From Octopus vulgaris (lineage: Eukaryota), in the NCBI GenBank assembly GCA_951406725.2, contig OX597815.1:192696001-192760000 (forward strand): a stretch of 64,000 bases of DNA, given 5' to 3'. The notes beneath the pieces are model-generated. The model was given only the letters and a program-made list of their open reading frames with translations, was not told the DNA's origin and searched no databases. Shown in pieces: positions 1 to 64,000 of this stretch (position 1 is the stretch's first letter; the number at the start of each line of letters is the position of its first letter). The position numbers and the translations under genes were made by a program.

Positions 1-338
1 TGTTGCCCAGAAACGAAACCTTTAATTTCTTCATAGAGCTTAAGAACGCGTGAAACTACACTTTAAGATCTCCTTATATCTCAAAATAGCCAAAAGAGTC
101 ATTCCTGAAACTCTCATCCAGACGATTTCTTTTCGGAGGTCAGGAGTAACTTTAGCATGGTGTGTCATGTTCAGAAGCTAGCACAATACTGAGACGGTAG
201 TAACGTTGAGCCTGCAAATGTAAACAATGTTTGAAATTTCCAGAAATTTCTGAAAGAATCTAACTGTTCTCTTATTTTGCGCATGAGACATTTGGACAAA
301 ACTAGCGTTAGTGTTATTAACTTTTATTAAGACCATTG
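1..338 (-). mobile_element. Tc1-like DNA transposon remnant (5' end; runs off the window)
   Basis: Minus strand from ATG at 168 reads MTHHAKVTPDLRKEIVWMRVSGMTLLAI, then after a frameshift IRRS*SVVSRVLKLYEEIKG, resembling the Tc1 N-terminal HTH. The end reads TA-CAATGGTC (340-331), like a Tc1 CAGTG terminus beside a TA site. Confidence 0.6.
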
Positions 339-434
339 TACAAACTTAGATTTTTCTGAGAATTTAGCTAATGGCTAACTGTGTTTACAAAACTAATTGT
401 GAATTTGTACATTCAGTAGCTTTTCCAACATATT

Positions 435-745
435 GCCCTTCCTAAAACCAACCACCCAGCAGAATGCTTTTTATGTGGCACCAGCACAAGCAAGGTCAGT
501 TTAGGCATGGTTTCTGAAACTGGGTGCCGTTCCTAACACCAACAACTTTACAATGTGGACTGGATGCTTTTTACATGGCACCAGCACCAGCAGGGTCATT
601 AAGTAACTTACAAGACAAAGAACCTTTGAGAGGGGAGGGGACATTGGAGGAGATGATCTTGTGTCAGATGATGAAAGGTTATAGTGAGACAGAGAGAGAC
701 AGAAACAGGTGTCTTACTGTAGAGGAAGTACATGGTTACCCAGCT
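435..745 (-). mobile_element. Old family C-related retroposon fragments
   Basis: Degenerate cccttcctaa and tgctttttacatggcaccagcac motifs shared with family C, followed by a purine-rich body and (GA)n. Confidence 0.55.
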
Positions 746-750
746 AGAGA

Positions 751-793
<43 letters not shown>

Positions 794-1171
794 ATCATTT
801 AGAATACACAATTATAAAAGGACAACTTATAGTTTCATGCTTGAAGATACATTAAATTAACAGATTTATATAACATGCCATGTACCGTCAAGTAATCTTT
901 CAGGCTCAGTTTATATTGTTAGATGTATTTTTAAAAAAACCAGGATGCTGGTCTTTGAGAAAAAAAAATGAGAAGAAAAACACAAAGAAGGTTGATGGAA
1001 AAAGAGGAATGAGAAGAAAGGAAAGAAGAGTAAGAAAACCAAGTTTTTTGTCTTCTTTGGCAGTAGAAACCATAATTAACGAAGCTGGTGCTGAATAATA
1101 GAACAGAAAAGACTCTGGATGTGGTACTTGTTTTGTTGACCTTAGAATGGAACAACACACAGACACACAGA

Positions 1172-1209
<38 letters not shown>

Positions 1210-1704
1210 GTTTGGAGATTTGGCATTTGATGCCCAGTGTCCAACTTTAGAGGAGGTTTGTGTGCAGATATAGTTTTGCATGCCAATTAGAAAAAAAACA
1301 CATTTTAGAGAAATTTATAATACAAAAGTTAATAACCTTTAAATATTGATATTTTTTTGTAATTTTAGCCAATCAGGCATATTGATTCTCAACAGATTCT
1401 TGCAAAGTGCCATGTTTTTAATTTGAGTTTTTTTTTTTGGGGGGGGGGGATTCTGAAACTCAAGTAAAAGAAAAACGAAAACATCTCGTCTTTGGAGAAA
1501 TTGATAATAAAGACACTGCAGATTAAAAAAAGGCTATAGGCTTCACACAAGCATAGAATGGCATTCAGTGGGGAATACAGTCTCAGAGAACAACTTCCTA
1601 GAGATTCTATGCTATCGTTATTTTAATTCCTTGCTGTTTCAAGAAGACATACTGACAAAACATAGGCCTGGCAAGCATCCAGATACATCCAGAAATGTTT
1701 TGAT

Positions 1705-2121
1705 TACTCTTTTACTCGTTTACTTGTTTCAGTCATTTGACTGTGGCCATGCTGGGGCACCGCCTTTTAGTTGAGCAAATCGATGCCAGGACTTATTCTT
1801 TGTAAGCCTAGTACTTATTCTATCGGTCTCTTTTGCCGATCCACTAAGTTACGGGCACGTAAACACACCAGCATCGGTTGTCAAGCAATGTTGGGGGGAC
1901 AAACACAGACACACAAACATATACACATACACATATATACACATGTACATACATATATACGACGGGCTTCTTTCAGTTTCCGTCAACCAAATCCACTCAC
2001 AAGGCTTTGGTCGGCCCAAGGCTATAGTAGAAGACACTTGCCCAAGGTACCACGCAGTGGGACTGAACCCAGAACCATGTTATTCGTAAGCAAGCTACTT
2101 ACCACACAGCCACTCCTACGC
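1705..2121 (-). mobile_element. SINE family A (tRNA-derived head, internal TA/CA microsatellite, AAAAGAGT tail)
   Basis: Reverse complement starts GCGTAGGAGTGGCTGTGTGG (A box) ... GGTTCAGTCCC (B box) ... CCTTGGGCAAGTG (CORE-like). More than 12 similar copies occur in the window. Confidence 0.9.
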
Positions 2122-2401
2122 AGAAGCTCCAAATGATTGTGTTGACTGATATAGTGTCTATCACTGAAGTAGAGAAATTTTGCCGAAACACCAGTGTTTA
2201 TCAGTCCACTGCAGTCATCACAACAATTTGTGCCTGTAACAGACAAAATTTCTATGGAGAAATTGCTTGCTGAGTTTAGATTACATAGTGAGTGTCATTC
2301 CACATATGTGTGTACACAAATCTATTTCAAATGATGTACACATCTATATCTGAACTCTGTTGATGAAAACCATTCTCTCTCTCTCTCTTATTTGCACACA
2401 T

Positions 2402-2449
<48 letters not shown>

Positions 2450-2859
2450 AGGCTTTTGATGGTTTTCATCAACCAAATTTACTTACAAGGCATTGGTTAG
2501 CATGAGGGTATTACAGAAGACACTTGACCTAGATGCATTCTGTCGGGGGCTGAACTTAATACCATGTGACTGCAAAAGCAAACGTCTTTCATCACTACAC
2601 AACCATATCAGTGCATATATATATATATTTACATATATATATATATATATATATCTTCTGCATCTGTCTGACTTGGAACATAAACCATACTTTCACAAAT
2701 TGTTTTTGGATGCCTTTGTAATCTTGTGCAAACATTTGTAAATCTATTGTGACTAATCCATCATCGTTTGCTATTCCCCTTGAGGGCTGAAAAGGTATAT
2801 CCAATTTATATCAGCTTTGTACACAGACTTAACTGTTTAGTTGCCTGTCTTCGTTATAT

Positions 2860-2877
2860 AACAACAACAACAACAAC

Positions 2878-2924
<47 letters not shown>

Positions 2925-2926
2925 TA

Positions 2927-2959
<33 letters not shown>
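2860..2959. repeat. (AAC)n(AAT)n followed by (ATT)n microsatellite
   Basis: Read directly from the sequence. The two AAT/ATT halves are complementary. Confidence 0.9.
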
Positions 2960-2961
<2 letters not shown>

Positions 2962-4319
2962 GGATATTATAGCATATATACCTGAAGGTAAATGTAAAAA
3001 AAGATTTTTAAAACATTATCAAAGCAAATGATAGCCACAGATTATATACTTGCCAAATCTGTTTCTCAATAGCTGTTGTGCAAGTGGGTGGGGTGAGGGG
3101 TAGGTTGGATGGCTAGGAATAAAATAAAACACAAAGAGAAGAAAAAAAAAAACTAAAACTAACCTAAAACAAGATTGTTGAAATATTCAATGAGAATGCG
3201 AGAGATGTTCTCAACAACTTCTAATTTCTAACAATCAGTTTTCTTTACTTGGATGGCAAAAGAAAAAGAAAAAGAAAAACCACGGAAAGTAAATGGCTGT
3301 CGATTAGAAATAATTCCTATTAACAGGAACTCAAGAACGGTATGCAGAAATGTCTTAAGATAAGAACCATTATATAAAAAACAGAAAATGCATTTTAGCA
3401 AGCAGTTTTAGTGTGAAGTGGAACAGTCTCTGTGTGTTTCATGCACACATTTATGTTTATACGTGTGCATGCACATGTCTGTGTGGGCGTGTATGCATGT
3501 AGCATACGTAGATTTATGTTATATACATACATACACACACACACACGCATTTATATATGCATATCCATATGTGTATATGTACGTGTATTTTATGTATACA
3601 TCTATATGTATATATGTATGTGTATGTATACATATATATTGGCACATACACCCACACACCCACCCACACACACCCACACCCACAACTAGCAACTAAATGC
3701 AAAGAGATCTACTAAGGGTTATTTTTAATAAGAAAATTGATTTAAAAATATCAAAAAGAGATGTTCATTTAAAAAAATCAGTAATTTTGCAGGTATTAAG
3801 ATTTATCATAACTGTATTAAATGCCAGTTACCTCAACTGTATGTGCGATTTATAACTTGACATTCAGTGATGGATTTCATTTGTTATTTTTAATATACAC
3901 TTCCACAAAGCAAAATCTATGGCCATGCGAAATTTGAAGATCCCTGAAATTGTATGGTTAGTCTGATTGATGTTTAGGCTGTTCTGATTGTGGAGATAAA
4001 TAGCAAACAGATAATCAGTCAAGCTGTTGTTCAAATGGCATTGAAACATATTCCTGCAGTTTCTTTGTTTTTCCTTATATTTTTTTTTTGTTTTTTTTAC
4101 AGACATAATGTATCTAGGACTATTTTATTCCATGTGTCCTTCCAGTTTTTTTTCTAAGCTAAAACTCAGTCTTTTAATGATTTAACAGAAAATATCCTAA
4201 AGTGGATTTATTAACTCAAATGCTTATAGTGTCTTTATTTGTGGTTCAAATATTGACAAAACACACAGCTTGACAGAAAAACCCTTTTTCTTTTTTTAAT
4301 GTGAGTAGTCATTTGTGCT

Positions 4320-5150
4320 ACCCTACCTCAACTGAGCAACCAAATTATCTCTCCTCTTCTACCCCATAGATTTTTCACTCCCTTCATGCATTATGCATGC
4401 CTCTCTCTTCCCACATAACATTCCTGCAACCTATGCAACCACATGTCACCTCTTTTTCATGATTTTCTTCTTTCTATTCTATCATCATTATTATTCTGCA
4501 GCTCCATCCAAGTTTTCCTGTGCTGTCAGTCATCTCTAATTCCCTTTACTTTCCTAAATTCATGCATCATTGATCATCACACGTCCCCTATTCACCATTC
4601 AACCCTACCAAATCTTTACAACTCTCATCAACTTCATCATCACCATTTAACGTCTGTTGTCCATGCTGGCATGGTTTCCTCTCATCCAATCCCTATTTCT
4701 CAATCCCCATACTCTTTTGCAACCTCCACACTCCTAAACTTTTGATTCATCTGTCCCCACTCATTTCTACTCACCTAGTACCTTGAGGGCCCACCTGGAC
4801 ACCTCATCACCATTATTTTTTTTATCTCCTCCCTCTCCACTTTAATCATCCTCACCGTCTCTTCTAAAATGTGAGTAGCCATGTATCCCCACCAAAGTAA
4901 GAAACCTGTTCTACTCAGGCCTCATCTCTCATACTTTAACCCCTTATCTCCTGGTGTAAAGCCACCCCCTCGAGGGCAACGCTCTTGCACTCTTCATAGT
5001 GACCTTACTATTACTGGTGGCACAAAATTGCACCCAGTAAATGCTTTTAAGTGGTTGGCATTAGCCACAGAAACCAGACCAAAACAGACAATCAAGCACA
5101 ATGAAGCCCTTGGACACATCAGATTCTATCAAACTGGCCAACATGGAACA
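4320..5150 (+). mobile_element. Old family C-related element with pyrimidine-rich body
   Basis: CT-rich body ending ctggtggcacaaaattgcacccagt...gtggttggcattag, similar to 25725-26750 (-) and 42900-43580 (+). Confidence 0.5.
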
Positions 5151-6719
5151 TAGTATTCATTTCCCCGGGCTTTGTGCAAAACATTTAACCCTTTCTTCTT
5201 TCCCAATGTCATTATCATGAAATTTACTTCCTGTCCATGCATTTCCTGCAGCTATCAACTTACAATTGTTTAAGGGAAACATTTTATTGGTTTAAGAAGA
5301 ACTAAGGAGGCTGTGGGTACAGTCACCGTCACCACCCTCCCTGCCTCCAAACCAAACCAAAAGTTTAAAAAGTTAGGAAAAGTTAAATAATTTTCTGTTT
5401 CCAAGGAGACTGGCAGATGCATTTAAGAGGCTGAATAAGATAAGAATGAAATGAAACTTTAAAAGAAATGCAGAATTAACGGAGAACTGGAAAGATAAAA
5501 AAACACACTTAACAAGATTACACAAACGTATTACTGGAAAAACTGTGCACTGTCAAAAAGATCCACATTACTCTTTCTCTAAAGCTTAGGTTTAAAACTT
5601 CAGATTGGAGGCCTTCTAACAGCATTGCAACAAACTTTCTATATCACCATGTTAACAAATAACCACAGGTGACTCCTTCCACATACCCTCGACATGCAAT
5701 TTTCACAGGGAAACATAAAGGTGATTCCATATTTGGCTCTTACTTGTTGATCACCTTTCTTCTAATATTTTTTACAACATTTTCTTGTCAGCAAGATACA
5801 CACAAGTTTGCCTGGAAACTCAGAACATTAGATACTTGGACAAATATAGGTTCTAATGTAGTCATATCGGGGGAAAGGATTTAGTAAGTACTACAATCTC
5901 AAGCATTGCGATCGTTTTGTTTGACTAAATTCTTTCGAAGCAGTGCTCCAGCATGACTGAAACAAGCATCTATAGATGTATGGAAATACTGCATTGGTCC
6001 TTGGAGAAAACAGCTCGGTGAAGGATATAAGGTACACAAAACACCAGCTGGTACCACCACACTCAAAGAGAACCGGTTTGCACTTATGATACAGTATTAT
6101 TTTTTAATCATAGAAGGTGGACAGAAACGGTTATTTCAATAAAGAGAATGAATAAAAGAAAGGAAAGCTCAGCCGAAATCAGAAAAGAAGTTGATTGATT
6201 GACAAGTAGTTTATTTTATGACCCTGGAAGAGTGAAAGGAAAATTTGAGCCTTGGCAGGATTTGAATTTGAAACACAAGGAGCCAGAACAAATACTTCAA
6301 GGTATTTTGACCAATGCTCATATGATTTGCCAACAGGTTAGCCCTTAACAAAAATTACTGGAAAAATGTCATAAAAAGATTATAAATAATTCATATAAAG
6401 TTTCTGAATGTGAAGTCTTAACAAAAATCAAATACATCAACAGGTAAAACAACAATAAGAATGAGCCAACAACGGAGGCTCGATGTAATTGCTTGCCCAC
6501 CTAAGAATAGCAACCGCATCTCCTATGAATCACACACACTAACTTAGAAATATATAAAAAATTAAAGAAATTGGATACATTGAATGTTGTTCTAGATATG
6601 TTATGACTGAGTATGAATAAAGTTTGAGATTATCATACCAGGAAAACCTTTAATCACAGAACTGCTTAATAACCCTATAATCCATCTTCTAAGATGATTT
6701 AATATTCCTTACTCTTTTG

Positions 6720-8985
6720 TATAGCATGGACCCATTTACAAACATGCAGAACTAAACAGCCATAGAGTACAGGTGCTACAGACAAACTATGAGCCTTCTC
6801 TGTATGGATAATTTGAAGATATTTACAAGAGATAATACTAAGCTGGAAAGCCTGCTAACACTGTATAAATTAAGTCATGACATAAAAATGAGTGTGGGAT
6901 TAGATAAATGTGCCAAAGATAGTTTAAGAGGCAAATTAATTAGAACCAGGAAAATTAAATAAGATATAGACACCAAAATCAGAGAATTAGACAAGAATCA
7001 AGCAGAGAAATACGAAGGAATAGGTGAAGCCAATAAAATTCCAATAAATACATAAAGCAAGACTATTATAAAAGTGTCAGGCTAATTATTTAAAACTGAA
7101 TTCAATGCTAGAAATAAGATAGTAGGTATAAATATGCTTGTCATTCCAGTTATAAGTTATAATCTCAATCATCATAAAAAAAATTTTAAAAACTGAAAGT
7201 GAATTGAATTGAATAGCTTAGACAGAAAACCTAGGAAATGACTGATGGTATTACCAAAGACTCTCTCTCTCAAACCTGATATAGATAGAATATACCTAAA
7301 TCATACAAAAGCCGGGGAAGCGAAATGAAATAGCTAAAAAAATAACAATGGTAGGATGGAAAAATATTTAGAAGCAAGTAAAGGGAAGCTTTTAAGAGTA
7401 ATAAGGAAACATAAAAAGAAAAAAAAAAAAACTTCTTTCCTGTATGTAAGGAAACACCACGAGAAGTACAAACTGAAAATCAATTATACTGAAATAACAG
7501 ATTTAGGCATGGACAGACTAAAGAAAAAAAGGTTTTGAAAAATTTCAAAATTGAAATAGATTTCCAAAATATATTGAAGAAAAAAATTAAAGAAGAAAAG
7601 GAAATCATGCCATGGCTAACATCCACAAGACTTGATAGAGAAATATGACAGAATGGAGGCTAACAATAGCTCAAAGCTCAGAGCTAAAACTAGAAACAGG
7701 TCTGATATTAGCAGCTCAGGACCAATGTCTAACCACAAACAACCACAACAAATAAAATAGTAAAAGATTATACTAGGCGCAGGAGTGGCTGTGTGGTAAG
7801 TAGCTTGCTTACCAACCACATGGTTCCGGGTTCAGTCCCACTGCATGGTACCTTGAGCAACTGTCTTCTACTATAGCCTCGGGCCGACCAAAGCCTTGTG
7901 AGTGGATTTGGTAGTCGGAAACTGAAAGAAGCCCGTCGCATACATGTATATATATATATGTGTGTGTGTTTGTGTGTCTGTGTTTGTCCCCCCAACATCA
8001 CTTGACAACCGATGCTGGTGTGTTTACGTCCCCGTAACTTAGCGGTTCGGCAAAAGAGACTGATAGAATAAGTACTAGAATTACAAAGAATAAGTCTTGG
8101 GGTCGATTTGCTCGACTAAAGGCAGTGCTCCAGCATGGCCGCAGTCAAATGACTGAAACAAGTAAAAAGAGTAACAAGTACCAAAATAGTACCAGAGTCT
8201 ACAAACCAAGCCCATAGCTATTGGCTGAATTTCCATGGATTTAAAAACACAATGCCACACGCACCTCAAGAACACAGAGTGCACCTGGTGGTATAGTAGA
8301 AACTTACATGAAAGTGTTAAACATAATAGTAACAGGGACTTGCAAATATGCACAAAATAGGGGGAAAAAATATAGCACAATTAGATACTACATATATATT
8401 AAGTAGAGAACTTTCAATGCAACAGAAACAACAAAACCTAAACAAAACACTGCCCTTACACAAAACACAAAGAGCTGTGTTCAGTAATGCAATAATAATA
8501 ATAATAATTCTTTTTAATTTCAGCACAAGGCCAAGAATACCGAATATTAATAAAAACAATATATATATATAAAAGTTAATAGTTGCATTCAATGGAAATT
8601 CAGATAGGATTTTATAAACATTATAATAATAATATTGTATAAAAATAATAATCTCTCATGATGTGACAATATTTAAGTATTGAAGAGTATGTTGATTCTA
8701 ACAAAGAAAGAGGCAGATCACCAGGTTATTATTAACAAAGACCATCTTTTCTCTTTTGATCGATTATCAATCCCTACCGATATGAATCTAGCCCCAGAGA
8801 AGAATAATCCAAATATGAAGATATCCAGAATATGAAGACTGGAAACAGAAACAATCTTGATAATAACAGGTGGGCCAAGAATAACAAAAAGAGACAAAGA
8901 TAGGTAAAAATGTAGCTAATATTTCAGAAAATTGTAAATATACTCAACATGCGAAAAATACCGTTATCAGGGCATAGAACAAATA
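6720..8985 (+). pseudogene. Degraded R4/Dong-like non-LTR retrotransposon ORF (RT plus restriction-like endonuclease region), interrupted by a SINE A
   Basis: Collinear broken-frame motifs LLCMDNLKIF (YMDDLK), GLDKCAK, NARNKIVGINMLVIPVISY, LDRKPRK, KPDIDRIYL and LILAAQDQCL, then SIPTDMN...KYED...ISRI*RLETETILIITG near 8780-8880. Confidence 0.7.
7776..8174 (+). mobile_element. SINE family A, full length
   Basis: GGCGCAGGAGTGGCTGTGTGG head, B box GGTTCAGTCCC, internal (TA)(TG)n and AAGAGTAA tail. Confidence 0.92.
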
Positions 8986-9289
8986 TTGCACATATGGAGA
9001 ATACAATGAAAATAGAGATACACACACACACACAAGTGTAAACATGAACTGAAAAAGAAGGAAAATGAATGACAGAATGAATATGATCAATGTCTAGTAG
9101 AGAATGATGAAAACAGTGCCACAGACTGTGTTTCCAGAGAATTCACCATCAGTTAACAGCACATAACTCAACAGTATTACCAAAGTAATAAAGATTTCTG
9201 ACTTTGGGCACTTGGCTACATGATCTTTACATCATTTTTTTTTTTTTTAATTTTTCTCAGTGAATGAGGATGTGTAGTCATCTCACTTG

Positions 9290-9636
9290 AGCTCTATACT
9301 TCATTGATACTTTGTTTTATCAACCACAGGAAGAAGAACTTTGAGTAAGAATCCTGCAGGGGTCAGCGGGATTCAAACTCAAAATTTAATGGAATGTAAC
9401 TAACAAGTAAAGACATTCACCATTTCTACTATCTGTTGTCATCATCAATAACAGGAGGCGCAGGAGTGGCTTTGTGGTAAGTACCTTGCATACCAACCAC
9501 ATGGTTCCGGGTTCAATCCCACTGCGTAGCACCTTGGGCAAGTGTCTCCTACTATAGCTTTGGGCCGACCAAAGCCTTGTGAGTGGATTTGGTAGACAGA
9601 AACTGAATGAAGCCTGTCATATATATGCATATATAT

Positions 9637-9684
<48 letters not shown>

Positions 9685-10700
9685 GTGAGTCTGTGTTTGC
9701 CTCCCCAACATAGCTTGACAACCGATACTGGTGTGTTTATGTCCCTGTAACCTAGCGGTTCAGCAAAGGAGACCGATAGAATAAGTACTAGGCTTACAAA
9801 GAATAAGACCTGGGGTCGATTTGCTCGACTAAAGGCAGTGCTCCAGCATGGCTACAGTCAAATGACTGAAACAAGTAAAAAGAGTAACAATTATTCTAAT
9901 GTAGTGACAAAGCCAACAATTTTGAAAGATGGGGCATAGTCAGTAACATGAGCCTCAATACTTAGCTGGAACTTCATTTTATTGACCCCAGAGGGTTAAA
10001 AGGTAGAGCTGACCTTTACAGGATTAGAACTCAAAACATAAAGTGCTGAAATAAATGTCATAAAATACATTTTTTTCTGATGCTCTAATAGTTCTGCCAA
10101 TCCACTGTCTTAATCATCAATAATAATAATGGGTTTTAAGTGAAACACAAATATAGTGATTTGGGTGGAAGGGAAATAGTCAATTGCATCAGCTCCAGTA
10201 CTTGATTGGTACTTTATTTAATCAACCCCAAGAGAATGAAAGGCAAGATCGACCAAGCCAGAACAATTACCACAAGGCATTCATTCTGACGTAATGATTG
10301 CTAATCCACTGTCCTTTATTTTAATAAAAACTCAAGACCAGAAATTTGGTGGAAGGGAGGAATCAATTAAATTGACCCCAGTACAATCTTGGAAGGAAGA
10401 AAAGCAACGTTGACCTTGAAAGAATTTGAACACAGAACATAAAGAGCTGCAACATATATTACCAGACTTTGTCCAAAGCTCTATAATGATTATTTCTAGT
10501 TTAAGTAAAAGGCCAATGATTTTAAGGGGAGCAGTTTAGTTGATACCATCAACCCCAGTACTTGAGTGATACTTAATTTTATTACCCTTAGAATAATAAA
10601 AGGTAAGACTGACCTTGGCAGAACATAAGGAACCAGAACAAATATTGCAAGACTTTTTCCCTGACACTCAAAGGATTCTACTAAGCCATTTCTAACAGAT
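9290..10700 (-). mobile_element. Cluster of at least five old SINE B-type monomers in the same orientation (span includes a SINE A)
   Basis: Repeated degenerate gaccccagta...ggtactt...tgaaaggcaa...gacct...gaatttgaactcagaac motifs at about 9290, 9900, 10140, 10330 and 10505. Confidence 0.65.
9457..9886 (+). mobile_element. SINE family A, full length
   Basis: Same head, body and tail as 7776-8174, with a long internal (TG)n. Confidence 0.92.
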
Positions 10701-10833
10701 GAATAAAGCCAAAGCATTTTTTTTTTCTAAATTTGGTGGGAGAAAAGATTTTTCAGCAGCCAGTGATACTACCAAGGTAGAGTATATATGGGGGCAACAG
10801 CCAAGAGTTTGTCATATTATACCATGTCATATC

Positions 10834-11064
10834 TATTTCTTTACTGCCCACAAGGGTCTAAACACAGAGGGGACAAACAAGGACACACAAAGGGATTAAG
10901 TTGATTAGATCGATCCCAGTGCGTAACTGGTACTTAATTTATTGACTCCGAAAGGATGAAAGGCAAAGTCGACCTCGGCGGAATTTGAACTCAGAACGTA
11001 ACGGCAGACGAAATACGGCTACGCATTTCGCCCGGCGTGCTAACCATTCTGCCAGCTCACCGCC
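10834..11064 (-). mobile_element. SINE family B (tRNA head plus Deu/Nin-like central domain), young copy
   Basis: Reverse complement reads GGCGGTGAGCTGGCAGAATGG...GAGTTCAAATTCC...GCCTTTCATCCTTTCGGAGTCAATAAATTAAGTACC. A 14-bp TSD taccatgtcatatc lies at 10820-10833 and 11068-11081. Confidence 0.9.
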
Positions 11065-12249
11065 TTTTACCATGTCATATCATTAACCTCAAGTGCCTCA
11101 AATGTGTCTCATCAATATTGATCTCTAACTAAGACACAGGATCCTGCTCAAACATGTATGTGTGCATGCACGAATTAATGTATGTATGTATGCATGTACA
11201 AATGCGAAAACATTTCATATTCATAAGCATTTTTAAAAATGCTTCTAAATTACTGATAACACATAATTATTTTTTTTATCGTGCCTTAAATAACAATCCA
11301 TTTTATTGACCTAATGTCTTCTCATTAATATGCACTGTTTCATATATTTTTTAAGAGATCAATTTATTGTTCAGTCTCTTCCAATCATCACCCAGCAATA
11401 CTTTTCTGTTTAGAAAAGTTTGAAAACAGAGTTAAATTAATCAGTGTAAATCTTCAAAATATCAAACATGATGAAGAAACAATTCTGTGAACCTACTTAT
11501 ATATTTTTTTTTTTTCAATTTTACAAAAATTTCAAAGTTTTCTAAGCAACTTGATAAAAAGATTTTTCTTTTTTTTTAAATAACACAAAACGAGTTAAAC
11601 AGCAGCATATTAAGAATATTATTCGAAATACTCTGTACTTACTTTTAACAGAAACGAACAAAGTAACTCAACAGTATTGACAAAAACTGCATCTTTCTTT
11701 CTCTCTCCAATTATTTACATTACCGAATTGAAATTTTAAAAGTTATATATGTAATTTCCATTGCGATGCTGTAAAACTGAATTCTAAAGTTTGGTGAACG
11801 GCAACACAATAAATGCATTTTCTGAATCAGTGGACAAGGTCATATAGTTACTGAGGTCATTGAAACACAGTTTTAAAATCTGAATATTACACATATTTGT
11901 AAGCAATTCCACAACCATTTCTCAAGGTGTTGGGCGATTCATTAGCTTAACTCTCATACACTGCAGTGAAACTTATCGTAATAGTTCCCATTCAAGAAGA
12001 ATGACAAGGAACATCTTAAAAAATAGAGAACATGTGCGAATCGGACATAAGAAAATGAGATAAAAATATATAGTCATAATTCGAAAGGGTATATATGTAT
12101 AATGCAGAAGAAATTAATTCAGTATGAATATTGTTCCTCTACACACTATCTGTCCAGTGAGTACACCTTTATTTAAACATATACACTTGAATGCATATAT
12201 ACATATATATGTTACATATACACATATACATGTATATATATCATCATAT

Positions 12250-12307
<58 letters not shown>

Positions 12308-12355
12308 AAACAAGTCAAAAATAGAAAATGCTAAGATAATTTTATAGTGAATCTT

Positions 12356-12395
12356 TCAGTACCGGTTTCGGTCATTTTGAGACCTTTTCAACTGT
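12356..12395 (-). ncRNA. Minimal type I hammerhead ribozyme motif with U3-A8 core, in a (TA)n-flanked Penelope-like remnant (about 12303-12512)
   Basis: Minus strand reads CAG-UUGAAAA-GGUC(ucaaaau)GACC-GAAA-CCGG-UA-CUG: stem I CAG/CUG, stem II GGUC/GACC, palindromic minimal stem III and a GUA cleavage triplet. Confidence 0.65.
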
Positions 12396-12565
12396 AACGA
12401 TTAAATAATTAAATTTAGAAAAATTAGAAGAAAAGTTTTTTTAAAAGAATATTTCTATAGTAGTGTTCAGATATAAGTAGCATTCTGCCTTTCTCTGATT
12501 CCCTTGATCTTTATTTATATATATATATGTATATGCATATATGTATGTATGTGTAGTTATAAATA

Positions 12566-12617
<52 letters not shown>

Positions 12618-12936
12618 TTTGCATATATGTATGTGTGTGTGTGGATGTGTATGTGCGCACACACGCACGCACAAACACAAGTATGTAAATAAACAAGTAG
12701 AGACATTTGAATCAGCCAATCGCCTTTCAAAATACTTTACATGTAAAATTAAAAGTCAAATGTTAAATTTAGAGAACATTGCTATTGGTCGAATGTCTTG
12801 GAATTCACATCAAGGATCCAGCAAGCATCTCAGAATACTGAAAGACTTCCACATGACTGGAAGACTGCAGTTTTAACTGATTCTTTTAAGAACGGCAATA
12901 TGATGCCATATTAGAACTAGTTTGGAGTCAATTTAA

Positions 12937-13157
12937 CCCTTTAGTGTTCGCATTATTCTGCCACAATTAATGCTTCTTCATCCACATTGTTTTGAACTAA
13001 TCATGCATTATCTTGTAGCTATGAGATTTTGATGAGGTAGCTGTTAATTTTTAAAATGATATTGTAGGGTTGGTGTGAGAGACCAGATCTGGCCAGTTTG
13101 AACATAAAACAGGCAGAATACTTTTGGCCGGATATGGCCGGTTTAAATGCTAAAGGG
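12937..13157. mobile_element. piggyBac-type MITE family D
   Basis: TTAA on both sides, CCCTTTAG...CTAAAGGG termini, and homology to 19092-19312 and 60282-60506. Confidence 0.85.
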
Positions 13158-13462
13158 TTAATGTTGCCAAAAAAAAAGTTTTACCATTATCTCCTGAAAT
13201 TATTTTTCCTATATCAAAGAAGCTCATACTTCATCAAGCTTAGTGATCTATGGATGTGCTGATCAATTCTTCAGACTGCAACGTCTTTTGAATGAAAAGA
13301 CGATTTATCCAGCAATCTACAGTCGTTTTATTTGTGGGGTGTGTGGGGTCATTTTCAGTTTAGTATCACATCAGTAATTGTGGAATATAATGGAAGCATG
13401 CTACCAAAGTTGTTCTGCTTCATTGCGTAGGACTAATCAGTATTCCGACCAAAGCTGAAATA

Positions 13463-14377
13463 CTGGGTCATCCCATAAACAATAGTGTTTTTTATACTTC
13501 TTTTGTTTTTCAAGATTAAGATAAACAAAGTTCCTTTTTAATCTAAAATATACTCTCCTTCATTTTCTACAATGCTCTTTCATCTATCTGGTAAACTTGC
13601 AAGGCCCCTCTTCCAAAATTCCACTTGTCCGTGATGAAAAATACTCCTCAAGTACTGCTCTGACCTCGTCTACAGAATTCATATTTTTTCCTTCCGGATG
13701 ATTTTGAATACTGCGGAATAAATGATGATCTGATGGGGCAATGTCCGGTGAATATAGTGGGTGGGGCATCAGTTCCCATTCAAACTGCTCCAGCCTTTGG
13801 AATGTCATTTTCACTGTATATGGCCAAGCATTATGATAGAACACCTTTCACCTCGAAACCAAAGATGGCCATTTTTCTTCTAGCATTTACTTGAATGACT
13901 CACTGAATGACTAAATCCAAGCTCCTCTGCGAGATCCTCAACAGTTACGATGAAATTTTGTTCCACCAGAATTAGCAGGATGTCCTTGTTGAGCTCCAGA
14001 GATCTTCCAGGACAAGGCTCATCTTCTAGACTGTAGTTTCTGGCTCAGAAATTCCGGAACCACCATTGACAATGAATTAGGCTTATTGTCCAATCCCCAT
14101 ATACTGCATTAATATTTCTTGCACTTTCCGTTGTTGCCTTTATTGAACTCATAAAGCAAAATATGCTGAATATGCTCCTTTGTCATTTCCATTATAGCTT
14201 CGAAAAAATAACTGTTAAAATCGAACTGCACTCTTCAAAACTTGCACTAAGAATAAGAGCAAGGTAAAATTACTACTTGCTTTTATAGTAAGTTGATGCA
14301 GGTAGATAACCCATAACCCTCCAACTTTTAGTTCATACAATTGAAAAAAAATCGCATTTTTTTATGGGATGAACCAA
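13463..14377 (-). mobile_element. Internally deleted mariner element; transposase pseudogene about 13538-14192
   Basis: TA-flanked TIRs CTGGGTCATCCCATAAA / TTGGTTCATCCCATAAA. Peptide remnants MEMTKEHIQHILLYEF, FYHNAWPY, HPLYSPDIAPSDHHLF and R*KSIVENEGEYILD*. Confidence 0.88.
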
Positions 14378-14393
14378 TATATAGAGAGGAAAG

Positions 14394-14622
14394 GCGGCGA
14401 GCTGGCAGAAACGTTAGCACGCCGGGCGAAATGCGTAGCCGTGTTTCGTCTGCCGTTACGTTCTGGGTTCAAATTCCACCGAGGTCGACTTTGCCTTTCA
14501 TCCTTTCGGGGTCGATAAATTAAGTACCAGTTGCGTACTGGGGTCGATATAATCGACTTAATCCGTTTGTCTGTCCTTGTTTGTCCCCTCTGTGTTCAGC
14601 CCCTTGTGGGTAGTAAAGAAAT
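14394..14622 (+). mobile_element. SINE family B, young copy
   Basis: Full B consensus with TSD tatatagagaggaaag at 14378-14393 and 14624-14639. Confidence 0.92.
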
Positions 14623-14888
14623 ATATATAGAGAGGAAAGCCATGGATCTGGTGTTGAAATGATGTACAAGTTTGCATACTCTCACCAGCCTTATTCCACT
14701 ATGAGATATATTTGATGCTGTCCTTTACTTTCATTGACAATCAGTGAGTACAACTAGGTCAGGTTATAAACACTCACAGACCTTGTTTTACTATTTAGGT
14801 AATATTCCTCTCATAAGCTGATATCCATGGAACCACAAAAACCTCACAAATGCTTTGAAGTGGTTGGCCTGGGTGGTAATATAGTCAA

Positions 14889-15119
14889 GGTGGCGAGCTG
14901 GCAGAAACGTTTGCACGCCGGGCGAAATGCTTAGCGGTATTTCGTCTGCCGTTACATTCTGAGTTCAAATTCCACCAAGGTCGACTTTGCCTTTCATCCT
15001 TTTGGGGTTGATAAATTAAGTACCAGTTACACACTGGGGTCGATGTAATCAACTTAATCCTTTTGTCTGTCCTTGTTTGTCCCCTCTGTGTTTAGCCCCT
15101 TGTGGGTAGTACAGAAATA
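14889..15119 (+). mobile_element. SINE family B
   Basis: Full B consensus with TSD ggtaatatagtcaa at 14875-14888 and 15120-15133. Confidence 0.92.
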
Positions 15120-17272
15120 GGTAATATAGTCAAAGCCAATGGCTTACTAGCTTGTTTTATTAAAAGAAATGTGTCATCACTGTCAATAAAATTCATTTAT
15201 TCCCTTCCTACAAACTGGGCAAGCCATAAACAAAACTGCGTTTAGCCCATTTGACCAAGTACAACCACCCCTTGTTCAAGCTTGTTACACTGCGAAACCA
15301 CAGTCATCTATTTTCAGAACCCTAGTTAGGTCAGACATGTTGACAAACTCCAGAAGCCTTTCATTTATGCTATCAGTCCTCTAGTTTAATATTTCAGTTA
15401 AGAGAGCTTTCATAGTTGGCCACTGAAATCATGAGTGAAGGTCAATACAGACAGAGCATGAGGTGGGTTCAAATCCAGTCCAAACTGATGAAATAGTAGT
15501 TAGCAGCAAGTATTCAGCTGAAACGTTCAACTAGAGGAGTCAGTTAAGCCTGTCTCCCGAATGTCAATATAAAAACAAATAAGTATTGAAATTCAGTTCC
15601 TATAAAAAATAGAAAGATAATAGGAACTTTCAAACACAAAAGAGGAAAAACATGCATAATATAATAAAGAAAGGGTTGAACTCTGAAAAATATCTGAAAT
15701 TAATTGAATGCATTTCATAAGAAAAAAGAAACATGGTAGGAAAAGAAATTACTGATATACTATATAGAGAGAAAATAAGATCTGAAGATAATAAGAAACA
15801 AAATTAGAGAAAACATCTTTTTTTTTTTTAAATAATCAAAGTAATATCATGGAACTTTTTTTTTTTTAATATGAAAATAGATTGAAGCAAGTTCTTGGAA
15901 AATAAGCTCAAAATAGAACCAGAAATATAAAGTTAATTCAGATGATCAATTCTCAATAAGGGCACCAAATATAAAAACAAAAATAAATAAAAAAAAAGAC
16001 AGAAATTAATCTGGCAAGAAGTATCCTGTAAGGAATACATTCTGATATCATGAAATAGATTCTTGAAATAACTTGAATACTTCAATTGTTCTTTCATTGT
16101 ATGAATTTATAAATGGTTGCAGCTACATGTATGTACATAAGCTGGTCTAACATTTAGATATGTACACAATTGTTCTTGAAAATAATAAACACAAGATTAC
16201 ATTGTTTCTAAAACCATTAGAAAGAGACATAAAGTGTTCACTATATGCGGTTTACCTTTTCTTTCCTGGTGTATACAGACACACAAACACATGCAGGTGA
16301 AAATGTGAAAATATACAACCAATAAGAACATTGAGAGCATTTAATTCCATACTTGATACAAGAATATTTGAATGGCTGTAAGTAAACCTATATTGATCCA
16401 CTTTTAGAAGACACTTGAAAACTGATATTACGGTAAAAGTGGAGTAAAAGGAGAGGTGAAAATAAAGATATATAGGTACAGCTAATATCATATAATAAAG
16501 TACTGTGGTAAAAACAATAATTTAAAAGTGTTCTAAGGATTTGTAATTATATAACGCAGTAGTAGTTAGTGGTGAATGTGATATGTCAAAAGAAACTAAA
16601 TTACAGACTACCAAATCTTGATTGAATATCTTATGGTATGTAAAGATTTTAAGAAATCAAAATCTAATAGGAGTCACAGCATGGTCCACAATTAACAGCA
16701 CATGCTTGAGATAAGAAGCAAACACCGTTGGTGGGCTTGCAATGTATTCTTTCATGGATAAACTTAAGATGGTGATGTAAATCTGCTAATTTACTAGACT
16801 GGTTTTGAAAATTAGGCAGAATGTGATAAGAATGAATAAAGGAAACGCATTATCAAACCTGATTTATCAAAAGAGATACAAAGGTCAGAACTAAAATTCA
16901 GTGAAATTGAACTATCTTGGGTATCAATTAAAATAGCCTGAATACTAAGGGTCGGAAATAGAAGAGCAAAGGAGAGATTGTTTGAAATATATATTGAATA
17001 AGAATTTATCTGAGAAATTTAGTTTGGTTCTTGTAATATTTCTGTAGTTAATTGTAGATGGTAAACTTGAAGCAAACAATCTCAACTGTAGCTATTTCAC
17101 TTCACCTCATAGCACTAATTCTCTTGGGAAATGCATAAACATTACAACTATCAACTCTTATTCGTTTAAATTTTTAGACATTCTAATATAACTGCAAAAA
17201 CCAATGGGGAAATCAATCAGTTTTATTATTTTTAAGAAATTTGAAGACAACCATAGAAAGCTTGGTCTAAAA

Positions 17273-17668
17273 CAAAGGCTCTCAACCCATTTTGACCAAA
17301 GCCCCCCCCCCCCCCTTTTGATCCTTGGAGTCACAAATGCCACCCATCCTCTAGTAGATATTTTTATTTTTCAATATACTACTTATTTTGATATCGGCAG
17401 ATAATGATTAAAAAATAAAGGACATCATTTTACATCTGCACTTGTACACAGTTGGAAGTACAGGTGTACAAATTGAAATGAAAAACATGAAATGATAAAT
17501 TAAAAGTTTGGTAATTGCGCTTATTTCCACCATGCGACACTTATGAGATCAACTGTCAATCGAAAGAGTGCTCTTTGGTACAAGAGAGCCCCATTGCTCC
17601 AAAACGCCCCCTCAAGCTCCAAATGGCCCCACCCCAGGAGGCCATATGGTCCCCATTGAGAACCTTTG
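17273..17668. mobile_element. hAT (Charlie-like) MITE
   Basis: TIRs CAAAGGCTCTCAA / CAAAGGTTCTCAA, 8-bp TSD gtctaaaa / gcctaaaa and C-rich subterminal motifs. Confidence 0.8.
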
Positions 17669-18274
17669 GCCTAAAAGCAGATATGCTTTACAAAAACAGC
17701 TAAAAGCACCAAATAGTAGAAGCGCCTTTAAGAGGTATGTTACAACAAAGTAAAATAAATATATGGTATATTCCAAACTGTTACAGTTCACCATATATGA
17801 TAAACCAGTGTATGTCAGAGTATGCAGGGTTGTCTTCCTGTAAGAGAAGCACGATATATCTATGGCAATGAATCCGCAGCCTGTACATAATAGTTTGACA
17901 TTTTATAAATATATCATATGCCTTCTCGTTAAGAGCTGAACAGCACTATACAACAGCATAAACATATTGGAATGTTATTAAAAATTACATGTTTTTATTT
18001 TTTAATATAACTTTTTGATTTTCAAAAGTTAATAGCTAATGTTTTTAAATAAGTCTATTATTTATATGATGACTGATAAGAATAAATGCCTACAGCATTA
18101 TTTTCCAAGGTTATATCAGCAGAATATGCTTTTATTCATTTGAACACCAGTTATGAGTTTACGACACCAATTTGTTACAAATGCTATGAATGGATGTATA
18201 GTATATTGTATCACTTTACATAGAAAAGTTCCTTAATTAACAATATATCATGGTATCAGATTAATGATATATCA

Positions 18275-19746
18275 TTATCAATGCCGTGTAATCCTAAGCA
18301 GACTTGTGGCACATAGTCAGCCAAACAAATTAGTATGGTCCTAAATCCATAGCTGTATCTATACCATGCCTTCATCTAATTGAAAACTACTCTGCACATT
18401 TTGATATGTAGTGGTTGATTGTATGTACTGTTTTGTGGTACTCTAGACAGAATGTACTCTCCTGAGGAAGCTTGTATACTGTTGCTAAGCCTGCTAGATA
18501 TAGCAACCATATATGTCCCTCAAACCACTCTCTATTATCTTTAAAATGGTTGTTTTTATATTGGTTGACTCAGTCTTGGATATAATATACCAGAAAAGAA
18601 GGTAGGATGATAAACAAAGCTAAAAAAAAACAGGTGAATTATAAAGATTTGTCACAAAAAGATCTATCAAATACATCACTGATCTGCGGTGATATATTTA
18701 GCACACATAGAACAATTTTTAATAGAGTTTTTTTTTTCTTGTATATGGTGTCTAGTTTGTTCCAAATCAAGCTGAAGTCAATTTCACTTTTTGTCCCTCT
18801 AATATCAAAACTATCACCAGTAAACTATTGTGACTACATGAAATGTATCCCTTCCTCTATAAAATTTGATCTTGTGCTTTATCAAAGAAATTATTTGTAT
18901 TTGTATTGCCAGCTAAACAAAACTATGAGAACTTATTATTAATAATAATTACTTTTAGAATACTTGTCTCAGCCATCTGTTATTTCTCTGCAGATCATAA
19001 GTTAACCAGCAGGTATTAGTAACAACCATTTTGTTAATGCAGAAAGAAATCTCATATCAATTATCATTAATTCTAACATATCATATTTTAACCCTTTAGC
19101 ATTCAGATTATTCTGTCAAACGTAATGCTTATATATTCACATTGTTTTGAATTACTCATGCATTATCTTATAGCTTTCAGATTTCAATGACATGATGTTT
19201 CATGCTTAGAATGACGATGTTGGAGGAGGTGTGAGAGGTTTGATTCTAGCCAGTTTGAACATAAAACAGAAAGACTATTTGGCTGGATGTGACCAGTTTA
19301 AATGCTAAAGGGTTAAGGTCATCAGTTAGTTGCAGTTCAGTCATATTCACATTTATATTGTTATGCCTATTGTATCGTTAAGAGTTAGAGCTGACCACGC
19401 CATTGTGGTGTTGGCCTATCAGAAAAATAAATTGTTTGAATCGAGTTAACAATGCTATGCCAAGGACCTGGCAAAGATACTTAATGGCCTGGGGTTCTCA
19501 GCAGAAAATATGTACCATATGAAATTTAAGTTCACTGTTGTAAGCAACAAGGATATGGCATAACTAACTAGATGCATTTGGATGATGTTTTGCTAGCTTT
19601 AAGTGCTGAGAGGTATCAGCACTTTATCATTGCTGTGTAATGCTAAGCTGACTTGTGGCACATAGTCAGCCAAACAAATTAGTATGGTCCTAAATCCATA
19701 GCTATATCTATACCATGCCTTAATCTTATTGAAAACTACTCTGCAC
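18275..19746 (+). repeat. Dispersed direct duplication of about 123 bp (18275-18397 and 19624-19746)
   Basis: Both copies read ...gacttgtggcacatagtcagccaaacaaattagtatggtcctaaatccatagct...tgaaaactactctgcac with few mismatches. Confidence 0.9.
19092..19312. mobile_element. piggyBac-type MITE family D
   Basis: TTAA TSD and a perfect 12-bp TIR CCCTTTAGCATT. Confidence 0.88.
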
Positions 19747-19927
19747 CCATCTTATTGAAAACTACTCTAGACCAGTGAGAGGTCTAGAGACCTCTCATGG
19801 GTCTAGAGAAATAACAGGATCCATTCCAGACCTCTTATTGCATTTTAAGAAAATAAACATCCTTTCCCTTGAGGCAATAAAGTTAATCACCTAATTATGA
19901 ATATTTCTGGTTGAGAAACGTCTAGGA

Positions 19928-20210
19928 CAACGGTTCTCAACTGGGGTTCAAATGACACTAGGGGGGTCCATATGACACTGGGGGGCCCAATTGACACTGG
20001 GGGTCCATACAAGATTTTGTTGTTAAAACTCATGTGTAACAAATTGGTTATACTTCTAGAATGCACAAAATTGTTTAACATATTTTCAATACGACTCCAA
20101 ATAATATTTAATTATAAAAAGTAAAATATGATTTTTTTTAACATTGAATTACTACAAGTAATGTATCAAAGATGTCCATAAGTAAAAAAAAAAATGGTTG
20201 ACAACCACTG
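19928..20210. mobile_element. hAT (Charlie-like) MITE
   Basis: TIRs CAACGGTTCTCAAC / CAGTGGTTGTCAAC, TSD gtctagga / gtctagaa (NTCTAGAN target), and three subterminal tgacactrggggg repeats. Confidence 0.82.
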
Positions 20211-20719
20211 GTCTAGAAAGACATCAAATAAATGAAATACTGACACTGAGAGATATATGAAATAAAAAAATAAATGAAACATTTATTCATCACAATTTTT
20301 TATACAAGCTGTAAGACAAAGTATACTTCAAGAATCTTTATTCTGAGATTACGGATAAAGACAAAAGTTTTGATATCAGGTCTCATAAAAAAAAATAAAA
20401 TAAAATGAAACAAAAAATTCAGTATAACACAGTAAATATCATGATACATCTAACTGTGCAGTGTGCAATGCTTAAGATAGGCAAAATATTTCATAACAAG
20501 AGACAGAATAATTAGTTACATGTGATAAACCACAATAACGTTATCAAATGAGCTTAATATTTATGAATGATTTACCATCTTTGATGGGTGTGCTAGGTAA
20601 ACCTGCACACTCAGAACACGCATAACTACAACATTGACACTCAACGATGATGGTGAAAGTCAACACTAACAATCACTCTTGTAACTCAGATTTCTTCTGG
20701 TTTATCTGACTTAATGAGG

Positions 20720-20934
20720 TACTCCTTTACTCTTTTACGTGTTTCAGTCATTAGACTGTGGCCATGCTGAAGCAACGCCTTTAGTCGAGCAAATTGACCC
20801 CAGGACTTATTCTTTGTAAGCCTAGTACTTATTCTATCGGTCCCTTTTGCCAAACCACAAAGTTATGGGGACATAAACACACCAGCATCAGTTGTCAAGG
20901 GATGTTGGGGGGACAAACACAGACACAAACTTAT

Positions 20935-20997
<63 letters not shown>

Positions 20998-21160
20998 TAC
21001 GACAGGCTTCTTTCAGTTTCCGTCTACCAAATCCACTCACAAGGCTTTGGCCGGCCCGAGGCTATAGTAGAAGACACTTGCCCAAGGTGCCATGAAGTGG
21101 GACTGAACCCGGAACCATGTGGTTTGTAAACAAGCTGTTTACTTACCACACATCCACTCC
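20720..21160 (-). mobile_element. SINE family A
   Basis: Family A consensus with a long internal (TA)n. Confidence 0.9.
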
Positions 21161-21599
21161 TTACTTTTCACAAGTAAATGACATCCAGGAGATAAACCTA
21201 GTACAAAATCTTTAATAAGAAACAAGAAATAGAATTTTTTCAGTCAAAATCCTATCAATATCAAAATAACTAAGTATGGCCTTTTTTAGTTCAAATTCCC
21301 TGTGCTTTGTTGTCCATGTAAGCACCTGCACTTAGCAGTGAAGAACAGTTACCAGTTCATCGGGAAGTATTACTTGAAATAAACTGTTATTTTATGCAAA
21401 AGGAGATTTAAATCTTAATTGCTTCATGCCATGGAACTAGAGCTAAAGTCAAGAATACTTTGGGATAAAGGATTTTCCTCTATCCCAAAGTGCTCTGAGG
21501 TTTAACTTCAGTTCTCATCAAAGTATCTACTTTGAATCAGAGATAAATGCTAGCTTTTAAAGGCTTTTTAGAGCTTAGGAAGCGTTCACACCGAGATAA

Positions 21600-22160
21600 A
21601 TGGAAATGTATTGAGAAACTTTCTTTGGAAATTAACTATTCATAATTAACTGTAATTATTCAAAGAGTCAAATGGCTTCTAAACTTAAAGCTGGATTTCA
21701 GTGAGAGGGTATTTCAAATGCCACATCAATAAGATATCGGTTAGCTTGGTGCTTAGACAGTCTCATATGATTTACATTAACATCTTTGCTATCAATTTAT
21801 GAAGTAAAATTCATTATGATTTTATGCAAATAAAGATTGTGATAAATAAAGAATGGAAATAATTCAAACATCTATGTCTATATTTGTCTGAGAATTCAGT
21901 AAGATGGGTAGGATATGCTGTTCGAATGAAGGATGAGAGCATTCTGAAAATTCTTTTGTATGGTCAACCTGTAGAAGGACACCATAGTAAAGGAAGATCC
22001 CCATCCTTAGGTATAAGGATAAGTTGAAGCAATCACTGAAAGTCTCTATAGCTTAATTTGATATCTTGGGAAAGTCATTGCCTAGATTGATTTGTATGGT
22101 GTAAAATGTGTCATGATGCATCAAAACAAATTGAGTTGAAGAAACAGAACAAGAAAAGAA
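21600..22160 (+). pseudogene. RTE-clade LINE C-terminal remnant
   Basis: RWVGYAVRMKDESILKILLYGQPVEGHHSKGR...RYKDKLKQSLK matches the RTE C-terminal WxGHxxRM...LYGEL...GRP...YKD pattern. Confidence 0.7.
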
Positions 22161-22243
22161 TTGTATCCTGCAATCAACAGACACAATCCCAGGCAAAATC
22201 AAAATCACCATTGTCTACATTGTGACTTCATAGCAAAATCCTA

Positions 22244-23010
22244 ATCATCATCATCATCATCATCGTTTAACCCTTTTGTTACTATATTTATTTTGAGATG
22301 CTCTGTGTTTCTTTCAAATACTTTCAATATAACAAATAATTTAGTAAAATAACTAAGTTATCAATAAGCTAGTGTTAGGAACATAAATTGTGACTAAAGT
22401 TTGGTGGAAGATTTTAATTCAAAACTTATGAAAACAAGACGTTTGTACTCAGAGCCAGAGCTGGTTTCAGCCAGGTTGGTATCAAAAGGGTTAACGTCCG
22501 TTTTCCATGATAGCATGGGTTGGATGGTTCGACCAGGGTCTGTGAAGCCAGGAGGCTGCACCAGGCTCCAGTCTGATCTGGCAGTGTTTCTACAGCTGGA
22601 TGCCCTTCCTAACGCCAACCACTCCGTGAGTGTAGTGGGTGCTTTTTTACATGCCACCGGCACAGGTGCCAGGGGAGGCTGGCAACAGCCACGATCGGTT
22701 GGTGCTTTTTACGTGCCACTGGCATGGAAGCCAGTCACGGTGAAGCTGGCATCGACCACGTACAGATGGTGCTTTTTACATGCAACCGGCACAGGTACAA
22801 GCGGAGGCTAGCAATGGCCACAATCGATTGGTGGTTTTTATGCGCCACCAACACAGAAGCCAGTCAAGGTGGCGCTGGCATCGGCCACATACGGATGGTG
22901 CTTTTTACGTGCCACCGGCACAGGTGCTAGGGTAGGCTGGCAATGACCACGAACGGTTGGTGCCTTTTATGTGCCACCGGCACGGAAGCCAGTCAAGGCG
23001 GTGCTGGCAT
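22244..23010 (-). mobile_element. Retroposon family C, (GAT)n-tailed, with six internal tandem modules; interrupted by MITE E
   Basis: Tail catcatcgtttaa|cgtccg and body ggatgcccttcctaacgccaacc. Modules start at 22638, 22701, 22768, 22830, 22897 and 22959. Confidence 0.9.
22271..22490. mobile_element. piggyBac-type MITE family E, inserted into the TTAA of family C
   Basis: CCCTTTTG...CAAAAGGG termini with duplicated TTAA. Removing it restores the family C sequence cgtttaacgtccg. Confidence 0.92.
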
Positions 23011-23563
23011 CTGGACTCAAATTGCATTCATGCATCTATCACAAATAGACATGGCTTCTTTTATTCTTAAAGTGGATTTTTCTTTGTTTCACATTTTTTC
23101 TTTTTCTCACTTTGTTGTGATTTTTTTCCTTTGAATCCTCTCCTTCAAACACTCACATATCAAACTTGATGGGAGTGACCATTGTAATATATACAGTATT
23201 GACTTATAAACCTTTATTATACTTAATTGTAGATTATGGTTGCAAAACGAAATATGGTGCAATTAATATGTACATACCAGTTGCCAGGAATATGCTTAAT
23301 ATGTCAATTGGTCTATCCAATAATGTTACACTGCTAAACATAGTGGCAATTAAAGCAATTTGTTCATGGATGGATAATGGGTTGGATGTGATACTGAAGA
23401 AGGAGCAATAACTCACGAAATGTGCATATACACTTACTACCTATCTTTCTATCTTTGATTACATTGTTTACATAGACGTATTCATATACAAAATATCGCA
23501 ACTTTCAGTGTTGGCTCTAATTTCTATAGAAAATTTGTAGAGATAACTTAAAAGTGATATATA

Positions 23564-23604
<41 letters not shown>

Positions 23605-23629
23605 TATAAAGGGTAAAAGATAAAAAAAA

Positions 23630-23965
23630 ACCCACTTCAGTCATGAATGACTATGGGATTCCATCTAGAAAGTTTCCCTTCAAGGCACAAATCTGGTCAA
23701 GGTTGTTTAAGGAAGACCAGCAGTCGCCCACACATACCAGCCTCCCCTCTCCATGCCATCAATGTTATCCAAGAGAAAGGCAAAGGGGCCGATACAGCTT
23801 GGCACCATTGACATCTCAATTCATTTCTACAGCTGAGTGAACTGGAGCAGCATGAACTAAAGTGTCTTGCTCAAGAACACATCACACAGCCTGGTCTGGG
23901 AATCGAACTCAATACCTCATGATTGTGAGCCCGATGCTCTAACCACTGAGCCATGCACCTTCACA
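23630..23965 (-). mobile_element. CORE-type tRNA SINE (family G)
   Basis: Reverse complement TGGCTCAGTGGTTAGAGC (A box), GAGTTCGATTCCC (B box), then GTGTTCTTGAGCAAGACACTT...CCAGTTCACTCAGCTG (CORE-like). Confidence 0.82.
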
Positions 23966-23967
23966 TA

Positions 23968-24378
23968 TTACTCTCTTTACTCTTTTACTTGTTTCAGTCC
24001 TTTGACTGCGGCCATGCTGGAGCACCGCCTTTAGTCGAGCAAATCGACCCCGGGACATATTCTTTGTAAGCCTAGTACTTATTCTATTGGTCTCTTTTGC
24101 TGAACCGCTAAGTGACAGGGACATAAACACACCAGCATTGGTTGTCAAGCAATGCTAGGGGGACAAACACAGACATGCAAACACACATGCACACACATAT
24201 ATATATACATATGTACGACGGGCTTCTTTCAGCTTCCGTCTACCAAATCCACTCACAAGGCATTGGTCGGCCCGAGGCTATAGTAGAAGACACTTGCCCA
24301 AGGTGCCACGCAGTGGGACTGAACCCGGAACCATGTGGTTTGTAAGCAAGCTACTTACCACACAGCCACTCCTGCACC
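23968..24378 (-). mobile_element. SINE family A
   Basis: Family A consensus, abutting the family G head. Confidence 0.9.
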
Positions 24379-24864
24379 CTGTATTATATACTGTATTGTA
24401 TCAATGAATTTTGATTGACCATCAGACCAATTTAGCAGTCAGCAGGACACTACGAAAACAACCAATTGCAGTATTGCCGGTTTAAATTTAGTTAATCACA
24501 AACACAGACGATTCCGTAGCAGAAAAGTTATTTTAAAATTTATTTATTTAATTATATTCCTAATTGAAGGATGCAAATAGGCTTGGCTTACATGCATACA
24601 CATAGTTTTGTGAGAAATTGAAGAGTGACAGTAATGAAGATTGAATATATTAATGATGGTAAATTAAAGGATTAAGTGAATATATTATTGATGCAATATT
24701 CTCATAAAGGACAGATTGAATATATTAGCAAGAGTATATTCCAATAAATTTAAGTATGAATATATCAAAGATGGTATATATTCCAATAAAGAATAGAATG
24801 AATATATTTATAATGACAGATGCTAATAAATTATCATAATCATAATAGTAATAATAATAATAAC

Positions 24865-24914
<50 letters not shown>

Positions 24915-24959
24915 AGATGATGATGATGATGATGATGATGGACTCTTTTGTTGAAGATG

Positions 24960-25238
24960 ATGTATGAGTTTTCAGCTTTTGCATAACGACCCGCATAAAT
25001 GATTTGTTCATAGTGATCAAATGTATGTGCCGTGCATTAGCTCACAACTTCCATGAATTCAATGTTGCCTGAACAGACGCACAATGTGCCGTGCGTCGGG
25101 TGTCACAGTGAGCACAGAGCAATGAGAGATGAAGTGTGTTTGTTCAAGAACGCAGCACACCATCCAGTCTAGGAATTGAAACCGCAATTTCCTGATTGTG
25201 AGTGCAACACCTTAAATCACTAGGCCAAGTGTCCTCAC
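24960..25238 (-). mobile_element. Older family G-related tRNA SINE
   Basis: gttcaagaacgca...ggaattgaaacc...gattgtgagtgcaacacc...cactaggcc resembles the 23630-23965 head; the 3' part differs. Confidence 0.65.
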
Positions 25239-25310
25239 ATGGCCTTGTAGTTAAGATGTTGCACTAGTAATAACAACAACAACAACAGCAACAACAATAA
25301 TAATAATAAT

Positions 25311-25696
25311 CCCTTATTCTAAAGGCACTAGGCTTGAAATTTGGCAGGAGGGGACTAGTTGATTACATTGACCCTAGTATTTCACTGGTACTTAATTTAC
25401 CGATTCTGAAAGGATAAAATGCAAAGTTGACCTCAGCGGAATTTGAACTCAGAATGTAGCTGCACACAAAATACCTATTTCTTTACTACCCACAAGGGGC
25501 TAAACTCAAAGAGGACAAACAAGGACAGACAAACGGATTAAGTCGATTACATCGACCCCAGTGCGTAACTGGTACTTAATTTATCGACCCCAAAAGGATG
25601 AAAGGCAAAGTCGACCTCAGTGGAATTTGAACTCAGAATGTAACGGCAGACAAAATACTGTTAAGCGTTTCGCCCGGCATGCTTACAATTCTGTCA
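25311..25696 (-). mobile_element. Dimeric SINE B
   Basis: A B monomer (25475-25696, head slightly truncated) fused to a headless second monomer with a different tail. Same junction as 57203-57595. Confidence 0.82.
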
Positions 25697-25724
25697 ATAA
25701 TAATAATAATAATAATAATAATAA

Positions 25725-26750
25725 TTTAATGTCCATTTTCCATGCTGGTATGGTCTGAGTGATTTGACAGGATCTGAGGAGTGGCACAGCCACATCAAAC
25801 TCTAGTATCAGATTCGGCAGGGTTTCTACAGCTGGATGCTCTTCTTAACATCAACCACTTTACAGAGTGTACTGGGTGCTTTTTCCATGCCACCACCACT
25901 ATTAGTAAGGATGCTGTGTAAACTTGCAAGGCAAAAGAAGGAACAAGGGAAAAAGAATAAGCTCTCGTTACTAAGAAGGGTGTATTTGGAAGGTCAAGGT
26001 GGAGAGACAAACACAGACATCTTGCTGTAGAGGAGATACATGGCTGAACGAGATAAAGGGAAGGTACAGATGGGGTGCAAGAACAAAGTGAAGGTACAAA
26101 AGAGGAGCACAAGAGAAGATACAGACAGTGGGTCATAGGAGAGAGTGGATACTTTCATAAGGGTGTGGTGGGGAAGCAACAGATGATTAAAGATAGGATA
26201 GAGGTGAATATAGTGAGTGATGAACAAGGGTGGATGTGCGGTTGAAGTGGAATACAAATATGGAGAGGCATAAGGTGAGAGATATAGGAGTGGCTCAGGA
26301 AGGAGAATACATTAGAATAGGTAGTGCCATGATGTGCAAGGTGTAGGAGCAGTGAAGAGGGAGATATAGAGGTACTTAAGGGGCTGTAGTAAGGTGGGGT
26401 ATGATGATAGGTTTGGTGTTTAGACATTGAGGAAGAAAGCAGATAAGAGAGGTGTTAAGAATGGAGTATAGAGGAAGGGAGGGAGAGAGAGAGCAGTAGC
26501 AGAAGGCTTAGCAAGGATGTGATTGGAAGAAATAGTGTGGGCAGAGATGATAATGAGAAATGGAAGGGAAGGTAGGGAGGTGGCTAAAAGGAAGGGGATG
26601 TAATAGGTGCCAATTCTGCTTTGGGGTGATTACAGTAGCTGGGTAGTACCATAGATGGAGGAGTGATAGGTGCTAGGGGATGAGAATCAAGGATGAAATG
26701 CCTGACATCATATTAGATAGAGAAGAAGTGAGGCAAGGTTCTGTCTTTCA
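25725..26750 (-). mobile_element. Old family C-related element with long purine-rich (plus-strand) body
   Basis: tttaatgtccattttccatgctgg...tctacagctggatgc...gggtgctttttccatgccacca followed by about 800 bp of GA-rich sequence. Confidence 0.55.
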
Positions 26751-26774
26751 GTGAGAGAGAGAGAGAGAGAGATC

Positions 26775-27365
26775 TTTTGTTGCCAACAGAGGTAAAAGCT
26801 CTCTGAACTTCTTCCATCCTTTCCTTATTCTAGCAACTACACTTTTAGAATCTCCTCCTCCACTGCTAATTCAGTTGCCTAGATAACAGAAACTTTCTAC
26901 TACTTCTAGGGAGCTGACAAGGCATTCAAAAGAACCAATTTCTGATGTGTCCCTAGCTTTAAGGTACCTGTGCATCTTCCATACAGAAACACTACTTTCT
27001 CCATCAACTGTCCAGTGATTCCACTGGACCCCTTGAGTGTCCATAGCTTGCACTGGACATATCATATGGAATTGCTACCTCTGCCTTTCCTACATATCAA
27101 ACAGGGCCATTTACCTGAAGTGAGTAGAATCTTATCAGTTTTCCTGCACATTAGAACTTTGGTCTTTGCTAGCTTAACTTTAAGGCCCTTTAATTCCAGG
27201 TTTTGCTTCCACACCTGGAATTTTTTTTCTAATTCTGTTAAAGATTCTGCTACAAAAGTGGTCATCAGCATATGGTAGCTCACAGGGGCAGCTAGTCTTG
27301 AATTCTTCTGTTATGGCCTGGAGGACAATGATGAATAGGAGGGGACTGAGAACTGAGCCCTCATG
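26775..27365 (-). pseudogene. RTE-like LINE reverse transcriptase fragment with Cys-rich insert
   Basis: HEGSVLSPLLFIIV...ELPYADD, LEKKFQVWKQNLELKGLKVKLAKTKVL, WPCLICRKG and LEVVESFCYLG in shifted frames. Confidence 0.85.
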
Positions 27366-27854
27366 GTTAACTCTCACATCTTCATCATCTTCTCTCCTCT
27401 TGCTCTCCATCTGAGGTAGCCATGTTACTCTTCTAACACAAGTGGTTGGCATAAGGAAGGTTGGCTATAGAAACCATGCCAAAGCAGACAGCAAGGCTAG
27501 GTGCAATCTTCTGATTTTCCAGTTCCTGTCAAACTATCCAACCCATGCTAGCATAGAAAACGAATGCTAAATGATAATGAGGGTGATGACGATGACGACA
27601 ACAACGAAGTCCTATCTGTTTCTCTAACCCTTAATGGTCTTTTCAAATAAGTAATTTTCCATGCATCTTTGAAGGTGCAAAACCAGATGATTTGTTTAGA
27701 GGAATATGAAAACAAACACACAGACATACATATATATATGCATATGGACATACACACAACATACACATACACATATATATACATATGTACGAACAAACAC
27801 ATACATATATATATACATACACATATATACATACAAATGTAGACACATATACAC

Positions 27855-27885
<31 letters not shown>

Positions 27886-30800
27886 TATACATATGTACAG
27901 GCACACTCACACACACACAAATATTAAACCTAATGTTTGATAGTAATTTTTGCTTAGAATTTGTCTTCAGTATTTTTCAATGTACCAACTATATTTCTTT
28001 GAACTCGAATAACTGTGTGTGTGTGTGTGTGAGTGTATGCGCGCGCATGTGCACATGTGTGTGGTTGTGTGTGTGTGTGTGTTAAAGAAAATGAAATATC
28101 TTCACAGTTGTCATTAGGTCTGCAATCTGCAAGTATTAAACTGTTTTGCAGAAGAGGAAACACTGAACAATATATTCTAATGAAAATTATTCCCTAAACA
28201 ATATCATTCAGCTTTCATTCAGTATTCATTCTATATATATATATATATGGCATTATGTAACATTAAACAACTTCATTATGAATAGGAAATCAGGAAAACC
28301 TACAGTATGCCATTTACACAAAAAGCTATGTGGAAATCTCATTCAAAGATATCATTTTAATTATGAAGTACCTTCTCTCAAAACGCAAGATTGAATTAAA
28401 CATAAATTCATCTTTTGAAAAGAGGAGAAAAGCATTATTATATAATACTGTTTTATTTAAACTGAGTTCAAATATTCAGTTAAAAAGTAAAAATTTAGAT
28501 ATCTGCATTTTTGTTTATAATGTTTATTTTTAAGATACTGCATAAATTATTCCCAACTTAATTATCATCAAACTTTTATAACTGTTCATATAAAATTACG
28601 ATGCCATTGTCCTGGAATCCAAACTCATCTTAGAAATAAATTGTTTATCCGTGCACATTTTAAAATATTGTAAACATAATTTTCCTGATTTCAATATTAA
28701 CTTACAGAGCTATTCAATATCATGTAGACACTGCTTTGATCTTAAAAGGTTGAGAATAATCTATCAATAAAATGATGTTGATGTTTTCATCCTAATTAGA
28801 TATCAGAACATTAAATATATTTTATTCCTACGGATTAAATTGAAAAAAAAAGGAAGACAATGCAATTTAATCTAACAATTGTAAACATGATCAATTTTAG
28901 GTGAAACATAAATGTACTTTATCTATGATTAATTTTGATGCATTGTATAAATATGAATGAAACTGATGTTTTTTTTCCTTTTTGAGAACAGACGAAGAAT
29001 TCTATAGTAAGATCTTGACAACTTATTTTAAAATGTAGCCAATGAATTAATGAGTATTTGTGTACTATTCCAAACTGGCTGTTAATCAAAGTATTTCTGT
29101 TGTCCACTAAAAATACATAAGATATTGCAAACAAATGTGAAGCAAAAAACAAAAACATAAAAAAATATATCTAAGGAAGATGGTAAAGATAGCATACCAT
29201 AATCTATCAGATTGAAATAGGTATTGGAATATTAAGAATTCAAAATCAAAGTTCAAGACAGTGATGGAACAAATTAATAATGATGTAAAAGAGTATGATT
29301 AATCAATGAGCAATAATTTATTGACAGTAAGCAATTATTTCAAAGTCTTACAAAGGCCTCTTTATAAAAGAACAATTAATTATCAATAAATTAAGTTTAA
29401 CATTTAGAAACACTTAATATTGGGTAGAAAATTTTTTTAAATATAAACTAAAAATTAACAAAGGGCCAGAACTTGCTTTTATTTTTTTATATCAAGTTTT
29501 ATTTTTGGTTTCTTTATTTTACAAAACAATTTGAAAGTAGGTTATATACAGCAAAAATATAATTGTAATGATATAGTCTCTTATGCAGGTTCAATGTTTC
29601 GTTAAAGTGAGTAAGCCAGGAACATATCTATTCCTGATGGGTAAATATTTTAGGAATTCTGTGGGAATGGAAAACAATATTGACCCCAGTATCTCTTGAC
29701 AAACCCAGAATGAGAAGGATGAAACTAAATACTCCAAGAGCTTTTGTTTGCCATTCTACTGTATCTGGCATTTCACCATCTTTCTATATTTGTATGACAG
29801 ATAATAGATAAACAAGTTAAAAATCAAGTCAAGTATGAACCGTTTATTTACAAACAAAACAGTTTCTGGTTTCAGCAAGATAATTAACTTTCTCTTTTAT
29901 TGAGACATCAGTGTTACAAGTAACTATTTTCTTTTATTACATATTTTAATAATTGCCAAAGAATAATACAATAATAATGGCCAATCACGAAAATTGTTAA
30001 TTAACATTATATAATCAGTTCTGAAAATTACAATATGTAAAATTCCATTAACTCACAATTTGTTCTCTCAGTACAAAATCAATTTATTCAAACATTCATA
30101 ATTTTGTATTATTTGTAAAAAGAAATGGAAAGAATGTAAACAGAATATAATGTTTTATAAAGAAATGAATTTTGAAGGTAAACAATTTTACTGTACCGTT
30201 TCTAATTGATTGCAGACTCTAAATATTACTCAGATAATTTCATATGTGAGAATAACCCCCACACACATTGTATAAAAATAATATTATTTTAAAGAATGTC
30301 TAAGTTAGTCTGATGCTAATACTGAAATAATATTTTTTTCTTAATTCAGAAATAAAAAAATAAAAAAAACTTGTTCAGATTTACATTTCTTCAAAGTGAA
30401 GAATCATTTTGTATAAGGAACAACAAACTTAATCCAAGAATACAGAATGACAAATGTAAAGAATTAGACACACCAAGATGAAGATTATGATATAAAAATT
30501 ATTAGCTATAATAAAAGTTGTGTCATAAATGACATTTAAACGTTAATCTTCCTAACAAAATTCTATAATATATTGAAGAAAATGTAAGAAAGTTGGTTAT
30601 AAAAGTTGAAAGTGACTTAGTAAATTCTCAACAAAGTGCACGACTTCATTTCTAATCCTTGTTCAAATTATTCCGCTCATTTAAATTTCAAATTTCAAAT
30701 GCTTTTATGAAAAGCATAATTATAACAACTTCCTATCTTCCACAATAAAAGTTAAAAGAACTTATCACCAACTGGTAGATACCACTGATCACAAAATAAC

Positions 30801-31125
30801 GAATGATTGATTAATTGATTATCTAAAGCATCTACAAGACAAATAAGCTCATAGCAGGAGATTATTAATTCTTAAAAATTTTATTGATAAAAGGAAGTAA
30901 AATCTAGAAAATATAATATTCTTTCTATTATGCACATATTTTGTTTCTTGAAATATTTTCCAAGCAAAAGGAGCCAGTCCTTATCAGAATACTGGAGTTA
31001 TTAAAGATCAATATATCAAAATGAACTCAGGTAACAGCACATTTAAAAATGCAGTACCATAAAATCTCTTCTTTTCCTACAATATTATTAAAAGAATAAA
31101 ATATATATATATATATATATATATA

Positions 31126-31489
31126 TCTTCTCTCTATATATAAACGGCAGTTTGTCTGTGTGTCTGTTAGGTTGTACCCTCACCCTGACCACGGCTTTCA
31201 ACCGATTCTGATGAAACTTGACACACACATAGCCCAATGTCATAATTCAAAACTAACGCAGCGAAAATTTTGAAAAGTTCCCCCAGTTCTGAAAAAAATC
31301 GATAAATTCGACATGGGGTCGAGAATCAGAAACACAAACCACAGATTGTCTAGGGGACGCAACTCGACCTTTTTAACTAAACAAAAAATTTACCATCATT
31401 TTTTTCCCCATTTTTTGGCTATAACTCTCTAAAAATGCTTTATAGTTATTTCCCTTACAAACCCGAGCAACGCCGGGTGATACTGCTAG
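31126..31489 (+). mobile_element. Non-autonomous Helitron
   Basis: 5' TC, 3' hairpin CCCGAGCAACGCCGGG then CTAG, inserted between A and T within (TA)n; no TIR. Confidence 0.85.
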
Positions 31490-32354
31490 TATATATATAA
31501 AAAATAACCAAAATGAACAACAGAAAAACGAAAGTGAAACAAGAGAATAATATAACAAATAATACAAATAACAATATGAATGAAGGTCAACTTTGAAAGT
31601 ACTCTTTGAAAATCTTTCCCAATATGTTCCAATATTACTTAAACTTTTTATCCTTTCATCTGTTTAAGCAGATTGGTTACTTTCTTCGACCAGTATGCAC
31701 AAAATTCAGCAATATTCTATGTTATCAAATTACATTACAGTATATTTGTAATTTGATTCACTGCTTCCAGGTTATAAAGCTCACAGCCTGCTGCTTATAA
31801 CATCAAGGCGCTTAATGCACATGGCAGCCAAAATTGCATGCTATAGACAACAGAATCTCTATTATTTGTTTGCGATTAAACCTTTTAAAATATGTCATGC
31901 TATTTGAACTATATTTTACACAGCTCATAGACATATAAAATAAAGTTCAAAAGCATGACATATTTTCATCAACAAACACTTAAAGCAATATGGGTCCTAA
32001 TTTTCTTTTTTTTACTTTTTTTTTTTGCATGTGATGTTTCACAAAAACTCTCTCACCCTCTCTCAGACAAAGGCATCTAATAGCTTCATTCACATACCTA
32101 TTAGTAGGTATTTAGATAGTACATGTTTAAAGAGGCTATCGCAAAAATAAAAATAATAATAAAAATAAAAACAAAAAAAAAAATACATAGCTAAAAAGTC
32201 TAAGAGACTGAAAATTCAAACTTTGAATCAAAATATTATTTTTTTAAAAATTTCAGATATTTAAAAATTCTTTTAAAAATTTAATTCTGACACAAACAAA
32301 TATTTTCAGCATTTGATAGATAACATTTTGATTTCCTGTGCATGAAATTTTAAT

Positions 32355-32755
32355 CTTTATCTTTCCCTTTCACCTGACTGTGGCCATGCTGGAGCAGTTC
32401 AGTCAAACAAATTAACCCCAGGACTTCCATTTTTTTAGAAGCCTCATACTTATTTTATCAGTTACTTTTGTCAAACCACTAAGTTATGGGGACATAAACA
32501 CACTAACACTTGTCAAGCAGTGGTAGGAACAAACACACACACATATCCTTTTACTTTATTCTTTTATTTGTTTCAGTCATTTGACTGCGGTCATGCTGGA
32601 GCACCACCTTTAGTCAAAAAATTGGACCTAGGACTTATTCATTGTAAGCCTAGTACTTATTCTATCAGTCTCTTTTGCCAAACTGCTGAGTTACAGGGAT
32701 GTAAACACACCTACATCAGTTGTCAAGCGACGGTTGGGGACAACCACAGACACAC

Positions 32756-32805
<50 letters not shown>

Positions 32806-33082
32806 ACAAGGCTTTGGTCAGCCCAAGACTATAGAAGACATTTGCCCAAGGTGCCATGCAGTGAGACTGAACCCAGAACCATATGGTTGGGAAGCAAGCT
32901 CCTTACCACACAGCCACACTGATGGGTTTCTTTTGGTTTCCATCTACCTAATCCATTCACAAGGCTTTTGTTAGTCTGAGACTATAATAGAAGATACTCG
33001 CCCAACGTGCCACACAGTGGGACTGAACCTGGAACCATGTGGTTGGGAGGCAAACTTCTGACCACACAGCAATACTCGTGCC
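32355..33082 (-). mobile_element. Stack of three partial or complete SINE A copies
   Basis: 3' half (about 32355-32545), near-complete copy (about 32548-32920) and 5' half (about 32921-33082), consistent with one copy nested in an older one. Confidence 0.82.
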
Positions 33083-34067
33083 TGGTTTTCTCTGCTTAAA
33101 ATTTTAATTTATAAACAACAAAAAGCAATACAAGAAACAAAGAAACTAGAACTAAATCTTCCATTCCTGCTAACAAGTTGTTTATTTAAAGAAAGGAAAT
33201 AACATACAAATAAATTCACAAATTTGTAAATTTATTTTAACTAGAAAAAAAAAAAAAGCTTATAATGACCTCTTAACATTGGTATAAGACTATACATTTT
33301 TGTGGAGATTGGGGGAGCACAAACAGTTAAATCATCCCCAGTGTTTCACTGATCCTTGTTTTATTGAACCGAGAGAGGGGGATAAAAGAATGAAGTCAGG
33401 TCTGTCAAAGCTGGATCTTGGAACCTAACCGTAATGTATTTTGTCTGGTATGCTTCTAATTCTACCATCAACTGTGCTTTGCGATATCAACAATCATGGT
33501 ACATTAAGGTTATCACATATCATCAGCCATCACACACAAAAAAAAAAAAATTTATGTTAAACTATTTAAAAAATAAACAAATATGAAGAAAATTTTCACA
33601 AAGAAACTTCATGAATTATTAATATAGAAGAATTAATTCAGGCTCACACTTGCAACTGATAGTTTATTTAAACATGCGACCAGGCAATTGGGAGGAGTGA
33701 CATTTTTGCCCGGGACTTTACTTAATGTATGGCATTAACAAAATCTCTTTTATTCAACTTATCTTATCCACATGAAATGTATAGCTTTGATAATTGTATA
33801 AATGTTAATTCTATGTTCTATGTTGGGAGGCTGTGGTGTGAAGAGAAGCTCGTATATAAGATAAAGCAATCTAAATGCTATTAACTTGAATAGCCATTGT
33901 ACTAAGCTTGTCTCAAAACAAGCAATTAGTGTGGAAGAATTAGGTAACAGTCATACGGTCTCACAGACAAATATAAAACACATTTGTGAATACTTCATGT
34001 CCAGTCTGCATTGTACGTATGTGTCTCTGTAAACACACACACATACACACACACACACATATATATT

Positions 34068-34497
34068 TTTATCTTTTACTTCTCACAATCATTGGACAGC
34101 AGCCATGCTGGGACACTGCCTGGAAGAATTTTTAGTTCAATGAATTGATCCCAGTTCTTATCTTATTTTAAGCCTAGTATTTATTCTATTGGTCTCTTTT
34201 GCTGCACTGCTAAGTTATGGGGATGTAAACACACCAACATTGATTGTCAAGTGATGTTGGGAGGGGAGACAGACACAGACACAAAGGTGTGCACATGCAT
34301 ACACACATACACACACATACTCACAAACACACGCATACATATCACGACAGGATTCTTTCAGTTTCCATCTACCAAATTCACTCACAAGGCTTTGGTTGGC
34401 CTGAGGCTATAGCAGAAGACACTTGCCCAAGGTGCCACTGAGACTGAACCTAGAACCATGTGGTTGGGGAACAAGCTTCTTACCACACAGCCAGTCC
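34068..34497 (-). mobile_element. SINE family A, older subfamily
   Basis: Diverged family A consensus. Confidence 0.82.
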
Positions 34498-34528
34498 AGC
34501 AACTATATATAAATACACACACATAAAC

Positions 34529-34573
<45 letters not shown>

Positions 34574-34580
<7 letters not shown>

Positions 34581-34872
34581 ATCACATGACCGACCAGTCC
34601 ATCAGATGTAGTTACACATCGCTGGTCACAATGCGTTTGCATTGTTTTAGCCTTCGAATGACGCTACCTCGCTGGCTAAGCGAGCAGGCCAACAGAAGAA
34701 AGAGTGGTGAAAGAGTACAGCAGGGATCACCATCCCCTGCCGGAGCCTCATGGAGCTTTTAGGTGTTTTCGCTCAATAAACACTCACAACGCTTGGTCTG
34801 GGAATCGAAATCGAAACCGCGATCCTACGACCGCGAGTCCGCTGCCCTAACCACTGGGCCATGGCGCCTCCA
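34574..34872 (-). mobile_element. tRNA SINE family F (tail type 1)
   Basis: Reverse complement TGGCCCAGTGGTTAGGGC (A box) ... GGTTTCGAT(TTCGAT)TCCC (B box with 6-bp duplication); flanked by (TA)n. Confidence 0.82.
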
Positions 34873-34873
34873 C

Positions 34874-34906
<33 letters not shown>

Positions 34907-34952
34907 ATATATCTCTTCATAAACATACACACACACACATACACAAATGCAA

Positions 34953-34986
<34 letters not shown>

Positions 34987-35337
34987 ATGTGTATGTAAGT
35001 AAATGGATCTGTTAGTTGTTCAATGAAGTTACACATCTTCTCATTGAATTAACACGTAAGTGGTTGAATATCCCACTTTCACTGTACCCTTCACAATGAA
35101 CCAGAATCAGTATGGCATTGTGTGTGACAGAGCTGAACCTCTGAATTGCAGTTACAATCCTTCTGATGGGTTTCAGCATAGTTTCCATCTATCCAATTTT
35201 ACTTGTGATGCTTTGGTCAGCATGAAAATATGGCAAATGATATTTTGGCCAAGATACTACACAGAGATTGAACCCTGAACCACATTATTGCAAAAGCAAA
35301 CTTCTTAGTAAGCCATGCTACATCCACATATGAGTAG

Positions 35338-36060
35338 AGGCATGGCTGTGTAGTAAGAAGTTTGCTTCCCAATCAGATAGTCCCAGGTTCTGTCCCATTG
35401 CATGACATCTTGGGCAAGTGTCTTCTATCATTGCCTCAGGCTTACTAAAGCCTTGTGAGTGGATTTGGTAAAGATAAACTGAATGAAGCCCATCATGTGT
35501 GTTTGTGTGTATGTGTGTCGTTTTGTGTCTGCACTTGTGGTTGTTTCCCATTGATGTTTGACAAGTGTGTTTATGTCTCTATAGCTTTGTGGTTTGGCAA
35601 AAAGAGACCAATAGAATAAGTGCCATGTTAAATAAAAAAATAAATAAATAAAGCGCAGGAGTGGCTGTGTGGTAAGTAGCTTGCTAACCAACCACATGGT
35701 TCTGGGTTCAGTCCCACTGCGTGGCAATTTGGGCAAGTGTCTTCTGCTATAGCCCCAGGCTGACCAATGCCTTGTGAGTGGATTTGGTAGATGGAAACTG
35801 AAAGAAGCCTGTCGTATATATGTATATATATATATGTGTGTGTGTGTTTGTGTTTGTCCCCCTAGTATTGCTTGACAACCGATGCTGGTGTGTTTACGTC
35901 CCCGTCACTTAGCGGTTCGGCAAAAGAGACCAATAGAATAAGTACTGGGCTTACAAAGAATAAGTCCCGGGGTCGATTTGCTCGACTGAAGGCGGTGCTC
36001 CAGCATGGCCACAGTCAAATGACTGAAACAAGTAAAAGAGTAAAAGAGAAAGAGTAAAAG
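35338..36060 (+). mobile_element. Two tandem SINE A copies (old 35338-35625; young 35653-36060)
   Basis: Two successive family A heads and bodies. Confidence 0.88.
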
Positions 36061-37095
36061 CTGGAGGTGCTTCATTCAAGTAAAATTCTTCAAGGCAATG
36101 CTCCAGTATGTCCACAGCCTGATGATTGAAACAAATACAACATACAAGACAAACCTACATATATATTACACACAAACACACACACACTTAAATGTATGTA
36201 TGTATGTATGTATGTTCACATATAAGTTCATGTGTGCGTCTGTAAATGGACACACATATACACAATTATACACACGCACACAGAGCACAAACCTAGTTAT
36301 TGAAACTTGGTTTATCTTTGTCGTTTTCTTTTCTTATGCTTTTTTTTTCCAGAAAGACACTTATTTTCCAAATCAACCATACTCGCTTTGAAGGCTTATC
36401 ATTCTTCTTTTTACATTACTTTTTATAAATTAGTTCCACAGATGTCTGTCTAACGATAAAAGAATATTCAACACACTGGAAACTTTATTGTTTTTGCTTT
36501 GCGCCTTCTTATAAAGTGAAAGTAAATACATTTAACAGAAGAACTTCAGTTCATCATTTGTACTTAACAAAGGATTATTGCTTGACTTTGACAATATAAA
36601 AAAAAAGAAAGAATACTCTACCAGACACAAAAACGGAAATGTGAATGTGTGTATGCTTCTGTATATGTGTATATATATGTGTGTGTGTGTGTGCACACAT
36701 ACTTACACACATACCATAATGTTAAAAGTGATATGCATGTATTTGGATTTGTTTCAAAATGTACTTGGTTCAAATCCAGTTAGGAGGGAGTAAACTTCCT
36801 CTTTCGTTACTATGGGAGCACAAGTCAGCAAAATAAATACAATATGATGGATCCTAGTAATATTCTGAACAAGTTTCAGCCAGCATTATCCTTGCCCTGC
36901 AAATACTAAGCTAAATGGAAACCAATATTTTAACAAGGTAAAAGGATTTCTCAAGGCAGTGCCCCAGCATGGCCACAATCTAATGACCGAAACAAGTAAA
37001 AGAAGTTGCATGTACACATTGTGGAGCTGAAGGTAAGCCATAAATTTCATAAAAAATATTCAGCCCATGGTCAGACCTGTTCTCACTTGCATTTA

Positions 37096-37985
37096 GCCTT
37101 TTGACACCAGCCCGGATGAAACCACCTCTGGCTCTGTAGTACAAATGTCTTGTTTTCATAAGTTCTGAATTAAAATCTTCCACCAAACCTTAGTCACAAT
37201 TTATGCTCCTAACACTAGCTTAATGATAACTAAGTTATTTTACTAAATTCTTTGCTATATTTAAAATTAATTGAAAGAAACACAGAGCATCGTAACCCTT
37301 TTGTTATTGTATTTATTTTGAGATGCTCTGTGTTTCTTTCAATTAATTTTAAATATAACAAAGAATTTAGTAAAATAACTTAGTTATTATTCAGCTACTG
37401 TTAGAAACATAAATTGTGACTAAGGTTTGGTAGAAGATTTGAATTCAAAACTTATGAAGACAAAACATTTGTATTCAGAACCAGAACTGGTTTCAGCTGG
37501 GTTGGTAATGAAAGGGTTAACAAATGATTAATTTAACCCATTTGATAGCAACCCACCTGAAACCATCTCTGGCTCTGTAGAAAAAATGTCATGGTTTCGA
37601 AAGTTTTGAATTAAAATCTTTCACCAAACTTTAGTCATAATTTATGTTCCTAATACTGGCTTGATGATAACTAATATATTTTACTAAATTCTTTGTTATA
37701 TTTAAAGTAATTGAAAGAAACACAGAGCATCTCAACAGAAATATGGTAACAAAAGGGTTAACAAATGATTAATTTAACCCTTTTGATACTAACCCAGCTG
37801 AAACCACCACAGGCTCTGTAGTACAAATGTCTTGTTTTCAAAAGTTCTGAATTAAAATCTTCCACAATTTACATTCCTAAAACCAGTTTAATGATAATTA
37901 AGTTATTTTACTAAATTCTTTGTTATATTTAAAATTAATTGAAAGAAACAGTGAGCAACTCAAAATAAATACGGTAACAAAAGGG
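37096..37985. mobile_element. Array of four MITE E copies (37096-37291 truncated, 37296-37516, 37537-37757, 37778-37985)
   Basis: CCCTTTTG/AAAGGG-type termini with TTAA. Orientations are rev, fwd, rev, rev relative to the 22271 copy. The spacer ttaacaaatgattaatttaa occurs twice. Confidence 0.9.
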
Positions 37986-38538
37986 TTAATAATACTCAGC
38001 AAAAAAGTATGAACATTTCAATTTCTCCACTGATAAATCTTGGGTCCTTGTACCAAGTTAAAAGAGACATGATAAATGATAGTATATATGGACATTACAG
38101 TTCATTACTGTAAGTAGTTTAACTTGCTTGCCATTATGAGTTAACATATAGCCAGGATCCTCTTAGCATTTCAGCTCTTTTAAGGGTTAGTAAAATTAAA
38201 AACTATTAGTCTATAGGTGTGGGTTTAATTTACAATATTACGTTTAATCAAAATGAAATCAGAGTCTTGCAAGGTAGGGTGACTATCGCAGTGATTGTCG
38301 CTGGCCATTCCCTCTGGCAATACCTTTGCAATTATGTCCACAAGGTACAGCAATTACGTCCACAAGGTACAACCTGTTACTCCCCTCACCCACCTTTTTT
38401 CTTTATTTCCTAGGTGAGATACTTATGGGGGAATTTTTTGCAATGACTTGGTCTTTTATGCTTTTAATGCTTCTTTTCTTTCCTTTCCATAAAAATATGT
38501 TGTTAATAAAACGGGATATAGAAACAAAAAAACATATA

Positions 38539-38912
38539 TCTATATATATATATATATATATAAAGCTGAAGTTGTCTGTGTGTGTGTGGCAGGTTTGGAA
38601 GCCTTCAACTAACACTAAATTGAAAGTATGATAGAAGAAGGCTTGCTCTTCCTTCCATAGAAGAAAAAATGCAAATCGGACCATGTTAACACCAAAAATT
38701 ATTTACATCAAAAAGGTGCTTTTTTTTCTATGAAAATCCCTATTTTTTAACGATTTTTTTACTGCTGTGTCGCCATTTTTCGGTGTATTTCAACCAGAAA
38801 AATGTTCACTTAAAGAGAATAACAAGCTACATAATGCAAAATTTTTACTTTTCAAAAATTCTAATTCTAAAGGGTCAAAACAAACCCGAGCAATGCCGGG
38901 CGATACTGCTAG
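38539..38912 (+). mobile_element. Non-autonomous Helitron
   Basis: 5' TC and 3' CCCGAGCAATGCCGGG...CTAG|T. Same ends as 31126-31489 with a different interior. Confidence 0.85.
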
Positions 38913-39827
38913 TATATATATATATATATATAATCAAATGAATAAAATATGTTTGATCAAAACAACTCCTTATTGGCCGTTCTATGTTAGGAGAAGATTT
39001 CAAATAACAAGCTATTTGCCAAAATAATTTAAAATTATTAGTATCCACTTACTTTAACAAGAGTAAAATCTCGCAAGAATTTCAACAAATTCAGTTTTTC
39101 AAATTAAATACTATTACAAACTATGTGGAAATAAGCAAACATATAAATAAGCAAATACAAGCTTTGATATTTATAATACATAAATAGGAGGCAGAGAAAG
39201 AAATAATGGAAGGGGCATTTCATTTTTATTCTTGGAATTCAAAGATAGTCTTAAAGGCTAAAGAGATATTTAAAAAATAGCTAAATAAATAGAAGTTGTT
39301 TTTCTTATTTTTGTTCTATGTTTGGCTATTATAGTCTGGTTAGTTTTAAGTGATATTTTTCTAAAAGAAAGCAAATATTGAAAAAGAAAATGGTGCTCCC
39401 AACTGAAAAATCAACTCAGTGACATTTGTAAAATTTTAGCTTCTATGTTGCTGAAAAATACAACTGTAAACTCTTGTAAACTAATTACACAAAACGAACT
39501 GAACTGGAAAGAATTTAGATTAAAAAGTCTATATACACACATACACACACACACACACATACACACACATTCATACACACACACACATATATATATATTT
39601 ACATATAAAATTTGACTTTCCACTTCACTACTTTGACAACAAATCAAGATAATTTAGAATTAATTAAATCATCTAATTTGAATTGTAATTTGAAGCTAAA
39701 TTCAAGTAAATTTAAATTTCAAATAAAACATTTATAAAACTACTATCAGCTAATTTCACACAGACATACACATATGCATGAATGCACACACACACACATA
39801 CACTTACACATCATCATCATCATCATC

Positions 39828-39863
<36 letters not shown>

Positions 39864-40065
39864 GCACAAGCATTTAGCTATTAATGCATTGCATCTTATC
39901 GCAGAAACAGCTGTAAGCTAGTGAAGTTCAAGACATAACTTTTTATTCCTTCATCTTCTAATTACTTATTACTGAGCTGTACTTGACTAGTGCTTTGTTC
40001 TGAAGCATATGTATACCGAGTTCTAATACCAGGTTATTAGTATCACTGTGCCTGATATATATATA

Positions 40066-40685
40066 TCATCATCATCATCGTTTAACGTTTGTTTTACATG
40101 CTGGCATGGGTTGGGTGGTTTGACTGAGGTCTGGCGAACCAGATGGCTCCACCTGGCTCAAATCTGATCGGGCAGAGTTTCTACAGCTGGATGCCTTTCC
40201 TAATGCCAACAACTCCAAGAGTGTAGTGGGTGCTTTTAAGTGTCACCGGCACGAGAGCCAGTCAGGTGGTACTGGCAATGACCTCGCTCGAATGTTGTTT
40301 TTCAAATGGTGTTTTTACGTGCCACCTGCACAGGAGCCAGTCCAGCGGCACTGGCAACGACCTCGCTCGAATGTTGTTTTTCATGTGCCACCAGCACAAG
40401 TGCCACTAAGGTGACGCTGGTAACAGTCATGCTCGAATGGTTAATTTTAAGTGCCACCAGCATGGGAGAAGGTCATCGGCCCTGGCACCGATCACGCTTG
40501 GATGGTGCTCTTAGCGCTCCATAGGCATGGATGCCAGTCATGCAGTGCTGTCATCGAATATGCTTTCAATTTCGATTTCACTTGCCTCAACAGGTCTTCG
40601 CAAGCAGACTTTAGTGTCCAATGAAGGAAAGTACGCATAAGTGGGCTGGTTACACCACTGGCATAGGCCATGGGTTATGGTCTCA
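40066..40685 (-). mobile_element. Retroposon family C, copy extending furthest 5' (includes non-repetitive 5' segment)
   Basis: (CAT)n tail, family C body, about five modules, then about 130 bp upstream of the modules. Confidence 0.85.
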
Positions 40686-40689
40686 TATT

Positions 40690-40915
40690 TCCATCAGAGA
40701 TGTCTGAGACACATTCTGAATGCTGACTAGTCTGCACAGAGGCTTCAAGGGGAGCTGATATTTTAAACATTGTTTACACTGCACAGAACACGTTGTTTGG
40801 AAGAATGATCAGGTGATCCTTAATCAAATACTATATGGTGAATTTGTTAGTGGAAATTGCCCCCCAGTGAAAACCAAGGCTACAATGTAAGGATTGTGTA
40901 ATATCTTTGATGAAG
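40690..40915 (+). pseudogene. RTE-clade LINE remnant
   Basis: QRCLRHIL...ILNQILYGEFVSGNCPQ*KPRLQCKDCV resembles an RTE C-terminus. Confidence 0.55.
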
Positions 40916-40918
40916 GCA

Positions 40919-41322
40919 TACTCTTTTACTTGTTTCAGTCATTTGACTTGACTCTGGCCATGCTGGAGCACCGCCTTTAGTCAAGCAAATCGACCCCAAG
41001 ACTTATTCTTTGTATGCCTAGTACTTATTCTATTGGTCTCTTTTGCCGAACCGCTAAGTTATGGGGACATAAACACACCAACATCAGTTGTTAAGCGATG
41101 TTGGGAGGACAAACACAGATACACAAACATACACACACACACACACATATATATATACGACAGGCTTCTTTCAGTTTCCCTCTACCAAGTCCACTCACAA
41201 GGCTTTGGTCGGCCCGAGGCTATAGTAGAAGACACTTGACCAAGGTGCCACACAGTGGGACTGAACCCAGAACCATGTGGTTGGTTAAGCAAGCTACTTA
41301 CCACACAGCCACTCCTATGCCT
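40919..41322 (-). mobile_element. SINE family A
   Basis: Family A consensus. Confidence 0.9.
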
Positions 41323-43608
41323 ATACGTTTCAGTATTTTGCAACACATGATGTCACACTAGAGACACAATCAGTTGGTGCAGCTTATAGGACAGACAGGG
41401 AGCAAACACATCATCAGACAATCAATAAGGAAATACATCATAGCCAACCATTAGATACAGACAACCTGTGCGTACAGGCAACAGTGGGAGTTTGATGTGA
41501 TTAACATTAGAGCAGAAACCTATGTGGTGTAATTGTCACACATTGAGCACCTCTGATCATAACTATACATGTATATACAAATACACACACAACCACATAC
41601 AAACCCCTGCATGCAAATCAATACAGATATGCACAAACCACGATACAGATACTTATTTATGAATACACAACACATATACATGTATATGTGTGTGTGTGTG
41701 TGTTAATGCAGATATTTTGATTTAATGAGACTAAAGTGTAAACCACTTAATGGTCTAAGGGGTTATAAATAAAAACAAAACATCAATACAGAATAAAAAT
41801 TTATATTAAAATAGTTTCCAACAAATGTTTAATAACCATGATTATAGGCCTTGGACCATTTCACATATGTAATATACAGATAGTGGTTTTTTAGTTGTTG
41901 TTTTTTTTGAGATCAGTAAGAACTGTACTGATACAAAAAGTTATTTGGTACTTATATTAAATTGCTCACCACCATGTGAAAGAGAAATTCTTCTTTCTCC
42001 TAGTTGTTCTTCATTTCTCAAAATATCTGAGACACAATAAAATCTAGAATTTTTTCTCTCAACTACACAGGATTTCAGTACCATACTTTCATAGTATTTT
42101 TAATGCACCCATTAGATCACGGTAATATGAGAGCAAAGAGGTATGACAAATATATGTACAAAAATGTGTTTATGTGTTGTGAGTAAAAAGACATACATAC
42201 TAACACACACACATATCCATATATACATATACATGGATATAAACATATATGCATACATACACACATATAAATGCACACACATAGACTAATATATATGAGA
42301 AATTATAATCAAAACAAGTTTATATCAATTGTTCCCGACATATGTTTCCACATTGTGGTTGTTTGGAACCTCTGCATTGGATGTTTGAAGTATAATTAGA
42401 TTCTTTATTGTATCATACTACAGAAATTTCTGTAACACAAACACACATATATATATATACAAAGATAAACACATATATATCTACATATATACATTTATAT
42501 ATGCTGAAGTGTTCAAGTCGAGGCATTTAAATGTGTGCTGTGTGCAAGAAGTAAGATGGTGAGGAGCCTCTTCTAGTCTCCTTATAGGTAAAGAACAAAG
42601 CCACAAACTCTTCTGGGTGTGTAGCAGTAATGGCATGGGTGATATAGGAATATTCTTGGCAGAGAAATGGACAGATAAAGTAACTGAAATAGTCAGAATG
42701 TGTGACAGGATTTTTAAGTTAAGACTAGTATTAGATAATACAACAGTAACATTTTTCTTGGCATATACTTGGTAAGATGGACTGGCAGATGAACAGAAAA
42801 CCACGAGGCCCTTCTGGTGATTACCACTGACAAATGGCTGATGACTTCAGTGAACATACTGAGCAGCACCCTAATGGATTTCATGGTATGTAAGTTATGG
42901 CTTTAGTTCTAGAAATGAGGAGAGACCAAAGTTACAGAGGGGATTCAGATGTTGTAAATGATACCTCTACATGTATTCCTTTATTCTCCCATAATTTACA
43001 TTGTCTCCCTATTACTGTTCTTTATCACTTTCTCCCACTGCCTGACTCATTCCTGTTTCCTTCACTTCTCCCAAAGTGACATTCACCATTGACCATACCT
43101 CCATCTATGTGCCCCATTTGCTGCATCATTCTCAATCCAAACCTCTCGTCATATGTCATACTCCTTTCACGTGCTCACAAACTTACTACCCTTCCACCCT
43201 TTCTGACACTCAGTCTCAATTATTTCATTTAATCTTGTACCATGAAGGTACACCTTCACATCCCTCTCTCTCTCTAACTTGGGAAGCCATGTATCTCCTC
43301 TTCAACAAGATACTTGCTCCTGCCTCTCTGTCACACTTTCATCTCCCACAAAACTATATATTCACTTAGTCATAGAACTTTGACTTGGAAGTTATTAGGT
43401 GACCCCCACAGGTGCAATATAAAAAGCACCCACAGAACACTTTGGTAAGTGAAGTGGTTGGTATTAGGAAGAGCACCTAGCCAGAACCATCATGCCAAAA
43501 CAGAAACTGAATCTCGGCCCTATCCTCTGGTTCATTAGATCCTGTCAATCCATCCAACCCAAGCCAGCGTGGAAAATGAACACACACACACACACACGCA
43601 CACACATA

Positions 43609-43818
43609 TCTAATATAATAAATGCGAAAACTGATTTCTGTGTGTCAGTGTGTCACACTTAGACCCCTTCTCTCATTGGGATATGACTCTGGAGGAAACA
43701 ATTGCAACAAATTCTCCAAAACAAGACAAAGATCTGTTTGCAGATCTTCCCCCTCAGAGTCAGTTGCTTAAAATGCTATGTACTAGTATAAAAGCCACCC
43801 TATGGGCGGTTTTTAAGC

Positions 43819-43821
<3 letters not shown>
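43609..43821 (+). mobile_element. Short non-autonomous Helitron
   Basis: 5' TCTAATATAATAAA, 3' hairpin AAAAGCCACCC-TAT-GGGCGGTTTTT then CTAG|T. Confidence 0.72.
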
Positions 43822-43864
<43 letters not shown>

Positions 43865-43891
43865 GAAAAAAGCAACAAGAATGGATTAAAA

Positions 43892-43979
43892 TCTCGGTAC
43901 AATTGTTTCGTACGAGGACATCTTTAATAAGCTACAAAAAATACAGTAAATACAGATGGCTCGTACTCGTCAGCCGAAA
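43892..43979 (-). ncRNA. Type I hammerhead ribozyme motif, extended stem II
   Basis: UUUCGG-CUGACGA-GUACGAG...CUCGUAC-GAAA-CAAUUG-UA-CCGAGA; the core is canonical and stem I is fully paired. Confidence 0.82.
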
Positions 43980-44420
43980 AAACATCAGAGAATTCCCAAA
44001 CATCAAAAGGGGTAGATACAAATGAGGGTGTAAGATTAACTGCATTGAAGTTCAATGCATTGTAAGTTCAAGACTTTTTATCGGATCTCCAGGAATCGAA
44101 CTTATCTGTGATTCTTGTAACAATCTGTTCCTCTACACGATATGATAGTCACTTTGCTTCTTACTCGGATTTTCCTCTACACGATATGACAGTCACTTTG
44201 CTTCTTACTCGGATTTTCAGAAATTTCACATGACTGTATCTGAAATTTCTTCACATAACTTGATTAACAATTCAATATGAGCTATATATAGACATGCACA
44301 AATTCTGTAAGTTTAAGACCTTTCATTGGATCTCCAGGAATCGAACTTTCGTCAATGCAGTTAATCTTACACCCTCATTTGTATTTACCCCTTTTGATGT
44401 TTGGGAATTCTCTGATGTTT

Positions 44421-44508
44421 TTTCGGCTGACGAGTACGAGCCATCTGTATTTACTGCATTTTTTGTAGCTTATTAAAGATGTCCTCGTACGAAACAATTG
44501 TACCAAGA
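44421..44508 (+). ncRNA. Type I hammerhead ribozyme motif, extended stem II
   Basis: UUUCGG-CUGACGA(44427-44433)-GUACGAG...CUCGUAC-GAAA(44491-44494)-CAAUUG-UA-CCAAGA; one stem I mismatch. Confidence 0.78.
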
Positions 44509-44696
44509 TTTTAATCCATTCTTGTTGCTTTTTTCCTATTTGTAATCACCCCACTTGTCGTATGGTTAACACCATATAGATTTCCGGTGCATCCTAGTTA
44601 AGGACCATATTCATGTGAATTCATTAGAATTCACTTGAATCTCAATTACTTAAACCGTATATCATCATCATCATCATCATCGTTTAACGTCCGTTT

Positions 44697-44757
<61 letters not shown>

Positions 44758-44761
<4 letters not shown>

Positions 44762-44879
44762 GTTGAGGAAAATGTTTGTGCACCATGTTAAAATAATGAA
44801 CTGAATGAACACACACACCAGAAAAATATATAAAAAAAGCATTATTTTAACACAGCATACAAACTTTTCCTCAACCTGA
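44758..44879. mobile_element. Tc1/mariner-type MITE in (TA)n
   Basis: Imperfect TIRs of about 40 bp, TYAGGTTGAGGAAAA...GTTAAAATAATG, with TA flanks. Confidence 0.75.
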
Positions 44880-45774
44880 TATATATGTATACAGATATAT
44901 ACATACATATACACACTCATAAATACATATACACATATATATATATACATGTACACACATATATGTATATATACACATACACGTACACAAACACACACAC
45001 ATAAATGTATACATACATCTACACATACATACATATATATATATAAACACATGCACACACACGCACACACAAACACACGTTTGTTTGAAGCTGAAGTTAC
45101 AACCAATTTCCCTCTTGTATTTTCCTTCATTTTGCTGCTGCTGCTGTTGTTGTTGTTGTTTAGAAAAGTAAAAACCAGAAGAATCGAAGAAGAGAAAAAA
45201 CAAGAGAGCAGTTTTCAAGTACAAGATGAGATTCAAGCAAAGAGTTGTTTTGATGATGCATGGTTGGCATAAAGCATTGATAAAACCCAGTTGCTGCGAT
45301 AAAATGAACTTTTCTGAATGAAACATGAGTTTTGTCAGGCAGTTTTTGTGCATATTATTCATTCAAATTTATATTTATATCATGTAACTTCTGCTGAAAA
45401 TCACCCAACAATTCATATTTATTATTGATTTTTGCAAAATAAATCCATTCAAGAAAAATTATCAGTAAGAATATGCGGAGTGAATGAGAACAGTTATGTT
45501 TACATTCAATATTGAATATTCAAAAGTTAGGATATTATCTTCTTACAGAGAATTCTACATTTTTAAAGTTTTAGAAGAGTCTATTTGAATTTTAATTGTG
45601 TTCCTATGCATCTTGTTGTCACTGACCAGAAAAAATAAAAACAAGTCTGGAATCTATTGACTACTGGCTGTTACTGGTAATGGGGGGTGACCATATTGGC
45701 TCCCATGCTCATCTTGCCACTGAATGGAGGTGGGGTTACTTCACAAGGTACCAGCACTCTCGACATTTCCTTAA

Positions 45775-46243
45775 CTCTTTTGATACCTGACTGGCTCCTG
45801 TGCTGGTGGCAAGTAAAAAGCATCATTTGAGCATGGTCGATGTCAGTGCCACATAAAACGTACCCACTACGCTCTCGGAGTGGTTGGTGTTAGGAAGGGC
45901 ATCTAGCTGTAGAAACCTTGCCAGATCAGTTTGAAGCCTGGTACAGCCAACTGACTTGGCTGTCTTCAGTCAAACCGTCCAACCCATACCAGTATGGAAA
46001 GTGGACGTTAATCGAGGATGATGATGATGATGATGATGATGATTGCTCTTGACCCTATGATACAAACTTTCTGTTTTAATGTTGTTTTAGCTAAAACTTT
46101 CTTTCAAAATTTCATGTTAAATTATGTTCGAAACACTAGATTAACGGCAAAAGATATTTTACTAAATTCTTTGTAATTTTCACAATTAATTGAAATAAAG
46201 GCTAAAGGCAGTGTATTTCAGTAAAATTAGGGTAACAAAAGGG
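45775..46243. mobile_element. Diverged MITE E-like element interrupted by family C (45787-46043, +)
   Basis: ttaa-CTCTTTTGATACC left end and GGTAACAAAAGGG-ttaa right end, with a family C body and (GAT)n between them. Confidence 0.72.
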
Positions 46244-47593
46244 TTAAAACTAAAATCAAAAGCAAACCCTAAATAGACAATTTTCTCTCCTCTTTTCCAA
46301 CATCCATGGATTTCATTTTGAACTAAACATCACACATTACCTAATACTAACACATAAACTATACATTCTATTCCTTTCTGAACCACAAATCTTTCACCCC
46401 TTATCTTTTAGTCGATCTATAAATTTTAATCCAGGCTATACATTTTACTCAAATTTCATTCAGAAAGATACTGTCTGTGTACATGCCTATTTCAGTCATC
46501 CTACTCACCTGGCGATCAACAATAACAAAGTCTTCCGGTTACTCTCACTCAAATGTTCCTACCTCAACTCCTCTAAATGCATCTCCTTCCTCTACTACTC
46601 TCCAAACTCCAGAAACCACCAACAACTCCTAAAACTATATCTTTCTGCATTAATGACATCTATATCATATTACTGCTCCCTGAAGTCATCAACTTCAGTG
46701 ACTTCAATGCCCAGAACTCAAAATAAATTAATATTAGAGAGAGAAGAGAGAGAGAGAGAGAGAGGTGCTAAGGGAAATGTAGGTAATCTAATGTAAAACA
46801 TTTGGGGGTATTTGATATAAATCAGGTTATAAGTTAAGGATTAGTTCTCACAGGGCTGCTTAATATGATGAATTAATTGTAAAGGGTTTATATATTTTAT
46901 AGTACAAGATAAGAAAGTTTGGGGGGAATTTTTTAAGAGGGAAGGAAGAGAGTGAAGGAAAAATATACTTAATTGTTTTATAATGTCAAGCTGGTTCAAA
47001 GGAATTTGTAAAAAGCATCAGGAGCACAGTCTAATTATATGAAGGAGAACCTAGACCATTTGCTCATAGGTGAGGAAGATAGCTCATATACCAGGGTGGA
47101 TATTGGATTTAAAATGTAAGTTGAGGTAGTTTTGCATGAACAAAGGTGAGATGTGTTGGACAATGAAAAAAATTCTTACAGTAAGAAAAGAAAAGCCAAA
47201 TCAACATCATTTGCTTTGTAGTGAGGGAGGGGAAGTAATTAGGAAATATATTATTATAATATTAGTATAAATTTGAATTTAAAAGTTCAAACGGAATTTC
47301 AATAAAATGGTTCATAACTGATGGATTTTTACTATAGTCAAAGAAAATGAGAAGTGGTGGGAAAGACTTGTATCCGTAGAAAAGGATAAAGTAAAAAAGA
47401 TAAAAGGTTCAAATTTATTAGTTTGTACTTTGTCAAATGCAATAAAAAAATAAAGACCAGCAATTCTATCAATATTACAAGGGTAGTTATGTACGGTGTC
47501 AAAAGAACGATTTTGATTTCTAAGATATGAATAAGATGTTAACAGGACACAAAGATGATTAGTCAAGTGTTTTCAGGTGGTAAGTGTTTGGCT

Positions 47594-47790
47594 GCGAAAT
47601 GCTCAGCAGTATTTCGTCTGTCGTTACGTTCTGGGTTCAAACACCGCCAAGGTCGACTTTGCCTTTTATCCTTTCGGGGTCGATAAATAAAGTACCAGTT
47701 ACGCACTGGGATCGATGTAGTTGACTTAATCCCTTTGTCTGTCTTTGTTTGTCCCCTCTATGTTTAGCCCCTTGTTGGCAATAAAGAAAT
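47594..47790 (+). mobile_element. SINE family B, 5'-truncated
   Basis: B body and tail aaagaaata. Confidence 0.85.
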
Positions 47791-49137
47791 ATATTATTTT
47801 GAACTCTACATCAAAATGAAAGGAGATGAAATCAATTCTTTAAGACGGTTAAGAAGGAGAATTTTCAGGCTCTCTCTTGTACATTTGTACACAGTCAGTG
47901 GCAATGGCAGTAGCATCATCGTCATCATCTTCCATGCTGGCATGGGTCAGACAGTTTGACAGGACCCCATGGATCCAAGGACTGTATTGTGCTCCAGTGT
48001 TTCCTCTGACATGTATTGAGTGCTTTATCACGCCACCAGCACAAGCTAGATCACTATGTAGATTGCAAGACTATGAATAACTCCCTTTGCAGACCAATAT
48101 ATATATATATACATATATATCTTTCTGCATTAATGACACCTATATCATATTACTGCTTTGTAAACTTTCGACTTAATACCTTTGTCTGTCCCCTCTGTGT
48201 TTAGCTCCCTTGTGGGTAATAAAGAAATATAATATGGTCACCCCCATTACTTGTAACAGCCAGTAGTCAATAGATAACAGACTTTTTTTCTTTCTGGTCA
48301 GTGATAAGATGCATAGGAACACAATTAAAATTCAAATAGGCTCTTCTAAAAAGTCAGTGACCAGTGACTTTTTTATTGCTAGTGTAAGACTTGATGAAAG
48401 AAAGTATCTCCTATTTAATCTTTGTTAAATAAGGGAAGGTTAAAGAAAGGCAGGTTATCAACTGCAAGTTTGCATTAAAACCATAAACTGTAGTTAATAT
48501 AGTAAAGATTGTAAATGTTTCTGATATAATATCATTCTAAAGGTGAGTCTGGAATGTAAATAAACAGCACAAATACAATGCTGTATGGTTAAAGGAGATA
48601 CGGAGTGAGAGATGTAAAAAAATGTCTCACCACCCACAACATATAACTTCACTAAAATTCCAATAATTATTACAAAACTTTCAAATGGAAAAATGATCTG
48701 TGAGACCTGACAGTTAGATATTGGTAGAGGAATATCATATTCGACAGGAACGCTGGGCAACCTGTTCGAAATGTATCTCATCAATCATTTAACAATGGCT
48801 AGTGTCCGCGATAAGCCAGACTGGCTGGCAGTTTGCACAGACAATACGTATGCCTAAGAACCAGGAGATGCATGTGGCCAGAAATTACAGGCCAATAGCA
48901 TACTTAAATATTTTGAGAAACTATACACAAGTTGCATGAATATCTTTCTTTAAGATCACTGCAAAACAAACAATGTGATGATTGATGAGCAGGAGGGAAG
49001 AAAGAAGAATGTAGGAGATTGTCATGAATAAAGCTGTCCTAAGGTAGTGAAGCAACATCATGGAAATAAACTAAGAGAATGACAATTCTATAAGACACTG
49101 CTTTTTCTAAATACTGTTTTGGTAATTTAGCTTATAA

Positions 49138-49350
49138 CTTTTATCTTTTACTTGTTTCGGTCATTAGACTGCAGCCATGCTAGGGCCCTGCCTAGAAGAA
49201 CTTTTGCTCAAATGAATCAACTCCAGGACTTCTTTTTTTTTTGTCTTTAAGCCTGGTATTTACTCTACTGGTCTCTTTTGTTGAACCACCAAGTTACAGA
49301 GACATTAACACATCAACACCAGTTGGTGGGGGACAAACACAGACACAAAG
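49138..49350 (-). mobile_element. SINE family A, 3' half (5' half probably 50255-50383)
   Basis: The family A tail half and head half are separated by two family C insertions and microsatellites. Confidence 0.7.
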
Positions 49351-49381
49351 GACACACACATACATAAATACATACATACAG

Positions 49382-49725
49382 CATGCCGTGATGGTGGCAT
49401 GTCATGAAAAGTACCATTCGAGTGTTGTCGATGCCAGTGCCATCTGACTGGCTCCTGTGCTGGTGGTACATAAAAAGCACCATTCAAGTGTTGCTGATGC
49501 CAGTTCCACCTGACTGGTTCCCATGCTGGTGGCATGTAAAAAAACACCCACTGCACTCTTGGAGTGATTGGCGTTAGGAAGGGCATCCAACTGTAGAAAC
49601 CTTGCCAAATCAGATTGGTGTCTAGTGCAGCTTCTGGCCTGCCAGTTCTCAGTCAAACCATTCAGCCTATGCCAGCATGGAAAGCAGACATTAAATGATG
49701 ACGATAATGATGATGATGATGATAA
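49382..49725 (+). mobile_element. Retroposon family C with three modules
   Basis: Modules ...ggtggcatgtaaaaaaacacc, body ggcgttaggaagggcatcc and a (GAT)n tail. Confidence 0.85.
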
Positions 49726-49913
49726 TGATATATATATATGTATATATTAATGTAAGATCCAAGGATCGAGGTGTAGTACGAAGGTCAGCTATACACTTTG
49801 CTTGGATATTTGCCACTTCTGAGGTTCTGCTCACTATGAAACATATGAGCCTGGATATTGACTACTCCCTTCCTTAACTCTTGTATATATATACATATAC
49901 ATATATATATATA

Positions 49914-50206
49914 AAGCACCATCCGTTCGTGGCCATTGCCAGCCTCGCCTGGCCCCCGTGCTGGTGGCACGTAAAAAGCACCATCCGTCTGTGGCCGTTT
50001 GCCAGCTCCGTCTGGCACCTGTGCGGGTGGCACGTAAAAAGCACCAACTACACTCACGGAGTGGTTGGCGTTAGGAAGAGCATCCAGCCGTAGAAACACT
50101 GCCAGATCAGACTGGGCCTGATGCAGCCTTCTGACTTCCCAGACCCCAGTTGAACCGTCCAACCCACGCTAGCATGGAAAGCGGACGCTAAATGATGATG
50201 ATGATG
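49914..50206 (+). mobile_element. Retroposon family C, young CpG-rich copy with two modules
   Basis: Two gtgc-ggtggcacgtaaaaagcacca modules, body and (GAT)n tail. Confidence 0.9.
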
Positions 50207-50240
<34 letters not shown>

Positions 50241-50988
50241 GTATAAAAGTATGAGAAGCTTCTTTCAGTTTCCATCTACCAAGTCCATTCACAAGGTATT
50301 GGCCACTTGTACAAGGTGCCACACAGTGGGACTGTACCCAGAACCATACGGTTGGGAAGCAAACTTCTTACCACACAGCCACACCGAGTTTAAAAAAAAA
50401 AATAAAATAAAATCTAGCCAAAATAATCCCAATCATTACCAGCAGAGTCTGGCAAAGTAACAGAATCAGAGATATCATAGAAATATGATTCTATGATCTA
50501 TGCCTGGAATGAACAGATTAACGAGTGCTTTTAAAGTAGCGCTCTTGATTGGTAAGAAGCATCTAACGGGCACTGGGATAGAGAAGTATTCATGTGTTTT
50601 GCACATGTGTAATGGCATGTATATATAAATTCAGGAAACAGTGTATCATTTCGTTTATTTTGGTAGCGGAATCAAATTCTGCTGACACAGAGTTTTCAAT
50701 TTATGAAGTGAGAGGTCTTCAACGTATATTTGTTTACAATGCCGATATTCATATAGACAGGGGAGGCCCATGACCAACCCTACCTCCGTACTCAATCGTT
50801 CGTTACTGTCGTGTGTGCGTATGTGTGTGTGAGTATGTGTGTGTGTGTGTGTGTGAGCATATGCATGTGTGTGTGTGTGTTAGCATATGCATGTGCATAC
50901 ACAGATGTGTGTGTTACTACATTCTGCAAATTTCAAGCCCAGATCATGGGCATATTTTTAAGTTAAAGAATGTGACAGGTCTACAAGT

Positions 50989-51002
50989 ACAGCAGCAGCA
51001 GC

Positions 51003-51041
<39 letters not shown>

Positions 51042-51147
51042 GGTGGTGGTGGTGGTGATGGTGGTGGTGGTGGTAGAAGTAGTAGCAGCAGTAGTAGTAG
51101 TAGTAATGGTGGTGGTGGTGGTAGTAGTAGTAGTAGTAGTGGTGGTG

Positions 51148-51191
<44 letters not shown>

Positions 51192-51250
51192 CGTGGTGGT
51201 GGTGGTGGTGGTGGTGGTGGTGGTGGTAGCAGCAACAGCAGCAGCAGCAA
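50989..51250. repeat. Compound (GCA)/(GTA)/(GTG) trinucleotide microsatellite
   Basis: Read directly; explains the poly-V, T, H and Y ORFs. Confidence 0.95.
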
Positions 51251-51750
51251 TAGCATGGAGGCATGCACTGTAACTGCGTGTCACTGTATTTATCATTTGT
51301 TGGTGACTCCCTACTCCAGGCAGATGATGGATTTGTACCACTCAGGTGACAAGCATCCAACCCATGGGTCTGTTTTGGGTAGTTGTTGCTGGTGAGGGCT
51401 TTATGAGGTCAAATTGCAAATCCTACCTCGTCCCACTCTTAGTCATCTTTCATGACACACAGAGGAAACGTTGGGTCTATTCTTTGGCATGCTGGTCCCC
51501 ACACAGTACGCAAGTACATTCAGGAAGCAAAATTGGTTCAAATGTAGAAGATATGCCAGGAGTGACTGCTCTAATGCTGAGTCCTCGTAAGGAAAAGCAC
51601 CTCAAATTTGTACATTAGATTAGCACCTGAAGACATGTTTTGCAGCTGTGATATCACTGTTAAACCAATTAACAGACAAATGATAACAGGTGTCTACAAT
51701 GATGTCATGATTTGTAGCATAACTACTACAAACACCTGTTTGAAACTTAA

Positions 51751-52265
51751 CCTTTTTGTTACCAACCCGGCTCTGGTTCTGAGTACAAATGTCTTATTTT
51801 CATAAGTTTAAAATTAAAATCTTCCACCAAACCTTAGTCACAATCTATGTTCTTAACACTAGCTTAATGATAACTAAGTTATTTTACTAAATTCTTTGTT
51901 ATATTTAAAATTAATTGAAAGAAACACAGAGCATCATCATCATCGTTTAACGTCCGTTCTCCATGCTAGCATGGGTTGGACGGTTCGACCGGGGATCTGG
52001 GAAGCCAGAAGGCTGCACCAGGCTCCAGTCTTTTCTGGCAATGTTTCTACAGCTGGATGCCCTTCCTAATGCCAACCACTCCGTGAGTGTAGTGGGTGCT
52101 TTTTACGTGCCACCCGCACAGGTGCCAGGCGAGGCTGGTAATGGCCACGGTTGGATTGGCGCATTTTATGTGCCACCGGCACGGAAGCCAGTCGAGGCAG
52201 CACTGGCTTCGGCCATGATTTGGATGGTGCTTTTTACGTACAACAGAAATACAGTAATGAAAGGG
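51751..52265. mobile_element. MITE E interrupted by family C (51932-52240, -)
   Basis: ttaa-CCTTTTTG left end. The MITE breaks at gagcatc and resumes caacagaaata...AAAGGG-ttaa. Confidence 0.85.
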
Positions 52266-52652
52266 TTAAAACATGATTGCCATGTTATTCAGGTGATGGA
52301 TTGACTTTTTGATGTATGGAATGGCTGATACTATAGAAGTGTCAGAGCACATAAATTTGTATGTAGGTCTGTAAATATTTACCAATGTTACAATGATGAA
52401 TTGTTTATTTCACGAGTTCTTCACAGATACTTGTCCTGTCATCTTTGGGTTGTCATTAAGTATTTTTCTCAGTTGAATGACATTTATGACATGGATTAAT
52501 ATAAGCAGTTAATTGTTTTATAAACTCCTAACTTACCGTTTTGTTCTATTTAAATCTCTATTAGTAACATTGTGTGGGATAAAATCATCTTGTAAATATT
52601 GTGTATACACCAAACACAAGCACTTTGTTGGAATTTTAAAATTCTATCACAC

Positions 52653-52815
52653 CTCATTGGTTTTCAGACTCAAATATAAGAATTTGACAATCTTCAGATT
52701 ATAGGACTACTGGCTTTGGTGGTGTCATTCACCCCGCTCATTGCTTTTCAAACTCAAATACAAGAATTTGACAATCTTCAGATTATAGGACTATTGGTGG
52801 TGTTATTCACCTCAC
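52653..52815 (+). repeat. Tandem duplication, about 84-bp unit x2
   Basis: ctcattg-ttttca-actcaaata-aagaatttgacaatcttcagattataggacta occurs twice. Confidence 0.9.
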
Positions 52816-53102
52816 TCCTATTGTAAAGTATCATGGAAACTTTAAATCAAAACAGAGTCAGAGGGGCAACTAAAATGGAATTTAATTCAAACAATTACTA
52901 CTGGTGTACTTCAGAACATTTTAGTGTAGGTTACAGATAAAGTAGAGCAATCTGATTGTTAGGTTTTATTTTTGAACCCAGCTGGCTTCTTAAGTGTTGT
53001 TTCTGCATTTCTTTCAACAATACACATGCATTTCCTAAATATACACATGTATATAGAAAATATACAGTCATAGATATACATATATATGACTAATGAGAAA
53101 TA

Positions 53103-53405
53103 TGGAGGTGCAATGGCCCAGAGGTTAGGGCAGTCGGAGGATCGCAGTTTCGATTCCCAGACCGCGCATTGTGTGTGTGTTTATTGAGCGAAAACACCTA
53201 AAGCTCAACGAGGTTCCTGCAGGGGGTGGTGGCGACCCCTGCTGTACTCTTTCACCACAACTTTTTCTCACACTCTCTTCCTGTTTCTTGAGTAACGCTG
53301 CGATGGACTGGCGTCCCGTCCAGCTGGTGGTGGGGAGACATACACCACAGAAACCAGGAAACCGGGCCCATGAACCTGGCTAGGCTTGAAAAGGGCGAAG
53401 AAATA
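53103..53405 (+). mobile_element. tRNA SINE family F (tail type 2, V-domain-like motif)
   Basis: Head shared with 34574-34872; 3' part contains CTGCGATGGACTGGCGTCCCGTCCAG; TSD aatgagaaata(tgg). Confidence 0.82.
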
Positions 53406-54717
53406 AATGAGAAATATGGCTCAAGAGAAATAACAATCCAAGAAATGTTTAGCTCATTATAAACAAATATATTTGTAACAAAGAATTAAGCAATATGGAG
53501 AAGTGCAGAGATAAAAGGTCAAAATCTATTCGGGCCAGCAAATATTTAGACAGCAACATAAAGTTTAGTTTCATTGCTGCTAATAGCAATAATCAATCGT
53601 TTATCTTTATATATTGATAGCCATAGAGAATTAGCAGAACTGAACAAACAAAGAATTCTATGGAATCAATATTGAAATGACATCTTGATATCCAACAACC
53701 CAAGTACTGAAACCAATGGAATGACTGATACCCAAAAACAGCATGAAATGCATACTCATTATGAATCCATCCTCTCATCTCTCCCACCCCACAAAAAAAA
53801 AAAAAGTGGATTTTCGTATTCTAAGAATTTTTGAAACTTATAACTAAAATGGGGAAAAGCTAATATGCACTGCATAGAAAATTGTAAAACCAAAAGTGTA
53901 TGGAGAAAAGGAATAGAGTTTATAAACTGCAACACAACTATCAAGAGATACAGTTAAAAGCAGAATTGATGATATGGTGAAAAAAATAGAATAATCTCTC
54001 ATTTCTAAGATACAGAACAATCCGTCTTTTTTTTTCTTCTTTGTTTTTTTTTCTTCTTTGTTTTTTTTTCTTCTTTGTTTTTTTTTCCTTCAAAGTGATA
54101 AAAGCACAGACATTACAGATAATTCTAATTTAATGTACTTTCTAAGATATGCTATCAAAGACTCCATTCAAGAAGCTTTTGTTTTATAAATCACTTCCAA
54201 AGAACAACAGCCAAATAAATGTTTAAGCATTGATTTTATCATAAAACAAAACACAGACTGGAAAAATGTGTCGTACTGAGTGCTGATGGAGAATGGTTAA
54301 TGTCTGGCTACTGCAATGGGTTGCTCCAGAGAATAAGAACAATAGAGCCAAACTGTGTATGCGTGCATTTTAGTATTTCAGATGAGCTTTACTTGTGAAA
54401 TAGATGCTTTTAATTTTGAACTCAGCAAAAGTTTTGACAGGGTGTGATGGGTGAATAAGCAACATCTTGCCCCAGTGTCTCACTTTTGACTCAGACTCTA
54501 TGGCTGAATATTCTTCCTAACATCAACCACTCTTGAGAGCGAAAAGGAATGAAGGATTGATAAATTCACCATGAAATCAAAGGGTTCTAAAAGAAAATGC
54601 TAAAATCAAATGATGTCTGTTACTGAAGATTTTTGAAATGAAGAAAGGCCCTTGCATAGGGCCAATCCCACTTTCTAAATGATGTACACTTCTGCTTAAA
54701 AAGATCTAGTTTCTTAT

Positions 54718-54956
54718 GCCAAACTGTTATGTTATGGGGACATAAACACACCAACATCAGTTGTCAAGCGACGGTGGGGGAGGACAAACACACACATATA
54801 TATAATGGGCTTCTTTCAATTTCCATCTACCAAATCCACTCACAGAGCTTTGGTTGGCCCAAGGCTATAGTGGAAAACACTTGCCCAACGTGCCACACAG
54901 TAGGACTGAAACTGGAACCATGTGGTTGAGAAGCAAGTTTCTTACCATACAGCCAC
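54718..54956 (-). mobile_element. SINE family A, partial
   Basis: Family A head and middle. Confidence 0.8.
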
Positions 54957-54984
54957 TAGATACTGCACATATAAACTTATCCTC

Positions 54985-55342
54985 AAAAGCACCATCTGAA
55001 CGTGGTCGATACCAGCCACCTCGCTCCAACTGGCTCCTGTGCCAGTGGCACGTAAAAAGCACCATGTGAACATGGCCGATGCCAGCGCCGCCTTGACTGG
55101 CTCCTGTGCTGGTGGCACGTAAAAAGCACCATCCAAATGTGGTCGATGCCAGCCCCTCTGGTCCCTGTGCCAGTGGCACGTAAAAAGCACCCACTAGAGT
55201 GGTTGGCGTTAGGAAGGGCATCCAGCTGTAGAAACACTGCCAGATCAGATTAGAGCCTGACGCAGCCTCCTGGGTTCCCACACCCCAGTCAAACCATCCA
55301 ACCCATGTCACCATGGAAAACGGACAGTAAACGATGACGATG
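54985..55342 (+). mobile_element. Retroposon family C with three modules
   Basis: Three gtggcacgtaaaaagcacc modules, body and GAT tail. Confidence 0.88.
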
Positions 55343-56363
55343 AGATATATATATATATATATATATATGAACATACACGCACATACATGCATATATATGT
55401 ACATACATACAAATATATGGATGTGCATAGAAGCATTTACATACTAATGCAATGCAGTTGTACATTTCCCTTGGCTTCATTTTTAATCAAAACAAAACTG
55501 CTTATTCATTTCTATATGTTTAAAACATCCTAATGTCTTACTTAGCGCTAGACTCAGTGTCTAACATAAAAGAAAATATGATTTTTTTTTTCTCCCTTTC
55601 TTCAGCAGCTAAAAAGTAATAAATAAAATTTTAAAGTAACACTTCGTTGCTTTTCATGTTGGGATTTAGCTTTATTATTAATGATTTTGTTCTTTTTAGA
55701 AATAACAACAAAATGATGCGACCTACATTTTTCATTAAAATAAAACCGACATAAAAATAAAATGTGTAAGGAATTTTGTCAGATACAAAAGCTACAAGAT
55801 GGATTAAATGGAATCTAACATATTTTATGTATATATTATTAATTATTGCATATTAACTGCATATCAATTATTCAATATGTAATTCTTGCATGTATTTCAT
55901 CTCAGCATCCAACAGATAAAATTTCATCAAATATATTTTACACCTTATTTGTATATTTACATGCTACTATACGAAATACATCATTCATTTATTTCCCATA
56001 ATTATGTGAGGACACATAAATTTGAACACAATCCATTATTAGCATTTTCAGTGCCAAGCCTTCATAATGCACATCTGTTTATTTACTAGGAACATATCAT
56101 GAAGGTTGTGAAACACCTCCACTACAGCTAACTGTAACAATATAAAGATACGAATTTTAAAATCAAATCTAACACCATACATGCTTGCTTTAACACCATA
56201 TGCTTGCTTCATCATGGATATTTCCAAGTGGTTTTGTATAGGAAAATGTATGACTCTTAATACCTATTATGAGTCTGTGTATGTAAATACAATACTGAGA
56301 CAGTCTACTTGAATAAAATCTGAAACCATGAATTTGTCGTAGATGTACTGCATTATGAGAGTA

Positions 56364-56471
56364 ACTGGCCTGGTGCAGCCTTCGGGCTCCCCAGACCCCA
56401 GTTGAACCGTCCAACCCATGCTAGCATGGAAAGCGGACGTTAAACGATGATGATGATGATGATGATGATGA
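56364..56471 (+). mobile_element. 5'-truncated family C insertion with 18-bp TSD
   Basis: tactgcattatgagagta at 56346-56363 and 56472-56489 flanks a 3' fragment ending in (GAT)n. Confidence 0.92.
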
Positions 56472-57202
56472 TACTGCATTATGAGAGTATTATGTTTCAG
56501 CTTTGTCTTCTTTCAGATCATTTGTATACTTGTTGATCTTTTAGTCAAAAGAATTACTATACTACAGGATGTAAAACTTGCATTTCTGGCTATGTTGTTT
56601 TAGTTTACTGCAACTGATTACCAGAGTGCTGCTCCACAGCTATGATTTTGTTGTCATCCACTCATTACAAATAGCTGACAAGTCAATGAAAGTTTAACAT
56701 TCCATCCAGCTTTTTAGGGGAATGTTTCTTTTAGATAATCAAAAAAGGTTTCTTAAAGACACCAGAGTCATTAAATAATGTAAGACATACATCAGGTGTG
56801 TGAGTGGGGGGGGATACTGAGGAAGGAGGTAGAGTGATATGATGTGACCTCCCCACATAACTATCAACATATGAGAAAAATTGGGCATAAGGGGCATCAG
56901 ATGTAGTGTGCAAGAAAGAAGACGGCACTAGTATGGTCATATGATGCATATGGATGAGAACGGCAGCATGAGGTCTTTGGTAAGTTACTTGGCAACCCTG
57001 CTGGTACTAGTGCCACATAAAAAGCACAGAGTACACACTGTAAAATGATTGGGATTAGGAAAGGCATCCACCAATAAAAACGAAGGTAAAATATAGCTCT
57101 CCAGCTTCAGTCAAATTGTCTAACCCATACCAGCATAGAAAATGGGTGTTAAATGATGATGATGTCTATGATAATTCAGCACGTTTTCAATATCTTTGTT
57201 GT

Positions 57203-57595
57203 TCTTTTCTACTCTAGGCACAAGGCCTGAAATTTTGGGGGAGGGGACCAGTTGATTAGACGGTACACAACTGGTACTTAATTTAACAACCCCCAAAAGG
57301 ATGAAAGACAAAGTCAACCTTGGTGGAATTTGAACTCAGAACATAATGACAGACAAAATACCTGTTTCTTTACTGCTCACAAGGGGCTACACACAGACGG
57401 GACAAACAAGGACAGACAAACGGATGAAGTCGATTATATTGACCCCATTGCGTAACTGGTACTTATTTAATCGACCCCAAAAGGATGAAAGGCAAAGCCG
57501 ACCTCGGCGGAATTTGAACTCAAAACATAATAACAGACGAAATACCGCTAAGCATTTTGCCCAGCTTGCTAACATTCCTACCAGCTTGCTGCCTT
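57203..57595 (-). mobile_element. Dimeric SINE B
   Basis: Junction aaaatac|ctgtttctttac. A candidate TSD aatatcttt (57189-57197, 57596-57604) flanks the whole dimer. Confidence 0.85.
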
Positions 57596-58343
57596 AATAT
57601 CTTTATTTTAAGTAACAATTATTGTGCCTAGTGGACTTATGCTCATTCATTTCCCTAGCCTATGACAGCTTTCCTTTCATAATATTGCTGTAAGAGACAC
57701 AGGGCAAATTTCTGATATATTTAAAAGCAGAAAAAAAAACACATACACCGGCAAGTGTGGTGAGTTAATAGCTAACTTACGGTGGAATTTGAACTCAGAA
57801 AGAAAAGACAGACGTAATACCGGCAAGCATTTCTCCCGGTGAGCTAACATTTCTGCTAGTTTGCCACCTTAGTAGCAAAAAATGTTATTAATAACATGGA
57901 AGCAGTCTTCTAGGAATTTACTCTGAATTTTTATTTTGTACTTTCTGCTAATCCGGCAAAAGCGGTAATATGGTATGTGCCCGGAACTAAAAGTGCTGAC
58001 AAATCAGTGGTGTAACAGCATTAGAAAAAGAAATAATTCTAAAAACTTTTCAAGCTTACAATGACTGGTTTATGAATAATGGATGTAGAATACCTTTGTA
58101 TCATAATAGGATCCAATTGTTAGATACAATCGAATGCAATTCTGAATAGTAAAAACTAAGATAAGTATATACTGGCATTAAACATCTTTAATTTACTTAC
58201 TTACTGTAAGAAGTAGTACATTATGTGAAATTATTATTTTCATTGTAATCTTTGAGAAAGAAAAAAAAAATATAAATAAATTTTATATTTGAAATGATAA
58301 TTTACAAAATATGTCTGCTTCTGCTGTTGAAGTTACAATATTA

Positions 58344-58415
<72 letters not shown>

Positions 58416-58632
58416 AAGAGAGAGAAGACAATCATTTCTAAAAATATATACATTTAAAAAAACTTATTTGCTTTCACTTGTTCTAACAAACTTGTTTCAG
58501 AAGATACACAAGAGAATTAATACAGTTTTTCTAGAAGTCGTGAATTAGTAACAGATGATGTGTCTCAAAAATTGAAAGGAAGGTAACTCAGATATTAAAG
58601 AAACAGTGGACATAACCATAATGTTACATGTA

Positions 58633-59053
58633 TGCCTTACTGGCACTTGTGCCCGTGCTCGTAGGGTGCAAAGAGCACCGTTCGAGCGTGATCGTTGCCA
58701 GAGCAGCCAACTGGCTTCCGTGCCAGTGGCACGTAAAAGGGCACCGTTCGAGCGTGATCGTTACCAACGTCGTCTTACTGGCACCTGTGCTGGTGGCATG
58801 TGTAAAAAGATTCGAGCGAGGTCGTTGCCAGTACCGCCTGACTGACCCCCGTGCTGGTGGCACATAAAAAGCACCCACTACACTCTCGGAGTGGTTGGCG
58901 TTAGGAAGGGCATCCAGCTGTAGAAACTCTGCCAAATCAAGATTAGAGCCTGGTGCAGCCATCTGGTTCACCAGCCCTCAGTCAAAATCGTCCAACCCAT
59001 GCTAGCAGGGAAAGCGGACGTTAAACAATGATGATGATGATGATGATGATGAT
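58633..59053 (+). mobile_element. Retroposon family C with about four modules (ttcgagcg subfamily)
   Basis: Modules, body and a long (GAT)n. Confidence 0.88.
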
Positions 59054-59749
59054 GTTTGGTAAAAGAAACCTTTCATTATCAAACTAAAGACTAAACCAGG
59101 GTTTACTAACTTCTGATATAGTACAATAATTGACCAAACCACAGCTTGCCAAATTTCCCTATGTTCATTCATAGGCCACAGACTAAGATATGGCAGGAGA
59201 AAAGCAAACTAACAATAAATCTACTACAGCTTAGTTACTAAATAAATCAACAAACAAATAGAAATCTATTTCTGTACAATTGTTTTAATGGTTCTCATGT
59301 CGCAGGATACTTTACACAACGTTTATGTATAAGGATGCCACATTCTTGATGAATGCCAAATGTTTTGATGCCAACTTGGCTAACTGATATACAAACTTCA
59401 GATGAATGGAGGAACTCCTTTTAACAAGCATTCACTAACTCAAATAATTCAGAATGTTTTCTCAACCAACAAAATAACAGAATAAGATCCATTGCATTTT
59501 TTTTTTTTTTTTTTTTTTTTACTTATAAGTTAAAACAGAAGAATTGTGTTGAATTCTACTGAAGCATGAAGAGAATGTGATAAATGCCCTCAGTTTTTGT
59601 GCAAGTGAGCCGTCTTATAATTCTCAATCAGGAGATAATTTAATCAAGACTTGAAGACCCAAAATAGAAACTACAATAAATAAACAACTTCAAAGAAGTT
59701 CAAGAAAATACGGTCAAATTACAGAAAGTAAGTCAGCAGTGGCAAAGGC

Positions 59750-59779
59750 AACAGCAGCAGCAGCACCACCACCACCACC

Positions 59780-59810
<31 letters not shown>

Positions 59811-59878
59811 CCACCATCACCATCACCACCACCACCACCACCACCATCATCACCACCATCACCATCACCACCACCACC

Positions 59879-59912
<34 letters not shown>

Positions 59913-59983
59913 TCACCATCACCATCACCACCACCACCACCACCACCACCATCATCACCACCATCATCACCACCACCACCACC

Positions 59984-60017
<34 letters not shown>

Positions 60018-60094
60018 TCACCACCATCACCATCACCACCACCACCACCACCACCATCATCACCACCATCACCATCACCACCACCACCACCACC

Positions 60095-60128
<34 letters not shown>

Positions 60129-60202
60129 TCACCACCATCACCATCACCACCACCACCACCACCACCATCATCACCACCATCACCATCACCACCACCACCA
60201 CC

Positions 60203-60236
<34 letters not shown>

Positions 60237-60272
60237 CCACCATCACCACCACCACCACCACTACCATCATCA
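59750..60272. repeat. (CAC)/(CAT) microsatellite with higher-order periodicity
   Basis: Read directly; the block pattern repeats about 4.5 times. Confidence 0.95.
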
Positions 60273-60281
60273 CTGTTTTAA

Positions 60282-60506
60282 CCCATTGGCATTTAAACCA
60301 GTCATATGCAGCCCAAATATTCCACACATATATTTTGTGTTCAAACTGGCCAAATCCGGCTTCTCACACCTACCCTACAATGTCAATCTAAAAAATATAC
60401 AATCACATCATTGAAATCTTAAAGCTACAGGATAATGCATAATTCATTCAAAACAATGCGAACAGATAAGCTTTACATTCGAAAGAGTAATTTGAATGCC
60501 AAAGGG
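60282..60506. mobile_element. piggyBac-type MITE family D (opposite orientation)
   Basis: ttaa-CCCATTGGCATT...AATGCCAAAGGG-ataa; homologous to 12937-13157. Confidence 0.8.
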
Positions 60507-60615
60507 ATAATTTTTTTTCTTTTTTCTGCTTCCATGGGTTAGACAAGACTATACAGGAGCAAAGTTTTCTATGGCTGAATGCTCTTCCAGTCACCAACCA
60601 ACACCTGTTTCCAAC

Positions 60616-60781
60616 ATCATCATCATCATCATCATCGTTTAACGTCCGTTTTCCATGCTAGCATGGGTTGAACGGTTTGACCGGGATCTGGGAAGTCAGA
60701 AGGCTGCACCAGGCTCCAATCTGATCTTGCAGTGTTTCTACAGCTGGATACCCTTCCAAACACCAACCACTCAATGAGTGT
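60616..60781 (-). mobile_element. Family C 3' fragment
   Basis: (CAT)n-cgtttaacgtccg plus body, truncated before the modules. Confidence 0.85.
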
Positions 60782-61082
60782 ATCCCTCACCCCCATGTAC
60801 CAAACAACGAACAGCTCCAAAATGGTTACATGGAGAACTGGAAACAACCAGCACTGTTTCAATGTGCCTTTTGCTTACAAAGATTGCACAAGACGAGTCG
60901 AAAAGCCCAGGCATGCTTTTGCAGTGGACAGCATGCAAAGAGCACCATCTCTGTGAACAGTGATGTTTTGTCTTTACAGTCAGTGAACCCACATGAAGCT
61001 GAAGGAAAATACAGACTCAGTTACACACTCACTTACACATACCTATTTATATATGTGTGTGTGTGTGTGTATACATATACAT

Positions 61083-61243
61083 ATGGCTGTGTGGTAAGTA
61101 GCTTGCTAACCAACCACATGGTTCCGGGTTCAGTCCCTCTGCGTGGCATCTTGGGCAAGTGTCTTCTGCTATAGCCCCGGGCCGACCAATGCCTTGTGAG
61201 TGGATTTGGTAGACGGAAACTGAAAGAAGCCCGTTGTATTTAT

Positions 61244-61283
<40 letters not shown>

Positions 61284-61503
61284 TTGTGTGTCTGTGTTTG
61301 TCACCCTAGCATTGCTTGGACAACCGATGCTGGTGTGTTTACGTCCCCGTCACTTAGCGGTTCGGCAAAAGAGACCTGATAGAATAAGTACTGGGCTTAC
61401 AAAGAATAAGCCGCGGGGTTGATTTGCTCGACTAAAGGCGGTGCTCCAGCATGGCCGCAGTCAAATGACTGAAACAAGTAAAAGAGTAAAAAAGTAAAGA
61501 GTA
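61083..61503 (+). mobile_element. SINE family A
   Basis: Family A consensus lacking the first few bases. Confidence 0.9.
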
Positions 61504-61684
61504 TATATATATATATATATATATCATCATCACCATTTAACATCCATTGTCCATGCTAGTATAGGTTGAACACTTTGACCAGGGCTGGTAAACTGGGAGG
61601 TTGCACTACTTTGGTCTGATTTGGCATGGTTTCTACAGCTGCATGCCCTTCATAACGCCAGCCTCTCTGAGAGTGTAATGGGTG

Positions 61685-61743
<59 letters not shown>

Positions 61744-61744
<1 letters not shown>

Positions 61745-63034
61745 GAGGGACGTTCAAAAAGTAATGCCCCTGACCCACTTGCTGTTGTTTGATCTAGCCG
61801 AAGTTTTGCATGTGCAATTATTCATATCTTTCTAGATTAAGTTGCAAATTACAGCTCTGAACTAATTGTGGTTTCTGATTTACAGGCGTTTGAACTGAGA
61901 CAAGTGTGAAATGGAGCCTGTTGAGTGTCGAGCAGTGATCCGGTTTTTGTATTTGAAAGGATGCACACCACGGAAGACTTTTGATGAAATGAAAGTAACT
62001 TATGGTGATGATGCCCCATCATATGACCTTGTAAGACGCTGGCATTGTGAATTCAAACATGGTCGGAACTCTGTGGAAACAGCTCCTAAATCTGGTCGCC
62101 CCACTTCTGCATTGATGAGGCATCTGTCCATCAAGTTGAGGCTGCCATTTTGGAAGATCGACGCATAACTATTCGCCAAATAGCACATGAGGTCAAGATT
62201 AGTACTGGGTCTGTGGAAACTATCATTCATGACCATTTGCATATGCAAAAGGTGTCTGTCAGATGGATTCCCAGGTTGCTCACACCTTTCCAGAAGCAAG
62301 AACGCGTTGAGTGCTCGAGAATGAATTTGGAGATGTGCCAAGAAGACGAGTCAAAATTTTTCAAAAGACTGATTACACAGGATGAAACCTGGGTCCATCA
62401 CTATGATCCAGAGACCAAAGCCCAGTCAATGCAGTGGAAGCACTGTGACTCACCTCCTCCAAAGAAGGCAAGGGTGCAGCCCTCCGCTGGCAAGGTCATG
62501 CTCACTGTCTTCTGGGACCAGGATGGAGTAGTGATGACAGATTTCCTGGCAAAGGGTACCACAATTGCAGGAGCTTATTATGCTTCACTTTTGAGGAAAT
62601 TAAGAGAAGTTATCAAAATCAAGAGGCGGGGCAAGATCAGCAAAGGCATCCTCCTCCTGCAGGACAACGCTCCGGTCCACAACTCATGTGTCACCAGATC
62701 AGAAGCACAGACATGCGGCTATGAACTCCTACCCCATCCCCACTACCCTCCTGACCTTGCACCCTCTGATTTTCACCTCTTCCCAGCCATGAAGTTGTTT
62801 TTGAAAGGAAAGCGTTTCCCAGATGATGCAGCCTTGATTTCTGAAGTCACATCGTGGTTGGAGGACGAAGCTGGGGTCTTCTACAAAAACGGTCTCCAGA
62901 GCTGCATCAAATGATGGGAGAAATGCGTAACTCTGAGTGGTTCCTATGTAAAAAAAGACTAATAACTGTGCCAAGTTTCATTGCTCTACTCTATGGGAAG
63001 TGGGTCAGGGGCATTACTTATTAAACGCCCCTCG
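61744..63034 (+). mobile_element. Full-length mariner transposon (irritans-like termini)
   Basis: 37-bp TIRs CGAGGGRCGTTYAAWAAGTAATGCCCCTGACCCACTT (3 mismatches), TA flanks within (TA)n, 1291 bp long. Confidence 0.95.
61911..62962 (+). pseudogene. Mariner D,D34D transposase with one frameshift and one premature stop
   Basis: HTH N-terminus, WIPRLL, TQDETW, LQDNAPVH and YPPDLAPSD (34 residues between the last two Asp). A 1-bp deletion near 62110 and a TGA at 62912 precede WEKCV...YVKKD*. Confidence 0.93.
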
Positions 63035-63067
<33 letters not shown>

Positions 63068-63305
63068 AAAAACAAATGTATATAACTCATTATTTCTGTC
63101 TTGTAAAAACATGCCCTCTTAACTGGGTAGTGCAACCATGGATTTACAAACTGAGTGGTGATGGACTTTGACTTCAGCCTCTGACCTAGCATTACTTGAA
63201 GTACAATACCAACCACAAAATATTTTTGTTAGCCTGGTGTGTACTTATTTACAGAGAGCTTAAGAAGTATTTTTTCTGAATCACTATCCCTTATTAACCC
63301 CTCTG

Positions 63306-63344
<39 letters not shown>

Positions 63345-63547
63345 AAAAACCCACTATTATGTAATTCAAACAATGATATACATAAACCAAATCATTAAAA
63401 AATATAATAATAGTGTTTTTTCTGTAATTTATATATATTATAAATTTATATTGTGAAATTTGATTTAATACTAAATTGAATTTTTCCCTGTAAGTTTTGA
63501 GTTATACTCCCTAATATTATTATTATAATATATATGTATATATACAT

Positions 63548-63584
<37 letters not shown>

Positions 63585-63706
63585 CAAAAATTTAGATTCA
63601 AATGAATATGGTAATTAATTTAGATGCACCAGAATTCTGTATGGTGTTATCCATAAAAATCCGTGGGGTAATTCTAATCAAAATAAGCAACAAGAATGAC
63701 TCCGGT

Positions 63707-63796
63707 AATTTGGTACGATCATTTCGTACAACATCATTTTATTAAATGTTGTAAGTATTACAACAGTTTTAAAATGCTGAGCACTCATCAGCCAAT
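63707..63796 (-). ncRNA. Type I hammerhead motif (left arm)
   Basis: AAUUGG-CUGAUGA-GUGC...GUAC-GAAA-UGAUCG-UA-CCAAAUU. Confidence 0.68.
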
Positions 63797-63909
63797 TATA
63801 GAGGTTTTCCATTAATACAAAAATTTTCATATCAAGTGGCAATTTCTCTACCTTCTCTATAATGTTGCCACTTGATATAAAATTTTTTGTATTAATGGAA
63901 AACCTCTAT

Positions 63910-64000
63910 AATTGGCTGATGAGTGCTCAGCATTTTAAAACTGTTGTAATAATTACAACATTTAATAAAATGATGTAGTATGAAACAATTGTACCAAATT
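63910..64000 (+). ncRNA. Type I hammerhead motif (right arm)
   Basis: AAUUGG-CUGAUGA(63916-63922)-GUGC...GUAU-GAAA(63982-63985)-CAAUUG-UA-CCAAAUU. Confidence 0.72.

What the first reader, a model, noticed from the sequence alone, without database searches (positions are those of the whole stretch)
43859..44655. Inverted-repeat element with a pair of divergent hammerhead ribozymes and an unusually long stem II
Seen: two 190-bp inverted arms, each with an intact hammerhead core (CUGACGA...GAAA...GUA), stem I UUUCGG/CCGAGA and a minimal palindromic stem III (CAAUUG). Stem II spans 57 nt (GUACGAG/CUCGUAC extended by CAUCU/AGAUG and an inner hairpin). Known: Penelope-like elements have inverted pseudo-LTRs and minimal type I hammerheads whose palindromic stem III favours dimer cleavage, and their stem II is usually short. 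Inference: this is a non-autonomous ribozyme retroelement. In any read-through transcript the sense ribozyme lies downstream of its own antisense copy, so it could be sequestered in long dsRNA, which is also a potential ADAR substrate.
Basis: partly seen in the sequence, partly recalled or inferred. Interest (0 to 1): 0.8.

Follow-up and report, generated by a model that had tools for sequence, protein, structure and literature searches.

The report
Penelope fold-back with long-armed hammerheads
The two outward-facing hammerhead ribozyme motifs are real and sit in a fold-back copy of an abundant repeat that is likely the tail end of a Penelope-like jumping gene; that layout is already known, but the ribozyme's second arm is over twice as long as in the animal examples checked and is predicted to keep its shape in a second, diverged element.

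Summary
Observation largely confirmed. There are two 190-nt inverted arms (43859-44048 / 44352-44541), each with a type I hammerhead core and a 57-nt stem II, plus a one-sided 116-nt tail. Correction: only the left arm has CCGAGA. A descriptor gave 4 hits against 0.01 per shuffled window. Public contigs show an abundant family with depth falling 5'-ward, two 3' ends running into (TA)n, and another inversion breakpoint. They also show a linked CAAUUG/CGAUCG swap that keeps the stem III palindrome, as a dimer would need. An inverted 5'-truncated copy, a tail, a (TA)n target and hammerheads on opposite strands are all published for Penelope-like elements (PLEs), so the architecture is ordinary. 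No RT/GIY-YIG link was found, so clade and autonomy stay open. The new part is the three-tier 57-59-nt stem II (at most 24 nt in 26 animal rows checked; 48-53 nt in two plant PLEs), which Rfam misses. Cleavage, transcription and editing are untested.

The parts
43832..43859 (.). (TA)n microsatellite at the left flank; likely the insertion target
   Evidence: sequence
43859..44048 (-). Left arm of element 1: inverted, 5'-truncated, tail-less copy of the terminal repeat (190 nt)
43892..43979 (-). Left type I hammerhead: stem I UUUCGG/CCGAGA intact, core 43973-43967, stem II 43966-43910, stem III CAAUUG, predicted cut between 43898 and 43897. The best-preserved of the four copies
44040..44060 (.). 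Inversion junction with a small hairpin (8-bp stem, 3-nt loop)
   Evidence: the same joint 44049/44352 on opposite strands in 1 contig of run X3 (table 5)
44049..44351 (+). Non-coding spacer (element body upstream of the ribozyme). It holds a 43-nt direct repeat (44061-44103 / 44306-44348) and a 44-nt tandem duplication (44128-44215). Likely a ~200-245-nt unit that repeats upstream in other copies
   Evidence: loose ends before 44061 and X8 record 25; no relevant Pfam hit
44352..44541 (+). Right arm of element 1 (pseudo-LTR-like terminal repeat); 44541 is the short 3' end
   Evidence: 44542 reads A in 37-67% of depth
44421..44508 (+). Right type I hammerhead: core 44427-44433, 57-nt stem II 44434-44490 (IIa 7 bp, IIb 5 bp, IIc 5-bp hairpin), GAAA 44491, CAAUUG 44495-44500, predicted cut after 44502; private stem I mismatch at 44505
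44542..44657 (+). One-sided 116-nt tail. It holds a hairpin with an A/C-rich loop (about 44557-44581) shared with element 2, and a second hairpin at 44609-44641. It ends into TATA
   Evidence: loose ends behind 44662 read (TA)n in 8 records of X1 and 9 of X8
63582..64000 (-). Element 2: diverged relative with the same layout. Tail 63582-63674, arms 63707-63842 and 63865-64000 (about 94% alike), 22-nt spacer, (TA)n after the tail; cut off by the window end
63708..63797 (-). Element 2 tail-side hammerhead: core at 63791, 59-nt stem II, stem III UGAUCG, predicted cut after 63714
63910..63999 (+). Element 2 inverted-arm hammerhead: core at 63916, 59-nt stem II, stem III CAAUUG, predicted cut after 63993

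Best explanation
This is likely a 5'-truncated, fold-back insertion of the 3' end of a Penelope-like retroelement family, carrying a type I hammerhead with a long three-tier stem II that is predicted to cut only as a dimer. Shown: the arms, cores, tail and (TA)n flanks; a second element with the same layout; an abundant family in other data sets; two 3' ends; and a stem III palindrome kept through a two-base swap. Inferred: a PLE RT/GIY-YIG protein nicked a (TA)n tract and reverse-transcribed the RNA from two start sites, one about 39 nt and one about 155 nt downstream of the ribozyme cut. This would give a short tail-less copy and a longer tailed copy joined head to head. The ribozymes therefore point outward, and any read-through RNA would fold into a 190-bp duplex that hides the sense ribozyme; that is a by-product of insertion, not a switch. 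In the parental tandem RNA, two hammerheads would pair through the 8-nt palindrome ACAAUUGU (or ACGAUCGU) and cut after GUA, perhaps with protein help. The stem II extension is probably under structural selection, most likely as a binding or folding arm outside the catalytic core. This particular copy is likely inert debris.
For: Layout matches the published EN+ PLE unit: adjacent inverted 5'-truncated copy, one-sided tail, (TA)n target (PMC8557442 passages). Penelope-13_HM has an inverted 5' copy with hammerheads on both strands (supplement S1/S2). Dual hammerheads 100-700 bp apart on opposite strands are reported in Schistosoma (PMC4209133). Two RT start sites explain the tail in the lizard element PAc (PMC11167929). 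Family data (833, 112, 242 and 599 contigs laid from 4 of 4 runs): depth over the ribozyme is 53, 3.3, 6.6 and 15 times that over the 5' spacer; ends run into (TA)n at 44541 and about 44657-62; a different inversion joint (44122/44192) occurs in 1 contig of X8. Element 2 turns round at yet another point (22-nt spacer against 303 nt). Dimer: 44496 A>G and 44499 T>C occur at equal or near-equal depth in all 4 runs (77.8k/75.9k, 51/51, 1789/1789, 58.6k/58.6k). Cofolding two left ribozymes gives the double hammerhead as the minimum-energy structure. Structure is kept while sequence drifts: element 1 vs element 2 identity is 72% in core plus stems I/III (null 44%), 55% in stem II (null 47%) and 45% upstream (null 44%). 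63 of 64 cells pair, and 4 of 16 named pairs change on both sides. None of the 8 listed variant places in 44420-44508 falls in the 29 core and IIa positions (p about 0.04).
Against: No RT or GIY-YIG link was found: 142 of 348 candidate frames were scanned, giving only a mariner transposase and a weak RVT_1 fragment 17 kb away, and no genome is held. The tail is 116 nt (93 in element 2), against the published 30-40 nt. The palindrome swap is probably one event, both changes are CpG-type transitions, and both are also synonymous in a short frame from the ATG at 44479, so it is not unique proof of a dimer. One single-change palindrome still pairs through G·U (-5.8 against -6.4 kcal/mol). The double hammerhead was the cofold minimum for only 1 of 4 ribozymes; the right one kept the stem III duplex without stem I, and both of element 2 misfolded. 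The active monomer fold is 2-8 kcal/mol above the minimum. Covariation rests on two independent families; 21 of 500 shuffles reach 4 pairs. For the core alone, the lack of variants is not significant (p 0.21), and 23 variant rows were not shown. Removing the extension in silico barely changes IIa in element 1 (0.99-1.0 to 0.92-0.97), though it collapses in element 2 (0.64 to 0.03; 0.32 to 0.0). PLE hammerheads cut poorly in vitro (PMC4209133), and PAc insertion did not need cleavage (PMC11167929).
Confidence: 0.8

Rival explanations
1. A dedicated non-autonomous family (retrozyme- or SINE-like parasite of a PLE) built of non-coding ~200-nt repeats plus the ribozyme end. It is a sub-case of the best explanation, and its odds are those of 'no coding parent in this family'.
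For: About 370 nt upstream of the ribozyme carry no long frame and no relevant Pfam hit. One X8 contig covers 44061-44136 and continues upstream with the letters that precede the 44306 repeat, which points to a tandem non-coding unit (tables 7 and 8). Non-LTR retrozymes are proposed as PLE derivatives (bioRxiv 10.64898/2026.07.22.740005).
Against: Retrozymes have a hammerhead in every tandem unit; the upstream unit here has none. Autonomous PLEs can have 3' tandem repeats (Chlamys rows). Depth falling 5'-ward fits truncation of a longer element.
Confidence: 0.4
2. A MITE or fold-back DNA transposon with 190-bp terminal inverted repeats inserted at TA, which happens to carry a captured hammerhead.
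For: Long near-perfect inverted arms, TA flanks, no coding capacity; a mariner remnant lies in the window.
Against: The one-sided tail is shared with element 2; there are two alternative 3' ends; three different turn-round points are seen; depth is strongly asymmetric.
Confidence: 0.07
3. The inverted pair is a selected regulatory unit at this locus: read-through dsRNA silences the ribozyme and ADAR editing releases it.
For: Read-through folds bury the ribozyme (P of stem IIa 0.0, against 0.95-1.0 for plus-strand RNAs starting in the spacer). Octopus has very high hyper-editing, and lizard Penelope is heavily edited (PMC5625713).
Against: The layout is the routine insertion product. The right ribozyme carries a private stem I lesion. 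The left one is predicted to misfold even without the other arm when the RNA includes spacer beyond about 44120. No host exon was found nearby.
Confidence: 0.05
4. Chance hammerhead-like motifs, or an assembly artefact that created the inversion.
For: Rfam gives no hammerhead match; inverted PLE ends are known to trouble assemblies.
Against: 4 descriptor hits against 0.01 expected; the arms differ at 3 positions; the junction is seen in a contig of another run; a diverged second element keeps the core and the stems.
Confidence: 0.02

Closest known systems
Insertion unit of canonical EN+ Penelope-like elements, especially the (TA)n-targeting Hydra clade (e.g. Penelope-13_HM, Hydra-1_Obim) and Neptune (Craig et al. 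2021, PMC8557442; passages, section 11 and supplement parts 1-2 read)
   Same: Inverted 5'-truncated copy joined head to head, hammerheads on both strands pointing outward, one-sided tail, (TA)n target, sense type I hammerhead near the 3' end with a very short stem III
   Different: Stem II is 57-59 nt against at most 24 nt in the 26 animal rows of file S2; tail 93-116 nt against 30-40 nt; the hammerhead sequence differs from Hydra-1_oBim; no ORF linked, so the clade is not assigned
Minimal type I hammerheads of metazoan PLEs (Cervera and De la Pena 2014, PMC4209133; first two of four parts read)
   Same: CUGANGA/GAAA/UH core, G10.1-C11.1 pair, palindromic stem III and loop, 7-bp proximal helix II, dual motifs on opposite strands 100-700 bp apart
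   Different: Two further stacked helices beyond the proximal helix II; no extra unpaired base at the 5' start of stem II
Long-stem-II hammerheads of plant PLE-X1_sMoe and PLE-X1_sTam (PMC8557442 file S2)
   Same: Stem II domain of about 48-53 nt, flagged there as deviating from the canonical structure
   Different: Those are spike-moss, endonuclease-less, 28S-targeting elements with other stems; no sequence kinship seen by eye
PAc/Poseidon of Anolis (Frangieh et al. 2024, PMC11167929; passages and second part of main text read)
   Same: Two 3' ends downstream of the hammerhead defining a tail; an A/C-rich stem-loop in that region; AT-rich targets
   Different: In PAc the ORF starts in stem II and runs on; here the in-frame ATG at 44479 meets a stop after 11 codons
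Animal non-LTR retrozymes (PMC7761336 passages; bioRxiv 10.64898/2026.07.22.740005 part 1 and passages)
   Same: Non-coding, type I hammerhead, proposed PLE dependence
   Different: Retrozymes are head-to-tail tandems with a hammerhead in each unit; these copies are head to head

Membership tests
Type I hammerhead ribozyme | Conserved core CUGANGA, GAAA, UH in type I order | tested here: met
   4 of 4 sites
Type I hammerhead ribozyme | Stems I, II and III can form around the core | tested here: met
   Left arm: all three. Right arm: one stem I mismatch. Element 2: 4-bp stem I. 63 of 64 cells pair. Stem III is 2 bp as a monomer and 8 bp as a dimer
Type I hammerhead ribozyme | Match to an Rfam hammerhead model | tested here: not met
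   probably due to the 57-nt stem II and minimal stem III (inference)
Type I hammerhead ribozyme | Self-cleavage after NUH | not testable with these tools
   Needs an in vitro assay or raw RNA reads; all 24 listed runs were contigs or held next to nothing
EN+ Penelope-like element | RT plus GIY-YIG ORF in the family | tested here: inconclusive
   None in 142 of 348 frames of the window; no genome held
EN+ Penelope-like element | Sense hammerhead in the terminal repeat near the 3' end | tested here: met
   Cut site 39 and 155 nt from the two ends
EN+ Penelope-like element | Inverted 5'-truncated copy adjoining, with variable breakpoint | tested here: met
   Elements 1 and 2, plus the joint 44122/44192 in X8
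EN+ Penelope-like element | One-sided tail (published 30-40 nt) | tested here: inconclusive
   Tail present in both elements, but 93-116 nt long
EN+ Penelope-like element (Hydra/Neptune/Naiad type) | (TA)n target preference | tested here: met
   3 of 3 visible outer ends abut TA runs (short at 44658); loose ends in 8 and 9 records
Published octopus Naiad and Hydra consensi | Sequence identity with the consensus | tested here: inconclusive
   11 specific exact motifs gave 0 hits in the supplement, and a twelfth 9-mer gave 1 unrelated hit. Exact search is defeated by divergence and line breaks, and most motifs were tried on one strand only
Non-LTR retrozyme | Head-to-tail tandem units, each with a hammerhead | tested here: not met
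   Only head-to-head pairs in the window; other genomic copies could not be seen at that length
MITE / fold-back DNA transposon | Symmetric terminal inverted repeats with fixed ends | tested here: not met
   One-sided tail, two 3' ends, variable inner breakpoints

The most novel reading that the evidence does not exclude
An abundant, multi-subfamily group of PLE-derived elements in this animal lineage carries a distinct hammerhead subtype whose 57-59-nt three-tier stem II is a conserved docking arm for the element's own RT protein. That would be the missing 'protein-assist' handle. It is invisible to Rfam and to short-spacer descriptors, so PLE families reported to lack hammerheads (e.g. Naiad 'half-core' cases) may hide similar long-armed ribozymes. 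A GUAC repeated on both sides of stem IIa and at the cut site would act as a built-in off-fold.
Probability: 0.15. Interest if true: 0.65.

Novelty: new variant of a known kind. Interest (0 to 1): 0.34.

Why it matters
The role of PLE hammerheads is still open: they cut poorly alone and may need protein. A family with a long, structurally conserved stem II gives a clean deletion test for a protein- or folding-assist arm. It also shows that standard searches can undercount hammerheads (Rfam found none here; one descriptor in PMC8557442 allowed a 7-17-nt spacer). If the family is as abundant as the contig depth suggests, its fold-back copies would be a ready source of long dsRNA in an animal group known for heavy A-to-I editing. 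The inverted ribozyme pair itself is ordinary.

Tried and rejected
Own-genome search was not possible. Rfam found no hammerhead. A family-specific gapped pattern gave 0 in metagenome and 0 in viral contigs. A looser pattern gave 5 metagenome and 2 prokaryote-genome loci. None of the 7 has a palindromic stem III, and none folds as a closed rod from the core except partly L005, so they were treated as chance or unrelated. Pfam on 142 of 348 frames found no PLE domain; the other 206, mostly short or SINE-derived frames, were not scanned. No tRNA gene. A bacterial promoter scan was uninformative. Expression: no RNA holder was listed. Run X3 is only guessed to be RNA; its tail/ribozyme depth ratio is 1.83, against 0.19-0.51 in the other three runs, which would fit a stable 3' cleavage product, but contigs cannot show levels, so it is not used as evidence. 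Editing: X3 shows the same spectrum of changes as the DNA runs (A>G 6, T>C 14, against 6 and 16), which is uninformative in contigs of a multi-copy family. Summed depth is no copy number. RNAalifold on the 4 ribozymes did not return the hammerhead fold; it returned IIc and an alternative hairpin that pairs the 3' strand of IIa with the cut site, partly because MAFFT shifts helix IIb by one column. The idea that the extension is needed to stabilise IIa holds for element 2 only. A coding reading of the tail was rejected (shared in-frame stop, changes at all codon positions). Literature: searches showed no report of an octopus or cephalopod long-stem-II hammerhead. The 2026 O. vulgaris repeat paper has 0 mentions of hammerhead or ribozyme and lists Penelope-like at 6.83% (passages and supplement rows). 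Lunse et al. 2017 (PMC5785218) is not held and may list long variants. The supplementary figures of PMC4209133, Repbase and the bioRxiv supplements were not seen.

Full report
Setting. The window is repeat-rich, 27-42% GC eukaryotic DNA with many microsatellites and SINE-like repeats. It looks like octopus DNA; that is recalled from the look of the SINEs and microsatellites and comes from no call. No genome is held.

Observation. The inverted arms are real: 193 nt at 98% by the repeat finder, or 190 nt with 3 mismatches once the TA flank is left out. Each arm holds CUGACGA, a 57-nt stem II, GAAA, CAAUUG and UA, with predicted cuts after +44502 and -43898. The stem II domain folds as a rod of three helices with z = -4.89 and -3.01. 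The right arm has CCAAGA, while 97-100% of the depth in 4 of 4 runs has G there. Rfam sees no hammerhead. A descriptor allowing a long stem II finds exactly 4 sites in the window, against 0.01 per shuffle.

A second element. Two of those 4 sites lie at 63582-64000, in an element with the same plan: (TA)n, tail, hammerhead, a 22-nt turn, an inverted arm and a second hammerhead, cut by the window end. Its stem II is 59 nt and folds as the same three-tier rod (z = -3.14 and -2.77). Against element 1, identity is at chance upstream of the ribozyme (45% against 44%), 72% in the core with stems I and III, only 55% in stem II (null 47%), and 62-65% downstream and in the tail (nulls 47-50%). On the 4-row alignment 63 of 64 cells pair, and 4 of 16 named pairs change on both sides: one in stem I, two in IIc and one in the palindrome. 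Helix IIb was left out because MAFFT shifts it by one column. With only two independent families this is descriptive; 21 of 500 shuffles reach 4 pairs.

The family. 20 of 24 listed runs, from 11 studies and five organism labels, hold part of the element. I laid 4 of them on 44049-44665. Summed contig depth peaks over the ribozyme and falls 3- to 53-fold over the 5' spacer; this is no copy number, but it fits a very abundant, 5'-truncated family. There are two 3' ends. At 44542, 37-67% of depth reads A, as at the left arm's junction with (TA)n. Loose ends behind 44662 read (TA)n in 8 and 9 records. The window's own inversion joint recurs in 1 contig of X3, and a different joint (44122/44192) occurs in 1 contig of X8. 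Positions 44496 and 44499 change together at near-equal depth in all 4 runs, turning CAAUUG into CGAUCG and keeping the palindrome; element 2 carries one arm of each type. In a monomer these two bases would close a 2-nt loop, so pairing makes sense only between two molecules. Caveats: it is likely one event, both changes are CpG-type transitions, and both are synonymous in a short frame. None of the 8 listed variant places in the ribozyme hits the core or helix IIa (p about 0.04; core alone p 0.21; 23 rows not shown). One X8 contig suggests that the spacer is a ~200-245-nt non-coding unit that repeats upstream (tables 7 and 8).

Mechanism. The layout is the published product of EN+ PLE insertion: an inverted 5'-truncated copy next to the upstream repeat, a one-sided tail and a (TA)n target (PMC8557442). 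Penelope-13_HM is listed with exactly such an inverted copy and a hammerhead on each strand. Schistosoma has dual motifs 100-700 bp apart on opposite strands (PMC4209133); here the cores are about 450 nt apart. In the lizard element PAc, two internal RT start sites in an A/C-rich stem-loop define the tail, the hammerhead cuts only with the protein, and insertion does not need cleavage (PMC11167929). By analogy (inferred), the short arm and the tailed arm are cDNAs from two start sites, 39 and 155 nt past the cut. Both tails hold a hairpin with an A/C-rich loop (z = -1.65 in element 1, -3.26 in element 2). The monomer active fold lies 2-8 kcal/mol above the minimum. The double hammerhead is the cofold minimum for the left arm only, 1 of 4. 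Read-through RNA buries 74-78 of 78 ribozyme bases. Plus-strand RNAs starting in the spacer keep stem IIa, but minus-strand RNAs that include spacer beyond about 44120 are predicted to misfold. GUAC occurs before GAAA and at the cut site in 3 of 4 copies and allows an alternative hairpin. Removing the extension in silico matters in element 2 but hardly in element 1, so simple stabilisation does not fully explain the extension; a binding role is my guess.

What was not shown. No RT/GIY-YIG partner was found (142 of 348 frames), nor any relative with long flanks. There was no exact match to published octopus Naiad or Hydra consensi. There are no data on cleavage, transcription or editing. Octopus hyper-editing and heavily edited lizard Penelope (PMC5625713 passages) make editing plausible if the locus is transcribed.

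Comparison and verdict. It works like the terminal repeat of a (TA)n-targeting EN+ PLE; formal membership awaits the ORF. The divergent pair and dsRNA potential are known features. The stem II of 57-59 nt exceeds the 24-nt maximum of the 26 animal rows in PMC8557442 file S2, but two spike-moss PLE-X1 motifs there reach about 48-53 nt. Nine paper searches showed no description of this cephalopod-type variant; Lunse et al. 2017 could not be read. Verdict: a real feature and a new variant of a known kind, interest 0.34.

Noticed in passing
window 63582-64000: Second fold-back element with two 59-nt-stem-II hammerheads; its two arms carry different stem III variants (CAAUUG and UGAUCG). Cut off by the window end
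   Followed up: yes
window 61899-62914 (+): Mariner/Tc1 transposase remnant (HTH_48 E 1.6e-7; Transposase_1 E 6e-23), split over two frames
   Followed up: no
window 27183-27464 (-): Weak RVT_1 fragment (E 0.005), probably a LINE remnant; not linked to the element
   Followed up: no
window 44609-44641: Extra 33-nt hairpin in the tail of element 1 (z -3.48); element 2 lacks 20 nt here, which suggests a local inverted duplication
   Followed up: partly
window 44484-44508 and equivalents: The 3' strand of stem IIa can pair instead with the cut site and stem I; RNAalifold returns part of this as consensus. Possible built-in inactive fold
   Followed up: partly
run X3, loose end before 44512: A contig with a further variant of the IIa/GAAA/CAAUUG/UA segment and a different stem I strand, hinting at a third subfamily
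   Followed up: no
L004:2621-2696 and L007:4963-5038: Identical hammerhead-core-like pattern with a 53-nt spacer that folds as a hairpin, in a metagenome contig and a Porphyromonadaceae genome; may be a bacterial type I hammerhead or chance
   Followed up: no
window 1703-2121, 7750-8180, 9456-9893, 20720-21161, 23967-24387, 35630-36051, 40919-41323, 61084-61497: At least eight copies of a ~410-nt SINE-like repeat in both orientations, another source of long dsRNA in read-through RNA
   Followed up: no
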